NCBI GenBank assembly: GCA_036170915.1
Contig: JAVHQC010000006.1
Coordinates: 1 to 64,000, forward strand
Direction: 5' to 3'
Origin: Cyanobacteria bacterium auto_48_18
GTDB lineage: Bacteria > Cyanobacteriota > Vampirovibrionia > Obscuribacterales > Obscuribacteraceae
DNA: 64,000 bases
Positions 1 through 64,000 of the stretch are shown here, in pieces. How positions within the stretch are numbered: the stretch's first letter is position 1; every line of letters starts with the position of its first letter. The position numbers and the translations under genes were made by a program. The notes below the pieces were generated by a model that saw only the letters and a list, made by a program, of their open reading frames with translations, was not told the origin of the DNA and made no database searches.

Positions 1-793
1 CACCAGGACCAGCAGGACCACCAGGGCCACCAGGACCACCAGGACCAGCAGGACCACCAGGACCTTGAGGACCACCAGGACCGTTAGGACCTAAAGGACC
101 AAGAGGACCACCAGGACCGATTGGTCCGGTGGGGCCGGCGTTAGTGGCACCAGGCGGGTTGGTTGCACCACCAGTAGCACCAATAGAAATTGGACCAGCA
201 GTGTTTGTGATTGGATAGGTATACAAACTTTGGAAACGAATTAAACCGTTGCCAACGCCCTGGTTAACCGAAGCATCATTGCCCATGTTGACTGAGAAGA
301 AAACAATTGGAGCAGGAATGCGTGCTACCAGAGTAGTACGTACACTAGCGAAAGGACCAGGAGTACCTGTGCTGGGTGGAGGTACGACACCATTGGCAGT
401 TGGGTTACCAGTTGATGTTGTACCAATTGGCCCGTTTGTACCAGTAGTTGTCGGCGCACCAGCGCCCCCGCCGGCTCCGAAGTCTTCATATGTTATCAAT
501 TGCGCGTCGAGAGACTGAATTACCGTGCCGTCGAAAGGGTGGGTGCCTATTGCTGCTTGCATTGCAGCGACGGCCTGACCCACGGTACCTTGCTGACCGG
601 CGGCTCTCGCACAGTCTTTACATGCTCTGTCGCACATATCGGCCGCAAACACGAGAACGGTAATGTTAAGAGCCAGTGCGCAGATAACAATTAAAATTGA
701 AACTACAGCACCAAGCTCGATGGCAGTAATACCCTTAAGCCGCTCTCTGAGCAACTTTCGGCTTGAAGGTACTGATTTTGGTTTATTAACCAC
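1..793 (-). CDS. TadE-like pseudopilin with C-terminal (Gly-Pro-X)n repeats; runs off the left edge; not in the ORF track
   Basis: Manual translation: SD (AGGAGG) then GTG at 793, giving MVNKPKSVPSSRKLLRERLKG|ITAIELGAVVSILIVICALALNITVLVFAADMCDRACKDCARAAG. It has a prepilin G|xxxxE motif, a hydrophobic helix and a TadE-like ARAA. The frame is open to base 1 and ends in GPTGPIGPGGPLGPLGPNGPGGPQGPGGPAGPG. Confidence 0.85.
   Translation of the reverse strand, partial: MVNKPKSVPSSRKLLRERLKGITAIELGAVVSILIVICALALNITVLVFAADMCDRACKDCARAAGQQGTVGQAVAAMQAAIGTHPFDGTVIQSLDAQLITYEDFGAGGGAGAPTTTGTNGPIGTTSTGNPTANGVVPPPSTGTPGPFASVRTTLVARIPAPIVFFSVNMGNDASVNQGVGNGLIRFQSLYTYPITNTAGPISIGATGGATNPPGATNAGPTGPIGPGGPLGPLGPNGPGGPQGPGGPAGPGGPGGPGGPAGPG
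2..136 (-). repeat. 15 consecutive Gly-Pro-X triplets (9-bp period), continuing past the window edge
   Basis: AGGACC recurs with 9-bp period on the + strand and translates to G-P-X on the - strand. Confidence 0.9.
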
Positions 794-872
794 GAACCGC
801 CTCCTGAAAAGGATGGTTACACGTATACATTTACTACCTTACCTGTCGTGCGTGAAGTGAGGGTGAATAAAC

Positions 873-907
873 TAAAAGCCGGTCTAAAAGATTTAGACCG
901 GCTTTTA
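873..907. terminator. Intrinsic terminator-like hairpin between the TadG-like and left TadE-like genes
   Basis: TAAAAGCCGGTCTAAA-aga-TTTAGACCGGCTTTTA: 16-bp perfect inverted repeat with T runs on both strands, just after the 931 stop. Confidence 0.8.
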
Positions 908-930
908 AGTTTTTCGTATGTCTCAGCTGT

Positions 931-3405
931 TTAACGCTGACCTTGTGTCAATCGTCTGGCAACAGCAGAGAACGCGTCTTTCACGGTACCAGCACTGGCG
1001 CAAGGGAAGAACTTGCCACCGTTACCTCCTGCACCGGCAAGACCGGTACTAGAGTTGCCCAGGAACACAGGCTGCTGGGCTTGCAGTACAGGGTTGCCTG
1101 TAACGTCAAGACCAATTGTGAAGACTGCGATACCGTCGTTCTTACAGGCCTGAGCAACAGTCAGAGATTGTGTTGCTTCGGTGCTGGCGATACCACCTGT
1201 AGGGATACCGTCTGTGAAGAACACGATGGCGTGTTTTCCAGCAGGGCGGTTATTGGACAGAGTGGCGATATCGTAGTTAGTGCCGTTGTGGAACATGGCA
1301 CGAGCTGTAGTCAGCGCTTCAGCTGTATCGGTCTGGTCAAGTGGACGACCATTCTCGAGACCGTTAGCCTGTGTGTTACTAGATAGTGCAGACCAAGGTG
1401 CGTTGTAAGCACCATTCAGAGTGACGCTGGACATACCACCAACGACAGCACCGAACGATACAGCCTGAGTATCAGCTTTGCGCAGCACTCGTCTCGGTTG
1501 CCTGAAACCTGAACCTGCTCCACCCGCGATAGCGGTGTTGTTCTCCGGACCGGCTGTGACCTGAGAGGTGAACATACATCTGATATTGCGGTTCGGCGCT
1601 CCAGCAAAGGAGGCGTCAATGTAGTAGCTGTTGTTAGAGTCAGATGCAGTTCCGTGAGCCGAACCATTGGTCTGGAAGTTAGGACCTGATGGTGAACTCA
1701 TGGCTTGTGCAGCGTTGGAGAAACCAACGAAACCAAAGCGGCAGTCGGTAAGTGAGTTGATCTTCTGGAAGAAACCGCCGTTAGCTCCGTCCATGGCTGT
1801 GGCGATCGGTTGCGAGTACAACATGGCCAGACGCTGGTAGGCGCGCTGGTAGTTAGCAGCACAATGGCCGCTGGTCAGTGCGGTGCTGACCTTGCTGGCA
1901 GCAGGGAAGATGGTGGTGTAAACACTACCTCTGTCAAGCAGAGCGTCATTGAAGTTGGTTGCACTGTCAAGGTTGCCGCGAGCTGCTTCGACTAATACTC
2001 CGAGATTTTCAAAACGGAAAGTCTGGCCAGCAAGAAGGCTATCTGGTTCTTGCGAAGGGAATGTAATGTCACCTGTGTCAACAAACGATTGAGGACCATT
2101 GAGGGGCTGAGTGTATGGCCAACCGCCAGGGTTGGCAATGTTGACCACAAGGTCTGTGAAGACGTGGGCATCAGCACCAGTGTTGACCTGCGCTTGATAG
2201 GTAATCACACCACTAGTGGTGGCAGGGTGCTCAGCTGGTTTGAAGGTAACACGGTTAGTATCATAAGCAGCATTGCCGTTGATACTACCATCATTGACTC
2301 TCATACCTGGCAAACTTTCGTTCCAGTAAGAACCATAACCGCCGTAAGCATTACCGTTACCCTGTGCAAGGGTACAGTTGCCTGGTGGTGTACCGAAATC
2401 TCTCTGCCATTTACTCGGTACTGGGCCGTTCGATATCGGACCGGTCACGCCTACACCAGCGAAAGGCAGTGTGTTGACACGCAAGTTTTTGTCGAGCACA
2501 TATTTGTTTCCGACTTGCGAGTCAGTGTTGTCGGCAGTGGCCAAACTCATAGGAGGAAGCACATTTAAAATCAAACCGTTAGGGTTGTTTGTGTAATTGT
2601 GGTTCAAGTAATCAGAAAGTCTATGGCTAGTGGCTGAAGGTGGTGGCACTTCAATGTAGTGCACAACACCATGGGCGGAGTCCTGAGCCTGGCCACTGTT
2701 CAGTGGAGCCATAGGAGCAGCAACGTTGTTGCTGTAGTTCGTGATATTTGCGCCACCGGTTTTGAGGACCGTTGAGTCCCATGTGCGTCTGACGAATGTG
2801 ACGTTAGTAGCGTCGTCCATGGAGCCTGAATTATCGAATACAAGCACTGCGTCAACTTGTGGCAAGCCACCACCTGAAGCCGCATTCAGACCAACTTTCT
2901 GAATACCAACAATGCCGAGAAATACTGGCTGATAGGTATAACCGGCATAACACATAATCGCCCGACCGTTGATGCAGTCTGGGAATGTAGGTGCCACACC
3001 TACGTACTGGTTCAACGGGTCGGCCAGGGCAATCATAACGTTGCAACTTGCCGGCGCACCCACAACACCAACCGCGCTGAGCGGGGTGACTACGGTGGCA
3101 CTGGCAAGGGATCTGCCAAGCATATTGCCCGCTCTAAACATGTTTGTGGCATAACCGCATGCCTGCGTCTGAGCCGCCCTTAGCTTGCTCGCCGTTGCAT
3201 CGTCATTGTCAATCGGTGCACTGGTAAGCATCGCGGTTCCCGCTAAAGAAGCGGCATCGCAAGTGGCCGTAAGTTCTCGCTGGGCCATCTGCAATCGACT
3301 TGAGTCGAAGGCAAAGAAGCCAATCAGCATAATAAACATAAAGAGTGCCAATACAAGGCCCGTAACGGCCGCACCCTTTTGATTTCTTATCCTTCGCTCA
3401 TTCAT
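931..3405 (-). CDS. TadG-like pilus protein with a split vWA domain (824 aa)
   Basis: N-terminal KG|AAVTGLVLALFMFIMLIGFFAFD...RELTATCDAASLAG is TadG-type. vWA elements: VLVFDNSGSM (MIDAS), RFGFVGFS, TDTAEAL, AIVFFTDG, VFTIGL. Confidence 0.85.
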   Translation of the reverse strand: MNERRIRNQKGAAVTGLVLALFMFIMLIGFFAFDSSRLQMAQRELTATCDAASLAGTAMLTSAPIDNDDATASKLRAAQTQACGYATNMFRAGNMLGRSLASATVVTPLSAVGVVGAPASCNVMIALADPLNQYVGVAPTFPDCINGRAIMCYAGYTYQPVFLGIVGIQKVGLNAASGGGLPQVDAVLVFDNSGSMDDATNVTFVRRTWDSTVLKTGGANITNYSNNVAAPMAPLNSGQAQDSAHGVVHYIEVPPPSATSHRLSDYLNHNYTNNPNGLILNVLPPMSLATADNTDSQVGNKYVLDKNLRVNTLPFAGVGVTGPISNGPVPSKWQRDFGTPPGNCTLAQGNGNAYGGYGSYWNESLPGMRVNDGSINGNAAYDTNRVTFKPAEHPATTSGVITYQAQVNTGADAHVFTDLVVNIANPGGWPYTQPLNGPQSFVDTGDITFPSQEPDSLLAGQTFRFENLGVLVEAARGNLDSATNFNDALLDRGSVYTTIFPAASKVSTALTSGHCAANYQRAYQRLAMLYSQPIATAMDGANGGFFQKINSLTDCRFGFVGFSNAAQAMSSPSGPNFQTNGSAHGTASDSNNSYYIDASFAGAPNRNIRCMFTSQVTAGPENNTAIAGGAGSGFRQPRRVLRKADTQAVSFGAVVGGMSSVTLNGAYNAPWSALSSNTQANGLENGRPLDQTDTAEALTTARAMFHNGTNYDIATLSNNRPAGKHAIVFFTDGIPTGGIASTEATQSLTVAQACKNDGIAVFTIGLDVTGNPVLQAQQPVFLGNSSTGLAGAGGNGGKFFPCASAGTVKDAFSAVARRLTQGQR

Positions 3406-3456
3406 TTTTTTATCATCCCTGTGGCGTTTAATCAGCTTGCAAGCAAAAAACTGTTT

Positions 3457-4041
3457 TTAGAATTGAAGTCCAGGTGGATTTTCAAACTGGGCTTCCGAAC
3501 TCACCCGCATGAACATCGGGCTGGTGAGACCTTGGATGTTGAACCATGGTACTGGTATAAGTGGGTCTACCTGACCATTGATGGTGACTCTCAGACTGCA
3601 GACATATTGGTCGACGTCTGGAATATTGCCCATACCCAATGGTGTTGGTCCAATCACGTCAGGCAATGCCGGCGCTCCAGAGCCAGGAATAACTGCTCGA
3701 ATAATGCGCACTTCAGGATTGGTGGGCGTGGTTGTCCAGTTAACCCCAGGGAACATGCCTCTGACCTGGGCGGCACGAGCTTGAGCAGTGGCAAATGCAC
3801 CAGGGTATGGTGTTCCTGATGGCTCAGGGACATAAACCAGAGTGTTAAACGTTTTGGCTTTAGCTGCCAGCATGGTGGCCTGGTTGCAAGCGAACCACAA
3901 GAAAAAGGCACGCATGCCGCAGGCGCCTAAATTAAGCACCGGGAAAAATATAAAAAGGAAGAGCACATACATTGTCGCGACGTATTCCGCCGCCATGGCC
4001 CCTTTAGTCTTTCTCCGCCCTGATCTCGATTTGACCATCAC
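3457..4041 (-). CDS. TadE-like pseudopilin
   Basis: Basic leader, KG|AMAAEY prepilin motif and hydrophobic helix; directly upstream of the TadG-like gene. Confidence 0.75.
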   Translation of the reverse strand: MMVKSRSGRRKTKGAMAAEYVATMYVLFLFIFFPVLNLGACGMRAFFLWFACNQATMLAAKAKTFNTLVYVPEPSGTPYPGAFATAQARAAQVRGMFPGVNWTTTPTNPEVRIIRAVIPGSGAPALPDVIGPTPLGMGNIPDVDQYVCSLRVTINGQVDPLIPVPWFNIQGLTSPMFMRVSSEAQFENPPGLQF

Positions 4042-4170
4042 AATCTACCGTCCGTTAGCTGTTTGCTGCATGGCTACCCAATTACCTTCTATACAATGTG
4101 CCCTTGGTAAGCTGATATCTATCTCTCACGGCAAGATTGCGGTCAGAGTAGAGGAGTGAACCTTATCTAT

Positions 4171-4200
4171 AACGTAGCATGCCAAAAAAGAGCCTGTCAA
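4171..4200 (-). promoter_or_regulatory. Candidate sigma70 promoter for the pseudopilin cluster
   Basis: Minus strand TTGACA-18 bp-TACGTT with an extended -10 TG, about 130 nt upstream of 4041. Confidence 0.45.
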
Positions 4201-4280
4201 CTGGACAGAAACCTCACAGATTGGCAATTTCACCCAATTGTCAAGTAGCCTTATGATTACCCGAAAAGTTAGTAGTTTTC

Positions 4281-4994
4281 CTATGGAGCCCCAGGGGTGA
4301 TTAAGATTGGCTTGTGACCGACTTCATCCGTGGCTTGCTGGCTAACTCCTTCTGTGCTGCCTCCCCTGAAAGCTTCTCTTCTATAAAGCTCAGCATCAAT
4401 TACACCTTGTTTAAGAGCGGCGTAGTATTTCTTTACAACCTTGTCTTTGGTTTGAGCATTTCCTAAATCAACTTGCTCCATGGCTTTGCTGAACTGCCCC
4501 ATTTCGGCCAGGCACTTCACCGCACCACCACGGGCAGCGTCATAGCCTGGTGACTGCGCTAAAGATTGCTGATAACAGCTCAGGGCGTGATTGGCAGCGC
4601 CTGCACCAAAATAAGCGTCTCCAAAAATGTACCAGTCAAAAGGGCTCGGTTCAGTCAGCTTGTTCAGTTCTTGCATCTGTTTCAACGCCGAAGTATAGGC
4701 ACGAGATCTAACCATGGCATAGGCCAGATAACGCCTTGCAGTAATCGATTCTGGATCTATTTGCAAGGCTCTGTTCAAAACCTTAATTGCCTTGTCGCTC
4801 TCGCCTCGAGCTAAAGCAGTGTAGCCTTCGTTAATCAGGGGCAGTATTTTTTCGTTAACCATTTTTACTGCCGGTTGACCTTCGGCAGAGGTGACCACGG
4901 GCTGCTCTGCAGGTTCATCTGCTTTCGCGCTCTGGCAAATAAATAAAGGCACCAGACATAAGCCGGCTAATAAAATAGCTTTGGACAAACCCAT
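4281..4994 (-). CDS. Exported TPR protein
   Basis: Signal peptide (AKA|DE) and TPR-like helices (KAIKVLNRALQIDPE; ALSCYQQSLAQSPG). Confidence 0.8.
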   Translation of the reverse strand: MGLSKAILLAGLCLVPLFICQSAKADEPAEQPVVTSAEGQPAVKMVNEKILPLINEGYTALARGESDKAIKVLNRALQIDPESITARRYLAYAMVRSRAYTSALKQMQELNKLTEPSPFDWYIFGDAYFGAGAANHALSCYQQSLAQSPGYDAARGGAVKCLAEMGQFSKAMEQVDLGNAQTKDKVVKKYYAALKQGVIDAELYRREAFRGGSTEGVSQQATDEVGHKPILITPGAP

Positions 4995-5166
4995 CTTCTA
5001 CTCCGTATCTATTTGCTACCTGATGGTGTGAAAGCACTACCGGCGCGATTTTAGCATTTTAGCTTGAGAGTTGGTTGGCATCGTTAATTTGGGTAGAGTT
5101 AGATAGGGAACAGATATCTGTGGGGAGCTGCTGCACCTGAAATTTGGCAATATTCGAAGACTGACA

Positions 5167-5931
5167 GTGTTCTACTGGCTGATTGCGGTGACTGTATTGT
5201 CATGGTCTTTCTGCATGCTTTACATCTACTCATGGAAGTACAACTGGGCCGGTAAAACCGGTGAGGAAGCCACAGCCAAAAGAGAAGAAAAAGCGCTGCG
5301 GGCAAATATTCAAGCTCTAGAAGAAATGGATGCCCCTGAAGACGATATTTTGAATGCGCGCATCAAGCTTTCGAACAGATTATTGCAGTCAGAAAAATAC
5401 ATGGAAGCCCGCGATGTCCTTTGCGACGGCGAGGTTAGACTAATCAAGCAGGCAGCAGTCAATGACGCTTCCCAATCACTTTTGCTTAAACGTGTTGAGC
5501 TTCAGAGATTGACTGCTATAGCTCATCGGCAGGCATTAAATTATCCGGCAGCGGCTGAGAAATATGAGCAAGCTGCAAAAGTTCTGTCTACTGCCGACCA
5601 GGACGACGACAATGTCAAATTTACTAAACTGGCCCTGCTTAATGATCAGGCGGTGCTGGAATACATTTGGGCCAATGCGTCAAAAGAAGCAAGCGCAAGA
5701 AAGGCGCACTTTGTCGCTGCCGAAGGAAAATTTCAAAAGTGTCTGGCCGAGTGCCGATTTCGCTTGAGCGAAACTGCGGGCGGTGAACAAGACTATTTGA
5801 GATATAAGAGATTAGCCAAGTTGAGCGCCAATAACTGGGCGGAATTATTGAAAGACCTTGATCGCGGCGACGAAATTGAGGCCATTCATAACATGGCCGA
5901 TGAAGTGATCAAGATTAAGCGCGGTGCCTGA
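5167..5931 (+). CDS. Membrane-anchored all-helical (TPR-like) hypothetical protein; start uncertain
   Basis: 254-aa ORF with an N-terminal hydrophobic segment and helical repeats (AAAEKYEQAAKVL). Confidence 0.65.
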   Translation: MFYWLIAVTVLSWSFCMLYIYSWKYNWAGKTGEEATAKREEKALRANIQALEEMDAPEDDILNARIKLSNRLLQSEKYMEARDVLCDGEVRLIKQAAVNDASQSLLLKRVELQRLTAIAHRQALNYPAAAEKYEQAAKVLSTADQDDDNVKFTKLALLNDQAVLEYIWANASKEASARKAHFVAAEGKFQKCLAECRFRLSETAGGEQDYLRYKRLAKLSANNWAELLKDLDRGDEIEAIHNMADEVIKIKRGA

Positions 5932-6841
5932 ATTTGTTGCGCATAGAAGTTAGTAGTCGCGCCAGATCTTGATTATCGATGAAAAGCACGTAGCTTACTA
6001 TCATCAGCCACTCAAACAAAGGAATATTCATTGACCAATCTATGGTGATATGAAAAATCACAGCCATAGCAATGACCCAGTAGCGAAATTCCTTGATCCA
6101 GATTAGCGTCCAGAGAGAGCATTCGAGAATCAGAGTAGACCAGCTTAGAAACGCGACAGTAAATCGGTTTTCGAAAATAAATGGAATTGGCAGTCTTCGT
6201 AAATCTTCCAGACGAGAAGAGGTGAAGACTGCGGTGCCGTCCATCCATGGGCCTCCGACAATTTTACAGAAGAAGGCATGGCAATAAACCGTGCATAGTT
6301 GCAGCTGCAGCAGGCGCAAAGGCCAGATGGAGACTGGTTTGTAATTATCAAAATTGGCTTCTTCGTTGCGTCTTTTTTTCAGGCCGTCAATTGCTAGCGC
6401 GTCTCCCGAAGCAGAAAAAATCAGCCAGAAAGTTGATACGCGCAAATAGGTATCGCCAGAGTTGAATATAAAAGGATCACGGTGATATAGAGTGGTCAAA
6501 CAAATGAAACAAGCTGCTGCAGCCAGTCTTGTTTTGTATCCGAGAGTGAGAGCCACTGCCGCCAGGAAAAAAAAGCAGTGAAATGCCACCAGAAATTTGT
6601 CGTTGTCGGGAAAAAAGGACAAAACATTGAGGAAAACCGCTCTGCCGTTTACCCAGTCGGCAACTGCCTGGTTGGAACAGATGCCCTGAGAACCGAAGTA
6701 GACAAAAAGGTCTGGAATTAGAAGCAGCACAAATATGATGGTGATCAGGCCGAGTAAAATGCGGTAGATTGCCACTGATAGCGGTGAAGTTTCGCTGTAC
6801 CAGAATTCGTTCCAGGCAGCTAAAATGACACTCAGTCTCAT
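5915..6841 (-). CDS. HTTM-domain membrane protein (SdpB/VKG-carboxylase-like)
   Basis: SVAIYRILLG, LGYKTR, LRLLQLQLCTVY...K..G.WMDGTAV and FHITI motifs; multiple TM helices. Confidence 0.8.
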   Translation of the reverse strand: MRLSVILAAWNEFWYSETSPLSVAIYRILLGLITIIFVLLLIPDLFVYFGSQGICSNQAVADWVNGRAVFLNVLSFFPDNDKFLVAFHCFFFLAAVALTLGYKTRLAAAACFICLTTLYHRDPFIFNSGDTYLRVSTFWLIFSASGDALAIDGLKKRRNEEANFDNYKPVSIWPLRLLQLQLCTVYCHAFFCKIVGGPWMDGTAVFTSSRLEDLRRLPIPFIFENRFTVAFLSWSTLILECSLWTLIWIKEFRYWVIAMAVIFHITIDWSMNIPLFEWLMIVSYVLFIDNQDLARLLTSMRNKFRHRA

Positions 6842-7452
6842 TTTACTTTCACCCCGGTCAGATCTTCCGGTTTAACGGTGTAAACAATCAAAGACTTGGC
6901 TTCAGATTGGGGCAAATTGGGCTTGCCCAGGCCTTGTTCCATAGGTAGCACCTTTGAGTGAAAACGAATCAGTGAAACAAGCATAGGTGGATTATTGGGA
7001 TCGTCGTAACTAATGCGCGCCACATATTTGGCAATTTCCGGCCAGAGTAGTGGAGTGCCCCAGCCGTTATCGTTGAAAAATTTGCGATAGCGTTCTTTGG
7101 CAATTTTGGTGAAAAAGTCGAGCCTTTCCATGCGCGGATAAGTCCACAGTCTGGTAGTACCGTCTGTATAGGTGATGATAGCCGTCAGGTGGGAATTAGT
7201 TTCGCGTGGGCCTGGGGCAAAGACATTCCAGGACTGCTCTAACCCAAGAAAAGTATAGTAACCAAAAAAAAAGTGGTTGATATTGTTTATATAAGGATGG
7301 TTATTGAAGAGGTAACAGTAATTGAGAACACCATGAAAAATGATGAACGTGTTGATAATCGGCTTTCTGATACGCGCCCACTCTTGCGGACTGAGAAGTT
7401 CGCTTAAAAGTGACTGATTGGAGCGCTTTTCTGAATTATCGTGATTAGGCAA
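6838..7452 (-). CDS. SdpA/DUF5819-like membrane-anchored protein
   Basis: QSWNVFAPGP motif; 4-bp overlap with the HTTM gene suggests translational coupling. Confidence 0.65.
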   Translation of the reverse strand: MPNHDNSEKRSNQSLLSELLSPQEWARIRKPIINTFIIFHGVLNYCYLFNNHPYINNINHFFFGYYTFLGLEQSWNVFAPGPRETNSHLTAIITYTDGTTRLWTYPRMERLDFFTKIAKERYRKFFNDNGWGTPLLWPEIAKYVARISYDDPNNPPMLVSLIRFHSKVLPMEQGLGKPNLPQSEAKSLIVYTVKPEDLTGVKVK

Positions 7453-7477
7453 TTACAACACTGCCTTTAAGACAGGA

Positions 7478-8230
7478 TTATTTATGGGCGTCTTCGAGTG
7501 CTTTAACATCGGCCTTAACGACTTTGATTTCGCCAAACTTCTTCTCAAATGTCAGCGTGTCGATCAGCTGGTAATAACACAAGCGATGCCAATTCCAGTC
7601 TACCTGACCGGCTGGCGCGCCGGCCGCAATATTAATTGCTTTGCGCAGTTGTTTTTCCGCTTCGGGGAAGTTGCGCAGTGCCTTATAGCCCAGGCCTTGG
7701 TGCAAATGCACGTTGAAGAAGAGCATTGGCAAAGGCCGCTTTTCAGGCGGCTGTTTATAGAAAATATGGCTGGCGATGATGGCATATTTCATGGCTTCAG
7801 TCTCTTTGCCTTGCATGTGAAGACAATTATTGAGACGTACACAATACTGGCCAAGTCTGGTTTCACCGGCGGCAGATTTAACTGCTTCATCTAATTTAGA
7901 CTTTAAGACCTTTTCGCCCTCAGCAGGTTTGAGCAGATCTCTGAGCTTTTTGCCTTTGACAAATTCTTCTTCGGGAAATTTGACTGAAGTGTCAGGCGTG
8001 CCATCTACAAATCTCTTTTCTTCTTCAGGAGTGACAAAAGACTCCTCACCTTTAAATTTGACACCAGGAACGCTGGCTGGACTTGTCTTTGAGCCGGTAG
8101 TTGTGCTGGTGGTGCCACCAGGAGTAGATGAAGGCTCCGAACATCCGGTGAGGCCAAGGGGAATGCTTACAGCCATGAGGCATAGTAAAAACGGCAGTGC
8201 TTTTTGGGCTCGATCTTTGCGAAGACGCAT
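7478..8230 (-). CDS. Lipoprotein with TPR-like C-terminal region
   Basis: Lipobox LTG|C, Ser/Thr/Pro linker, and helices such as EAEKQLRKAINIA. Confidence 0.75.
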   Translation of the reverse strand: MRLRKDRAQKALPFLLCLMAVSIPLGLTGCSEPSSTPGGTTSTTTGSKTSPASVPGVKFKGEESFVTPEEEKRFVDGTPDTSVKFPEEEFVKGKKLRDLLKPAEGEKVLKSKLDEAVKSAAGETRLGQYCVRLNNCLHMQGKETEAMKYAIIASHIFYKQPPEKRPLPMLFFNVHLHQGLGYKALRNFPEAEKQLRKAINIAAGAPAGQVDWNWHRLCYYQLIDTLTFEKKFGEIKVVKADVKALEDAHK

Positions 8231-8440
8231 CTATTCCCCTACTTTCTAATTAGCCTAAGGACGCCATTAGGTAAATATCTTATTTTAGAATCTAGAAAAT
8301 CATAACTCATATTGTGGCTTATTACGGCCAATATTTTGGGCGGTTGCAAGTAGCCGCCTGCAGGCCGGTTACGGCCGATGCCAGAGCCTTGATCTTGGCG
8401 GCAAAAAATCGCATGTGCTTATCAAGTGTATATGTGTTCG

Positions 8441-9184
8441 CTATTTGGGTGACTTCAATTTGTCATTTAGATTCAAAAGCAAGCCACGCAATAGATCAAA
8501 TTCGCGCTGGTTGGGTCGCATTTTTTGCAGGGCACCACGTATTTGCACCTTTACCTTTTCACTATTAAAGCGGCGCGAAAAATCGGCTTTATCCATAAGT
8601 TCGGCCAGCAGCTCCATGAGCTCATCTTCGCTTTCGCCTGGGGGTAAAATTTCAGCTTCAGCAGCTGAAGATGCGGCGGTCGAATGCCTAACGCCTTCCG
8701 TTCTGCTTAACTCGTATGCCACTATACCCAGTGCCTGAGCCAGATTGAGACTAACAAAAGTTTCTTCAGTGGGAATGGTTATCAGTTCGTGGCAGCGGGC
8801 AATTTCGTCACTGGTAAGACCATTTCTTTCGTTACCAAAGACAAAAGCAATTTTGTTAGCAACGGTGTAGTTGCGCTCTTCAACTTCTTCCACCACTGTG
8901 GCTAGAGGTTTGGGAATATCTTTGCGTTGCTGGCAAGACGATGTTGAAAAGGCCAGGTTGACGTCGGTGAGGGCGGCCGACAGGCTGTCTTCAACTCTGG
9001 CTTTCTTCAATACGTCAAAAGCGTCTACCGCCATTTTTCGCGCTTCGGCATCGAGATAATTGCGTGGTGGATTAACCAGACGCAAATTGTTGAAACCAAA
9101 ATTCTTCATCACCCTGGCGGTCGAACCGATATTACCTAAAAAGCTGGGTCTGACCAGCACAAAAATAACGTTCTCTTTGAGCAT
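8441..9184 (-). CDS. trmJ: TrmJ/TrmH-family SPOUT RNA methyltransferase
   Basis: GNIGSTARVMKNFG, FVFGNERNGL and SLNLAQA motifs. Confidence 0.9.
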   Translation of the reverse strand: MLKENVIFVLVRPSFLGNIGSTARVMKNFGFNNLRLVNPPRNYLDAEARKMAVDAFDVLKKARVEDSLSAALTDVNLAFSTSSCQQRKDIPKPLATVVEEVEERNYTVANKIAFVFGNERNGLTSDEIARCHELITIPTEETFVSLNLAQALGIVAYELSRTEGVRHSTAASSAAEAEILPPGESEDELMELLAELMDKADFSRRFNSEKVKVQIRGALQKMRPNQREFDLLRGLLLNLNDKLKSPK

Positions 9185-9185
9185 G

Positions 9186-10439
9186 CTATTTTCTTAAAAC
9201 CAGAGGAGCGATCAAAATTGAAATTACTGTGAGACCGGCGCCCAGTAAATTCAGTTCTTTGAGGAAATAAAGGCTCGACACCACTGCCAAAGTTTGTTCA
9301 ATAGGAATGCTGCAGAGGGCATAGACCAGCACAAGGACCGTATCTTTAGCCGCTAAAAAGTGCGGCAATTGGCGCAACGAAAGGTGCGTGAGCAAGTGGT
9401 GATACCAGTCAGGCAAAATTAGCCCGGCAATAGCAGCCATCGCGGTGAGGGTGGTGCAGCAGATAACTGAGCTGTGTGACCAGGCCCCGACGAAGTACAA
9501 TGTCAGGGCTACCAGAGCAACTACCTGTAAAATGATGCGCTTGCGTGCCAGTTTGTTGAGAAAGACTGAGAGCAGAGCGCCCACGCCGCAAGCTAAGCTC
9601 AAATTGGCGCTGAGCGTACTGATTATTAGAGTGCCGGCTTGATTGCATTCAATCGAGAAAAGCAAGCTGATAAAGATCGGCGCAAACAAAGGCAAATAAA
9701 GAGCCACAGTGGCAAGTAAAAATCTGGCCAGTTGCCATGGTCGCATTTCTGCTATCGAAACTGTTAGGGCAAGTATTTCTGACCTGTTATCGGTAGTATC
9801 CGAGTTTGGCATGATGGCCAGCCGAGCCAGATCTTCTTTGTCTTTAAAATCTTGCAGACATTTAAATCCAAGATAAGCCAGAGCAGTTGCCACAACATAT
9901 ATGCCGCACAAAAGCAGGTTGAAATATTCTCCGGGTGGCTGTGATACCAGGTATGGTGCCAGGTGAAGGGCTGACCATTGGCCGAAAAAAAATCCACATG
10001 TGAGCGCGCACAGGTAGGGCAATGGCCGGCTGGCCGTGGCGCGTAACTGCACAAAAGTAGTGGCCAAAGTCAGTTGGCCCAGTAAAAATATTCCAGACAG
10101 GGTCATGCCAACAGCGGGCTGGGAGCCGCACAATAGCTCGCGGGCCACAGGAATTGCAGAAGTCAGTGGAATCAGGGCACGCAATAAGATGGTGGCAGCA
10201 AGCCAGTGCAGCCGATTTTTACCTAACAAGAAAGGCGATGCAGCCAGGCTTAGTGGCAAAGCAAAAATCACTAGTGGTAAGAATATAAATGCTGCCCCGA
10301 GGCCGAGACTTTCGCCGCCAGGGCCTAGAAAAACGGTGGTGGCGCCCACGTTTATGGCAATGATGCGATCGCAGAGTGTGACAGCAAAGACGAAAAGAGC
10401 TAGCAAAACCACTGCCTGCCAGTCAGATCGCGCTGCCAA
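9186..10439 (-). CDS. Polytopic membrane protein, divergent MFS-like
   Basis: About 12 hydrophobic segments with a central hydrophilic loop; stop abuts the trmJ start. Confidence 0.6.
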   Translation of the reverse strand: MAARSDWQAVVLLALFVFAVTLCDRIIAINVGATTVFLGPGGESLGLGAAFIFLPLVIFALPLSLAASPFLLGKNRLHWLAATILLRALIPLTSAIPVARELLCGSQPAVGMTLSGIFLLGQLTLATTFVQLRATASRPLPYLCALTCGFFFGQWSALHLAPYLVSQPPGEYFNLLLCGIYVVATALAYLGFKCLQDFKDKEDLARLAIMPNSDTTDNRSEILALTVSIAEMRPWQLARFLLATVALYLPLFAPIFISLLFSIECNQAGTLIISTLSANLSLACGVGALLSVFLNKLARKRIILQVVALVALTLYFVGAWSHSSVICCTTLTAMAAIAGLILPDWYHHLLTHLSLRQLPHFLAAKDTVLVLVYALCSIPIEQTLAVVSSLYFLKELNLLGAGLTVISILIAPLVLRK

Positions 10440-10670
10440 TTGTATGGCCGCCAGATCTCGACCAGCCGAGTTAGAATCGGCCGTGGCAGAAGGTGTGTAG
10501 GTGATTGTCGATTTCAGTGTATCGATCCGATTGAGATTGTCGCTCTCTTAGATATAAAAGCGCCAAGTAAGGCTAACAAAGGTTCTGATATTCAATTTTC
10601 TATTATTGTGGCCCAGAATTGGGGCGAATCTAGTGCGAAATAATGCGCTGGTGGGTTAAGAGACTCTTAG

Positions 10671-11732
10671 TTGACAAACTTTCTTCAAACCGTTCTTCAA
10701 AGCTTTTCTTCAGGGCTTTACCTCCATATCATTTCTATATTCTTTTCTATTCTATGTTTGAGCGATTGTGCGAGAATATTAGCTCTACGAGAGAAATTTT
10801 CACCAATCATCAGGAAGTCAGTGAGCCAGCTAAGCAAGCTTTTAATCGCAGTACTGGCAAGTCAATTTTGTTGCTTACCGCTAATTCCGTCACCTGTAAG
10901 CGCGCAAGTGCAGAATAACTCTCAACAGAAAATCTCCGGGCAGAAAGCCTCCCGGCCGAAAATCTCCCGGCAAAAAACGCGCACATCTGCTCGCACAACC
11001 TATCTGAGACAACTAGGACGACACGACCGTAAAGTGAACCTTGGTTTGGCTTACTGGATAGAGCTTAATCGCGGCGGCAAGTACTACAAGACCAATAATA
11101 AGGCCCGCTTCCGCTCAGGAGACCAGGTGTGGTTTCATCTGGTGCCTAATGCCGACGCATATGCATATATTATTCTGCGCCAGGGCACTAAAGGCACCAA
11201 AACTGTGCTCTTTCCCCTCGAAATTACAGGCATGGACAATCTGGTCAAGCGTGGCCGTGACTGTGTGGTGCCCACTGAAAATACATTGCAGTTCGATGAT
11301 ACGCCAGGTGTGGAAAACGTGGCTCTTTTGCTGAGCCGAAAAAAAATCGACCCTGCCCTTTTTCTCGATTATCCCGTGCGGCTCACAGCCTACGTCTCAG
11401 GCCCAGCAGATCATGCTGGCGTTGTTCAGGAGCCGGCACAACCGGTGCACAAATTGCCAGAACGCACCAAGGTTTCTGTAGAAGGTTCTGCTAATGGTGA
11501 GCTGGCCAAAGTAAATTTGCCAGCGGCAAAAGCAGACGGCGAGCCTGGTCAGCCCATCGCATCTCGTTCTCAGGTGAAAGTTGATTTGCTGGACCGCGAA
11601 GGTAAAAGACGGGGTCGTCAGCTCTGGCGCACTGCGGCAGCCTCACTGCGAGACTCGAATATGATCGTTGTAGTTGGTGAAGACCCTGATGCTGTAGTGT
11701 CAGTCAACATTTCGCTTATTCATGACAAGTAG
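10671..11732 (+). CDS. DUF4384-like domain exported protein; start uncertain
   Basis: RFRSGDQVWFHLVPNADAYAYI...VLFP...FDDTPGVENVALLLS pattern; signal-like segment ending VSA|Q. Confidence 0.7.
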   Translation: MTNFLQTVLQSFSSGLYLHIISIFFSILCLSDCARILALREKFSPIIRKSVSQLSKLLIAVLASQFCCLPLIPSPVSAQVQNNSQQKISGQKASRPKISRQKTRTSARTTYLRQLGRHDRKVNLGLAYWIELNRGGKYYKTNNKARFRSGDQVWFHLVPNADAYAYIILRQGTKGTKTVLFPLEITGMDNLVKRGRDCVVPTENTLQFDDTPGVENVALLLSRKKIDPALFLDYPVRLTAYVSGPADHAGVVQEPAQPVHKLPERTKVSVEGSANGELAKVNLPAAKADGEPGQPIASRSQVKVDLLDREGKRRGRQLWRTAAASLRDSNMIVVVGEDPDAVVSVNISLIHDK

Positions 11733-11821
11733 ATGAGCAATGACTTATTTAGCGTAAGTCACCATTCGACGGCGCGCATGTCTTAAACTATTACTTGTCT
11801 TCTCAGCCGCAGGTCATATAA

Positions 11822-13525
11822 GTGGGCGCGCCATTGTCACAGATAGAAAAAACATCAGTTGTGCACAATCGAAGCTTGCCTTTATTAGAAGGTGGCATCT
11901 TCGATATTTTAGTTGAAGGCATGATCGCCCATGCAAATTCTAAGGTTTTAAGCCACGGCGGCGTAGAGTTCACATACAAACAAGCAATGGCTCGCACTCT
12001 TCATTTGGTTGAAGTGTTGACCAGCTATGGTATCAGCCGCGGTGACCGAGTCGGTCTTTATTTTCCCAACCATTTTGATTTTCTTGCGGCCTTTTTCTCG
12101 ATCAGCGCTCTGGGAGCTACTGTTGTTCCTATCAACCCATTACTCAAGGCTGAAGAAATTGGTCATGTGCTCGCCGACTCTCAGGCAGTCGCTTTAATAT
12201 CCCACTCCAAATTTTTAAGTGGTGACAGCAAGTCGGCGTCTGATGCCGAGAAAGAAGTAAGGGCTACCTTAAATTCGCTAACAAGTTTGAAGACCCTATT
12301 TTTGCTCTGCGCGCCAACAGAACAAATCGCAAATAATGATGCTTACAGAACCGTCAGTCTGACCGAGCAATCTTTAGATCACGGCATGCGGGGCTGGCTG
12401 CCCTTGCTAGACAAAAGTCAGCTATCTAAAGATACAATTTTTAGTCAACTAGCACAGCCTCAGCCTGGTGCCAACTCAAACTTAGAACCAGGCCAAGAGC
12501 TGGCCTTGATCGTTTATACCTCAGGCACTACTGGTAAACCAAAAGGGGCGATGCTTTCTTTCGCCAATATTCTTACGGCAGTAACTGTTTATCCCAAACG
12601 TTTAGACGTTAATCGGCATGACAGAATCGCTGCGGTGCTGCCCCTCTGTCACTTATATGGGTTGATTGTTGTTTTACTGGGCACCATTAAACAAGGTGCC
12701 ACCATGGTGATGTTGGAACAGTTCGAAGCGACCAAGTTAGCAGCACTGATTGAAAATGAAAAAATAACGGTATTGCCTGCGGTGCCGACCATGTATCAGT
12801 TTCTTTCCCTTGAACTCGATAAAGCACCACGCTCGCTAGCTTCGTTACGGTTGGGTATGTGCGGCGGATCTGCCATGCCGGTTGAATTGATGAAAAAGCT
12901 CGAAAGTCAGCTCAACATACCGATACTGGAAGGATGGGCGCTGACTGAATGTTCCGTCATTGCCACGCTTAATCCCGTTGAATTGCGTAAATACGGCTCT
13001 GTAGGTATACCGTTACCTGGTTTAGAGGTAGCGGTGTTAGATAAAGACGGTCTGCCCATGCCTGCAGGCAGTGATAATATCGGCGAACTTTGTTGTCGCG
13101 GTAGGAATGTGATGCAGGGTTATCTGGGTAAGGCAGAAGCTACCGCAGAGACCATTAAAGACAATTGGCTTCATACAGGTGATCTTGGCTACAGCGATAG
13201 CGATGGTTATTTATATGTTGTTGGTCGTAGCAAAGAAATGATCATTCGTGGCGGCATGAACATTTATCCGCGTGAAGTAGAATCAGTGCTGTTGCGGCAT
13301 CACTCTGTGCGCGAAGCAGCTGTGATTGGCGTACCTGACCAGTATATGGGTGAGAGAGTGAAAGCATTTGTCGTTCTCAAAGAAAATGTCACTGCTTCTG
13401 AAGAGGACCTGAAGGCCTTTTGCTCGAAGCACATGGCCGACTACAAGGTGCCGCGCCTGGTGGAGTTTGTGGAAAGCATTCCGAAAAATTCCACAGGCAA
13501 AGTGCTTAAGCGATTACTCTCTTAA
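11822..13525 (+). CDS. fadD: Long-chain fatty acid--CoA ligase (AMP-binding)
   Basis: YTSGTTGKPKG, GWALTE, LHTGDLG, GRSKEMI and GKV motifs. Confidence 0.9.
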   Translation: MGAPLSQIEKTSVVHNRSLPLLEGGIFDILVEGMIAHANSKVLSHGGVEFTYKQAMARTLHLVEVLTSYGISRGDRVGLYFPNHFDFLAAFFSISALGATVVPINPLLKAEEIGHVLADSQAVALISHSKFLSGDSKSASDAEKEVRATLNSLTSLKTLFLLCAPTEQIANNDAYRTVSLTEQSLDHGMRGWLPLLDKSQLSKDTIFSQLAQPQPGANSNLEPGQELALIVYTSGTTGKPKGAMLSFANILTAVTVYPKRLDVNRHDRIAAVLPLCHLYGLIVVLLGTIKQGATMVMLEQFEATKLAALIENEKITVLPAVPTMYQFLSLELDKAPRSLASLRLGMCGGSAMPVELMKKLESQLNIPILEGWALTECSVIATLNPVELRKYGSVGIPLPGLEVAVLDKDGLPMPAGSDNIGELCCRGRNVMQGYLGKAEATAETIKDNWLHTGDLGYSDSDGYLYVVGRSKEMIIRGGMNIYPREVESVLLRHHSVREAAVIGVPDQYMGERVKAFVVLKENVTASEEDLKAFCSKHMADYKVPRLVEFVESIPKNSTGKVLKRLLS

Positions 13526-13526
13526 G

Positions 13527-14381
13527 TCATTTATTTGCGCTGAGATAATGCATTTCTTCAAGGCGCTTGATGCGCTCGGCCATAGGCGGATGGGTGGAAA
13601 AAAGATTCATGATCCAGCTGGCCTGCTGTGTTCGTGCAATGTAGAGCGATGAAAGTGCAGGATTTGCTGCAGTCATCGGTCGCATCTGGCTGAGCTGATC
13701 AATCTTGTTTAGTGCCGATGCCAGTGCCAGAGGCCTGCCGCATAAATGAGCACCAGTAACATCAGCTTCGTATTCTCTTGAGCGGCTAATGCCCAAGTTA
13801 ATAAGGCTGGCTGCAATGGGTGCCAGTATCATCATCAATAGAACAAAAATAGGATTTGGCGCCGGCCGGTCATCATTTCTGTAGCCGGAACCCATGTACA
13901 TTCCATAATGGGCAATAGTTGTGACAACACCGGCCAAGACAGCGGCAATAGTTGAAATCAAAATATCGCGATTTTTTACGTGGCCAAGTTCGTGAGCGAG
14001 AACTGCTTCAAGCTCTTCAGTATTGAGCAATTGCAAAATGCCGCGAGTGACTGCAATGGCCGAATGGGCAGGGTCGCGGCCCGTGGCGAAAGCGTTGGGA
14101 GAGTCGTCAGGAATAAAGTAAACAGTGGGCATGGGAATTTTTGCTTCTTGAGCTAGACGACCGACCATTTCGTATAGCTCTGGAGCTTCAGCTTGACTAA
14201 TGGGTTGCGCGTGCGACATAGAGAGAGCCATGGGAGCTGAAAACCAATAGCTGAGTACATTAGTAACCACGGCAAAGACAAATGCCATAATCACGCCGTC
14301 TCGGCCACCCATCACGCCGCCCACTGCCACAATCAAAGTGGTCAGTACACCCATTAATACGATAGTTTTTAACGTGTTCAT
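13527..14381 (-). CDS. htpX: Zinc metalloprotease HtpX (M48)
   Basis: PNAFATG, AHELGH, SRSREYEAD and FSTHPP motifs. Confidence 0.95.
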   Translation of the reverse strand: MNTLKTIVLMGVLTTLIVAVGGVMGGRDGVIMAFVFAVVTNVLSYWFSAPMALSMSHAQPISQAEAPELYEMVGRLAQEAKIPMPTVYFIPDDSPNAFATGRDPAHSAIAVTRGILQLLNTEELEAVLAHELGHVKNRDILISTIAAVLAGVVTTIAHYGMYMGSGYRNDDRPAPNPIFVLLMMILAPIAASLINLGISRSREYEADVTGAHLCGRPLALASALNKIDQLSQMRPMTAANPALSSLYIARTQQASWIMNLFSTHPPMAERIKRLEEMHYLSANK

Positions 14382-14466
14382 AATTAGACTCTAGTAGAGT
14401 GCAACGGTAGCCGCTTGAAAGTATGCAATTTTTTAAGCTTCGTTTTTAGTGAGATAAGGAGCTGAT

Positions 14467-15867
14467 ATGCCGGAGCAAGTAGAAACCAGAGTCGAGCGTG
14501 ACTCTATGGGAGCAATGGATGTTCCTGCTCATGCCTATTATGGTGCCAGTACACAAAGAGCAGTTTTGAATTTTCCCATTTCAACATTGCGATTTCAGCG
14601 CTCTTTCATTCGCGCACTAGGTCTAGTTAAACTTTATGCTGCTGAAGTAAATAAAGAGTTTGGCGATGTCGACGCTAAAGTTGCCGATGCCATTATTGCC
14701 GCCGCAAAAGAAGTGGTGGCCGGAAAATTAGACGAGCATTTTGTGGTGGATATTTTCCAAACCGGCTCTGGTACTTCTACAAATATGAATGCTAATGAAG
14801 TTATCGCCAACCGTGCCATAGAAATAATGGGTGGTATGCGTGGCGACAGAAATCTTGTGCATCCCAATGACCATGTCAATAATGGCATGTCATCAAATGA
14901 TGCTATTCCGACCGCTATACACATTGCTGCATTAATTGCCATCAAAGAAAGTCTGGTGCCAGCACTCAACGAGCTTCATGTCAGTCTCGAAGCCAAATCA
15001 CAAGAGTTTATGCCCGTCATTAAAACCGGGCGCACTCATCTGCAAGACGCTACTCCAATACGATTAGGTCAAGAATTCACAGGATACAGCGGCCAGATTG
15101 AACGCGCCCTGGAGCGGCTTGAATATGCGCAGTTGAGGCTCTCGCAAGTGGCCCTGGGGGGCACTGCAGTTGGCACTGGAATAAATACTCGGCCGGAATT
15201 TGCCGGTAAAGTTTTGACGAAAATTTCTCAAGATATTGCTATTACATTGAGCGAAACTACTAATCATTTTCAGGCGCAAAGTACTCTTGACGAAATTGTG
15301 GATACTTCTGGAATATTGAAGACCATAGCCGTGAGTTTGATTAAAATTGCCAACGATATTCGCTGGCTGGGCAGCGGCCCGCGCGCTGGTTTTGGCGAAA
15401 TTGCTTTACCTGAAGTGCAGCCGGGCTCTTCAATTATGCCGGCTAAAGTCAACCCTGTTATTGCCGAGTCTCTGTGCATGGTTACCGCTCAAGTGATTGG
15501 TAACGATGCCACCATTGCCATGGCCGGTGCTTCCGGCAATTTTGAATTGAATGTGATGATGCCTGTGGCCGCATTTAATTTAATTCAATCAATTGATCTG
15601 TTAGCCGCTGCGGTGTCCAATTTCACCAGACAATGCATTAACGGCCTCAAAGCCACAGATAAAGGTCCAGAGCTCGTTGAGCGCGGTCTGGCACTTTGTA
15701 CCGCTCTGGTGCCTGCAGTCGGCTACGACCAGGCGGCCGGTATTGCCCATGATGCCTATAGTTCAGGCCGAACGGTTCGCGATGTGGCGCGAGAAAAAAC
15801 AAAACTGTCAGAAAAAGAACTGACTGATTTACTTGATGCCAGCAGAATGACCGGGACTCACGAATGA
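14467..15867 (+). CDS. fumC: Class II fumarate hydratase
   Basis: QTGSGTSTNMNANE, GRTHLQDA and GSSIMPAKVNP motifs. Confidence 0.95.
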   Translation: MPEQVETRVERDSMGAMDVPAHAYYGASTQRAVLNFPISTLRFQRSFIRALGLVKLYAAEVNKEFGDVDAKVADAIIAAAKEVVAGKLDEHFVVDIFQTGSGTSTNMNANEVIANRAIEIMGGMRGDRNLVHPNDHVNNGMSSNDAIPTAIHIAALIAIKESLVPALNELHVSLEAKSQEFMPVIKTGRTHLQDATPIRLGQEFTGYSGQIERALERLEYAQLRLSQVALGGTAVGTGINTRPEFAGKVLTKISQDIAITLSETTNHFQAQSTLDEIVDTSGILKTIAVSLIKIANDIRWLGSGPRAGFGEIALPEVQPGSSIMPAKVNPVIAESLCMVTAQVIGNDATIAMAGASGNFELNVMMPVAAFNLIQSIDLLAAAVSNFTRQCINGLKATDKGPELVERGLALCTALVPAVGYDQAAGIAHDAYSSGRTVRDVAREKTKLSEKELTDLLDASRMTGTHE

Positions 15868-16898
15868 GCTAATCTTATAGAATTTAGTGCCACGCCTAAT
15901 TGTTGAGCACTGGCAAAACGCTCTTCTGGTTTTTTTGTCAGGCAAGTAAAAATAATTTCTTCCAGATCTTTGCTCACTTGCGGTGCGTCTTTGAGTTTCT
16001 GAAAAAGTGGTGGCATCTCGTAGAGGTGCATAGCAAAAGTATGCATTGCATTGCTGCCGCGTAGAGGTGGGCTGCCTGTAAGCATTTCATAGAACATACA
16101 ACCAAGCGAATAAATATCTGAGCGGGCATCGAGGTCGGCGCCCATGCACTGTTCTGGGCTCATATAGAGCGGGCTACCGAAAATATAGCCTGGTTGGGTT
16201 AGCTTTTGCGAAACTTTGTCATTATCACTATCGTTATATTTGTCGTCGTGAAGAGACTGGCATTTGGCAATACCAAAATCAAGCAATTTGACATTTACAC
16301 TTACACTTTCACTTTCACCTTTAATGAAGGCCGCATCGTGGTCAGAGAGCTGGTCTACAAGCATGACATTGCTTGGCTTAATGTCACGGTGCACAATGCC
16401 TAAGTCATGGGCGAAAGCCAGACCTTCGACAATAGCTTTAACGATTTCTAGAGCCTTTACTTCTTTAATGCGAATTTCACGATCGAGTACATCATCAAGT
16501 CCGCATCCCTTTAGATGTTCCAACACCAAATAAGGCCTGGGGCTCTTTAACTTGATCGTGTCTTGCTCTTTGATATTGGCAGCATCGTTATTCTGATCTT
16601 CGTACCAACTCGATTTATGCACTTCTCCACTTAGAACTCCGTGCGAGATCATGTGCACTATATTGTGATGATTGAGAGCATTGATGATGATTGCTTCGCG
16701 TTTAAAGCGTTCAATGCTTTCGGTGGTGTTCGAAAAGTGTGTATGTAGAATCTTAACCGCCACAGTCAGATCAACTCGGTTATGCTTGGCCAAGTAAACC
16801 GTGCTGATGCCGCCTCGCCCGAGCACGCTCTGAAGAATAAAACGATTTTCAATCAGTGATCCAACCAGAGCCCGATCGGCAAATTCTTCTGAGGGCAT
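15858..16898 (-). CDS. Stand-alone Hanks-type Ser/Thr protein kinase
   Basis: GRGGIS, VAVK, HRDIKPSN, DFG and GSPLYMSPEQ motifs; kinase domain only. Confidence 0.95.
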   Translation of the reverse strand: MPSEEFADRALVGSLIENRFILQSVLGRGGISTVYLAKHNRVDLTVAVKILHTHFSNTTESIERFKREAIIINALNHHNIVHMISHGVLSGEVHKSSWYEDQNNDAANIKEQDTIKLKSPRPYLVLEHLKGCGLDDVLDREIRIKEVKALEIVKAIVEGLAFAHDLGIVHRDIKPSNVMLVDQLSDHDAAFIKGESESVSVNVKLLDFGIAKCQSLHDDKYNDSDNDKVSQKLTQPGYIFGSPLYMSPEQCMGADLDARSDIYSLGCMFYEMLTGSPPLRGSNAMHTFAMHLYEMPPLFQKLKDAPQVSKDLEEIIFTCLTKKPEERFASAQQLGVALNSIRLAHS

Positions 16899-16936
16899 GA
16901 TCGTCCTTTTTTGTAATCCTACGTTCTGTTTGTATA

Positions 16937-18835
16937 CTAACCTACGTGCACCCTGGGTCGCTGACTGCGGTCGCTTTCTGCATGACGTAGAATTTCGCGG
17001 GTGACCGGCGCGGTTTCACCCTGTCCGAGAAATATAAATCGGAACACATACAGTAGCGGATTTCCTTCTGTCCACCCGAGATAGATATGCGCGTGTCTGG
17101 AATGTTTAGCGGTGTGATCTCTAACATAAAGCAATATGGCGGCAATTGCGTTAGGAACAGCAGGGCTGGTGCACTTTAGAATACGGAATCCGTCACGTTC
17201 TTCTCCGTAGACCTCGAGCTTTTTAAAGTTAAATTCGGAGACGTCGCCTAACGATATTTCTACAAATACTAGATATTTGCCGGCTAAATTATGAACCTCG
17301 CGAGCGTTTCTATCCGCTTCCACCAGGTCGCCTCCGGGTCTGTGGGCAACCAGGCGAAATTCGGCATCGGGATTATCAGCAATAAATTTTTTCGCCAGAT
17401 CGTCGAAGACCACTTCCTTAACGCGCAGTTCGGTTGAACGTGCCGACCTCGAAATTATTGAAGTGAGCAAAATGGCGCCGATAAAAAAAGCAGCAATGTG
17501 CAAACCATCAGGGCGCTCACGGATATTTTGCAGTGTGGTGTAGAGAAAAATTAGAGTAATGGTGGCGTATGAAAAGCGCGCCACAGGTTTGGTCTCCCAT
17601 GCCTTCAGCGTCACTGCCAGAGCGGCTGACGTAATCAATACCAACACGCCCGTTGCGTAGGCGCCTGCCTGGGCGTCGACATTGGCCCTGAAAATAATCG
17701 TCACTGCCAGCGCTATAGCTGTGAGAAAAATTACTAGCGGATTCTTGGCGCTGGCCCAGTCAGGTGCCATGCCATAACGAGGTAAATAGCGCGGCACCAG
17801 ATTTAACAGACCGGCCATAGCTGAAGCACCGGCAAACCACAAAATCGAAATGCTGCTCAGATCGTAAACTGTTCCCACTGTAGCTCCGAGCAAGTGATGG
17901 CACAGGTAAGACAGGGCTCGCCCATTGGCTTTGCCACCATCAGCAAATTCTGCCTCTGGAATAAGCATGGTGGTGGCAAATGAGCTGGCCATAAGAAAGA
18001 CGCTCATGATCAAAGCTGAGGTCAATAGAAGTTTCTTTGTGTTGGCAATTCTGGCTGATAAATCTTGGCCTGAATTTATTGAACCTTCTGAATTTATTGA
18101 ACCCTTTGAATTTATTGAACTTTCTGAATTTATTGAACCTTTTACCAGAGGCATCACCGCTACGCCTGTTTCAAATCCAGACAGCCCCAGGGCCAGTTTA
18201 GGAAAGAGAATCATCGATAAGCCGAGCATGCTCCACCAATTGTGGTGTTGCTTAAAAAGTTCGGCGCTCCAATTGCCGAAGTGCTCGGGATGGTGACTTA
18301 GTTCCACTGCAGAGGCCGTGATAATGGCAAAATTTAGCAGCAAGTAAATGCTCACCAGCACTACTGAAAGACCTATGGCTTCATCAAAACCTTTTATAAA
18401 AATCGCACCCAGACAGAGAATAAGAATAATGGTCAGTGCCATTTGACCAAAAGGCAAAACGTGGCTGAGCATGCTATTGGCGGTTATGTGCGCAGCTGCG
18501 TCGGCGGCAGATAATGTGATAGTGATAATAAAATCGGTGGCAGCAAATCCGAGCAGACAAAGCACCAGAGTTTTACCCTGCCAACTAGGCAGCAACTTTT
18601 CGAGCATAGCAAGGCTGCCCTGGCCGTATGGCGAGTGTTTGGCAACCTGGTAATACACTGGCAGTGCGCCAAACAATGTAAGCAGCACAAGAATTGCAGT
18701 GGCAACTGGTGAGAGCAGACCTGCTGCTAAAAAAGCGATACCTGGTTGATAACCCAGGGTTGAGAAGTAGTCAACTCCGGTAAGGCACATGACTTTCCAC
18801 CATGGCCCCTGATGTTGTTCGGTTTGAGCCTTCAA
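16937..18835 (-). CDS. APC-superfamily permease with cytoplasmic C-terminal domain
   Basis: [13 protein letters not shown] and [13 protein letters not shown] motifs; about 12 TM helices. Confidence 0.8.
18071..18140. repeat. Four 18-bp tandem repeats in frame within the permease (xSINSx)
   Basis: TGAATTTATTGAAC recurs at 18071, 18089, 18107 and 18125. Confidence 0.9.
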
Positions 18836-18976
18836 ATTTTCTCCAACAATGTCTTAAGCTTATTAGTTGTGCCCACTGTTCAGCTATTTCATCTGGCGGC
18901 TCTATACAGTGCTGGGTTATCAGTGCGGCAGAACGGGTAGGCTATTGGCAGATGTAACTAGCGAAGCAGGTCGGCA

Positions 18977-20194
18977 ATGAAATGGGCGTCTGTTCTTGAA
19001 CTGACAGAAGGAAATGCTTCCTCGAGTGCTGGTGCGACTAAAGGCAACTGGCCTAAAGTCGTGAGCGCCCTGGCGGATGATTTGCAAAATCAGTTAGATG
19101 GAAAGACACCAGATTTGCTGGTGGCATTTATTTCGCCTGATTATAAAAAATATTTTGAAGAAATCGCTGAGCTTCTGCGAGAGATACTCAAGCCAGGCTC
19201 GTTTATCGGCTGCACCGCCGGCGGCTTGATTGGTGGTGGCCAGGAAGTTGAGCAACAATCGGCACTGGCTCTAACAGGAGCGATTTTGCCTGGGGTAAAG
19301 GTCAACACTTTTCACATTGCCAACGATTCAATGCCTGATCTTGATGACGCTCCGGCCAGCTGGGAGAAATTGATGGCAGTAGAAAGCAGCGACGAGCCCG
19401 CTTTCCTTCTGTTGAGCGACCCTTTTAGTTTTAAAATCGATAGTTTTGTGCAAGGCCTTGATTACGCTTATCCGCGTTCAATAAAGTTGGGCGGGCTCGC
19501 TTCAGGCGGTCACAAGGCCGGTGAAAATCGCATGATTGCCGACGCGGAGATATTTCGCTCTGGTCTGGTTGGTGTATCACTGGCAGGAAATATTCATGTA
19601 GATTCAGTGGTGGCACAAGGGTGTCGCGCTATCGGTAAAGCCAGTCGAGTGACCAAGTGTGATCGCAATTTACTTTATGAACTAGATGGCAAACCGGCTG
19701 TGACTGTTTTACGCGAGGCCATCGAACGCTTGTCTGATCGCGATCAGAAACTGGCCAAGGACGCCATTTTTCTTGGTGTAGCGATGGACGAATTTCAAGA
19801 CAAATTTGCCAACGGTGACTTTCTCGTGCGCACAATTTTTGGCATCGAACCTATGAGTGGTGCCTTGCTGGTGGGCGAAGTATTGCGTCCGGAGCGGACA
19901 GTGCAATTTCACTTGCGCGACGCCACATCGTCAGCCGAAGATTTAAGAAATATGCTCAAGCGTTATACCGATGCTAATGGTGGTGCCGCCCGCGGTGCCC
20001 TGCTTTTTTCGTGTCTCGGCCGCGGCCAATATCTCTATGGTCAGGCAAACCATGATAGTGACTGTTTTCGCGAGTTTTTCGGCGAAATTCCCATTGGCGG
20101 CTTCTTTTGCAACGGTGAAATTGGGCCTGTGGGTAATTCTACATATTTACATGGATACACATCTTCATTTGGTATTTTTAGAGAAAGAGACTAA
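18977..20194 (+). CDS. FIST N/C domain protein (NosP-like sensor)
   Basis: IGCTAGG, GGLASG, VAQGCR, LLFSCLGRG and GFFCNGEIGP motifs. Confidence 0.9.
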   Translation: MKWASVLELTEGNASSSAGATKGNWPKVVSALADDLQNQLDGKTPDLLVAFISPDYKKYFEEIAELLREILKPGSFIGCTAGGLIGGGQEVEQQSALALTGAILPGVKVNTFHIANDSMPDLDDAPASWEKLMAVESSDEPAFLLLSDPFSFKIDSFVQGLDYAYPRSIKLGGLASGGHKAGENRMIADAEIFRSGLVGVSLAGNIHVDSVVAQGCRAIGKASRVTKCDRNLLYELDGKPAVTVLREAIERLSDRDQKLAKDAIFLGVAMDEFQDKFANGDFLVRTIFGIEPMSGALLVGEVLRPERTVQFHLRDATSSAEDLRNMLKRYTDANGGAARGALLFSCLGRGQYLYGQANHDSDCFREFFGEIPIGGFFCNGEIGPVGNSTYLHGYTSSFGIFRERD

Positions 20195-20196
20195 TC

Positions 20197-20970
20197 ATGA
20201 CAATGATGCAAAGAAAAATTCAAATCTTCAGTCTGGCTATATTCTTAGCCAGTGTGGGAACTATTTCACTCGATCAACTTGCCTCAAGCGCTCCGGCGCG
20301 TGGCGGCCGACCAGCCGTGCGGTCTCGACCGGTCATTATGCGACCAGCGGGTGATGCTTCTGCCGGGCGTGAGTATAGCGCAAGGTTATGGAATCGCATT
20401 CTAAATCAGTGGGATTACCCCAACGGTACCAATCATGTCACTCTTGCAGCCACCCTTGCAGCCGACGGCAATGTGGAAAGTGTGCAGCTATCTAGCTCAC
20501 CGAAGAATGCAGAGGCCGAAGCCAGCGCACAGTCTGCTTTTGATAAGGTCAGGCCACTGGATGCTTTGCCCAGAGGTATGAATTCTGCCAAGTTGACGAT
20601 TCTATTTGACTCTAAATCCGATCCGCATGGTGACTCCAGCTCTGGTGGCAGCGTGCGCCTTGATCCAATCAATAGCGTTAGAGCCCCGGTGGTGCAAGAG
20701 GCCAGACCTGAAGTTAAGCAAGAAGCGCCAGCGCCAAGATCTGAGGTTAAAACAGAGGTTAAAACTGAGGTCAAAACGGAGACTAAAGTAGAACCAAAGC
20801 CCGAACCAAAGCCCGAATCTGAGCCAGTGACTGAAATTAAAGTCGAGCCGAAAATAGAACCAGAACCAGAAATTAAAACAGAAACTAAAACTAAAACAGA
20901 AACAGATACAAAAGTCGAACCGAAAACAGAAGATGAGTTCGGCAGCGGTGCCGGTAGCACAGGCAAATAG
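20197..20970 (+). CDS. TonB/TolA C-terminal-like domain protein with an E/K/P/T-rich tail
   Basis: YSARLWNRILNQW...ADGNVESVQL.SS...PLDALP pattern followed by EVKT/EPKP repeats. Confidence 0.7.
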   Translation: MTMMQRKIQIFSLAIFLASVGTISLDQLASSAPARGGRPAVRSRPVIMRPAGDASAGREYSARLWNRILNQWDYPNGTNHVTLAATLAADGNVESVQLSSSPKNAEAEASAQSAFDKVRPLDALPRGMNSAKLTILFDSKSDPHGDSSSGGSVRLDPINSVRAPVVQEARPEVKQEAPAPRSEVKTEVKTEVKTETKVEPKPEPKPESEPVTEIKVEPKIEPEPEIKTETKTKTETDTKVEPKTEDEFGSGAGSTGK

Positions 20971-20978
20971 CTCCAGAG

Positions 20979-22487
20979 TTGGTAGATATGTTTGGTACGA
21001 GCAAAAGGCCGCTCAAGTTTGCAGGCACCTGGTATGCCTCAAACGCAACTTGGCTGGCCAATCAAATCGACGAATTTATCACTTGTGCCCAGGCAAAAAT
21101 TGATAATCAGCAAACTGCACTGACGAGCCGTAAAATCTTAGCTCTCATAGCACCGCATGCCGGTTATATGTATTCAGGACAAACCGCAGCTACCAGTTAT
21201 CTGGCGGCGGCAGGCGCCGGTGTAAAACGTGTTTTTCTATTTGGCCCGTCTCACTACGGCGGTTTTCGCGGCGCTGTCTTACCACCATATAAAAGTTTTG
21301 CCACGGTTTTTGGTGACTTGAGTGTCGACACCACAGTGGTGGCAGAACTCAGGCACTGTCTGCTTTTCGATCAAAGAGCCGATTTGCATTTACAAGAACA
21401 TTCGCTTGAGTTGCAACTGGCTTTTATTCGCAAGATATTCGGCAACATTAAAATTGTTCCTATTCTCTTTGGCAAATCAGAAGAACTTTTTGAGAGCCAA
21501 TTTATGGCCAGTAAAATTGCTGAACATTTGACCGACGATGACCTAATTGTTGTCAGCTCTGATTTTACCCACATTGGCCCCAGGTATGGTTATACACCCT
21601 TCCATATTTCTAGCCGCGATCAGCTTGAGAAGCTCGATATGGAGGCATTCAGTTGCTTGCAAAAGCCAAGTCTTGAGGCTTTTCTCTCGTTTTTCGAGCG
21701 CACAGGAGACACTATATGTGGTGTCTATGCCATTGCTGCCTTGCTTGGCCTTTTGCCGTCTGATAGTGCCGGCGTTCTGCTCGATTACTCTACATCGCAA
21801 GAACAAGCGCCTGAAGAAAAAGAAAATTCAGTCTCTTACCTGTCCATTGCTTTTACCTCTGAGCGCAGCTGGAGCCAGATTCGGGCTGCTAGTGAGGTGA
21901 GCATACAGACAGGCTTGACAGATGGAGAGAAAGAGTCGCTGCTAAATGTGGCCAGAATCACCCTGGAAAGCTATGTACGTGAAGGCCGAGTACCCGCGAT
22001 GGACGAGCTATTTTCAAAGAATGTGGCGCTCACCGATAAGCTTGTAAGCCCACATGGTGCTTTTGTCACTTTATACAAAAAAGACGTGGTGCTGCAAGAG
22101 TCTAAGTTAAGAGGTTGTATCGGCAATATTTTGCCAACCAAACCCCTCTATAAAGCTGTGATTGATAATACCGTGGCCTCTTGCTCTCGCGACTATCGCT
22201 TTGATCCGGTGCATCCATCTGAACTGGGAAATCTTGAGCTAGAAATTAGTGTGCTCACACCACCCAAACGAGTAGACTCGGCGAAAGACATCAAATTAGG
22301 CGAAGACGGAATTTTATTACATGTGGGCGACTGTCAATCGGTTTTCCTTCCTCAAGTGGCCACAGAATATGGCTGGACCCTGGAAGAAACTTTAGAGCAG
22401 CTCTCACTTAAGGCAGGGCTGGATAGGTCTGCGTGGAAGCGAAACGCCCGTTTTGAAGTTTTTCAAGCAGAATCTCTGCACGAGTAG
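20979..22487 (+). CDS. amrB: Fused MEMO1-family (AmrB) plus AMMECR1-family (AmrA) protein
   Basis: MEMO motifs PHAGYMYSG, GPSH, EHSLE, SSDFTH and TICG; AMMECR1 motifs GAFVTL, LRGCIG, D.RF and FLPQVA. Confidence 0.9.
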   Translation: MVDMFGTSKRPLKFAGTWYASNATWLANQIDEFITCAQAKIDNQQTALTSRKILALIAPHAGYMYSGQTAATSYLAAAGAGVKRVFLFGPSHYGGFRGAVLPPYKSFATVFGDLSVDTTVVAELRHCLLFDQRADLHLQEHSLELQLAFIRKIFGNIKIVPILFGKSEELFESQFMASKIAEHLTDDDLIVVSSDFTHIGPRYGYTPFHISSRDQLEKLDMEAFSCLQKPSLEAFLSFFERTGDTICGVYAIAALLGLLPSDSAGVLLDYSTSQEQAPEEKENSVSYLSIAFTSERSWSQIRAASEVSIQTGLTDGEKESLLNVARITLESYVREGRVPAMDELFSKNVALTDKLVSPHGAFVTLYKKDVVLQESKLRGCIGNILPTKPLYKAVIDNTVASCSRDYRFDPVHPSELGNLELEISVLTPPKRVDSAKDIKLGEDGILLHVGDCQSVFLPQVATEYGWTLEETLEQLSLKAGLDRSAWKRNARFEVFQAESLHE

Positions 22488-22504
22488 CATTACGGAAAAT
22501 ACGC

Positions 22505-22532
22505 TTGACAAGGGTAGGCCTTGTGGTAGTGT
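22505..22532 (+). promoter_or_regulatory. Candidate sigma70 promoter ahead of the pilin-like gene
   Basis: TTGACA-16 bp-TAGTGT with an extended -10 TG. Confidence 0.5.
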
Positions 22533-22771
22533 TTATTTCGTTCACCACCTTCTAGCAATGCCAAAATAGATTGATTTTTTGGAGTTTCATCGTCGATTTT
22601 TAGATCGGTACGACATTGCTGGATTTTTCTTTTGGTCTGATTGGACGCACAACTTGCTCTGAATTAAACGTCTGCCGGCTGGTGGATGCTGGTTCTCAGT
22701 GGCAATGCTTAGAAATCAGATTTTGCTGTTGTAACCCATGAATGCGCGACAATATTTTGGAGTGATCAATC

Positions 22772-23308
22772 ATGTACTTGCCTGTTCGATTCGCTAAAGC
22801 AGCTGCAGCTGTATTTTTATCCAGTCTGTTTTTAAATTGTGCTCCTGTTTTTGCTCAAGATGCATTTGGCTCTGGTAGTCAGAACGCTCTAAATTCATTA
22901 GGAGCTACTGGTGTGCAGAGTCGTCAAAACTATACTACCGGAACTCAGACTCAAGAAGTTAGTAGCGGCGCTTCACCAATGCTGCAGGGTGCTACCAATG
23001 GCACTGTGGCGCCTCAAGGCATTGAGGCTACTGTGGTGCAAGGGGTCAATACTGCTGGCACTGTCCGGGTGAACAACCTGGCGAACCTGGAAGCATTGTT
23101 GAACATAATTGCCAATGGCATGGAAATTTTGGGCATTGCTTGGGGTGGGCCAACAATGATTTGGGGCTTCATGCACCTCGCCGCAGGCACTCATGATGGT
23201 AAGAAGAAAGTTTTGTACGGTGCATGTGGTGTAACTGGTGGCTTAGCCACGCCTGGATTGATCAACTGGCTCGTAGCCTCGGCTCGCGATGCTGCTCTGT
23301 TCAGTTAA
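22772..23308 (+). CDS. Secreted or membrane protein with a VirB2/TrbC-like pilin C-terminus
   Basis: Signal peptide (VFA|Q), Gly/Thr/Gln-rich spacer, then two hydrophobic helices split by GTHDGKKK. Confidence 0.6.
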   Translation: MYLPVRFAKAAAAVFLSSLFLNCAPVFAQDAFGSGSQNALNSLGATGVQSRQNYTTGTQTQEVSSGASPMLQGATNGTVAPQGIEATVVQGVNTAGTVRVNNLANLEALLNIIANGMEILGIAWGGPTMIWGFMHLAAGTHDGKKKVLYGACGVTGGLATPGLINWLVASARDAALFS

Positions 23309-23847
23309 TGCATCTGCAAAAAGTAAACCAGCAGGTTCTGAATCATCACCTGAAAGCCGGCAAACATCAAAAAAATCAATGTATTGTCTTGACTGGCAAA
23401 GCGTGTCAGTTCAGCTTCAATACTTGGGGCAATAGTTTTTTCGACATTGCCATCAAGTGCTTGAGTAGACATTATCAGGCGGGGATTGCTGCGCCATAGG
23501 CCATAGCTGAACATTTCATCGACACTGTCGTCAACCACGGCCAGTTTGAGCCCAGGTAAAGATAGCTTTTCGCACTGCGATGAAAGTATTAAGGCGAGCT
23601 CTGGATTGTCTTGGGCAACTTCTTCAAGAGCCATAAAACGTGCTTTGAAATAGCGGCTCTCGGCCCAGTCGAGTACCAGCGGCAAGAGCATTACGAAGAT
23701 CACGTTCCAGGAAAGAATTATGAGAGCAGCACCGCGCACACCAACATCTTCAGTAGTAACCCATTTTGCTATCTGAAAAGTCATGGCCAAGCCGGCGCAG
23801 AAAGTCAGTGCGTAATATGCCTTCAGTACTCGCGATGGTGTGACCAT
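23305..23847 (-). CDS. Membrane protein, degenerate M48/M56-like fragment without HExxH
   Basis: Two TM helices, then KLAVVDD..EMFSYG...PRLIMS...SIEAELTRFASQD, collinear with the HtpX core. Confidence 0.6.
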   Translation of the reverse strand: MVTPSRVLKAYYALTFCAGLAMTFQIAKWVTTEDVGVRGAALIILSWNVIFVMLLPLVLDWAESRYFKARFMALEEVAQDNPELALILSSQCEKLSLPGLKLAVVDDSVDEMFSYGLWRSNPRLIMSTQALDGNVEKTIAPSIEAELTRFASQDNTLIFLMFAGFQVMIQNLLVYFLQMH

Positions 23848-24022
23848 TTTTGTATCCGCTTAACTGTCGTACGACCTAACACTGGTTAGCACCAAGCTTA
23901 GAGCTCGGCTAAATGCATCTTGCATAGATGTTGTTATTTCTTCTATTCCACTGTGGCAGCAAGGCGAAACCGCCCACGCGCTGCTTGACAATTGACCGCT
24001 TTGGCTTCATATATGATGAGGC

Positions 24023-24368
24023 CATGAATAAGACTGATTTGCCGCTCAAAATATCCGAATATAAATTGTTGCTGGTGAAGCTGGTGCGCGACCAGGAAAC
24101 CAAAAAAGCACAGGGTGATGTTCAAAAGTTGATTGAACTAGCCGAATGCGACGACGACTTTTTATTGAAGAAATGGGGCCTGATTTTTTTCATTATCGGC
24201 GGACCTGCAGTATTTATCGGCCTGCCTTTAATCTTGTCTCTTTTTGGTTTGTTTTTGCCGCCGTTCTTAATGAACGTGCTCTGGATTTTCACTAAGGGTT
24301 TAATGTTGGTTTTTCTGATTTTGTTCAGCGCCACAGCTTTCTTCACTTTGAGATCGAAGCAATCTTGA
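24023..24368 (+). CDS. Small hypothetical membrane protein
   Basis: Part of ORF 23928..24368; ATG at 24023 is preceded by GAGG; two C-terminal TM helices. Confidence 0.6.
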
Positions 24369-24483
24369 AAAGCTGGGCAGCTGGGCTTTGCATTTTAAAA
24401 TTTCATCAACCGCCCTGCGATTTAAGGGAATATCCGATTATTAGTCGGCTATAACTTTAGACCCCTACACAGGACACGGTCTA

Positions 24484-24720
24484 ATGAACAAGAAGTCGAA
24501 TTGCAGTCTTCAGGAAGTCCCAGGGCAGATTTTGCCTGATTCAGTGGCCGAAGCCATAGACCGTGTTGCTTTGTTAGCTCGTGGCGAAAAAATTGACAAT
24601 GCCGGCGCTGCTGCCATTGTCGAAAGACTGTTGGCTCGTCTGGCTGAAAATTCAACGAGCCAGCAAGCTGATGCCTGTTGCGTGGACGCCAAAATGTTTG
24701 ATCCCATTGCGGGGCCGTAG
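24484..24720 (+). CDS. Small hypothetical protein (78 aa)
   Basis: ATG preceded by AGGA, fills an intergenic gap and is followed by a hairpin. Confidence 0.45.
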   Translation: MNKKSNCSLQEVPGQILPDSVAEAIDRVALLARGEKIDNAGAAAIVERLLARLAENSTSQQADACCVDAKMFDPIAGP

Positions 24721-24754
24721 TTAGCTGCACTGTTGGTGGTGGCTAAGTGTGTGT

Positions 24755-24784
24755 AGAAAAAATACCTCCGGAGGTATTTTTTCT
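24755..24784. repeat. Perfect 30-bp palindrome, possibly a terminator
   Basis: AGAAAAAATACCTCC|GGAGGTATTTTTTCT. Confidence 0.85.
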
Positions 24785-24855
24785 GCATTACGGACTGCGC
24801 ATTAGTTTAATGAAAAGCAGACCAAGCTGCATAATAAATTGACACCCATTCAAAT

Positions 24856-24885
24856 AAAAAGCCGCTGCGTAAACAGCGGCTTTTT
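24856..24885. terminator. Bidirectional intrinsic terminator downstream of korB
   Basis: AAAAAGCCGCTG-cgtaaa-CAGCGGCTTTTT. Confidence 0.85.
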
Positions 24886-24910
24886 CAATTTATTTCAGCA
24901 ACCGAGTCAA

Positions 24911-25939
24911 TTACATCAATTCGGCCATAACCGCATCTAAAGCACTTTTCGGTGGGCGAGTGACCGACTCTGGTAGTGTTGCCAGAGGAGCATCGCCAAC
25001 GTTCATGATTGTTGTGAAATCTTCTTTGGTTTCGTTGATATAGAGCAACCCTGTCAGGAACTCTTTATTAGCGTGAGCCTTCTTAATTGTCACCACAGCG
25101 TTGATTTCGTCGGTTGGATCGTAATCACGTTCAGTTTTCTTCAATCTGATTTTTGAGCCGTCATGCATTTCTACTTCTTGCACAGAGCCCGGTTCATAAT
25201 CAACACTAATCTGTTCGAAGAATGGCACATAGCCAAGTTCGTGCAAAGGTGTTTCCATTTCTTTGGCGTACTTATAGCTCTTGGTAGAACCTTCATGGTT
25301 GTTGAAAGTCACACAAGGACTGATCACGTCAATGACTGCGGTCCCTCTGTGTGAGCCAGCTGCTTTCAGCAGTGCCACCAGTTGCTTAGGATCGCCGGCA
25401 AATGAACGGCCGACAAAACTGCAACCAAGTTCAATGGCCAGGCCGCAAAGGTCAATTGGCGGCAATTCATTCATAACGCCGCTTTTAGCTTTAGAGCCAA
25501 GGTCAGCTGTGGCTGAGAATTGTCCTTTCGTCAGGCCATACACACCATTGTTTTCTACAATATAAATCATCGGCACGTTGCGTCTGACTAAATGGCAGAA
25601 CTGGCCGAGACCGATTGACGCTGTATCGCCATCGCCGCTGACACCAATCATGGTCAAATTGTGATTGGCCATACTGACGCCGGTGGCTACTGATGGCATT
25701 CTTCCGTGTACTGAATTGAAGCCGTGTGAACGGTTCAAAAAATAAGCGGGAGTTTTTGATGAGCAGCCGATGCCGCTCAATTTTGCCACCATGTGTGGTT
25801 CTGTGCCTAATTCGTAAAAGGCCTTGATGATTTGAGCGGTAATGGCGTCGTGTCCGCAACCATCGCAAAGCGTTGATGGTGCGCCTTTGTAATCATTTAA
25901 GCTCAAACCAATACGGTTAGTTGGAGGTGCTGCTGTCAT
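24911..25939 (-). CDS. korB: 2-oxoacid:ferredoxin oxidoreductase beta subunit
   Basis: LCDGCGH, SGIGCSS, HGR, GDGD, ENNGVYGLTKGQ and SPCVTFN motifs. Start re-called at ATG 25939, next to the alpha-subunit stop. Confidence 0.92.
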   Translation of the reverse strand: MTAAPPTNRIGLSLNDYKGAPSTLCDGCGHDAITAQIIKAFYELGTEPHMVAKLSGIGCSSKTPAYFLNRSHGFNSVHGRMPSVATGVSMANHNLTMIGVSGDGDTASIGLGQFCHLVRRNVPMIYIVENNGVYGLTKGQFSATADLGSKAKSGVMNELPPIDLCGLAIELGCSFVGRSFAGDPKQLVALLKAAGSHRGTAVIDVISPCVTFNNHEGSTKSYKYAKEMETPLHELGYVPFFEQISVDYEPGSVQEVEMHDGSKIRLKKTERDYDPTDEINAVVTIKKAHANKEFLTGLLYINETKEDFTTIMNVGDAPLATLPESVTRPPKSALDAVMAELM

Positions 25940-25940
25940 T

Positions 25941-27764
25941 TTATCTCTCCTGCTCCATGATTGCGTCGGTGACAAATCTAGCGTCGATCGGCAAACCATC
26001 ATAGTGTCTGACCGAGCGAATTTTCATCGCCATGTCGGGTAGTTCTAAGCGAATCAGATCACGCATTTGACCGTCTCTGTTTTGTTCAACTACATACACA
26101 TGATCATGATTTTCCACAAATTTGCGCAGGTCGGCAGTGAATGGCAGCGCTTTAACACGCAAGTAGCTGGTGGCAATGTTGGCCACTTTCAGCTGGTCGC
26201 GAGCTTCTTCAACAGCGAAGTCAGAAGAACCATAAGCAATGATGCCGATTTTGGCGCCGTTCTCAATTGATACCACCGGCACTGGCACAAAATTGCGAGC
26301 CGTTTGATATTTTCTTTCGAGGCGGTCCATTAAGTACAGGTAGTCTTCAGGTTTTTCACTATATCCGGCTTTTTCGTTGTGACCCGAGCCGCGAGTGAAG
26401 TATGCACCTTGAGGATGGTCAGTGCCAGGTAGTGTGCGGTACGGAATGCCGTCACCGTCTACGTCGCGGTAACGTTCGAAGACACCGGCTTTGGTGATGT
26501 CGTCGGCAGTCAACACTTTGCCGCGGCTGATTGGTTTAGTTGGATAGACGAAAGGATCGCTCATCCAGTTGTTCATGCCGAGATCAAGGTCTGTCAATAC
26601 GAAAACAGGAGTTTGGAATTTCTCAGCCAGTTCGAATGCGTCACCAGCCATTTCATAACACTCAGTTACAGAACCTGGCAGAAGGACAATGTGTTTGGTA
26701 TCACCATGAGAAAGTGTATATGCACTAATCAAATCGGCTTGTGATGTGCGCGTCGGTAGACCAGTTGATGGGCCTACGCGCTGAACATCAACTATTACCA
26801 CCGGAATTTCGGTGAAATAACCATAACCGGTGAACTCGGCCATCAATGAAATGCCGGGTCCAGACGTTGAAGTCATAGAGCGCGCTCCAGCCCAACCTGC
26901 ACCAAGAGCCATTCCGATGGCAGCCAGTTCGTCTTCAGCTTGAATGACGGCGAAGCTTGCTTTGCCTGTTTCTTTGTCAACTCGATGGTCTTTCAAAAAA
27001 TCGATTAACTGTTCGCAAACGCTGGATGATGGTGTGATTGGATACCAGGTGACAACTGTAACACCGGCGAAAAGTGCACCAAGAGCTGTGGCGGCGTTAC
27101 CATCGATGATGATTTTGCCCTGAGTCTTGTTCATGGGCTCGACTGAGTAAGGATCTTGTTTTTTGAGATTCTCTTTGGCCCAATCGCGGCCGATTTTAAC
27201 GGCATTTAAATTCAGATCGATAGCTTTCGTTTTGCCTTCAAACTGTTTGCTAATGCTGTTTTCAATTTGAGCATGTTCGATATTCAAAAGCTCGGCAACA
27301 ATGCCAACATAAAGCATGTTGGTCAGCAGTTTGCGCAACTTCATGTTTTCGCTGGCTTTAGCGGCCAATTCACTGAACGGCACCTGGTAGTGCAAAACGT
27401 CAGTGCGAATTGCTTCTAAACGAAGCTCGACCGGTGAAATGCAAACTGCGCCTGAAGACAAACTTTTGACGTCTTCGATTGCTGTCTGCGGATTCATGGC
27501 GATCAGAATCTCTGTTTCCGCTTTTCTGGCGATGTATCCGTCTTTATTGACGCGAATGGTAAACCAGGTAGGCAAGCCGGCGATGTTTGATGGAAAGAGG
27601 TTCTTTCCACTGACCGGAATACCCATTTGGAAAATCGAGCGCATTAAGACGCTGTTTGAAGATTGGCTTCCTGAGCCATTTACGGTTGCAATCTGGATAG
27701 AAAAGTCATTGACGACTCGACCTTGCTCCAGTTTTTCTTTGCTACCCTCAGCTAGTGTGTTCAC
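25941..27764 (-). CDS. korA: 2-oxoacid:acceptor oxidoreductase alpha subunit (gamma-alpha fusion)
   Basis: YPITPSS, QAEDELAAIG, TSGPGISLM and QRVGPSTGLPT motifs. Confidence 0.93.
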   Translation of the reverse strand: MNTLAEGSKEKLEQGRVVNDFSIQIATVNGSGSQSSNSVLMRSIFQMGIPVSGKNLFPSNIAGLPTWFTIRVNKDGYIARKAETEILIAMNPQTAIEDVKSLSSGAVCISPVELRLEAIRTDVLHYQVPFSELAAKASENMKLRKLLTNMLYVGIVAELLNIEHAQIENSISKQFEGKTKAIDLNLNAVKIGRDWAKENLKKQDPYSVEPMNKTQGKIIIDGNAATALGALFAGVTVVTWYPITPSSSVCEQLIDFLKDHRVDKETGKASFAVIQAEDELAAIGMALGAGWAGARSMTSTSGPGISLMAEFTGYGYFTEIPVVIVDVQRVGPSTGLPTRTSQADLISAYTLSHGDTKHIVLLPGSVTECYEMAGDAFELAEKFQTPVFVLTDLDLGMNNWMSDPFVYPTKPISRGKVLTADDITKAGVFERYRDVDGDGIPYRTLPGTDHPQGAYFTRGSGHNEKAGYSEKPEDYLYLMDRLERKYQTARNFVPVPVVSIENGAKIGIIAYGSSDFAVEEARDQLKVANIATSYLRVKALPFTADLRKFVENHDHVYVVEQNRDGQMRDLIRLELPDMAMKIRSVRHYDGLPIDARFVTDAIMEQER

Positions 27765-27890
27765 TTTGCTAATATCCTATTGAAAGAGCTCTGTGGCTGT
27801 GTACCGTCAATAGTCTAGCAACGCTCACGCCGAAACGCCCGCAAATACCAAATTGCCTAAGCTTTTCGAGATGCTTTGAAACGTCAGCTC

Positions 27891-29534
27891 TTATTCCTGA
27901 ATGCGAGCATCAATCAAAAATGGTCCTGTACTCTCGAACATGTTCTCCAGAGCCGATTCCAGCTGTCCCATGGTGGTGACTTTGAGAGCCGGCACACGCA
28001 TAGCTTGTGATAATTCAGGGAAATATATCTCCGGTCTGTCGAGAGGAAATTTATTTTCGCTCACTCCTAAGTGTAAGTTAAGGCTGTCGGAGCCGCGAGT
28101 GTTGACGACTACAAATTTGGTATTAAGACCATAGTGTGCAGCAGTCCACAGAGCCTGAGGCGCTTGCAGCAGTGATTGGTCAGAAGTGATGCACACAACC
28201 GGACTTTCAGGCGAAGCCCACTGAGCGCCAAGAGCCGCACCAATAGCGTATCCATCAATTCCCGAATTTGAAGCGAAATAGGCGGAGCTGCCTTCAAGGC
28301 TCATCACTACTGACGGATCTGTGACAGTGCCGACAATGTCGGTGACCACAATCGAGTTAGTGCTGCGGGCACCGTCAAGGCTGCGCAATAACCAGAACAG
28401 CGAAATGGCATCACTGGCTCCTGGATAAACCAGCATCTCTTCCAGCTTCTGCCGTGTATTAGCTACATGCTGGATGGTTTCTTGTGCTCTGCGCTTGGCC
28501 AGGTTTAGCCACTTGGCATCGGCGATTAATTGCACTTCTGCTCGCAAACGCGACATTGATTCGGCAATATCCGCTGTAGCTGCGGCGATGCACGGCAGAC
28601 TTTTACCTGAAAGTGTGGGGTCTACATTGATCTGAATCACAGAAGTACGCGGTGAGATCACCGCAGCTTGATCTGAGGTTTCGGGCAGGCGGGTTTGCAT
28701 TCCAAGGGCGAGCACCAGATCGTGGCCCTTTAAACTCTCGCGTGCCAGGCCGATCTCAGTAGACAACACTCCTGCAAATTGAGGATGGCGGTTGGGGAAA
28801 TTGACGCCGGTGGGCATGGGTTCGCTGTAAACGCGGCAACCCATCACTTCTGCCAGAGTTGCGGTTTCTTTCCTTGAGCGAAATTGACTGACTTCATTTC
28901 CGGCAATAATGCAGGGGTTGCCCGCCGAAACTAGAGAGCGAGCTGTTTTTAAAATGAAATTGTGATCGGCGGCGCCCAGTGGGCTCGTATGTGGAGGTGT
29001 GATCGGCATGCCTTCTGCCGCTTGAGTCAAGATGTCAACCGGAATAGAGACGAGCACCGGACCTTTCGGCGGAGAAAAAGCTTCGGTAAAAGCGCGGCGA
29101 ATCAGGCGCGGAATTTCACCCGGGCTGCGCGCCTCGGCCACCCATTTGCAAACTGGGCGGCTGATGCTGAGTAAATCGACTGTGAGTGCCGGATCGTCGT
29201 TAAGAATCTGGGTGCTTTGTTGATCGCAAATTATGATCATGGGAATGTGAATGCGGCTGGCAGTGTAGATTGCTGCCAGAGAACTGACAAGACCCTGACC
29301 GGCGGAAAGCAAAAGTACGGCAGCCTTTGATGACGCTTGGGCGTAACCGATGCTCATGAATGCAGCAGTCTGCTCACTGGCCGTATTAACCTGGCGAAAC
29401 CCTTTGGCTTCAGATAAGGCCAGGGCAATAGGTGAGCTAGACGAGCGGGGAGCCATAAATATTTGGCTGGCACCTTCAGTCAATAGCTGCTGTAGAAGCA
29501 AATCGCTGGTAAGTTTTGATTGGGATTTAGTCAT
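27891..29534 (-). CDS. Thiamine-diphosphate enzyme family protein (benzoylformate decarboxylase/AHAS-like) with a degenerate cofactor motif
   Basis: SEQTAAFMSIGYAQAS, PPKGPVLVSIP and FPNRHPQF motifs; C-terminal TSDQS...VVNTRG replaces GDG...NN. Confidence 0.85.
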   Translation of the reverse strand: MTKSQSKLTSDLLLQQLLTEGASQIFMAPRSSSSPIALALSEAKGFRQVNTASEQTAAFMSIGYAQASSKAAVLLLSAGQGLVSSLAAIYTASRIHIPMIIICDQQSTQILNDDPALTVDLLSISRPVCKWVAEARSPGEIPRLIRRAFTEAFSPPKGPVLVSIPVDILTQAAEGMPITPPHTSPLGAADHNFILKTARSLVSAGNPCIIAGNEVSQFRSRKETATLAEVMGCRVYSEPMPTGVNFPNRHPQFAGVLSTEIGLARESLKGHDLVLALGMQTRLPETSDQAAVISPRTSVIQINVDPTLSGKSLPCIAAATADIAESMSRLRAEVQLIADAKWLNLAKRRAQETIQHVANTRQKLEEMLVYPGASDAISLFWLLRSLDGARSTNSIVVTDIVGTVTDPSVVMSLEGSSAYFASNSGIDGYAIGAALGAQWASPESPVVCITSDQSLLQAPQALWTAAHYGLNTKFVVVNTRGSDSLNLHLGVSENKFPLDRPEIYFPELSQAMRVPALKVTTMGQLESALENMFESTGPFLIDARIQE

Positions 29535-29537
29535 TTA

Positions 29538-30578
29538 TTAAAGATGATCAAGTTCCATTAATGGGCAGGGGAAATTTTCAAACCATTGCTCCACTTCAAT
29601 GTCAAGCGGCATCAGCATAGCCCGACCCCAGTCTCTCTCAGAGTAGTGGATTTGTCCCTTAAATTCAGCCTGGAAATTTTCCTGGCCAAGAAAGACTTTT
29701 AGGTTAAACCCTGGGGATAGCTCACGTAAATTACCTTCCCATCCCCGCAGCTTGCGAATCTGCAAAGCGGTGGCCTGTGTTAGTACAGCACTCCAGAGGT
29801 TTTGCACACCAATGCCGCTGTCAGCAAGCTCGAGGATGCGCATAGTCGATCCACCTACTTCGTATATACAGTAGCCGCCACCGTTACCGCACTCATCAAT
29901 CTTAAGCAGCTGCAAACGAGGCCATGCAAGCTGAGAATTTTGATGCAGATAAAGTTCTTTCGCAATCTTGTAGTGCCAGTATTGGCCGTCTCGAATGATG
30001 CCAAACGGCCTGCGACTTAGCCACCGCTGATGGTTGCGCTGAAGATAATCGCAGTGACTTTGATCAAGTGGTTCTATGGTGTAATCGGGTATTTCAGCCT
30101 TGTTAATTCCACCTTGACTAATTCCCAATTGCCAGCCTGCAGCCTTAACATCAATCGAAAAATCGATACTACTTAATTCTTGAAAACCATGTCTTTCATA
30201 AAAGTTGGCGCCAATGTCTGAAAAGAGCAAAATGCCGGCTGCTCCTGTTGTTTCAGCCCACTTTCTGTAGGCATACATAAACTGATCGCCGTAGCCTTTG
30301 CCGCGAAATTTATGGCGGGAGAAAACTGCCCCAACTCCCAAAAATTTATAGCGCTTGCCTCGAGCCATCACTTCGATGTCATAAGATTTACAGCTGGCCG
30401 CTATTTCGCCCCCGCTGCGCAAAGCAAAAAAGCGCTGATACCGCCTGCCCCAGGTGTGTGTGCGCTGAAGTTGATTGTAATCCAGGTAGTTGGCCCTGCT
30501 CAGGCCCGCCGACCAGATTCCATAAGTCTCATGTAAGACATGCAGAATTTCAGAATCACCGATTTCGCACAATGTCAT
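29538..30578 (-). CDS. GNAT-family N-acetyltransferase
   Basis: GAVFSRHKFRGKGYG and LFSDIGANFYERHGF motifs. Confidence 0.85.
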   Translation of the reverse strand: MTLCEIGDSEILHVLHETYGIWSAGLSRANYLDYNQLQRTHTWGRRYQRFFALRSGGEIAASCKSYDIEVMARGKRYKFLGVGAVFSRHKFRGKGYGDQFMYAYRKWAETTGAAGILLFSDIGANFYERHGFQELSSIDFSIDVKAAGWQLGISQGGINKAEIPDYTIEPLDQSHCDYLQRNHQRWLSRRPFGIIRDGQYWHYKIAKELYLHQNSQLAWPRLQLLKIDECGNGGGYCIYEVGGSTMRILELADSGIGVQNLWSAVLTQATALQIRKLRGWEGNLRELSPGFNLKVFLGQENFQAEFKGQIHYSERDWGRAMLMPLDIEVEQWFENFPCPLMELDHL

Positions 30579-30663
30579 TTAGTCAATCACTGTATCTTCA
30601 TACTTTAGGTTTAGTATTGTCCTGTATTTATAGATTCTTGCGTCAACATACGGAAGTAAACAA

Positions 30664-31974
30664 TTGGAAAATCAGGGCACCACAGTATATCGGGGCCATG
30701 TGATTACGCCCTTAAGTGCCAGCAAATACCTTGACTACATGGATGGGGCTCTCGTGGTAGATGCGTCCGGCAGTATTGTTGCCGTGGGTGAGTGGTCAGA
30801 GGTGAGCAACAGTGTGGCCGGAGCCACTGTGGTTAATCTCGGCCAACGCTTGATTTTGCCTGGCCTGGTAGATTTGCATTTGCATTTGCCCCAGGTTTCA
30901 CAAACCGGTCGATCTGGCGAACATCTTTTAGCCTGGCTCAATAAATATATTTTTCCAGCCGAGGCGCGTTTTTCAGACACCAGGCACGCTCGTAAGATTG
31001 CCAGCTGGTTTTTTGACGAACTTGCCCGCAACGGTACAACCTTAGCTGTAGTTTTCACCACTATTCACAAAGCGGCTGCCGATGCGGCTTTTGAAGTTGC
31101 GCTGGCTAAGGGAAGTCGTGTGATCATGGGCAAAGTGATGATGGATGCTAATTCGCCACCGGCTCTGACTGAAACTACTGAGGTTTCACTTCAAGAATCT
31201 GAGGAGTTGGCGCAAAAATGGCACGGCGCCGACAACGGCCGATTGCTCTATGCCTTTACCCCGCGTTTTGGTGTTACCTCCACCCCTGAGCTTTTAGCAG
31301 GCGTGGGGAGGCTTTTTGCCAAATATCCCGGCACATATGTGCACACTCATTTATCTGAAGCCAAAGAAGAAATTCAATTTGTCTCCAAACAGTTTCCGCA
31401 GGCGCGCAGCTACCTTGATGTTTACAGAAGTTTTGGCATCATTGGTGAGCGCACGGTGTTTGCCCATGCCATCCATTTAGATGATGACGATATCAAATGC
31501 GTCAAAGAGACTCGCAGCTCCCTGGCTCACTGTCCCAGTTCCAACTTCTTTCTCAAAAGCGGAGCCTTTCTTTATCAAAAAATTCGCGCCGCCGGCTGCC
31601 TGTTTGGTCTGGGCTCAGACGTAGCCGCTGGGCCGTCAATGAGCCTCTTTAACGTGATGAAAGACGCCAACTATATGCAGCCTGATATCTGGATTGAGCC
31701 GCCGGAGCTGCTTTTCCGGGCCACGTTGGCAGGTGCGCAGGCCGCTCATCTTGACCATCTCACTGGTTCACTTGCTGTCGGCAAAGAAGCTGATTTTATT
31801 GTGGTTGACCCCAGCCGAAAGAGCGGAATTGTTGATGATATCTTGAGTCAGCCCACCGATGAAATCCTTTCCAGCCTTGTGTTTTTGGGCGATGATCGCT
31901 TGATAGAGGCTACTTATGTCAGAGGTAAATGCATATTTCATTGCAAAAATGTAGATATGCTTGCAACCTGTTAG
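30664..31974 (+). CDS. guaD: Guanine deaminase
   Basis: PGLVDLHLHLPQ, TPRF, HTHLSE, HCPSSN and GSDVAAG motifs. Confidence 0.92.
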   Translation: MENQGTTVYRGHVITPLSASKYLDYMDGALVVDASGSIVAVGEWSEVSNSVAGATVVNLGQRLILPGLVDLHLHLPQVSQTGRSGEHLLAWLNKYIFPAEARFSDTRHARKIASWFFDELARNGTTLAVVFTTIHKAAADAAFEVALAKGSRVIMGKVMMDANSPPALTETTEVSLQESEELAQKWHGADNGRLLYAFTPRFGVTSTPELLAGVGRLFAKYPGTYVHTHLSEAKEEIQFVSKQFPQARSYLDVYRSFGIIGERTVFAHAIHLDDDDIKCVKETRSSLAHCPSSNFFLKSGAFLYQKIRAAGCLFGLGSDVAAGPSMSLFNVMKDANYMQPDIWIEPPELLFRATLAGAQAAHLDHLTGSLAVGKEADFIVVDPSRKSGIVDDILSQPTDEILSSLVFLGDDRLIEATYVRGKCIFHCKNVDMLATC

Positions 31975-32001
31975 GATCTTCGTGTTCCATGGAGTTAAAC
32001 A

Positions 32002-32589
32002 ATGTCTGGTCAGACTGACGTAGCAGCAAAGAAAATTGAGCGCGATAAAGAAGTTGAGTCGATTCGCACAATCTATTCACACGAACAGATTCAAAATCGA
32101 GTAGCCGAATTAGGCGCGCAAATTAGTCAAGATTATGCTGAACTGGAAAATCCGGTGGTAATCGGCGTAATGAAAGGGGCTTTTTGTTTTCTGGCTGACA
32201 TAGTCAGACAGATTGTCACACCTGATCCACTGCAAATTGAATTTGTGCGGTTGGCCAGCTACGGTAGTGCCACAGAGAGTTCAGGCGCGGTGCAGACACC
32301 ATATCTGGAGCTGCCAAATATTTCGCGTCGCAATATTATTGTGGTGGAAGATATCATTGATTCAGGCCGCACAGCCAAATTTTTCATGGACTATCTGCGC
32401 GATCAGTTTAATCCCAATACTTTAAAGATTGCAGTATTTCTCGATAAGCCTTCCCGTCGAGTTGTACCAATTAATGCCGATTATGTAGGCTTCAGCATCG
32501 AAGATTTGTTTGTCGTTGGTTACGGTTTAGACTATGCTGAAAAATATCGCGAGTTGCCTTACTTGGGCGAGTTGAAGTTAGCTAAATAA
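32002..32589 (+). CDS. hpt: Hypoxanthine phosphoribosyltransferase
   Basis: VEDIIDSGRT and FVVGYGLDY motifs. Confidence 0.95.
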   Translation: MSGQTDVAAKKIERDKEVESIRTIYSHEQIQNRVAELGAQISQDYAELENPVVIGVMKGAFCFLADIVRQIVTPDPLQIEFVRLASYGSATESSGAVQTPYLELPNISRRNIIVVEDIIDSGRTAKFFMDYLRDQFNPNTLKIAVFLDKPSRRVVPINADYVGFSIEDLFVVGYGLDYAEKYRELPYLGELKLAK

Positions 32590-32607
32590 CTTTGCATCGA
32601 GGATCAA

Positions 32608-33348
32608 TTGTCAGACCAGCCCGATGAAATAAAAGAAGAGCCTGTCAAAGCTCCTGAAGACAACGAAACTGCATCAACCGATGCAGACATTGTGATCGCA
32701 AATGATAAAGCGAAAATTCCAATTGATCCGCGCAGCAATTTGACCATTTTCGATCTTGCCGCTGGTGTGTTGATTTTGGCATTCTTGTCATTGTTTGCCA
32801 TTAATTGCTTTGTTGCCCATCTGGCCTCTACTTACAATGAAGATATGTGCGGAGTGGCTATTGGCTTAGCAGGACAAGCAGCTACCGAGGGCAAAGATAC
32901 TCTTGATGTTCGGCGCAGAGCCTTTGGTTTTATGGATAAATGCGGCCCTGGTGGATTTTTTGTGGAGCGGCCGGAACTTATAACTTTTTATGATGAGATC
33001 AAACCCGACTTCCGCCAGGTAACAATCGCTACGGCAACCAAAGTGCTGGTTCCTGCACCCTTTATTTGTGCCGATCGTAGCCGTTTTGAGAAAGATGGAA
33101 TGCATGTGATTTTCAAGCATGTTTATCAGTTTCAATTGAAAAATCCTAAAAATTGCAATTCGGGAAAAATCAAAATCAATCCCACTGGCAGAACATTTGA
33201 AATTAAGATGATTGACAATCCTATTCTCACCAAGCCTGTAGTAAACAAGAAAACCGATAAAGAGAAAACTGGCAAAGAGAAAACTGGCAAAGAGAAGACT
33301 GGCAAAGAGAAAAACCCTAAGCCAGCTTCTGGTTCTGGTGCCGGTTAA
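32608..33348 (+). CDS. Divergent TadE-like membrane-anchored protein
   Basis: Single TM, then CGVAIGLAGQA and VTIATATKVLVPAPF...FKHVYQF, parallel to the 1..793 protein; prepilin motif degenerate. Confidence 0.55.
   Translation: MSDQPDEIKEEPVKAPEDNETASTDADIVIANDKAKIPIDPRSNLTIFDLAAGVLILAFLSLFAINCFVAHLASTYNEDMCGVAIGLAGQAATEGKDTLDVRRRAFGFMDKCGPGGFFVERPELITFYDEIKPDFRQVTIATATKVLVPAPFICADRSRFEKDGMHVIFKHVYQFQLKNPKNCNSGKIKINPTGRTFEIKMIDNPILTKPVVNKKTDKEKTGKEKTGKEKTGKEKNPKPASGSGAG
33259..33313 (+). repeat. 15-bp tandem repeat, about 3.6 copies (KEKTG)
   Basis: AAAGAGAAAACTGGC repeated. Confidence 0.9.
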
Positions 33349-33352
33349 TTAA

Positions 33353-34315
33353 TTAGTGAACAGCAGGCACTGAGACCACATCTTTTTTGGAACCTGTCCA
33401 CATTTCAATTTCATGGAGTGGTGGCGGTACTGGTGCTACATTTTCTGAGGATGGTCCACGACTAGAAATGAATTCTGGCAGTGGAAGTGGTGGTGGTGCA
33501 ATAGCGCTCAGCGGTAAACGGTCACCACCTGTGGTGGTCGCTGTTTCTTTGATTGCTCGCGGATAAAGAGCGGTAACATCAACTGTGGCCACTGGGGTGT
33601 GGTCACTGCCGTTGCGCAGAGACAGATAGAGCTTGCTGGCAGAGAGTGCTTTTACAAGCTTCTGTGTGTCTTCAGGGCTAACAGCAACTGTGACAGATCC
33701 TGCTGGAGTAGCAGCTTGACCTTTGGCCTGGCGTTCGAACATTTGTCCTACTGCCACCACTTGTACATCTGACAGAATTGGTGCAACTTTGGTGTCAACA
33801 CCGGTGCCTGCCATTGCCAATATATCAACGTGGCTGTCAGGAGCGATGAATCCGGCTACACCGGAATTGCTGTCTACAGCAAAGGTTACAGCCCGCATTC
33901 CAGGCTTGACATGCGATTCAAAACCGAGGCTGATGCCTTGTGGTGCAATGTCGCGGCTCGAAAGTATTTGCCCCTGACTGATGCCATATTTGGTGGTTCG
34001 GCCGATGGCAATTGCTGAGTTGGTCAACGCATCTTGAGGGGCTCGATTGAGCTCCACAACTTTTTCTTCCAGGGCCTCGGCTGTAATTTGTTGCCCTTCA
34101 GCAATATCTTTGACTACATACACCACTTTGGTTTTGGCCATATTGTGCGCTTCTGCCTCAGCCAGGCGCTTTTTCATTTCGTTGTTGCGAGTTTCTTCAT
34201 TGCTTGTGAAACTAAAGGTTAAAACCACTGCCAGACCCACAATCATCACCAGCATGATTGCCGGGGGTGTGCGGGAGAGCATCAGTAAAAGTGTGCGCAA
34301 AGGATTAGCGGTCAT
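33353..34315 (-). CDS. cpaB: Flp pilus assembly protein CpaB/RcpC
   Basis: SAF domain (VVYVVKDIAEGQQIT), GMRAVT...GVAGFIAPDSHVDI and VTVAVSPED...LSLR. Start re-called at ATG 34315 after GGAGG. Confidence 0.9.
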   Translation of the reverse strand: MTANPLRTLLLMLSRTPPAIMLVMIVGLAVVLTFSFTSNEETRNNEMKKRLAEAEAHNMAKTKVVYVVKDIAEGQQITAEALEEKVVELNRAPQDALTNSAIAIGRTTKYGISQGQILSSRDIAPQGISLGFESHVKPGMRAVTFAVDSNSGVAGFIAPDSHVDILAMAGTGVDTKVAPILSDVQVVAVGQMFERQAKGQAATPAGSVTVAVSPEDTQKLVKALSASKLYLSLRNGSDHTPVATVDVTALYPRAIKETATTTGGDRLPLSAIAPPPLPLPEFISSRGPSSENVAPVPPPLHEIEMWTGSKKDVVSVPAVH

Positions 34316-34497
34316 TTGAAGACCTCCTGTGTTGACGGAAATTTGATATTTAGCCGGCCAACTGAGTTGCCCGCTCTCTTCATCTTGCCTGCTTGCACCT
34401 GAGGCGATAATAGGGAAAACCCTGAAATCGCAAATTGCCGTGTTACTTATAATTGCGCTACTCTTGTATGATGCTTTCCACGACTGAGGACTGTTGC

Positions 34498-35469
34498 ATG
34501 CTGCCACCTAAAGACGTGCCGGATGGACTTTCGGCTATGGAATATCAAAGATTGGCGATTCGCTATCAAATGCTCAAGTGGCCCAAGCAGATGGCTGCCA
34601 GCTCGCGCTATACCATGGCGGCAGCCGGTGACGCCGTGCCTGAAGAGACAAGACGAAAAGTCGGTGCGCTCATGGCCGCTCTTGAAATTACATTTACAGT
34701 TAATGATGCAGTCAACACTGTTAAAGGAACATTTGATGAGGCCGTGAGAATAGCTGGTTCTGAAGCTAGTAAAGTAATTGATCGCAATGCCACTCTCGCT
34801 AAAGCACGAAAGAGTGTCACCAATGCTTTTTCTCTAGCCAACGAATTGGCCTGTAGCGCTTTTAATAAAGTAGTGGAAGACGTAGTTTTGCCGCGCATTG
34901 GTTTGCCGGTGGACTATATGCCTGAAGGACTATCGGCGGCAGATTATTTAAAAATGGGATCGCGCTATGAGCAAATTGGTTTTGCTGAGCAGGCCCGCTC
35001 TGCTTTGCAAAAAGCCATTGCTCACGGTGGCGAAACTCAGGCGGCAAAACGTGCCAAAATTCGCCTGCGTACTCGTATTCCTAAAGACAAAGTTTCAAAC
35101 GATGCTACCCATCGCTATATTGATTCGCTTAAGTTATATTTGACGCAAGAATTGATTGATGCCAAAGCCAAGCTCGAACTTTTGATTAGAGAATACCCGC
35201 AGTTTGAATGGCCTTACATCCAGCTTGGGCACATATTGCTAACCGCAGGAGAGGTTGACCGTGCCTGCGATCTGGCATCAAAAGTGGTGCGACAAAATCC
35301 TAATATGATCAAGGGTTGGTTACTGCTTGCCACCATCGATATAATTTATTGGCAAATTCCAAAACTGGAAGAACACATCAAAAAAATCAGAGCCCTTGAT
35401 CCTGAAAGCCCTGAGTTGTCTACGTTTGAGCAGTTGCTTGAGCTGATTAATCAACAAGGCATGCGTTAG
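34498..35469 (+). CDS. TPR-containing protein
   Basis: Two GLSA.[DE]Y segments and TPR-like helices; ATG 34498 follows GAGGA. Confidence 0.75.
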   Translation: MLPPKDVPDGLSAMEYQRLAIRYQMLKWPKQMAASSRYTMAAAGDAVPEETRRKVGALMAALEITFTVNDAVNTVKGTFDEAVRIAGSEASKVIDRNATLAKARKSVTNAFSLANELACSAFNKVVEDVVLPRIGLPVDYMPEGLSAADYLKMGSRYEQIGFAEQARSALQKAIAHGGETQAAKRAKIRLRTRIPKDKVSNDATHRYIDSLKLYLTQELIDAKAKLELLIREYPQFEWPYIQLGHILLTAGEVDRACDLASKVVRQNPNMIKGWLLLATIDIIYWQIPKLEEHIKKIRALDPESPELSTFEQLLELINQQGMR

Positions 35470-35502
35470 ATTTCGCTTTAACGATGGTCGTCGGATCGGT
35501 CG

Positions 35503-35546
35503 GTAGTTCAGTAGTTCAGTAGGTCAGTAGTTCAGTAGTTCAGTAC
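35503..35546. repeat. Intergenic 8-bp tandem repeat (GTAGTTCA) x5
   Basis: GTAGTTCA GTAGTTCA GTAGGTCA GTAGTTCA GTAGTTCA GTAC, flanked by TCGGTCGGTA on both sides. Confidence 0.9.
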
Positions 35547-35564
35547 GTCGGTCGGTATTCAATA

Positions 35565-36704
35565 ATGCGCATCAGTCGATTGCAGGTTTATGGGTACAGA
35601 TCAATTAAAAGTATTGATTTGAAACTGGATGCCCTCAACGTTATCGCTGGAGCCAACGGTACAGGCAAAAGCAATCTCTATAGATCGCTATACATTCTCT
35701 GGGCCGCGGCCAGTGGCCAACTGGCCCAGGTTCTAGCTCAAGAAGGTGGTATGACTTCTGCCCTCTGGGCAGGCAAGCGCAGTAAACTGGATGACGCAGT
35801 TTTTCGCATACAAGTCAAATTGGATGATCTCACTTATAAATTTGAGTGTGGCTGCGTGCCCGCATCTGCTCGCGGCTTTATGAGTTATCCCGGATGGTTT
35901 AGCAATGATCCGGATATTAAAAAGGAAGAAGTAACCACTGATTTTCGTGCTCGCAAAATTCATTTGCTCAAGCGCAAGCGCGGGGCAATATCAGCACGCA
36001 ATATGGACGGCAGGCCAATAGAGTACCCTCTTACCGGCAGCGGCTGCGAATCTGTTTTGTCTTGTCTGCGTGAACCACACTTGTTTCCTGACCTTTCAGT
36101 GTTGCGACAGGAAATTCTAGGCTGGCGATTTTATCATCATTTTCGCACCGACTTAGCTTCGCCTCTGCGTCGTGAACAAATTCCTGTATTCACCCCGGTT
36201 TTAAGTCATGATGGTCACGACTTGGCCTCAGCTCTGGCTAGTATTATGGCTGCTGAAGGCGAAGTCAATTTGAAAAAGCATTTAAATAATGCCTTTCCAG
36301 GCGCAGAACTAAGTATTGACATGGAACCACGCACGGTGGCATTCACTTTACAAATGCCGGGCTTAAACAGACCATTTAATGCTCGTGAGCTCTCTGACGG
36401 AACGTTGCAATATTTGTGTTTGCTTGCAGCCCTTCTTACAGAGCGGCCGCCTAACTTGCTCGTCTTAAACGAACCAGAAACCAGTATGCATCCTGATCTT
36501 TACGGGCCCCTGGCTGAGCTCCTCGTAGATGCGAGTAAACGCTGTCAAATAGTTATTACTACTCACGCCAGGGAGCTGGCCGCTACCATTGAAAAATTGA
36601 GCGGCAACAAAACAATTCATTTGGAGAAAGACGATGGTGCCACCAGTATTGTTGGTGCGCGCCCATTCGATTTTTATGATGATGACGAAGATGATGAAGA
36701 CTAG
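35565..36704 (+). CDS. ABC/SMC-like ATPase (AAA_21/COG4637 type), copy 1
   Basis: GYRSI, Walker A GANGTGKS, signature LSDG, Walker B LVLNEPE and H-loop TTH. Confidence 0.9.
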   Translation: MRISRLQVYGYRSIKSIDLKLDALNVIAGANGTGKSNLYRSLYILWAAASGQLAQVLAQEGGMTSALWAGKRSKLDDAVFRIQVKLDDLTYKFECGCVPASARGFMSYPGWFSNDPDIKKEEVTTDFRARKIHLLKRKRGAISARNMDGRPIEYPLTGSGCESVLSCLREPHLFPDLSVLRQEILGWRFYHHFRTDLASPLRREQIPVFTPVLSHDGHDLASALASIMAAEGEVNLKKHLNNAFPGAELSIDMEPRTVAFTLQMPGLNRPFNARELSDGTLQYLCLLAALLTERPPNLLVLNEPETSMHPDLYGPLAELLVDASKRCQIVITTHARELAATIEKLSGNKTIHLEKDDGATSIVGARPFDFYDDDEDDED

Positions 36705-36715
36705 AAGGCAATCTT

Positions 36716-37858
36716 GTGGCAATCACTGATTTCAAAATTCAAGGCTACCGATCGATTAAAGATCTCTGGCTCAGGCTGTTGCCCATTAACGTCATAGTGG
36801 GACAAAACGGGACAGGCAAGAGCAATTTGTACAGGGCTATGTATCTACTTGCCTGCGCCGCCAGAGGAGAATTTGCCGAAGCGTTGGCTGAAGAAGGTGG
36901 TATTGCATCGGCGCTATGGGCGGGCGATTGGAGTAAAAACGATGAGATTTGCCTTTCTCTTTCGATGCGTACAGATAGGTACGAATACAATCTGCAGTGC
37001 GGCCCTGCGGGCAAAGTTGTCAGACCTGAATATTTCCGAAAGGATCCGGTGATTAAGGCGGAAGACGTTTTTAAGATTGAAAACGGACGAAAGAAGCGTT
37101 TGCTTTCTCGTCGCTTGAGAGTTGTCTCTGCTCGAAACGCCGCTGGTAAAGAAGTAGAGTACAGCACCAAAATTGGTGACAATGAATCCGTCCTTTCCGC
37201 TCTCAAAGATCCAATCAATTTTCCTGAATTATTTGGTTTGCGGGAAGAAATACTGGGCTGGCGCTTCTATCATGGTTTTCGCAAGGATGTAAACTCACCT
37301 TTGCGACTACCGCAAATTGGCGTGATGACTGCGGCCTTGAGCCATGATGGTCACGATTTGGCCGCTGTGCTTGCCAGTATCATAGAAGCTGGAGATCGAG
37401 ACTGCTTGGAAGCAAGCATCGACGAGGCTTTTCCAGGTGCAAGCCTCGGCATTGCACAGACTAAAGCTGGTTTGGCGCTATCCTTTTCACAGCCCGGTTT
37501 GCTCAGACCACTCAATGGAACCGAACTTTCAGACGGCACATTGCAATACCTCTGCCTTCTTGCTGCCTTGCTCAGTCTGTCGGCACCATCAGTGATTGTA
37601 TTGAACGAACCAGAAACAAGTTTGCATCCAAATCTAATTGAGCCCCTGGCCAAGCTGATTACTAAATGCGCTATGGATACACAAATCTGGATCACAACTC
37701 ATTCGCGGGAGCTGGCGGATCGCATCATGGACTTAAGTGGATATGAATCGTTTGAACTAACGAAATCGGCTGGTCAAACAAAGCTCGTAGGCGTGGGCCT
37801 GGGGGGCTTTCGTGAAGATTCTGAAGATTCTGAAGACGACAAAGGTGTAGCGCAGTGA
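36716..37858 (+). CDS. ABC/SMC-like ATPase (AAA_21/COG4637 type), copy 2
   Basis: GQNGTGKS, LSDGTLQYLCLLAALL, VLNEPETS and TTH motifs. Confidence 0.9.
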   Translation: MAITDFKIQGYRSIKDLWLRLLPINVIVGQNGTGKSNLYRAMYLLACAARGEFAEALAEEGGIASALWAGDWSKNDEICLSLSMRTDRYEYNLQCGPAGKVVRPEYFRKDPVIKAEDVFKIENGRKKRLLSRRLRVVSARNAAGKEVEYSTKIGDNESVLSALKDPINFPELFGLREEILGWRFYHGFRKDVNSPLRLPQIGVMTAALSHDGHDLAAVLASIIEAGDRDCLEASIDEAFPGASLGIAQTKAGLALSFSQPGLLRPLNGTELSDGTLQYLCLLAALLSLSAPSVIVLNEPETSLHPNLIEPLAKLITKCAMDTQIWITTHSRELADRIMDLSGYESFELTKSAGQTKLVGVGLGGFREDSEDSEDDKGVAQ

Positions 37859-39327
37859 ATTCACTTAATCGGCGAGAGTTCCTGGCGCTGGCCGGAGTTA
37901 CCCTAAGCAGTTTCCCCTGGCACGAAGCGCTGGCGAAGCGGCATGGAATACTAGTAAATGATGTGCATTCACAACTGAATGAGACTCAAGTGAGCGAGAT
38001 AGCTTATCCGCGAACAGTTGTCGACTTGCGTGGCATCGTTGACAGAACACGCAAAGCAAAGAAAGCGTTGTCTGTATGCGGCTCGCGTCACGCAGCTGGT
38101 GGTCAGCAATTTCTTAGTGACAGCGTACTTGTTGACACAACCAAGTTTGCACGGGTGCTCAACTTTGATAGTGACCTCGGTTTAATCACTGTTGAAAGCG
38201 GCATTCGCTGGGTGGAGTTGCAGGCCTGGATGGAGAGCCATCAATCGGATAGCGTTAAACTATGGGCTTTCAATCAAAAGCAAACCGGGCTTAGTGAACT
38301 GACCATTGGTGGCACTATTGGTGCCAATGCACATGGCCAGGGTCTTGCACTCAAGCCCTTCATCGGCGACATTGAGTCACTGCGTCTGCTCAACGCGGAA
38401 GGCGAGATTCTCAATTGCAGCAGAAATGAAAATGCCAGATTGTTCAGTCTGGTTGTGGGAGGTTATGGCCTTTTTGGGATAGTGCTTGATGTGACACTAA
38501 AGCTGGTGCCGCGGCAAAAAGTGCGCAGACTGGTAAGCATTATTCCAGTGAGTGAAATTGGCACCGCCCTGGATGCCGCGATCAAGCACGGATTTCGCTA
38601 TGGCCACTGCCAGCTCAATATAGATGAAACTTCGCCTGATTATCTAGCCAACGGCATATTTTGCAGCTATGAACCTGTAGATAATTCTACTGCCCTTGCC
38701 AGTACCGCTTATATTGCTGGTGAAAAATGGGTAGACATGCTGGAGCTGGCGCATAAAGACAAAGCCCAGGCTTTTAGTAATTATTCTAAGTTTTTTGCCA
38801 GCACCAATGGTTTTGTTAACTGGGCAGATGTCTGGCAGAATAGTTTCTACGCCGCCAATTATCATCAGATTGTCGATCAAAGATTGCTTGCTCCGGCTGC
38901 GAGCGAAGTGCTGAGTGAATTCTATGTGCCCATTGACCAGCTGCCGGTCTTCATTGCCAAAGCGCGTCAATATTTTATAAGTTTTGACATCAATATTATT
39001 TTCAGCACCGTCAGATTTATTCAAAAAGATGATGAAAGTTTTTTGCCTTGGGCCAGGAAAAATTATGCATGTGTGATTTTCAATTTGCATACCGTGCATT
39101 CGCAGATGCCCATAAAGAAAACCATGGATGCGCTTTCTTTTCTTACTGATTGCGCCATTGCCGCCTCGGGCAGCTTTTACCTGACATACCAGCACGTGGC
39201 AAACAAACAGCAAATTCTGTCCTGTTACCCCAGATTCGAAGAATTTTTAGCGGCCAAGCTAGAATTTGATTCTGCTGCGGTATTTCAAAGCGACTGGTAC
39301 CGTTGGCATTTGCAATTGTTTGCTTGA
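37855..39327 (+). CDS. Tat-exported FAD-binding oxidoreductase (VAO/ALO/DprE1-like)
   Basis: Twin-arginine NRREFL; GSRHAAGGQ, TIGGTIGANAHG and GGYGLFG motifs. Confidence 0.88.
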   Translation: MNSLNRREFLALAGVTLSSFPWHEALAKRHGILVNDVHSQLNETQVSEIAYPRTVVDLRGIVDRTRKAKKALSVCGSRHAAGGQQFLSDSVLVDTTKFARVLNFDSDLGLITVESGIRWVELQAWMESHQSDSVKLWAFNQKQTGLSELTIGGTIGANAHGQGLALKPFIGDIESLRLLNAEGEILNCSRNENARLFSLVVGGYGLFGIVLDVTLKLVPRQKVRRLVSIIPVSEIGTALDAAIKHGFRYGHCQLNIDETSPDYLANGIFCSYEPVDNSTALASTAYIAGEKWVDMLELAHKDKAQAFSNYSKFFASTNGFVNWADVWQNSFYAANYHQIVDQRLLAPAASEVLSEFYVPIDQLPVFIAKARQYFISFDINIIFSTVRFIQKDDESFLPWARKNYACVIFNLHTVHSQMPIKKTMDALSFLTDCAIAASGSFYLTYQHVANKQQILSCYPRFEEFLAAKLEFDSAAVFQSDWYRWHLQLFA

Positions 39328-39504
39328 CTCTTTCAAATACTAATTTTCTAGCGCGAATCCATTAGATTTGTTTCGAATTAATAGCATTCGCTCACACTTA
39401 TATACAGTGCTGGGAACAGTGAATAATCAATAGAAAATTCTTCTCCAGAACTTTGAACTTTTATTGGTCTTCCGACGTTTACATAAGAAACGGAGGAAAT
39501 ACTA

Positions 39505-40551
39505 ATGTTGGAACGTTTCGAAAATGACGGAGAAATTGAGAAAATTTGGCAGACAGTTTTGTCTATCGCACCAACCGATTCCGATGCTTTAGACATATTC
39601 TGTCAACACTGGAGCCAGAATGACCTTCTAAGATGTGGTTACTGTGGTAGTACTGATTTAAACCGTGCTCCAGGCGACCGTAGGTGTAAGTGTGACAACT
39701 GCGGTAAAAAAGTATGGGTCACTTCCGAGAAGCTTCTTGAACGTGCAGAACGCTTCCAGGCGTACCTGGCAGCAGCTCTAATTCGTGAAGCCGGCCTCTT
39801 TATCAGTGGAGCTGCATTTGCTCGGCTTACAGAAGTGCAGACTTCTACCGCTTACAACATATTGAGAAAGTTCAATATTGCGCTGGCTAATCAGTTACCA
39901 CAAGACGCAGAGGAAATTTCTGGAAGACTAATGAAACTGATAATCGCCAAGCGAACCTGCGAGACTCCCGCCCGGTTGCATCCATTCGCAGAGCAAGAAC
40001 TGATTGACGAGGAGATTTTTCAAAGTCGCTCTGAGCAAGATTGGGTCGCATCAGATTGTGCTCAGAACAAATCTGCTGAAGAGGAGCAGGATGATTTTGC
40101 ACGCAATACAGAATTGGTTCTGGGAGTGCTGTCGGCGGAAGTGGGAATGACGGCAGATGACGTTCAGTTGAAAACAGGTATTGCGATTGGAGTAGTCACT
40201 GGAAGTCTCTTTGTGCTTGAACTGAATGGCAAAGCTCGCAGGGTCCCAGGAGGTAAGTATTTCCTTTGTGTGGTATCGGCAGCAGATCAGTTTCAGGCCA
40301 GAGAAAATTCGCAGCTTGCAGAAAGTGTGAGGCTCGGGGCGATAAAATATCTGTCAGTCATTGGTGAGTACCTTCACCGTGTTGGTCGCAAAGGCCTTCA
40401 GCATCACCTTGCGGCAGTTTGGTGTGCTCTCGATCGGGCAACATGGGGGCCAGGCTCTCTGATCAGCCTGAGTGGAATGCATCCGCCAGTGCCTTATCGT
40501 CAGATGGTTGAGTATGTGTCGCCACCATACTTGAAAATTGTGATCTGTTAA
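39505..40551 (+). CDS. IS1595-transposase-derived Zn-ribbon/HTH protein with a DprA-type winged helix and no recognisable DDE core
   Basis: Strong SD GGAGG; CGYC..CDNC; ISGAAFARLTEVQTSTAYNILRK; SLFVLELNGKARRVPGGKY; YLHRVGRKGLQHHL. Confidence 0.7.
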   Translation: MLERFENDGEIEKIWQTVLSIAPTDSDALDIFCQHWSQNDLLRCGYCGSTDLNRAPGDRRCKCDNCGKKVWVTSEKLLERAERFQAYLAAALIREAGLFISGAAFARLTEVQTSTAYNILRKFNIALANQLPQDAEEISGRLMKLIIAKRTCETPARLHPFAEQELIDEEIFQSRSEQDWVASDCAQNKSAEEEQDDFARNTELVLGVLSAEVGMTADDVQLKTGIAIGVVTGSLFVLELNGKARRVPGGKYFLCVVSAADQFQARENSQLAESVRLGAIKYLSVIGEYLHRVGRKGLQHHLAAVWCALDRATWGPGSLISLSGMHPPVPYRQMVEYVSPPYLKIVIC

Positions 40552-40709
40552 CTCTGGGATTTTTAGGTATTTCGAATGGCGGATCGTGAGAGCGATTCGC
40601 TAGTTGTGCTGCAATGCTTTAGCTTTCGGGAGTAAATTATTTTCTGAAGATTAATCTTGATGCTTGGAAAAGGGTTTTTGGCCTCTTTGTGATCGATAAA
40701 AAGCTCGGA

Positions 40710-40779
40710 CGATATCGTCTGAAGTTTTTTGTAAGTTTGAACGATATCGGTTAAACGTTGGGATCTTTGACCGATATCG
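40710..40779. repeat. Three CGATATCG palindromes at 32- and 30-bp spacing
   Basis: Exact 8-mers at 40710, 40742 and 40772. Confidence 0.85.
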
Positions 40780-40867
40780 GCGAAAGTTTTCCGAGGTAAC
40801 ACCGCCTGCCAGCCAACCCTGCAAACGCCCCGCCCACAGCCACCCGCAACCAGAAGCATCTAACCAA

Positions 40868-41656
40868 CTAAGCACTTTTGATCATTCGAACGATTTCACG
40901 CACGTGATCTAAAAACTGACTGTCAGATGAGAGTTTAGCAATTGCATTTTGCCCTTCGCGTCTTAATGTCTCGTGTTCTGCTCGATTGTCTTGCGCCAAC
41001 GTGGTGTACTTTTGTGCCAGGTGTTCCAGGTCAATTTTTAAGCTACCTATAGTGCGATTCATATTTGATGGCAAGCTGTCCGGATTTTTTGGATCCACGG
41101 CTGTCGACAACTGCTCCAGTAAAAGCTCGAGTTTTTCTACTTTCTCGCGCAGCACCAGCACGTCTTCTCGCGGATATTTGAAAGTGTGCCTAATATCTCT
41201 TAGTCTTTGCCAGAGGTATTCATAAGCTCGAACTGATGGCCTCAGAATCGTTAGCAAAGCTGCAGCTGCTGCACCAAAATACCCCACTGGAGTAATGTGC
41301 GCCGCTGACAAATAGAACAGTGCTGCCGCAGAAACCAGATGCAGTCCGATGGCAATACTTAGCGATATGGCTTTAATTTTCCTGACATATTTTGCTTTTA
41401 TTTCGTCGACTGCAATGCCTAACTTGAGGCTGTTATTGGCGTCGTCTTGAACTGCCAGTGCCTCAAAGTAGACGTTCCATGGAGCGATAGTAATGGCGAG
41501 TAACCACCAGGCCGTTGCGATGGCGATAATCCAGTCGACCATTGAACCGCTAGGTATATTCAGCCATTTGAGCAAGCCAAATAGAAGTGCGGTCATAACC
41601 ATCATCATTAAGGTGGCATAGATAAAAGAGCCTAGTCCGCGTCCCAAAATAAACAC
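40868..41656 (-). CDS. Hypothetical membrane protein with C-terminal coiled coil
   Basis: Four TM helices followed by heptad-rich helices. Confidence 0.75.
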   Translation of the reverse strand: MFILGRGLGSFIYATLMMMVMTALLFGLLKWLNIPSGSMVDWIIAIATAWWLLAITIAPWNVYFEALAVQDDANNSLKLGIAVDEIKAKYVRKIKAISLSIAIGLHLVSAAALFYLSAAHITPVGYFGAAAAALLTILRPSVRAYEYLWQRLRDIRHTFKYPREDVLVLREKVEKLELLLEQLSTAVDPKNPDSLPSNMNRTIGSLKIDLEHLAQKYTTLAQDNRAEHETLRREGQNAIAKLSSDSQFLDHVREIVRMIKSA

Positions 41657-41753
41657 CTCCGCTTGCTTGATTTAGCATAGGCGGAGTCTCGTTCACTCAA
41701 TGACTAGACTGCTCACTTTGAAAACTGTTTGCTGCCTGCGTCTGCAAGACTAC

Positions 41754-43361
41754 TTAATTGGCTTCCGGAATTGAGGTCAGCTTGCCTAAAGTGTTGTAGA
41801 CGGTCACTGGTCCGAACAATTCCAGATCGTCTTTGATCTTTTTAGCGTCGCCCACCACAGCTACAACCAAATTATTTGAATCAATCAGTTTTCGCGCAGC
41901 TGTGCGCACGTCATCTACTTTAACTGCAGTTACTTTAGCCGCGTAAGTTTCCAGGAAATCATCAGGCAGATCGTAAAGCTTAGCTTCTAAAAGCCGCTGC
42001 GCCAGTCCACCTTGAGTTTCAAGGCCGAGCTGAAAGGAGCCGGCCAGATAGTTTTTAGCGCTGTTCAATTCGGCGTCGGTCACTTTAGTGGTGCGCATGC
42101 GGTCCAGTTCATAAAGAAATTCCTGCACTGATGGATTCGTCACTTCAGTGCGAACGTTGGCGCCGGCAAAGAACGTTCCTGGTTGCAAGCGTGCCGCCAT
42201 GCGGCTGTAAGCTCCATATGTATAACCTTTAGCTTCGCGTATATTGAGGAATAAGCGAGCGTGAGCTGCACCACCGAGAATTTGATTCATGACGATCATG
42301 GGGAAGTAATCCGGGTCACTTCTTTTCACTCCCACATTGCCAAGTTTGATAGATGTCTGTACGGAGCCCGGACGGTCCACCAGATAAAGTCTGCGTCCAG
42401 TTTGTTTTGGCAGCTGCGGTTGCACTACCTGAGCCACATCCGTGGCTTGCCACTGGGCACCGAATTTCTCATCGATTAGTTTGCGCATGGCTTCTTCTTT
42501 AAAGTCGCCAATCACAACTAAAACTGAACGATTTGGTTGATAGTGAGCTTTGTGGTAGGCCTCGATGTCTTTTCTTGTAATTTTATTGAGCGATTCTTCT
42601 GTGGCTGATACCACAGAATAAGGATGCTCGCCGAATAGCACTTTGCTGAAACGCTCTTCCACCAAAAAATCAGGACTGCCTCGCTTTATGGTCAATTCTT
42701 GAATTTGATTGACCTTTTTCAAGTTGAGCTCGTCTTCTGGAAAACTAGGATGCAGAAGCACGTCTGACAGTAAATCGAATAATCGGCCTGTGTAAGGTGA
42801 AAGTGCTGAGCCGCTCAAAATAGTGTAATCGTAGTCGATACTGGCTCCCAGCCCGCCGCCGATGAAGTCGATTTCAGAGGCGATTTCTTTGCTCTTTCTT
42901 GTGGTGGTTCCTTCAGTCAGTAAGTCGGCAGTCATGCTGGCCAGGCCAAGGTAATCTTTAGGCTCGTTAGAGCTACCTTCACGAAAACCAATATTGGCCG
43001 ATATGAATGGATAGCGATGATCTTCAACGAGCTGCACTTCCAGGCCGTTAGCTAGTTTAAAGCTAATAATTTTTGGCAGACTAAATGGTCTGGGTGCCGG
43101 CATCTTCGGAGCATCTTTGCGCCAGGCTTCGACAGCGGTGTTGGTAATTTGCGCACGTGACAGTGATTCTGAGGCTTTAGGAATTGCGGGCTGTTGCGGA
43201 GCAATCAATGCTTTGTTTGACTTGGCGCTTACTGTATTTGTAGTGGCTGCTTTAGTAGCTGCCTTAACCTCTGCTGCCAGGTTGACGGGTGTACCGGCAG
43301 CAAGTAAAAGCGAGCTTAATGCAAGGCGGAAGAGCTTTTCCATGCTTGATTTCATTTCCAT
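41754..43361 (-). CDS. M16 (pitrilysin) peptidase, non-catalytic subunit
   Basis: LANGL, no HxxEH, and RLFLNIREAKGYTYG motif. Confidence 0.9.
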   Translation of the reverse strand: MEMKSSMEKLFRLALSSLLLAAGTPVNLAAEVKAATKAATTNTVSAKSNKALIAPQQPAIPKASESLSRAQITNTAVEAWRKDAPKMPAPRPFSLPKIISFKLANGLEVQLVEDHRYPFISANIGFREGSSNEPKDYLGLASMTADLLTEGTTTRKSKEIASEIDFIGGGLGASIDYDYTILSGSALSPYTGRLFDLLSDVLLHPSFPEDELNLKKVNQIQELTIKRGSPDFLVEERFSKVLFGEHPYSVVSATEESLNKITRKDIEAYHKAHYQPNRSVLVVIGDFKEEAMRKLIDEKFGAQWQATDVAQVVQPQLPKQTGRRLYLVDRPGSVQTSIKLGNVGVKRSDPDYFPMIVMNQILGGAAHARLFLNIREAKGYTYGAYSRMAARLQPGTFFAGANVRTEVTNPSVQEFLYELDRMRTTKVTDAELNSAKNYLAGSFQLGLETQGGLAQRLLEAKLYDLPDDFLETYAAKVTAVKVDDVRTAARKLIDSNNLVVAVVGDAKKIKDDLELFGPVTVYNTLGKLTSIPEAN

Positions 43362-43372
43362 CTATTTCCTGT

Positions 43373-44797
43373 TTAGCCTTTGGGTGCGGGAATGACATCA
43401 ACGGTGGTTGCACCTTCTCTCGAGAAGATGTCGCCGGCAACTCGTTGAATGTCTTCTTTACTGACATTTAGATATGCTTCCACGTCTTTGTCGATCAAAG
43501 TGGGATCACCAAAGAAGCTGGCGTATTCAGCTAACATTTCTGCTCTGCTGAGTGACTTTTGCAGCGATGAGTGGCTGCTGGATGAGAACAGCGCGCGAAG
43601 AATTTGATTTTTTGCTTTCTGTAATTCAAAATCTGTAACCGGCGCAGCCTTGACTTTGTCGAGTTCGCTGAAAACTACTTCTCGTACTTTCTCTGGTGTG
43701 GAGCCGCTCTTATAAACCACAAAAGTTTCAAACAGCGAGGGGCCACGCCGCTCGTCGTAAGAGCAGCTAACTTGCAAGGCCACCTGATCTTCTTTAACTA
43801 AGCGTTGATAGAGCCTTGATGATTCGCCTGTGGAAAGAATTGTTTGCAATAAATTGAGGGCATAAAAATCTTTATCACGACGTGCAGGTGCTTTCCAGGC
43901 AACCCAGAAAGCCGGAGCCTGAGCCAGGCTATCGCTCACTTTTAAATATTTTGCTTTAGTTTGTTTTGGTTCGCTTAAATCTGGGCGCGTGGGTAGTGTT
44001 GCTTTCGGTATGGTGGCAAAATATTTTTCTACCAACTTTGTTGCGTCTTCACTGTTGAAGTCACCAACTATTGCCATGGTGGCATTATTGGGTGAATAGT
44101 AAGTATCAAAGAACTTGCGCACATCGGCGATTGACGAGGCTTCCAGGTCTTCAACCGAGCCGATTGGCGGATGCCCGTTGCTCCAGTTGTCGAATGCCAG
44201 TTCTTCTAATTTGATCGAGGCCGGTGCGTAAGGTTGATTATCAACTCGCATACGCTTTTCTTCTTTTACGGTCTCTAATTGATTAGCAAATTTTTCCGGC
44301 GTCACTTTGAGTGAACGCATGCGATCGGATTCCAACCACAAGGCAAGCTCTAATTGATTGCTCGGCAGTTTCTCATAATAGTTGGTGTAATCGGCATGGG
44401 TTGAGGCATTTAAGCTGCCGCCGGCACTTTCAATAAACTTAAAATGTTCCATTTTTGGAACGTTCTCAGAGCCTTGAAACATCATGTGTTCAAATAAATG
44501 GGCAAATCCTGAGCGGTTCTTGATCTCGTCTCGGGCGCCCACATCGTAGACAATTGCCACTGATACTACAGGCGCTGCATGATCTTCTGAGAGTACTACT
44601 CTCAGTCCGTTTGCCAATTTGAAATCTTTGGTCACCGGAATGAGTGGCTTCTTCATGGCAATGTCAACTTTACCCAGTGGCGCTGTACTTTGACCGAATG
44701 CCGCCAGCGGAGAGATCAGGTGATTGCTAACACAACTGAGTGCACTAAGCAGCACTATCCGTTTCTGTATCGATGATCCTGGTCCCAATAACTTCAT
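43373..44797 (-). CDS. M16 (pitrilysin) peptidase, catalytic subunit
   Basis: GFAHLFEHMMFQGS and LWLESDRM motifs. Start re-called near 44797-44809. Confidence 0.92.
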   Translation of the reverse strand: MKLLGPGSSIQKRIVLLSALSCVSNHLISPLAAFGQSTAPLGKVDIAMKKPLIPVTKDFKLANGLRVVLSEDHAAPVVSVAIVYDVGARDEIKNRSGFAHLFEHMMFQGSENVPKMEHFKFIESAGGSLNASTHADYTNYYEKLPSNQLELALWLESDRMRSLKVTPEKFANQLETVKEEKRMRVDNQPYAPASIKLEELAFDNWSNGHPPIGSVEDLEASSIADVRKFFDTYYSPNNATMAIVGDFNSEDATKLVEKYFATIPKATLPTRPDLSEPKQTKAKYLKVSDSLAQAPAFWVAWKAPARRDKDFYALNLLQTILSTGESSRLYQRLVKEDQVALQVSCSYDERRGPSLFETFVVYKSGSTPEKVREVVFSELDKVKAAPVTDFELQKAKNQILRALFSSSSHSSLQKSLSRAEMLAEYASFFGDPTLIDKDVEAYLNVSKEDIQRVAGDIFSREGATTVDVIPAPKG

Positions 44798-44798
44798 C

Positions 44799-44996
44799 CT
44801 AGCTGTCATCCTCATCATCATCAGTTCCCAAAAGCACGGAGGACCAAAATATTGCCACCACCAGTAGAGACAGTATGGCCGCGCCCACGCAGACTTTCTC
44901 CGGTACGCCATAACGGTGCAGCATCAGGTAAGAGGCCAGGGATAAGACCAGGGCCAGTAATGCCACCACGTGATTGAGTGAGTATCGGCGCAACAT
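44799..44996 (-). CDS. Small two-TM protein with acidic tail (65 aa)
   Basis: ATG preceded by GAGGA; two hydrophobic helices and DDDEDDS; fits between mtnP and the M16 gene. Confidence 0.6.
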   Translation of the reverse strand: MLRRYSLNHVVALLALVLSLASYLMLHRYGVPEKVCVGAAILSLLVVAIFWSSVLLGTDDDEDDS

Positions 44997-45056
44997 GGTC
45001 TATCCTCGGCCACTTATTTTGGATCTGTTCTGCCAGCCAGCCAGCCAAATACCTTA

Positions 45057-45860
45057 TTATCCGCGAGCTAACTTGAGCGTATCGGCGCAAGTGCATTTTT
45101 CACGAGAGTCAGGAATGGTCTCAATCAAATTAACAAGCAGCGTTTGCAGCTTGCTGATATTGGCGGAGAAGACTTTCATTACTTCCGCATGGGAAACAGG
45201 ATCGACATTGGCCGTGACACCACTATCATAATCGGTGATCAGAGATACGTTGACCACACACATCGAAAGTTCTTTAGCCAGGTAGGCTTCCGGATATTGG
45301 GTCATGTTAATTACTTCCCAACCCATTTTATTGAACCAGGCAGACTCGGCCTTAGTTGAAAATCTAGGTCCTTGAATCACTACCACAGTGCCGGCAGGGT
45401 GCATGGTAATGCCCGCTTTCTCACCGGCTTTTACCGCCAGCTCGCGCAGTTGAGGACAGTAGCATTCGGCTGGTGAAACGTGAGTGGTGATTGGTCCATC
45501 ATAAAAAGTATCAGCTCTGCCAGATGTGCGGTCCACAAATTGATCACAGACCACAAATTCACCTGGCTTGACGTGAATTTGCAATGAGCCGGCGGCGCAG
45601 GGTGAGATGATGCGCTTCACTCCTAATGATTTCATTGCCCAGAGATTGGCTCGGTAGTTGACTTTTTGCGGTGGAATGGTGTGCTTCTCGCCGTGTCTGG
45701 GCATAAAGGCTACTCTTTTTCCACCCATGGTGCCTATCGCCAGAGGGGCAGAGGGTGCGCCATAAGGTGTTTCAACCAGCGTTTCCTCATATTTGTCGAG
45801 CAGCTTGTAGAAGCCGGAGCCTCCGAAAATGCCAATGTCGGCGAGGGATTTTGTTTCCAT
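45057..45860 (-). CDS. mtnP: S-methyl-5'-thioadenosine phosphorylase
   Basis: GIFGGSG, RHG, NYRANLWA, QGPRFST.AES, NMT..PE and TDYD motifs. Confidence 0.93.
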   Translation of the reverse strand: METKSLADIGIFGGSGFYKLLDKYEETLVETPYGAPSAPLAIGTMGGKRVAFMPRHGEKHTIPPQKVNYRANLWAMKSLGVKRIISPCAAGSLQIHVKPGEFVVCDQFVDRTSGRADTFYDGPITTHVSPAECYCPQLRELAVKAGEKAGITMHPAGTVVVIQGPRFSTKAESAWFNKMGWEVINMTQYPEAYLAKELSMCVVNVSLITDYDSGVTANVDPVSHAEVMKVFSANISKLQTLLVNLIETIPDSREKCTCADTLKLARG

Positions 45861-46155
45861 TTTTCTCTCATGTTTGTTAGCTAAATCTACAGTCGAGCCG
45901 AGTTCCCGATGGGCAGCAGACTGATATAGGGCATTATCCTAGCACCATCAAGGGGCCATTTTTAGCCCAAATTTTTTGAGGTTGCGATCAAAAACGCTTC
46001 TTATCAGGAATTTCACCAGGTGGAATTCAGGGAATCACCCAGAAAAAAAACGTGTGAATGTCTAAAAGCTTGATTGACTGGGTATAAAGCACTTGTCAAG
46101 GGCGTCGTGATCAAGTCGTAATTTAGTCGCAACCAAGTCGGGGTCTCGTTTTAAT

Positions 46156-47499
46156 ATGTCGTGGAAACATCTACTCGCTTTCCCTGTGGTCATTTCACTC
46201 GCTTTGGGAGGTTCCGGTTTACTCGGTGCCCAGGGCCAAACTGACTACATTGCATCTTCATCTGACAAGGTGCGGCTGGCGCATGGCATCACACTTGTGC
46301 CATCGATTCAGCCGGAAGGGCTCTATCACAGAGTCTGGCGTCTGATTAAAGAAGATTATTACGAGCCTAGCTTTACTGGCCAATCGTGGGATCGCTGGGA
46401 GCACCGCTACGATGGCAAACTGAAGACCTTGGAAGATGCTCACAAAGCCATTGAGACAATGCTTGCCAGTTTGGGCGATCGCTACACTCGTTTTCTCGAT
46501 CGTGATGCCTTCGATGATGAGAAGTCGCAAATTGATGCCAAGCTTTATGGCATTGGTGTGCAGATTGGCATTGATCCCGATTCTAAGAAAGTGATTGTGA
46601 TCACGCCTATTGAAGATACTCCCGCCTATAAGGCAGGCATTCTTGCTGCAGATGAATTGACCGAAATCGATGGGAAAAGCACTAAAGGTTTCAATGTTGA
46701 AGAGGCAGCCAAGCACATACGCGGCGCCATCAATACGCCGGTTAACCTGGTTGTCACACGTGGCGGCAAGCGCGTCAAAATTAAAGTGGTGCGCGCCGAG
46801 ATTGCCATCAAAGCCGTTCCTACGGCCAAGATGCTCGATTCAGACGTGGGCTACATTCGTTTATCAAGCTTCATTTCTCAACAGGCTAATCGCGAAATGA
46901 AAGAAGCGATCAGCAAATTGGCCAGTGCTAAAGGAATAGTGCTGGATTTGCGTGACAATCCTGGTGGATTGCTGACCAATGCAATTGATATTTCCAACAT
47001 GTTCCTTGATTCTGGCAATATTCTCTCCACCGTTGATAGAGATGGTTACAAGACTCCAGCTCAGTCAGATGGTCATCCTATATGTATGAAACCGCTGGCA
47101 CTGCTGATTAACAAAGGCAGCGCGTCTGCCTCTGAAATCACATCTGGTGCCTTGCACGACAATAATCGCGCCATTCTTGTCGGTCAACGTACTTTTGGTA
47201 AGGGCCTGGTGCAGGGTATTAATCGTTTGGAAGATGGCAGTGGAGTCAATGTCACCATCGCCAAATATCTCACGCCCAACGACACTGATATTCATAAAAA
47301 GGGCATCTCACCTGATGTGGCGGTGGAGCTGTCGGAGCAGGATCTGAAAGATAAAAAAGGCCCATGGTGGTTGGAGAAACCCACTGCTGGTGTGCGTCGC
47401 AGCCCAGAAGACGGCAAAGATGTGCAATTGAAGGCAGCGCTCGAGGCTGTGCATAAACGAATTACCGAAGGTGATCATCTAGCAGTACACTTGCGTTGA
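46156..47499 (+). CDS. ctpA: S41 carboxy-terminal processing protease (PDZ)
   Basis: GIGV PDZ loop, DLRDNPGG, SASASE and TFGKGLVQ motifs. Confidence 0.92.
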   Translation: MSWKHLLAFPVVISLALGGSGLLGAQGQTDYIASSSDKVRLAHGITLVPSIQPEGLYHRVWRLIKEDYYEPSFTGQSWDRWEHRYDGKLKTLEDAHKAIETMLASLGDRYTRFLDRDAFDDEKSQIDAKLYGIGVQIGIDPDSKKVIVITPIEDTPAYKAGILAADELTEIDGKSTKGFNVEEAAKHIRGAINTPVNLVVTRGGKRVKIKVVRAEIAIKAVPTAKMLDSDVGYIRLSSFISQQANREMKEAISKLASAKGIVLDLRDNPGGLLTNAIDISNMFLDSGNILSTVDRDGYKTPAQSDGHPICMKPLALLINKGSASASEITSGALHDNNRAILVGQRTFGKGLVQGINRLEDGSGVNVTIAKYLTPNDTDIHKKGISPDVAVELSEQDLKDKKGPWWLEKPTAGVRRSPEDGKDVQLKAALEAVHKRITEGDHLAVHLR

Positions 47500-47541
47500 G
47501 CAAATTGTTATGATTAGCACTCCCGCACCCTTGGAAATCGA

Positions 47542-48288
47542 ATGTCAGCAGGTCAGAGTCGAGAAGTTTCCGGTTTAACCATTGTTGGCACTGAAAGTGG
47601 TTGCGGCAAGACTGTCTTTATGACCGGTTTGTCTGCCTTATTGAGGCAGCAAGGCGTGAATGTACGTGCTGTCAAACCAATCTGTCTTGGCGCTAAAGAC
47701 CGGGCAGAGTCTGAGATCTCTTTCATCTGCTCTATCAGTGGTACGCCTCGCAACTACGCTTCGGTAGTAATTTCGTCGGCGAAAAATTTGACCGACGCTC
47801 AGTGGGCCCATTCGCTTTCTGTAGGTTTGGGTTCAGAATTGAGCCTGGTGGAAACGCCCGGTAGCTGCGCGTCACCTATGAGTTTTGAGCAAAGCCATGT
47901 TGGTACTCTCGCTCATGCCTGGAAGGACACGCGTGATTTTGCCAGAGAACTTGGTTATCCATGCATTATCGTTGCGCACCACAATCATGAAGCCATAGAA
48001 AAACTGGTGCTTGCTTACAGTTACATGCACGAGTTTGTCAAAATCGCAGGCATGGTCACGGTTGAAACTCAGGCCAATGAAGGCAAACAGTTAGAAAGTA
48101 AGTTGACCCGCTCAGAAGTGGCTCTTCTTCTTGCTTCTCGCACGCATGCTCCATACCTCGGCTGTCTTAAATTCAGTCCTTCCATTTCAGTGCCACGAGT
48201 CAATCAGGGCAACCTGGTTAAGATAACCGCGGAAGGCATTGACTTATTACTAATTCTCAAAACACTCAATCTAGGCGTCGTTAAATAG
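47542..48288 (+). CDS. Divergent dethiobiotin synthase (BioD)-like P-loop protein
   Basis: VGTESGCGKT, VKP and LVETPGS; collinear with BioD but with altered motifs. Confidence 0.7.
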   Translation: MSAGQSREVSGLTIVGTESGCGKTVFMTGLSALLRQQGVNVRAVKPICLGAKDRAESEISFICSISGTPRNYASVVISSAKNLTDAQWAHSLSVGLGSELSLVETPGSCASPMSFEQSHVGTLAHAWKDTRDFARELGYPCIIVAHHNHEAIEKLVLAYSYMHEFVKIAGMVTVETQANEGKQLESKLTRSEVALLLASRTHAPYLGCLKFSPSISVPRVNQGNLVKITAEGIDLLLILKTLNLGVVK

Positions 48289-48289
48289 C

Positions 48290-50104
48290 TTAGCGGCCGC
48301 CGAAATCACTGTAAAAGGCATTGGGATCGCTGCTCCATGAATGACGCCTGCGCGGTCTGTCTTCAGTTGCACTGTCGGAATGCTTTGCCACGCGCCTGAC
48401 TTTCGCCTGGCGCACTTCTGTTACCGCCTGCAGTCTCGGCTTACGTTTCACCAGGCGCAAGGGTGTGGAGTCTACAAACATTATTGGTGGCGACTTAGTT
48501 CTCTCTCTATTCTTCTCTGTATTCTTCTCTGATTTCTCAGCATTCTGCGCTTGAATCTGCGTATTCTGCAAAGTGCTTTGCTGCAAATTTGAATTCATGC
48601 CAGCATTTACCTGGGCACCATTTGTAGTGCCATTAGAGTTTGTCTGATTAACTGGCGCATTTAGATGAATGGAATTAGCACTTGAATTAGCACTAGAATT
48701 AACGGCCGAATTCACAGCGGGGCCCGCTGTAACAACTGGTTTGACGCTGCTCTGGTGAGTGGAGACATATTGATAAAGCATAAACAGGCCCATGACCAGG
48801 AAACCAGTTATGAGTAGGGTTACCGTCACCACAATCATTACCAGGCGACCGGCACCAGAATCTTTGGAAGTCGCAATGTTACTACTAGAAGTACTATTTG
48901 AATTACTACTAGAATTACTATTAGAATTGACCGTATGTGGTGCCAAGTTTTGCGCTACAGCAGAACTCTTATTCTCTTCTAGCTTCTCTTGCTTTTCTAT
49001 TTTTTCTTTTTCGTCTCTATCTTTTTCTTCTGTGACAATGACAGCAGCGGCAGGTGCCAAATTGTTGTCTTTGGTAGGCGTCTGATTTGTTATTGCCAGG
49101 GCTAGAGCGGCACGCGCTGCTACTTTAGCCGCCTCTTTAACCGGGTCGTCAGGTTCAGAAGGCATCGCGTCCATTGTCTCAAAAGTTAGTGTCGCTTCTG
49201 ATGTTTTTCTGTCAGGGTAGAGTTTGAGAAGTTCACTGCGTAGCTCTTGCATAGAGGCGTAGCGTTCGTCGCTATTTTTTCGCAAGCATTTTAAAACCAC
49301 AGCTTCCAGTCTTTCTGGAATATTGAGATTGGGCGAAATGGTGGCAAATGACAGCGGATACTCAGAAAGCTTTCTGGCAATGGTTTCTGGAAAACTGGCA
49401 CCACGATGCGGCACTTCGCCTGTGAGTACGCGGAACATTACACAGCCAAGGCTATAAATGTCTGAGCGATTGTCGACTTGTCCGCCAACGCATTGTTCAG
49501 GGCTCATGTAAAAAGGTGAACCCCAGATTTCACCTGACTTGGTTAGCTGCTGCGACTCAGATGTCAATTTGACGATGCCGAAATCTAGAATTTTGGCGAA
49601 TTCAACCTGGTCGCGTTTGCCTACCATGATATTGAGCGGCTTCAGATCGCGGTGGATAATGCCCTGTCCGTGTGCATAGCTCATGGCTTCGCAAATTTGC
49701 ACGAAAATCGGCAATGCTCTGGCGGGGCTCATGGTTGTTTCTTTGTCTAAAATCGCTTGCAAAGACTTGCCGTCCACAAGCTCAAGCACAAGGTAAGGTT
49801 CAGATTTGGCGGTAAAACCAAAATCAAATGTAGTAACGATACCAGGGTGATTGAGCAGGCCAAGGGCTTTCGCTTCGCGCGTGAGTCTTTGCACGGCGGT
49901 TGCATCTGAGGCGATCTCGACAGGCAAAAATTTGATAGCCACGTCGCGCCCAATGGTTTCTTGGCTGGCACGATAGACATTGCCCATAGCTCCAGAGCCG
50001 AGCAGCCCTGTAATGACAAAGGCTGAACCCACACGTGAGCCGATCATGCTGTGCTCATCATCTTGGGAGGCTTTTTGCTTAACGGTAGATTCCTGTGGAT
50101 CCAA
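48290..50104 (-). CDS. Membrane-anchored Ser/Thr protein kinase with low-complexity C-terminus
   Basis: GSGAMG, HRDLKPLN, DFG and GSPFYMSPEQ motifs; one TM helix; N/S-rich tracts. Confidence 0.93.
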   Translation of the reverse strand: MDPQESTVKQKASQDDEHSMIGSRVGSAFVITGLLGSGAMGNVYRASQETIGRDVAIKFLPVEIASDATAVQRLTREAKALGLLNHPGIVTTFDFGFTAKSEPYLVLELVDGKSLQAILDKETTMSPARALPIFVQICEAMSYAHGQGIIHRDLKPLNIMVGKRDQVEFAKILDFGIVKLTSESQQLTKSGEIWGSPFYMSPEQCVGGQVDNRSDIYSLGCVMFRVLTGEVPHRGASFPETIARKLSEYPLSFATISPNLNIPERLEAVVLKCLRKNSDERYASMQELRSELLKLYPDRKTSEATLTFETMDAMPSEPDDPVKEAAKVAARAALALAITNQTPTKDNNLAPAAAVIVTEEKDRDEKEKIEKQEKLEENKSSAVAQNLAPHTVNSNSNSSSNSNSTSSSNIATSKDSGAGRLVMIVVTVTLLITGFLVMGLFMLYQYVSTHQSSVKPVVTAGPAVNSAVNSSANSSANSIHLNAPVNQTNSNGTTNGAQVNAGMNSNLQQSTLQNTQIQAQNAEKSEKNTEKNRERTKSPPIMFVDSTPLRLVKRKPRLQAVTEVRQAKVRRVAKHSDSATEDRPRRRHSWSSDPNAFYSDFGGR

Positions 50105-50218
50105 CCAGCCTTCCTCTTTTCTCAGGGGTGTCAGTCACGTCTATTTTAGCCTGATCGGTAGCCAAGAAATAAAACATATATATCGTCAGCCCACTTTTGG
50201 CGCAAAATGTGATACTTA

Positions 50219-51127
50219 TTGATTCCAACGCTCAGGAATTGCTTTGAGAAAACCTTGAAAGACGCAAGCCACGACTCACCCAAGCCTGCATTGGCCAACG
50301 AGCTGAAACTGCCGTCAAATTCCAGCGAGCTAATTATTTACACGATGTCTGACTCTAGCGGAGAGACTGCCGAGGCTGTGGCTCGCGCCGCCCTGGTGCA
50401 ATTTCCTCCCGGCCATGCATCTATTTATAGATTGCCGCAAGTGAGAAGCTCTCAACAAATTCCCGGCATGGTACGCGAAATTGCCCAGGGTCGCTCAATT
50501 ATTGCTTACACATTGGTGTTACCTGAGTATCGCGAAACTCTAGAAGCTGAAGCCAGTAAATTTAAAGTGCCGAGCATTGACCTAATCGGATCGCTAATGG
50601 CTCGCATAGGCAATTTGACTGGCGCCCAACCACTGTCGCAACCAGGTCGTTTGCACATACTTGATGAAAGCTATTTCAAACGCATCGAAGCAGTCGACTT
50701 TGCCATACGTTTTGACGACGGTAAAAACCCAGATGGCATTCTTCAAGCTGATGTGGTGCTGGTTGGAGTATCGCGCACCAGTAAAACCCCTAACTGTATG
50801 TACCTGGCGCACCATTATGGTCTTAAGGCCGCTAACGTGCCCATTGTTTTTGGTGTTGAGCCGCCCAGGGCATTGTTTCAAGTTCCAGCCAAACGCATCT
50901 TTGGTTTGAAAATTGATCCTTATCAGTTGCAAGAGATAAGAAGCACACGAGCAGCCGTTCTTGGTATGCCGAATAATACCGACTACGCCGATCCTGAACG
51001 CATTATGCAAGAGAGTCGATACGCAAAAAAAATATTTCGAGAATTGAAATGCCACATTCTCGACGTTTCGGCAAAAGCAATTGAAGAGACGTCGTCTGAA
51101 ATTTTCATGAATATGCGTGGTGACTAA
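50219..51127 (+). CDS. PPDK/PEP synthase regulatory kinase-pyrophosphorylase (DUF299)
   Basis: SDSSGETAE, FDDGK, GVSRTSKTP and AIEET motifs; adjacent to ppdK. Confidence 0.92.
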   Translation: MIPTLRNCFEKTLKDASHDSPKPALANELKLPSNSSELIIYTMSDSSGETAEAVARAALVQFPPGHASIYRLPQVRSSQQIPGMVREIAQGRSIIAYTLVLPEYRETLEAEASKFKVPSIDLIGSLMARIGNLTGAQPLSQPGRLHILDESYFKRIEAVDFAIRFDDGKNPDGILQADVVLVGVSRTSKTPNCMYLAHHYGLKAANVPIVFGVEPPRALFQVPAKRIFGLKIDPYQLQEIRSTRAAVLGMPNNTDYADPERIMQESRYAKKIFRELKCHILDVSAKAIEETSSEIFMNMRGD

Positions 51128-51191
51128 TTTAACTGACCAACTAAAAAACAGACCAGTACCCAGCTCAATCAATAATGGAGAATCGAGAAAA

Positions 51192-53969
51192 ATGGTGAGT
51201 ATGACAAGTTCCAGTCAAGCTCAAGATTCGAAAGGCAAAGCCAACAAGCTCAAACTTTCCAAACGAGTTTATCTTTTTGAAGAAGGTTTTGATGCTTTTG
51301 ATGGTGACCGTGATGCCATGAAAGAGCTTTTGGGCGGAAAGGGAGCTGGTCTTGCCGAGATGACCCATTCAGGAGTGAACGTGCCTCCTGGTTTGACGAT
51401 TTTGACATCTTGCTGCAGACAGTACACAGAGAACAATCAAAAAATGCCGGAGAAGCTTTTTGATGAAGTTATGGTGGAACTGGCTCATGTAGAGAAAAAA
51501 CTCGATCGAGTGCTTGGTGATTTGGCTAAACCGCTGCTGCTTTCAGTGCGATCTGGCGCCAAGTTTTCTATGCCGGGCATGATGGATACAATTTTAAATT
51601 TAGGCCTTAACGATCAAACTGTAGAATCCATCTCTACTTTGACCAGCAACGCGCGTTTCGCCTGGGATAGTTATCGTCGCTTCATTGCCATGTACAGCAG
51701 TGTGGTGCTCGAAATCAGTAAAGACAGCTTTGAAGATTTGTTGGAAGATCTCAAAGACGAATTAAAAGTTGAAAGTGACGCTGATCTCAGTGTGGAAGAT
51801 TTAAAAAAACTGGTGACACAGTTTAAGGCACTGGTGGAAAAGCATTCGGGAAAACCATTTCCGCAAGATACACGAGAGCAGCTCAAAGGTGCGGTGGAGG
51901 CTGTGTTCAGATCTTGGAACAATAATCGGGCGATTTACTACCGCAATCTCAATAAGATCGATCACAATTTAGGCACTGCCGTCAACGTTCAATCTATGGT
52001 CTTTGGTAATTTTGATGACACTTCTGCCACAGGTGTTTGCTTTACTCGCAATCCCAGCACTGGTGAAAAGCTTTTATATGGAGAATATCTGGTTAACGCT
52101 CAGGGTGAAGATGTGGTGGCAGGCACTCGCACACCGCTTAAAATCTCTGATCTGGCTAAAGGCATGCCTGAGGTTTACGAAGAGCTACTCGCCAATGTTG
52201 GCCGCCTCGAACACTATTATCGCGATATGCAAGACATCGAATTTACAATCGAACAGGGCAAGCTCTATTTATTGCAAACGCGCAGCGGCAAAAGAACGGC
52301 TGCGGCAGCGGTTAAGGTTGCGGTTGATATGGTTGGTGAGGGAATCATCAGTCGCGACGAAGGTTTAAATAGAGTCGAGCCCATGCAATTAAATCAATTG
52401 CTTTTGCCCTCCTTCATCGCTGAAGAAAAAGACAAAGCCAAAAAAGAAAATAGACTGATTGCTGTGGGCCTCAACGCTTCTCCTGGTGCTGCAATTGGCA
52501 AAATTATTTTCAACCCTGATGAAGCCGAGAAGATGGCCAATCAGGGCCTCAAAGTAATCTTGATCAGAATCGAGACCTGTCCTGATGATATTCACGGCAT
52601 CGTGCCTGCTCAGGGTGTGATCACCAGTCGTGGTGGCATGACCAGTCACGCCGCTGTGGTCGCTCGTGGTATGGGCAAGCCCTGTGTAGCCGGCTGTGAA
52701 GCCCTCAAGATTGACCTTGAGCGTGAAGAAATGTATGTTCAGAGCAAGCTCTATAAGAAAGGCGATTTAATTTCCATCGACGGATCCACCGGCGAAATTT
52801 TTGAAGGTCAGATAACTACTCACGAACCTCAGTTTTCACAAGACTTCCAAACCTTGCTTGGTTGGGCTGATCAAGTGCGTACTCTGGCCATCAGAACCAA
52901 TGCTGATACTCCAGAAGACGCAAAATTGGCGCGTGAGTTTGGTGCCCAAGGCATCGGACTCTGTCGCACCGAACATATGTTTATGGCACAAGATCGGCTG
53001 CCGGTGATGCAGCAGATGATCCTTTCTTCCACTGACCTTGAGCGTGAGGCCGCCCTGGCTAAATTACTGCCCATGCAGCGGGCCGACTTTACCGGAATTT
53101 TTCAGGCCATGGCCGGTTTGCCTGTGACTATTCGGTTGCTCGATCCTCCTTTGCATGAATTTCTGCCGAGAGAAGAACATTTGATCGAAGAAGTTGCCAC
53201 CATGCGTGCCAAAGGCAATAAAGGCGCAGAATTGCGCGACAAAGAGATACTTTTGAAAAAAGTTGGTGAGCTTAAAGAGTCCAATCCGATGATGGGCTTG
53301 CGTGGTTGCAGGCTCGGTCTGGTTTATCCCGGCATTAATAAAATGCAAGTGCAGGCCATTTTTGAGGCGGCCATTGCCGTGAAGAAGCAAGGCATCGAAG
53401 TCTTGCCCGAAATCATGATTCCACTTGTGGGTCATGCCAACGAATTAAAATTTGCCAGGCAGCAGCTTGAGGCCGTTGCTCGCGAAGTGATGGATCGCGA
53501 GAAAACCGAGGTGGTGTACAAATTCGGCACCATGATCGAAATTCCACGTGCTTGCGTTACGGCCGATGAGATTGCCGAATATGCCGAGTTTTTCAGTTTC
53601 GGTACCAATGACCTGACGCAAATGACATTCGGCTATTCCAGAGATGACGCCGAAGGCAAATTTTTGCAGCGCTATCTTGATGGAGTGGAGTTTGACGGCG
53701 GTAAGCATAAAGTTTTGATCAACAATCCCTTTGAGGTCTTAGATTTTGGCGGCGTAGGCAAATTGATGCAGATTGCCGTAGATTTAGGTCGCAAAGCCAA
53801 GCCGGATCTTAAGCTCGGAATCTGTGGAGAGCATGGTGGAGAACCTCAATCTATCGCCTTTGCCTACAAACTTGGCCTTTCCTACGTTAGTTGCTCACCC
53901 TACAGAGTGCCCGTGGCGCGGCTGGCAGCAGCTCAAGCGACATTAAGCGGTACAGAAAGAGACAAATAA
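51192..53969 (+). CDS. ppdK: Pyruvate, phosphate dikinase
   Basis: LGGKGAGLAEM, SMPGMMDT, GGMTSHAAVVARG, GLCRTEHM, FSFGTNDL and GICGEHGG motifs. Start probably 51192 or 51201. Confidence 0.97.
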   Translation: MVSMTSSSQAQDSKGKANKLKLSKRVYLFEEGFDAFDGDRDAMKELLGGKGAGLAEMTHSGVNVPPGLTILTSCCRQYTENNQKMPEKLFDEVMVELAHVEKKLDRVLGDLAKPLLLSVRSGAKFSMPGMMDTILNLGLNDQTVESISTLTSNARFAWDSYRRFIAMYSSVVLEISKDSFEDLLEDLKDELKVESDADLSVEDLKKLVTQFKALVEKHSGKPFPQDTREQLKGAVEAVFRSWNNNRAIYYRNLNKIDHNLGTAVNVQSMVFGNFDDTSATGVCFTRNPSTGEKLLYGEYLVNAQGEDVVAGTRTPLKISDLAKGMPEVYEELLANVGRLEHYYRDMQDIEFTIEQGKLYLLQTRSGKRTAAAAVKVAVDMVGEGIISRDEGLNRVEPMQLNQLLLPSFIAEEKDKAKKENRLIAVGLNASPGAAIGKIIFNPDEAEKMANQGLKVILIRIETCPDDIHGIVPAQGVITSRGGMTSHAAVVARGMGKPCVAGCEALKIDLEREEMYVQSKLYKKGDLISIDGSTGEIFEGQITTHEPQFSQDFQTLLGWADQVRTLAIRTNADTPEDAKLAREFGAQGIGLCRTEHMFMAQDRLPVMQQMILSSTDLEREAALAKLLPMQRADFTGIFQAMAGLPVTIRLLDPPLHEFLPREEHLIEEVATMRAKGNKGAELRDKEILLKKVGELKESNPMMGLRGCRLGLVYPGINKMQVQAIFEAAIAVKKQGIEVLPEIMIPLVGHANELKFARQQLEAVAREVMDREKTEVVYKFGTMIEIPRACVTADEIAEYAEFFSFGTNDLTQMTFGYSRDDAEGKFLQRYLDGVEFDGGKHKVLINNPFEVLDFGGVGKLMQIAVDLGRKAKPDLKLGICGEHGGEPQSIAFAYKLGLSYVSCSPYRVPVARLAAAQATLSGTERDK

Positions 53970-54067
53970 TCAAACTAAGGGTAGGTTTAGAATAGGGCCT
54001 GACGCTGGTAAAAAAGTAGCAGAGGCGCACTAGAAATAGAGATAGAAATAGAGACGGACCCAGCTGC

Positions 54068-55018
54068 ATGTCCATTGACGAAAATGTTGACGCCCTTTTA
54101 AGGCTTCTACCTGATATGGAGCAATCGCTCGGCCCGGATCACCCAGATCTTGCCGACTATTTCATCTCGCTTGGCCTTCTGCTCTATCACGACAGTCGTT
54201 TTGAAGAGGCTGAAGATTTATTTGTCAGGGCTCTGGCTATGCGCGAGCGTTTGCTGGCAGTTGACCATCCTGATGTGGCCGCTGCACTCAATCACCTCGG
54301 CCTGGTTTATCTGGCCGAAGGCAAATATGCAGATGCCGAGCCTCTTTTTAAGCGAGCCCTCAGTTTACAAGAAAAAATGTTCGGCGTAGAGCACGTCTCT
54401 ATTGCCGCGGCCCTGAACAATCTGGGCGATCTCTACATGACTCTCAATCGCTTTGCTGAAGCCGAAGATGTGCTCAAACGTGGTTTGAAAATCCGCGAGC
54501 GCAATTTAGGATTTGAAGACGGCAGTTTGATTGAAATTTTAAATTCGCTGGCAAACATTTACTCTGAGCAGAACCGCAACCTTGATGCCGAACCGTTATT
54601 TAGGCGCGTACTGAAAATTGAAGAAAGGCTGCATGGCAGCGACCATCCTAATGTAGCAAATGCTCTCAATAATCTGGCTTCTCTATTTCTCGCTAAAGAT
54701 CAGTTTGATCAAGCAGAGCCTATGCACCGCCGGGCCCTGGCAATACGTGAGAGGGTGTTGAGCCCTGATCATCCTAAGGTGGCAGAGAGCTTGAATAACT
54801 TAGGTTGGCTTTATCACCAGCACGGCAATCACGGTCGAGCTGAAAGTCTCTATCGCCGTGCCATCGAAATATGGGAGCGAGCTCTGGGGCCTGATCATGC
54901 CTATGTGGCAGCTTGTCTGGAAAACTATGCCGAGCTATTGCGCAAAACCAATCGCGGTACTGAAGCCGTTTCGCTTGACCGGCGCGTGCAGCTGATTCGC
55001 TCTAAGTATATGGAATAG
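54068..55018 (+). CDS. TPR protein with 42-aa kinesin-light-chain-type repeats
   Basis: Repeated DHP.VA..LNNL...AE.L.RRAL.I.E units. Confidence 0.92.
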   Translation: MSIDENVDALLRLLPDMEQSLGPDHPDLADYFISLGLLLYHDSRFEEAEDLFVRALAMRERLLAVDHPDVAAALNHLGLVYLAEGKYADAEPLFKRALSLQEKMFGVEHVSIAAALNNLGDLYMTLNRFAEAEDVLKRGLKIRERNLGFEDGSLIEILNSLANIYSEQNRNLDAEPLFRRVLKIEERLHGSDHPNVANALNNLASLFLAKDQFDQAEPMHRRALAIRERVLSPDHPKVAESLNNLGWLYHQHGNHGRAESLYRRAIEIWERALGPDHAYVAACLENYAELLRKTNRGTEAVSLDRRVQLIRSKYME

Positions 55019-55026
55019 AGTGAGAT

Positions 55027-55872
55027 TTATTTGTTGTACTCAGGTGGAATGGCACTGACCAGTGTGCGCATAATTCCTGGTGCCACACCATGAAAGCGTT
55101 CGGCAAAACGACCAGGCAATGTCAAAATTAGCTCGTGTGACCCGCCTTTTTCCATGCTTTTGACAATTTCGTCTACACACTGTGTGGTGCTGATGCTGAG
55201 CACATGTTTCATTAAGGCACCAGTGAGATCATTTTTCTCAGCAATCAAGGTTGGATTTTTCTGCCCAGGCACTGCATTCTTTTCAAAGAACTCTGTTCTT
55301 ACCCAACCGGGGCAAACAGTTAAGACGTCTACTTGATTGGTAAGCTCCGCTGCCAGACCTTCTGAAAGGGCAGTGAGGGCGAATTTGCTTGAACAGTAGC
55401 TAACACTACCGGGGAAAGAAATTTTTCCGGCTACTGACGAAATATTGATGATTTTGCTGCTTTTAGAATTTTTCAGATGCGGCAATGAGGCATACACCAG
55501 CGACAGTGGCATGAAGAAATTGACTTCAAAAAGCCTGCGCCAGTCGTCCATGCTGAGACTTTCAAATTTTCCTGGTACGGCCATGCCGGCGTTATTTACA
55601 AGCAGATCAATGCCACCGTATAAGGTGCAACATTGCTCAACCAGGCGATTTGCCATATCAGGCGAGGCGATATCACCCACAATAATTTCGGCTTCGCCAC
55701 CACAAGCAATTACCTGCTCTTTTGCACTCAGCAGTTCAGGCTCACTGCGGGCCGTTAAAATCAACTTGGCCTTATATTTTTTTGCCAGTGAAAGTGCCAG
55801 GCCGCGCCCTATACCAGAAGAAGCGCCAGTGATGATGCCGCGCATCAGGTTGCCTTTTTTGATTTTCGACAT
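55027..55872 (-). CDS. SDR-family oxidoreductase
   Basis: TGASSGIG, NNAG and YCSSK motifs. Start re-called at 55872 to avoid overlap. Confidence 0.92.
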   Translation of the reverse strand: MSKIKKGNLMRGIITGASSGIGRGLALSLAKKYKAKLILTARSEPELLSAKEQVIACGGEAEIIVGDIASPDMANRLVEQCCTLYGGIDLLVNNAGMAVPGKFESLSMDDWRRLFEVNFFMPLSLVYASLPHLKNSKSSKIINISSVAGKISFPGSVSYCSSKFALTALSEGLAAELTNQVDVLTVCPGWVRTEFFEKNAVPGQKNPTLIAEKNDLTGALMKHVLSISTTQCVDEIVKSMEKGGSHELILTLPGRFAERFHGVAPGIMRTLVSAIPPEYNK

Positions 55873-55885
55873 TTTATTTGCTCGT

Positions 55886-57181
55886 TCAGATGAAGAACAG
55901 GGTTTCAAGGCCATAAATGGCCAGCAGATACGACATTTCACTTTCATACTGGCTATCGGTCAAAACTGATTTTAGTGCATCTATTGATGATGAGTTGCGA
56001 TAGCGAGCCTTCAATTGCTTTATGTGACGCAGACCATAGGGAGTGGCACTCTGATGCAAGCTCAACCGATAGCCTTCAAAGAAAAAACTGGCCGCAAAAT
56101 ATTGGGCCACCATCATTGTCAATAGCATCATGTAAGTGGTGGTGTCATGAACGGTCTGAGTAAAATAGAGAATAGTAGAGCCTACAAACAGCAAAATCAT
56201 AAAGACAATCACGCCTAAGCTATTTAAGGCGAAATTGACCACACGTAAAAAGATAGTCAGGGCAGCAATGCGAAAGTTACGCCGGGGCGCATTGCTCAAG
56301 ACTTCTGATAGATCAGTGTATAAAGGAATAAAGGCACGGGCACCGATAGCCGTTCTTGCCGCAAAAGCCGAGGCGCCGGCCACCATAAAAATTATGGCGC
56401 CGTTGAAAAAATTAGGCACCGACTGTAGTATCAACGCAATGAAGGCAAGTTGGGCCACGGCAAAGCAGATAAAATAAGTACGAGCCAATTTATGTCGATC
56501 TTTTTCTTCAAGCAAAAGGCCTTTGCGTAATAGTTCGGCCTTTAATTCTTGTTCGAAAGAATCTTTGTAGCCGCTGGCGCCAACCTCAGCAATAATGCGC
56601 ATCAGACCGGTCTTGGAAAAATATTTGCGTATATGGCGCGGATCTTTCAAAATTTCTTGAGCAGTTCCCTTGAGGGCCATTGACAGAATTCTATAGAGAA
56701 AAGGCAATCTGCGCACAAAGCCGATGGGGTCTTTCTTTATGTCCATGTTGGTGGTGCCAGTCACTGCCTGTACTTTATTTTTGCCCCAGTTGCGCAAAGA
56801 AGAAGTAATGATCGATTTTAATCGCTGTTCATAATGACTAGCTGAGGAGCCCGGCGAATCTTTCTTGGAGAGCGCCGGCACATTTGGCGCCGGTACAGGC
56901 GGCGAATCAAGATCTAGGGCTAGCTCGAGGGCAAGCTCGCCGCTGACAGTGCGCGACGTCAGAGTATGCAAATGCGTTTTGATTTCTCGATGCAGCATGT
57001 CGAAGACCAGCACTATTAGTGCAAAGCTGGTATCGCCATTCTGACTTAGATAGGCAATCTCAACCGGAGCCAGTTCTAAATCGACGGCATTGTCTGAACC
57101 ATGTTTTTGCTGGCTGTCAGACAGCGTTTTTTGCATAACAAAAAGCGTTATGCAGATAAGCAGCAATTCGACAAAATACAC
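55886..57181 (-). CDS. Hypothetical membrane protein (N-terminus TIGR04222-like)
   Basis: LAPVEIAYL motif after an N-terminal TM; four further TM helices. Confidence 0.65.
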   Translation of the reverse strand: MYFVELLLICITLFVMQKTLSDSQQKHGSDNAVDLELAPVEIAYLSQNGDTSFALIVLVFDMLHREIKTHLHTLTSRTVSGELALELALDLDSPPVPAPNVPALSKKDSPGSSASHYEQRLKSIITSSLRNWGKNKVQAVTGTTNMDIKKDPIGFVRRLPFLYRILSMALKGTAQEILKDPRHIRKYFSKTGLMRIIAEVGASGYKDSFEQELKAELLRKGLLLEEKDRHKLARTYFICFAVAQLAFIALILQSVPNFFNGAIIFMVAGASAFAARTAIGARAFIPLYTDLSEVLSNAPRRNFRIAALTIFLRVVNFALNSLGVIVFMILLFVGSTILYFTQTVHDTTTYMMLLTMMVAQYFAASFFFEGYRLSLHQSATPYGLRHIKQLKARYRNSSSIDALKSVLTDSQYESEMSYLLAIYGLETLFFI

Positions 57182-57188
57182 TAAAGTT

Positions 57189-57620
57189 TTAGCCGGCCTT
57201 GGTTAGCAGGTTGGAGCTCACCAGAGCTGGACTGGAGCTGACAATTTTTTGCCGCAAACCAATTTTGCGCATTACTTCGAGCAGGTCTTTCAAGCTGGCT
57301 TCGAGTGACAATTGTGCGTCAGATTCATAACCCAGAGGACCATCAATGCTTCTAGCATCACCCTGGTGCAAAACAATAACTGGCAAATCGTTGTGTGTTT
57401 GTTTTACTCGGCGCAGTGTTGAAAGCGCTTCGATGCCGATTGTAGAAAGACTCAATACCACCAGGTCTGCTTGGCTCTCGCGAAGCTTTTGTTCAAGCTT
57501 GCTTGTGGGTAAGGCCGTGCCCACCACTTCAAAATCTTTGTGCTGCTCGAGCCAGAGGCTGAGCGTAACCAGTGCCAGACGATCACTGTCGACTATGAAT
57601 ACTTTGGTGGGCGGGTTCAT
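57189..57620 (-). CDS. Stand-alone atypical receiver (REC) domain protein
   Basis: KVFIVDSD...FEVVG...ADLVVLSL...LPVIVL fold pattern; the phospho-acceptor Asp is absent. Confidence 0.75.
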   Translation of the reverse strand: MNPPTKVFIVDSDRLALVTLSLWLEQHKDFEVVGTALPTSKLEQKLRESQADLVVLSLSTIGIEALSTLRRVKQTHNDLPVIVLHQGDARSIDGPLGYESDAQLSLEASLKDLLEVMRKIGLRQKIVSSSPALVSSNLLTKAG

Positions 57621-57927
57621 TAGTTTTTACCTGACCTGCGCGATAAGGGTGGTCGGAGGCACTGTGGGGATAGTGACCAAATTAGAGCCTGAATCTTGAA
57701 ACTACCAGCCCATCGACTTAATGAACTCGTTTTCAAACATAAAGACAAACTGAAGATGTATGCAAGTGTATACCCTTAGCTAGCTTTTTGGAATGTAGTG
57801 AGAGCTGTCAAATGATCTCTCGGCTTGTGCTTGAAAAGGCTGAGCAGGTCAAGCATTGACCAAGCTGCCAAGAGATAAGATGGAAGAAACTTAATCACCC
57901 TTAGATATGCTTTGGCACTCAATCAAG

Positions 57928-58863
57928 CTAGTCAAGAAACTCTAAAGAGAGATCGATATTTTTTGCAGAATGAGTCAGGGCGCCAGTTGAGATGGCATCA
58001 ACGCCTTTTATTAAATACGATTCGAGGTTGGTCAAATTTACGCCGCCAGAAACTTCGACAAAACATTTGCTATCTCTACTAGATATCTGTTGGATTGCTT
58101 GACGCACCATATCAGGTGTCATGTTATCAAGCAGAACCCTTCCGACACCCAGATCCTGAGCGCTTTTCAATTCGGAAAGATTGCTTACTTCCACTTCCAG
58201 AATCTGACTCATCTTTATATGTGGATGCTTTTGCAAATATTTTTGAGCAGCGCCAGCCGCTTCTTTAACGCCTCCGGCAATTTTTATATGGTTGTCTTTA
58301 ATCAAAATGGCATCAAAAAGACCGAAGCGGTGGTTGGTTCCGCCACCGGCCCGCACGCCGTAGCGCTCAAGCACCCGCAGACCTGGTGTGGTTTTTCTCG
58401 TGTCAAGAATGGCTATACCGGCCGGTTGGGCTAATTGTGTATATAGTCTCGTCTGGGTAGCAATGCCCGAAAGCCTTTGCATAATGTTCAGCGCCAGTCT
58501 CTCACCTTTGAGAATGGCTTGAGCCGGGCCTTCCAGTCGCGCCACAGCGGTTGGCACGTGAGCTTGGTCAAAATAGACACCATCTTCCGTCAATAATTCG
58601 ATATTGACCTCAGCGCTCAGCTTTGCCATCACCTTCGCCAGGAACGGCAGACCAGCGATGACACCTGGTTCCTTGATCAAGATTTCGGCGCGAGTACGCA
58701 GGGTTGGGTCAACTGTGGCCGCTGTAGTCAAATCAAAGGGTTGGTCGTCACTTTCTTCAGTAGCGCCAAAATCTTCTAAGAACGCTAAATTCAGTAGCTT
58801 TTCCAGCAGCTCTTCTTGTAGTTCGCTGGTGACTTTCTGAGAAATTAAGCTTGAACTTGACAT
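57928..58863 (-). CDS. nadC: Quinolinate phosphoribosyltransferase
   Basis: DTRKTTPGLR, NHRFGL.D, IKDNH, LLDNM and SGG motifs. Confidence 0.96.
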   Translation of the reverse strand: MSSSSLISQKVTSELQEELLEKLLNLAFLEDFGATEESDDQPFDLTTAATVDPTLRTRAEILIKEPGVIAGLPFLAKVMAKLSAEVNIELLTEDGVYFDQAHVPTAVARLEGPAQAILKGERLALNIMQRLSGIATQTRLYTQLAQPAGIAILDTRKTTPGLRVLERYGVRAGGGTNHRFGLFDAILIKDNHIKIAGGVKEAAGAAQKYLQKHPHIKMSQILEVEVSNLSELKSAQDLGVGRVLLDNMTPDMVRQAIQQISSRDSKCFVEVSGGVNLTNLESYLIKGVDAISTGALTHSAKNIDLSLEFLD

Positions 58864-58969
58864 ATTCTTGCGATCACCTTTGAAATCAGTTGAGAGTGCG
58901 TTAATATTATAGTTCCCGAAAGTGGGGTGATGACGGGTCGGCTGGCAGCAGCCTATCCATGGAGTTTAT

Positions 58970-59269
58970 ATGAAGAGGGGAAAAACTGTAGTCTTCGAAT
59001 TAAAGCTAACTACTGTGGTGGCTTTGGTCGTCGTCGAGTTTTTAATTCTGGCTTGCTTGGCTTCCGTTGCTACAAATTCACAAATCTACAGTAGTTTGCA
59101 GCGTAGTCGCGATGCCTTGTTAGACCAGAGGCACTATCTTCAGGCAGAAGCAGACAGGCTTACAGTCAGAATCAATGCACTGCATGTTTCGCTCGATACG
59201 GTCAACGGTTATCTGCGAGACAACGATCGCGCTTTGCGCGATGTTGAAACCGCCATGAAACGACAATAA
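58970..59269 (+). CDS. Small bitopic coiled-coil protein
   Basis: SD GGAG; one TM followed by a heptad helix. Confidence 0.7.
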   Translation: MKRGKTVVFELKLTTVVALVVVEFLILACLASVATNSQIYSSLQRSRDALLDQRHYLQAEADRLTVRINALHVSLDTVNGYLRDNDRALRDVETAMKRQ

Positions 59270-59283
59270 ACCAGGAGAATCAA

Positions 59284-59835
59284 ATGATCTCTATTATCAC
59301 CAGACAGATTTCTTGCGTTAGCCTCGGCGCTCTGGCTGCTATTTTCTTTTCACTGGCGGCCACTCCGCCTGCTCTGGCTGAACATGTCGAAACACAAGTG
59401 CACTGCATTGAACCGCACGCAGCTTGCAGTGAAGCACAGAAAGTGATTGATACTTTGCACGAAATGGCGAAGGCAATCAATCGCGGTGATTTTGAACATT
59501 TCTCTGAATATTTCGATGAAAACGTCACCACTTTTGACGACATCACAAAAAAATTGTTGGTAGGAAAAAAAGCGGTAGTGGCGAGAATTAAAGAGCGCTA
59601 CGAAAACTCAGTGCGCGATTCTGAAAGTCATGCTGTTTCTTACACCATTTTTCAACCTTATGCCAAAGTGCATGATGGTGGTAAAACTGCCTCTGTTACT
59701 TGCATTTTGCGTAAAGTAGTGGGCGGCAAGCATCCTGTGGTTTTTGAATCACACGACTCTAAAGTATTCGTCAAAGAAGGCGATCAGTGGAAAGAATTGC
59801 ATAGCCAGGGCCAGTGGAAGAAGATTTCTTCTTAG
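59284..59835 (+). CDS. Exported NTF2/SnoaL-like protein
   Basis: Signal peptide ALA|E; AINRGDFE...YFDENVT and VFVKEGDQWK..H pattern. Confidence 0.8.
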   Translation: MISIITRQISCVSLGALAAIFFSLAATPPALAEHVETQVHCIEPHAACSEAQKVIDTLHEMAKAINRGDFEHFSEYFDENVTTFDDITKKLLVGKKAVVARIKERYENSVRDSESHAVSYTIFQPYAKVHDGGKTASVTCILRKVVGGKHPVVFESHDSKVFVKEGDQWKELHSQGQWKKISS

Positions 59836-59849
59836 CGATTTTGTTCAGG

Positions 59850-60392
59850 TCAAATCAAAATTAAATTGGTAGCCAGGTCAACAGCACTGTCGAGATCGGC
59901 AAAGAGCGTCTCGGGCACCAGATTGTCTATTTGAAAACGCGAACCTAATCGCAGCACGAGGGTCAGCAGTGCTGCTTGAATGATGGCACCATGATCGAAG
60001 GCCAGGGCCGGCAGTTCGGCCACATTGAAAAAAGCCACGGTGCGAGCATCAGACGCAGCAGAGGCGGTAGCAGCTTCGGCTTCTGATATGACGGCCACGT
60101 AAGCGGCTGTAATTGTACGGCCTCGTGGATCACGGCCGATGTCGCCGAAGCTGCCGCAGGAAAAAAATCTAGATTGAGGCAGGCTAATACTTGTTTCTTC
60201 GGCCAGCTCTCGACCTGTAGCTTGCTCAAGGCTGATGTCATCTTCATCGAGAAAACCACCCGGAAGCGCCCACGAACCCTGGCATGGTGGATTGAGGCGC
60301 TCAACCAGTAACACCTGCAGGCAGTGACGTTGGTATTTAAAGACCACGGCGTCTACAGTTACTCTGGCGGCAGCTATTTTACTTTCGCTCAT
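59850..60392 (-). CDS. Nudix hydrolase (NrtR/ADP-ribose type)
   Basis: VTVDAVVF, WALPGGF, RELAEET, RDPRGR and LAFDH motifs. Confidence 0.9.
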   Translation of the reverse strand: MSESKIAAARVTVDAVVFKYQRHCLQVLLVERLNPPCQGSWALPGGFLDEDDISLEQATGRELAEETSISLPQSRFFSCGSFGDIGRDPRGRTITAAYVAVISEAEAATASAASDARTVAFFNVAELPALAFDHGAIIQAALLTLVLRLGSRFQIDNLVPETLFADLDSAVDLATNLILI

Positions 60393-61348
60393 TTTTGCTT
60401 GCTTTCACTGTCTTCTAAAACGAACTTGAGACCCTGTAAATAATAACCGGCCGGAGGGACGCCGTGCTTTTCCGGTACTGCTATAAAAGTGGTAGGCAAG
60501 TTATGGCCTTGCAACTTTTGCTCCAGTTCTTTTTGAAAGGCAGGAGGAATAATAGTGTCTTCGCTGGCTGATATGAGAGCAAAGCGCGTGCCTGGCTTGA
60601 CCCGGTTTAAATTGGTATTGATGCTGCGTTCCTGATAGAGAGCTGGAGTGGCTTCAGCAGTGCCGCCCAGCCCTTCCACCATACCTGCTTGCACTAGACT
60701 GGAGGGAGTTTTGTGATAGAGCTCGGCCCAATCACCAGCCCCTTCGCTTGAAACTACGCCCACGATTTTTTCTTTGATATCGTCAGCAGCCAAATAACTG
60801 TAAGCCAGTGAAGAACAGCCTCCCATTGATGTGCCCATCAAAACTATTTTTGCCACCGGATAACGCATCATCAGTTCATGAATGTTCTGGTCGATATCAG
60901 AAATGGCACTGGGGTTTGCCCAGGAACAGTTGGCGCGATAGCTCGGTGAAAGAACGATTAAACCCGGATATTGGCCTTGCAGAGTTTGAACAATGGGCGC
61001 CCTTTTTGGTTCAATAAATGGCTCAAGTGAAGTCGCGCGCATGCCGTGCAGATAAACAAGCAAAGTAAGTTCTTTGCTGCCATCTAACACCAGTGGCGCC
61101 GCCACGGTATATGAACCCAGCACACCATCCAGGCGAGAGACAAAATTCTGATTCTCCAAGCCAAAGGCTTTAGCTTCGTTGCCGACGGAACGCAAAGCCG
61201 CCATATTGGTAACCATTACCGCGCGTTCTTTCTGCAATTTCTGCACTTTGCTTGACTGCTTGAGAAAAAGCACGAAAAACACCACTCCGGCGCAGTCGAA
61301 AAGTAGCGCCACGACCAGCAACAAGGTGAGAAGTGCTCGATTATTCAT
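60389..61348 (-). CDS. Membrane-anchored alpha/beta hydrolase
   Basis: YLHG, GTSMGG nucleophile elbow, EDT and KHG triad positions. Confidence 0.85.
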   Translation of the reverse strand: MNNRALLTLLLVVALLFDCAGVVFFVLFLKQSSKVQKLQKERAVMVTNMAALRSVGNEAKAFGLENQNFVSRLDGVLGSYTVAAPLVLDGSKELTLLVYLHGMRATSLEPFIEPKRAPIVQTLQGQYPGLIVLSPSYRANCSWANPSAISDIDQNIHELMMRYPVAKIVLMGTSMGGCSSLAYSYLAADDIKEKIVGVVSSEGAGDWAELYHKTPSSLVQAGMVEGLGGTAEATPALYQERSINTNLNRVKPGTRFALISASEDTIIPPAFQKELEQKLQGHNLPTTFIAVPEKHGVPPAGYYLQGLKFVLEDSESKQK

Positions 61349-61434
61349 AGCCCCGGCTACCCTATATTGTCGGCCGGCGAGTGGCAGACCTTTACCTGTG
61401 AAGCTTAGCAGAGTAAGATGCTTTTGTTGAAACA

Positions 61435-62175
61435 GTGAATAGTATTGCCATGCGCGCCTTCGCTTTGCCTAACAGTTTCTGCCGATCGTCTTGCTTGCTC
61501 ATTTTGAGTTTGCTCTCGTCAACTATTTTCATCGCACCTTTGAATGCACAAGCACCAGTGCGTCCGAAGTCTGTTGATACCGCCCGAGAGTTGAACATGA
61601 AAGGCATTGAGCTGCAATCGACAGGGAAGCTAAAAGAGGCGGTGGAGTGTTATCGCCGCGCCATTCAGATTAATGCCTCCGCAGCGGGCTATCATAATAA
61701 TCTGGCTCTAGCATTGAAAGATCTTGGTGAATTGACCAGCGCAGAAAGCGAAGCCCGGATCGCTTTAAAATTGAGACCTAAGCGGGCTGATTATTTTTAT
61801 AATTTGGGCATTATCTTGCAGAGGCAAAAACGCCTCAGTGAAGCGGAGGCAGCATTCAGGCAGGCTCTCGAAATTGATTCGGCAGACACTGATTGCCATT
61901 TTCGCCTGGCACAAGTTTTGCTTGCCGCCTCTGGTGAGTCTCAATCGCTAGAGCCAGCTGAGCAGGAAATTAAATTGGCAATTTTGCTGAAGCCCGACCG
62001 TGCCGAATATTGCGAATTGCTTGGTGACATTTACATGAAAGAAAAAAAGTTTGACGATGCTTTTATTCAATACAAAGCGGTTGTGGAAATAAAAGGTTTT
62101 ACTGCTGCCACCATCCCTGGTGAACTGAAAGCCAAAATTGATTTTATCAAGGCCGCTCTAAAGCCTGCTGATTGA
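61435..62175 (+). CDS. Exported TPR protein
   Basis: Signal peptide and canonical TPRs (EAVECYRRAIQI; YNLGIIL). Confidence 0.88.
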   Translation: MNSIAMRAFALPNSFCRSSCLLILSLLSSTIFIAPLNAQAPVRPKSVDTARELNMKGIELQSTGKLKEAVECYRRAIQINASAAGYHNNLALALKDLGELTSAESEARIALKLRPKRADYFYNLGIILQRQKRLSEAEAAFRQALEIDSADTDCHFRLAQVLLAASGESQSLEPAEQEIKLAILLKPDRAEYCELLGDIYMKEKKFDDAFIQYKAVVEIKGFTAATIPGELKAKIDFIKAALKPAD

Positions 62176-62202
62176 TTGCTCTCTATAAGGACAACGTAAA
62201 CT

Positions 62203-63399
62203 GTGCCGGAAAACGACAAACTTATAGACCTCCAGCGCAAACTGGTCATCGCTGTCCTTTCGGTCATTCTTTTTGGTGTGGTCTCTGTTTCTGCCTTTTA
62301 TTTTCTCGATATTATTCGCATTCTAGGTATATCGATTTTACTTTCTTATCTCTTCATCAGCTTGGTTGACTGGTTTGAGAAGTATTTGAAGAATCGCTCG
62401 GTGGCCATTTTTATTGTTTACAGTATTGTAGCTGTCGTCTTGGCAATTTTGATGCTGACGGTGGTGCCATCGCTGGTGGTGCAGCTGAATCAGCTCGTAG
62501 AATCTGTATTTCATGAGTTGCCGCGCACTATCGAGAGTTTTGGTCGCTCTCTGGCTCCCTTTGATCAAAGGTTGCATGCGGCCCAAATCCAGCTTCGCGC
62601 CATCGATTTGCTGACCTCGATCGCCCAGAATGTGCCCAAGCCTGATACATCTATGATTTTTTCGCGAGTGGGCGAAGTGGCTATGTCGACTATGACCTGG
62701 TTACTTTACGCACTGAGTATTCTGGTTGTGTCTTTCTACTTTATGCTCGACGGCTATCGCATGACCGGTTGGGTGATTTCTACTTTCCCCAAGCGTTATC
62801 ACAGCAAGCTTACGGCTATGACTGCCGAAATTGACGTCAGTCTGCAGGCCTTTTTCCGCGGCCAGCTGGTATTGGGCCTCTTTTTTGGCCTGGTGATGCT
62901 GGTTGTTTATGTAGTCATCGGTGTGCCATTCGCCCTGGTGCTGAGCGCACTGCTTGCCATATGGGAAGTGGTGCCTGTTATTGGACCACCGATTGGTTTC
63001 CTTCCGGCCCTAATTGTGGTGGCTTTGAACGGCCTAGACAATGTGCCGCTCAATCGTTTTGGCCAGGTGGCAGTGCTGATTCTGGTTTTCAATGTTTTTC
63101 AGTGGCTCAAAGACAATCTTGTAGCGCCACGCTACATCGGCAATAAAATTGGTTTGCATCCGGTGGTAATTTTTATCGCCATTATGATTGGCGCCAGAAT
63201 CGACGGTATGTTGGGAATTATTTTCGCCATTCCGGTGGCAAGCGCCTTAAACGTCGCCTATCGTCATCTGCTCGAAGACAATAAAGGAGAGACACTAGCT
63301 GAGGCTGAAGTCAAAGCGGAAGTTCTCTCAGAAAAAGTAGAAGACAAATTAGAGCTGAAGATTGCCAGTATTGACGAAGCACCAGGTACGGTGCTCTAA
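62203..63399 (+). CDS. AI-2E family transporter
   Basis: FYFMLDG, FFRGQL, VPVIGP, GLHP and FAIPVA motifs. Confidence 0.92.
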   Translation: MPENDKLIDLQRKLVIAVLSVILFGVVSVSAFYFLDIIRILGISILLSYLFISLVDWFEKYLKNRSVAIFIVYSIVAVVLAILMLTVVPSLVVQLNQLVESVFHELPRTIESFGRSLAPFDQRLHAAQIQLRAIDLLTSIAQNVPKPDTSMIFSRVGEVAMSTMTWLLYALSILVVSFYFMLDGYRMTGWVISTFPKRYHSKLTAMTAEIDVSLQAFFRGQLVLGLFFGLVMLVVYVVIGVPFALVLSALLAIWEVVPVIGPPIGFLPALIVVALNGLDNVPLNRFGQVAVLILVFNVFQWLKDNLVAPRYIGNKIGLHPVVIFIAIMIGARIDGMLGIIFAIPVASALNVAYRHLLEDNKGETLAEAEVKAEVLSEKVEDKLELKIASIDEAPGTVL

Positions 63400-63471
63400 C
63401 TTCTTACACAGGGCTGGAACCGAACCTGAAAAACTAAGCCTGAGATCTTAAACTTGAGATCTGAAACTGGC

Positions 63472-63678
63472 CTACTTGGCTTTTTGACCCTGCTCGAATT
63501 TTTTCTGGTTCTTGATGGCTTCAGTCTTTTGCTTCTTGGCCATTTCGTCTGGTGTGAGAAGCTCGCCTGTGCCGCCCAGATCTCTAGAAAGACTGTTAAA
63601 GATTGTGTTTTGGAGCACGATGCCAAGGATAACGCATATCGCCAGGCCTAACAGAATTAACTTGGTATTGTTTGACAT
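63472..63678 (-). CDS. Small membrane-anchored protein (68 aa)
   Basis: ATG preceded by AGGA; N-terminal TM and Lys/Gln-rich tail. Confidence 0.55.
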   Translation of the reverse strand: MSNNTKLILLGLAICVILGIVLQNTIFNSLSRDLGGTGELLTPDEMAKKQKTEAIKNQKKFEQGQKAK

Positions 63679-64000
63679 CCGCCGTTCCTGCCGTAGTGTT
63701 GAACCTAATCTGATTTCCTAAACGTTCCCCGCAATTATATGAGCATAACGAACTGGCTGCATAGGTCTGAGGCTGATAAATCATCAAATAGTGCCTGGTT
63801 GGCCTCAAGTTAGATATTTCGCTTTGTAAGTCAATCCACGCGAGCTCTTTCCAAGTGGTTTAGATGCTAATCATACAAGGGTATGATAGCTATCGTTCAG
63901 GGCGGCTGGGTGAGCTCGGCATTGCACTTGGATTTTCCCAAATTGAAAGGGCTGCACAAAGTGAATAATTCACAGGCTTTCGCCAACACTAGTCCAGGTC

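Follow-up and report, generated by a model that had tools for sequence, protein, structure and literature searches.

What is the role of a gene that encodes both ends of a transposase, a domain of the DprA type and no recognizable catalytic core? The question is raised by an ORF (39505..40551, + strand, 348 aa plus stop codon) in the window, by which we mean the whole stretch of 64,000 nucleotides that was analysed (Cyanobacteria bacterium auto_48_18, contig JAVHQC010000006.1). An initial annotation had described the frame as intact and preceded by a strong Shine-Dalgarno sequence, and both points hold, with GGAGG (39492..39496, + strand; read directly) lying 8 nt 5' of the ATG. It knew of no described family of this kind; our literature search likewise yielded no published description.

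Domain architecture and IS1595 ancestry

The 348-aa protein (AlphaFold2 model: pLDDT 92.4, pTM 0.79) is divided into five parts, all encoded on the + strand. The N-terminal module (aa 1-135, 39505..39909) consists of a helical hairpin, a four-Cys zinc ribbon (C44, C47, C63 and C66, encoded at 39634-39702) and a helix-turn-helix (aa ∼84-128). Among these cysteines, C44, C47 and C63 do not vary across 103 family sequences, and C66 is retained in 99% of them. The module is followed by a family-specific connector (aa 136-166, 39910..40002; consensus KRSRETPARxHPxAEQ; pLDDT 94-97), which contains the best-conserved motif in the family (R150 is present in 103/103, and T154, H159, P160 and E163 are likewise invariant), and by an acidic linker (aa 167-195, 40003..40089) of poor conservation and low column information, where pLDDT falls to 70-87. 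The DprA-type winged helix (Pfam PF17782) occupies aa 196-256 (40090..40272), and the C-terminal module (aa 269-348, 40309..40548), with the motif H-x-V/I-S/G-R-K-x-L-Q, is a helical remnant of the terminal part of the IS1595 DDE domain. Two peptides quoted in the initial annotation start where it had placed them (A22 and Y289), whereas the winged-helix string starts at L204 and not at 202.

Besides helices, the model has only short strands (E52-71, E136-139, E244-254 and E342-345); we assign these to the zinc ribbon, a connector strand, the wing of the winged helix and the C-terminal end respectively. The AlphaFold2 model shows no RNase H fold, and a multi-stranded sheet is absent from the predicted models of both the window protein and a natural relative without the winged helix. 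This relative is one of several of 271-305 aa in which the head module runs straight into the tail module, and its model is a single compact unit (pLDDT 91.5, pTM 0.87). In the predicted structures, the transposase head packs with the terminal helices of the DDE domain into one compact, mostly helical module.

Taken alone, the window protein matches neither of the two IS1595 Pfam models, even at E ≤ 10; matches are found at the level of the family. Zn_ribbon_IS1595 (PF12760) is matched by 34/103 members (best E 8.9e-7) and the end of DDE_Tnp_IS1595 (PF12762) weakly by 13/103 (best E 0.012), the latter match covering profile positions ∼90-148 of 153 and lying directly after the winged helix in 6/6 members inspected. 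Comparison by hhalign with 10 real IS1595 transposases from the same class aligned the N-terminus over 117 columns (Prob 99.8, E 5.7e-28) and the C-terminus at columns 238-305 of 312 (Prob 96.4, E 1e-9), which bears out the IS1595-type termini reported in the initial annotation. The middle (aa 130-200), compared with the core of the real transposases, gave a Prob of 0.07. In other genomes the family profile matches a real IS1595 ORF at both ends (G018; C-terminus E 2.4e-6). In G003 it finds a true transposase of 304 aa through its N-terminus (E 1e-21), and PF12762 (82.9 bits) confirms this protein as such.

IS1595-family (ISXO2-like) transposases (PF12760 + PF12762) have the same helical hairpin, four-Cys zinc ribbon and helix-turn-helix, and the same terminal helices with an H-x-V-S-x-K-x-L-Q motif, with the parts in the same order. 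They also possess an RNase-H-like core with a 'VExDE' segment and two invariant Asp, none of which has a counterpart in the window protein or its family; the acidic residues had already been called unrecognizable. The window family, in contrast, adds a DprA-type winged helix and the connector motif. By these profile comparisons and models, the window protein is a derivative of an IS1595-family transposase that has apparently lost the RNase-H-like core and, with it, the acidic residues of catalysis; the connector motif and the acidic linker now occupy the place of the core.

Searches with NCBIfam and PADLOC gave no meaningful match for the window protein, and Foldseek returned zero matches at E ≤ 0.001 for the whole model, which VIA matched through the winged helix alone (aa 193-267, Z ∼10). 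For the model of the variant without winged helix, Foldseek found no match. VIA ranked the ROQ domain of Roquin highest (Z 5.2, rmsd 4.6, 96 aligned), and the DDE transposase ISCth4 reached no more than Z 3.2 with an rmsd of 6.9; both matches lie within noise, so that a solved structure related to the head-plus-tail module was not identified. For the portion of IS1595 transposases outside the catalytic core, the family provides a fold that is predicted with confidence and has no evident solved relative. Neighbours in the ESM Atlas beyond the family's own clusters bear IS1595 domains (scores 0.78-0.84), which we record as leads only.

The winged helix, ComM and a shared promoter-like motif

The DprA-type winged helix seen in the initial annotation proved well founded. 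Pfam DprA_WH (PF17782) matches aa 204-250 with 27.3 bits (cut-off 22.9, E 3.8e-6) and is matched by 101/103 family members; the domain aligns with the DprA structure 3maj (Z 9.1, rmsd 1.8, 58 aligned) and shares 43% identity across 35 aa with the C-terminal end of the source genome's own DprA. This true DprA lies elsewhere (contig C26, 243 bits). It has a Rossmann domain (DNA_processg_A, PF02481), for which the window protein gave no match at E ≤ 10, and its winged helix, of the same PF17782 family, is C-terminal, whereas that of the window family is internal and fused to a putative DNA-binding module derived from a transposase. The winged helix of the window protein, whose closest resemblance is to the C-terminal domain of DprA, is inserted in the acidic linker. 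The proposal that it replaces the catalytic core stands only in part: no DDE core is detectable and a DprA-type winged helix does lie there, but the 271-305-aa relatives lack it entirely. Within the linker the winged helix is an optional insertion, secondarily lost in one clade and dispensable there.

According to a preprint (bioRxiv 10.1101/2024.10.21.619469), the winged helix of DprA binds and recruits the ComM helicase and does not bind dsDNA. We predicted the complex of the source genome's ComM (517 aa, 42-row alignment) with the winged helix (aa 188-262, 103 rows), which scored 0.79 in each of three runs against 0.18 for the best of three controls. A mark of this kind is reached by 116/157 solved complexes and 2/215 mismatched pairs, counts that are only a rough guide here because custom alignments were used. 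The three runs share at least 90% of contacts (partner pLDDT ≥ 84), and the predicted contacts are formed by winged-helix helix 228-237 with ComM 203-209 and 489-508. The predicted docking uses the same helix region as in the DprA winged helix. Conservation at the predicted interface (1.70 bits) does not exceed that in the remainder of the domain (1.67 bits), and the winged helix evolves faster than head and tail (dN/dS 0.225 vs 0.13). The prediction may simply reflect likeness to the DprA winged helix, and since close cousins of true partners often pass such a test, a pass does not show that the window copy still binds. Weighing these data, we see docking of ComM by the window protein as an even chance. 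The initial description of three DNA-binding modules is not supported in that form, because the preprint describes the winged helix of DprA as a ComM-docking and not a dsDNA-binding domain, and ComM docking is what is predicted here.

The gene is preceded by a promoter-like motif, TTGAAC-N17-CGTTTACA (39453..39483, + strand), whose TTGAAC-N17-CGTT part (39453-39479) lies 25 nt 5' of the ATG. In the source genome this strict form is found 20-32 nt 5' of the start codon in 9/10 paralogs, with a variant in the tenth, and exact TTGAAC/CGTT matches number 31 at a spacing of 17 compared with 5-14 at each of the other spacings from 12 to 23. Upstream of family genes in five other genomes the motif is present in strict form in 28/36 cases and in relaxed form in 34/36; it is absent from the true IS1595 transposase genes of the genus (0/2). 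The same motif lies 20-69 nt 5' of comEC, a comF-like gene, comM, yraN, xseA and an ECF sigma gene (C23:45720-46352), and 48-50 nt 5' of comM in genomes G003 and G019 too. There are exceptions: dprA has no motif within 250 nt upstream, the copy nearest recA is 353 nt away, comEC of G019 is without the strict motif, and enrichment in G003 is only modest (37 matches vs 25 for the reversed control). We take the GAAC/CGT pattern to resemble ECF-sigma-type promoters and, judging from the consensus, the motif is probably a promoter of this type. That the window gene belongs to a shared-promoter set is likely. Both this tie to DNA-uptake and recombination genes and the predicted ComM docking go beyond the initial annotation.

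We propose, with somewhat better than even confidence, that this domesticated, non-catalytic IS1595 derivative is a DNA-binding adaptor in the transformation/recombination pathway. Transcription would start from the motif in common with comEC, the comF-like gene, comM, yraN, xseA and the ECF sigma gene. The head, which by homology probably binds DNA, would recognize particular sequences, a trait that goes back to the transposase domain for end binding, and it is in this part that the paralogs would have diverged; the winged helix would dock the ComM branch-migration helicase as the DprA winged helix does. A DNA-reading head and a ComM-docking winged helix would together make a sequence-reading ComM adaptor, which may bring ComM to chosen DNA sites, or withhold it, during uptake and recombination. 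The whole clade without winged helix retains the promoter motif, and therefore the core function of the family cannot depend on ComM.

An ordinary lineage-specific family of transcription factors, every paralog controlling its own targets, would account for some of the same features. Head and winged helix would then bind DNA, or the winged helix would dimerize, with no link to ComM. The zinc-ribbon/HTH head suits such a role, structural matches of the winged helix include many IclR/MarR-type DNA-binding domains (Z 9-10), and MarR/TrmB/ArsR Pfam models are weakly matched in 12-23 of the 103 members; in addition, the family is large and diverged, its genes are solitary without conserved neighbours, and copies without the winged helix persist. 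However, the winged-helix sequence is specifically of the DprA type in 101/103 members and resembles the tail of the genome's own DprA, a domain reported as binding ComM and not dsDNA (bioRxiv 10.1101/2024.10.21.619469). Nor does the explanation fit the predicted ComM docking (0.79 vs 0.18 for the best control) or a single motif common to all paralogs and to comM, comEC, the comF-like gene and yraN, which speaks against individual regulation. We regard it as unlikely.

Inheritance, selection and true IS1595 elements

Nine full-length paralogs and a short, diverged one are present in the source genome, all intact and 23-49% identical; this genome (G000) is 86% complete and its copy counts are therefore lower bounds. 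Genomes of the genus that were examined contain 7-20 profile matches each, and among the matches listed only one carries an internal stop, all other frames being intact. All nine full-length copies of the source genome (9/9) pair one-to-one with orthologues in the sister genome G006 (SH-aLRT 98-100), and 9/9 copies of G003 pair with copies of G007 (SH-aLRT 100). The window locus is collinear with locus L021 over window positions 31522-43591 at 88-90% nt identity. Purifying selection is evident in 18/18 orthologue pairs (dN/dS 0.09-0.23), far from the value near 1 that the initial annotation had named as the sign of a decaying remnant; for the window gene and its syntenic orthologue dN/dS is 0.091, with 0.015-0.175 for neighbouring genes. 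By domain the values are 0.126 for the head, 0.115 for the connector, 0.225 for the winged helix and 0.138 for the tail, and they rise to 0.39-0.49 in linkers (0.39 in the acidic linker, aa 167-195).

A repeat search found no terminal inverted or direct repeats flanking the window gene, and among the ten paralog loci there is no recurrent neighbour gene, only three weak pairwise similarities. The search did detect two hairpin-forming palindromes with three CGATATCG cores (40698..40788, no strand assigned), which sit between the convergent 3' ends of the window gene and the ORF 40868-41656. This is the sole cluster in the genome with at least three CGATATCG inside 150 bp, and no such palindromes lie beside other paralogs, except for a single copy near C6:243615. 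The palindromes are possibly a bidirectional terminator.

The window family differs from IS1595 elements in that it has neither terminal repeats nor near-identical copies, is vertically inherited and is under purifying selection. The window gene appears to be a stable, domesticated host gene and shows no mobile-element behaviour, as expected for the domesticated, non-catalytic derivative that the initial annotation had in mind. We consider its transposase origin and domestication very probable.

A stable gene of this origin could be a transposition inhibitor or immunity protein, its end-binding domain occupying the ends of IS1595-type elements and thereby blocking them. Truncated inhibitor proteins of Tn5 and IS1 provide a precedent, and the parts that were retained are exactly those expected to bind ends, with catalysis gone. 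Real IS1595 elements exist in the genus (at least three copies with the same score in G003), and the source genome (86% complete), with its ten family copies, has no DDE_Tnp_IS1595 match. Family genes, however, lie neither inside nor beside IS copies and have long persisted as one-to-one orthologues; G003, with nine family genes, still has multi-copy IS1595, and the presence of IS1595 in family f1 (8/30 genomes) is not clearly below that in the sister families (7/30 and 8/17). Inhibition would also leave the DprA winged helix and the promoter in common with com genes unexplained, and we find it very unlikely.

That the gene is still a mobile unit, either an unconventional transposase or a non-autonomous element's cargo that is mobilized in trans, is highly improbable. 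Transposase ancestry and the multiple copies that each examined genome of the genus contains (7-20 profile matches) would fit, but the copies are only 23-49% identical, have no terminal inverted repeats or shared flanks and pair with one-to-one orthologues, the window locus is syntenic with L021, the acidic triad and the RNase H-like sheet are absent, and the true IS1595 genes of G003 do not carry the family's promoter motif (0/2); the suggestion of element cargo in the initial annotation is likewise not supported. A decaying, functionless transposase remnant, for which the lost catalytic domain might speak, is practically excluded by the intact frames in the genomes examined (one listed match has an internal stop), the selection seen in 18/18 pairs (dN/dS 0.09-0.23), the conserved promoter motif and Shine-Dalgarno sequence and the very confident predicted models.

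The DNA-binding adaptor that we prefer could have a wider meaning. The 9-20 diverged paralogs may form a repertoire of transposase-derived DNA readers, co-induced with the uptake machinery, each recruiting or diverting ComM, by way of the DprA-type winged helix, at its own sequence, perhaps at the termini of IS1595-like elements carried by incoming DNA. We rate this as quite unlikely; if true, natural transformation in this lineage would be sequence-programmable, e.g. as a surveillance that chooses which foreign segments recombine into the chromosome.

Comparison with other domesticated transposases

Three features of the family are unusual. The catalytic core is cleanly removed and both ends of the enzyme are kept as one folded module in the models; a putative protein-docking domain has been acquired from DprA, a transformation protein of the host itself; and some ten to twenty old paralogs keep one motif in common with comEC, the comF-like gene, comM, yraN and xseA. 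Should the winged helix indeed dock ComM, the family would supply the first adaptors that serve a branch-migration helicase in a sequence-specific manner, and natural transformation could then be approached in the non-photosynthetic, uncultured relatives of cyanobacteria.

To our knowledge, well-documented domesticated transposases are rare in bacteria, and our literature search found no paper on a bacterial example derived from IS1595. Domesticated or truncated transposase derivatives include Tn5 Inh, the IS1 InsA inhibitors, the TnpB-derived TldR regulators and the transposase-derived transcription factors of eukaryotes. The principle is the same in all of them: DNA recognition is kept, catalysis is lost and the host makes use of what remains. 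The window family differs from these derivatives in its ancestor, IS1595, in the capture of a domain from a host recombination protein and in its growth to 9-20 paralogs per genome that have one promoter motif in common.

A DprA-type winged helix in an IS1595-derived protein

The ORF at 39505–40551 (+) encodes 348 aa without interruption, and a GGAGG ends 8 nt upstream of its ATG, as the initial annotation had it for both the intact frame and the Shine–Dalgarno sequence. The DprA-type winged helix (WH) proposed there was recovered by Pfam (DprA_WH at residues 204–250, E 3.8e-6, 27.3 bits against a cut-off of 22.9); the quoted peptides lie where they were placed, except that the WH string starts at L204, not at 202. 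Pfam matched nothing else in the window protein and NCBIfam gave no meaningful match. The WH is thus confirmed directly, while the resemblance to IS1595 transposases depends on family-level tests.

The family to which the protein belongs is unnamed and sizeable. When all 1.84 billion representatives were scanned with HMMER, 645 clusters matched at E ≤ 0.001 (482 at E ≤ 1e-10), with lengths of 250–428 aa among the best 150 of the 645. Across the 103 members of the family alignment (A1), C44, C47 and C63 of the zinc ribbon and R150 are invariant, the fourth zinc-ribbon cysteine, C66, is 99% conserved, and the consensus includes W-x-T-A-G-T-F-F, K-R-S-R-E-T-P-A-R-x-H-P-x-A-E-Q and F-H-G-I-S-R-K-Y-L-Q-x-Y-L-A. 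Of 24 further genomes in the taxonomic family (f1), 21 have strong matches (best E ≤ 1e-87), with 7–20 profile matches per genus-mate genome; a sample of 300 more genomes from across the phylum gave none at E ≤ 1e-20. Other families of the class yielded single weak matches, confined to the WH columns of ~375–416 aa frames in all four genomes inspected; the counterpart of such a match in the window's own genome (G000) is dprA. The source names of the relatives ('uncultured cyanobacterium', Candidatus Melainabacteria, Candidatus Obscuribacterales) point to non-photosynthetic relatives of cyanobacteria, a group in which the organism of the window would probably be placed. Our literature search found no paper on the family and none on any bacterial IS1595 derivative.

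In a Pfam scan, 101 of the 103 members matched DprA_WH, 34 Zn_ribbon_IS1595 (best E 8.9e-7) and 13 DDE_Tnp_IS1595 (best E 0.012). The last, weak match corresponds to profile positions ~110–148 of 153, immediately C-terminal to the WH, in all six members inspected; in a further member it spans positions 90–146. Profile–profile comparison with 10 real IS1595 transposases encoded within the same taxonomic class aligned the family N-terminus over 117 columns (Prob 99.8, E 5.7e-28) and residues ~269–338 with columns 238–305 of 312 (Prob 96.4, E 1e-9); residues 130–200 showed no similarity (Prob 0.07). The family profile also matched a real IS1595 ORF of another compared genome, G018, at its N-terminus and at its C-terminus (the latter with E 2.4e-6), and the N-terminus of a 304 aa true transposase of the genus-mate G003. 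The proposed IS1595-type N-terminus is thereby supported, and so is the reported absence of the catalytic acidic residues: nothing in the family corresponds to the 'VExDE' segment or to the Asp columns that are invariant in the real enzymes. These comparisons show an IS1595-derived protein without the catalytic core and with a DprA-type WH set in its linker.

AlphaFold2, run with the 103-row alignment, predicted (pLDDT 92.4, pTM 0.79) a helical hairpin, a zinc ribbon, an HTH, a structured connector, an acidic linker of lower confidence, the WH and a helical tail, in that order. Strands were restricted to residues 52–71, 136–139, 244–254 and 342–345, the rest being helices; in the model we assign them to the zinc ribbon, a short connector strand, the WH wing and the C-terminal end. 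Natural relatives of 271–305 aa have no WH, and their linker joins the N-terminal module (head) to the C-terminal helical module (tail). One of these, P0042, forms one compact domain in its model (pLDDT 91.5, pTM 0.87), helical apart from a strand at 59–70. A check for an RNase H fold found helices and short strands in both models and an RNase-H-like sheet in neither. Against the PDB, Foldseek returned nothing at E ≤ 0.001 for the window protein, and VIA matched only the WH (Z about 10 for residues 193–267; DprA 3maj, Z 9.1). For P0042 Foldseek found nothing and the best VIA match was Roquin ROQ (Z 5.2). No clear solved relative of the WH-less model emerged, an absence that is no proof of a new fold.

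Inheritance of the paralogs and surroundings of the window gene

G000 (4.94 Mb, 39 contigs, 86% complete) contains ten paralogs, nine of them full-length and one short; all are intact, with identities of 23–49%. The short tenth paralog (C23:36738–37505 (−), 255 aa), whose branch is very long, has kept its head, its WH and the promoter-like motif described below, and most of its tail is missing. A quick IQ-TREE phylogeny (LG+G4) comprised 47 proteins of six genomes (G000, G003, G006, G007, G016 and G019), with the true G003 transposase as outgroup and one duplicate transposase row left out. It has long stems and short tips. All nine full-length G000 copies form 1:1 pairs with those of the sister genome G006 (SH-aLRT 98–100), and the G003 copies are paired with those of G007 in nine of nine cases (SH-aLRT 100). 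The WH-less copies (271–305 aa; loci L050–L054 of G003 and L061–L065 of G007), which retain head, connector, tail and promoter motif, group in a single clade (10 rows, support 83) that falls within the WH-bearing copies; the WH was therefore lost secondarily.

The reading of the family as a still-mobile unit is contradicted by the data. A search for shared flanks or ends, which the suggested cargo of a non-autonomous element called for, found no neighbouring gene family common to the ten paralog loci and no inverted repeats flanking the window gene. The window is collinear with locus L021 of a compared genome over 31522–43591 (88–90% nucleotide identity). In contrast, the true IS1595 ORF of G003 has three occurrences of equal score (C1:1653583–1653933, 3105495–3105845 and 2101057–2101407; loci L055 and L056). 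A dead remnant is contradicted as well: dN/dS is 0.09–0.23 in all 18 orthologue pairs (L021 and the G006 orthologue gave identical figures and were entered once), with no value near 1. For the window gene against L021 it is 0.091 (dS 0.45), inside the span of its neighbours (0.015–0.175). Pooled by domain across the pairs, dN/dS is 0.126 for the head, 0.115 for the connector, 0.225 for the WH, 0.138 for the tail and 0.39–0.49 for the linkers. The paralogs are thus shown to be old, vertically inherited and under selection, and the window gene behaves as non-mobile.

Upstream, 35565–37858 (+) holds a tandem pair of AAA_21/AAA_15 ATPases, paralogs with 50% mutual identity, whose best PADLOC match is HEC-01A, a candidate defence ATPase (E 7.5e-50 and 3.7e-46); the second diverges from its L021 orthologue much faster than its neighbours do (83% amino acid identity, dS 0.99). 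Downstream, at 40698–40788, the interval between two convergent genes carries two repeats that can form hairpins and contain three CGATATCG palindromic cores spaced 30–32 nt. No second three-core cluster of this kind occurs in the genome; the cluster may act as a bidirectional terminator or as an array for protein binding. The convergent 262 aa ORF at 40868–41656 (−) matches no Pfam family above threshold (weak SLATT_fungal match, E 0.0071), and its dN/dS of 0.063 against L021 marks it as a real gene.

A promoter-like motif common to the family and DNA-uptake genes

TTGAAC-N17-CGTT precedes all ten G000 paralogs (nine strict, one variant on contig C4), usually extended to CGTTTACA, with its 3′ end 20–32 nt from the start codon; at the window gene it occupies 39453–39483. 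Exact matches in G000 number 31 at a spacing of 17 versus 5–14 at each other spacing from 12 to 23. Non-family genes with the motif 20–69 nt upstream (single contig positions are those of the motif) are comEC (PF03772, 165 bits; C22:342204), a ComF-like protein gene (TIGR00201, 111 bits, under the cut-off; C33:114731), comM/yifB (TIGR00368, 595 bits; C29:102882), yraN (UPF0102, 71 bits; C35:269803), xseA (C22:322673), an ECF-type sigma factor gene (TIGR02937, 118 bits; C23:45661) and a paralogous DUF6088/AbiEi_4-like pair (215–216 aa; C15:59451–60098 and C22:30502–31146). Two LTXXQ periplasmic protein genes have it at 43 and 101 nt, recA has a copy 353 nt upstream, and dprA has none within 250 nt upstream.

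Elsewhere, in five further genomes, the strict motif stands ahead of 28 of the 36 family genes (34 in relaxed form) and of neither of two true IS1595 transposase genes of G003. It lies 48 and 50 nt upstream of comM in G003 and G019, the latter belonging to another genus, and upstream of comEC in G003, with none there in G019. The bare pattern is clearly enriched in G019 (16 matches, reversed control 1) and modestly in G003 (37, reversed control 25). A conserved promoter-like motif is thus common to the family and to DNA-uptake and recombination genes. ECF sigma promoters typically show such a GAAC/CGT pattern, and the motif ahead of the ECF sigma gene itself would presumably fit autoregulation. 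The set suggests a candidate ECF-sigma regulon, and with it sigma-controlled natural competence in an uncultured lineage.

The winged helix, ComM and a proposed role

According to a preprint, the C-terminal WH of Gram-negative DprA binds the ComM helicase directly and recruits it for branch migration in natural transformation, and the WH of Helicobacter pylori DprA does not bind dsDNA (bioRxiv 10.1101/2024.10.21.619469; PMC12012524); its reference list includes a work that names YraN a helicase-associated nuclease acting in transformation. G000 encodes comM as well as a dprA with its own PF17782 tail, to which the window WH is 43% identical over 35 aa. Complex prediction with ComM (517 aa, 42-row alignment A4) and window residues 188–262 (A1) scored 0.79 in each of three runs, compared with 0.18 for the best of 3 controls. 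Solved complexes attain that mark in 116 of 157 cases and mismatched pairs in 2 of 215, counts that are only rough because custom alignments were used. The runs share at least 90% of contacts, with partner pLDDT of at least 84, and place WH helix 228–237 (plus 216–221 and 247–250) against ComM 203–209 and 489–508. The prediction by itself favours binding. Its score may reflect mere likeness to DprA's own WH; PDB sequence relatives of DprA are all named DprA or DprA-like, none as a ComM complex. Conservation at the predicted contact residues does not exceed that of the other WH residues, and one family clade has lost the WH entirely.

The most economical mechanism is that of a DNA-reading adaptor in the transformation/recombination pathway: the ECF sigma factor would transcribe the family genes, the head module would bind DNA sequence-specifically and the WH would dock ComM. 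Its rivals are a plain transcription-factor family, which the loss of the WH in one clade favours and the predicted ComM complex disfavours, and a transposition inhibitor, which is favoured by a search of the 86% complete G000 for DDE_Tnp_IS1595 that gave no match. The closest catalytic relative at hand is the 304 aa G003 transposase (PF12762, 82.9 bits; PF12760, 51.2 bits). Real IS1595 transposases have the head and tail modules in common with the DNA-reading adaptor proposed here, whereas their catalytic core is absent from the family.
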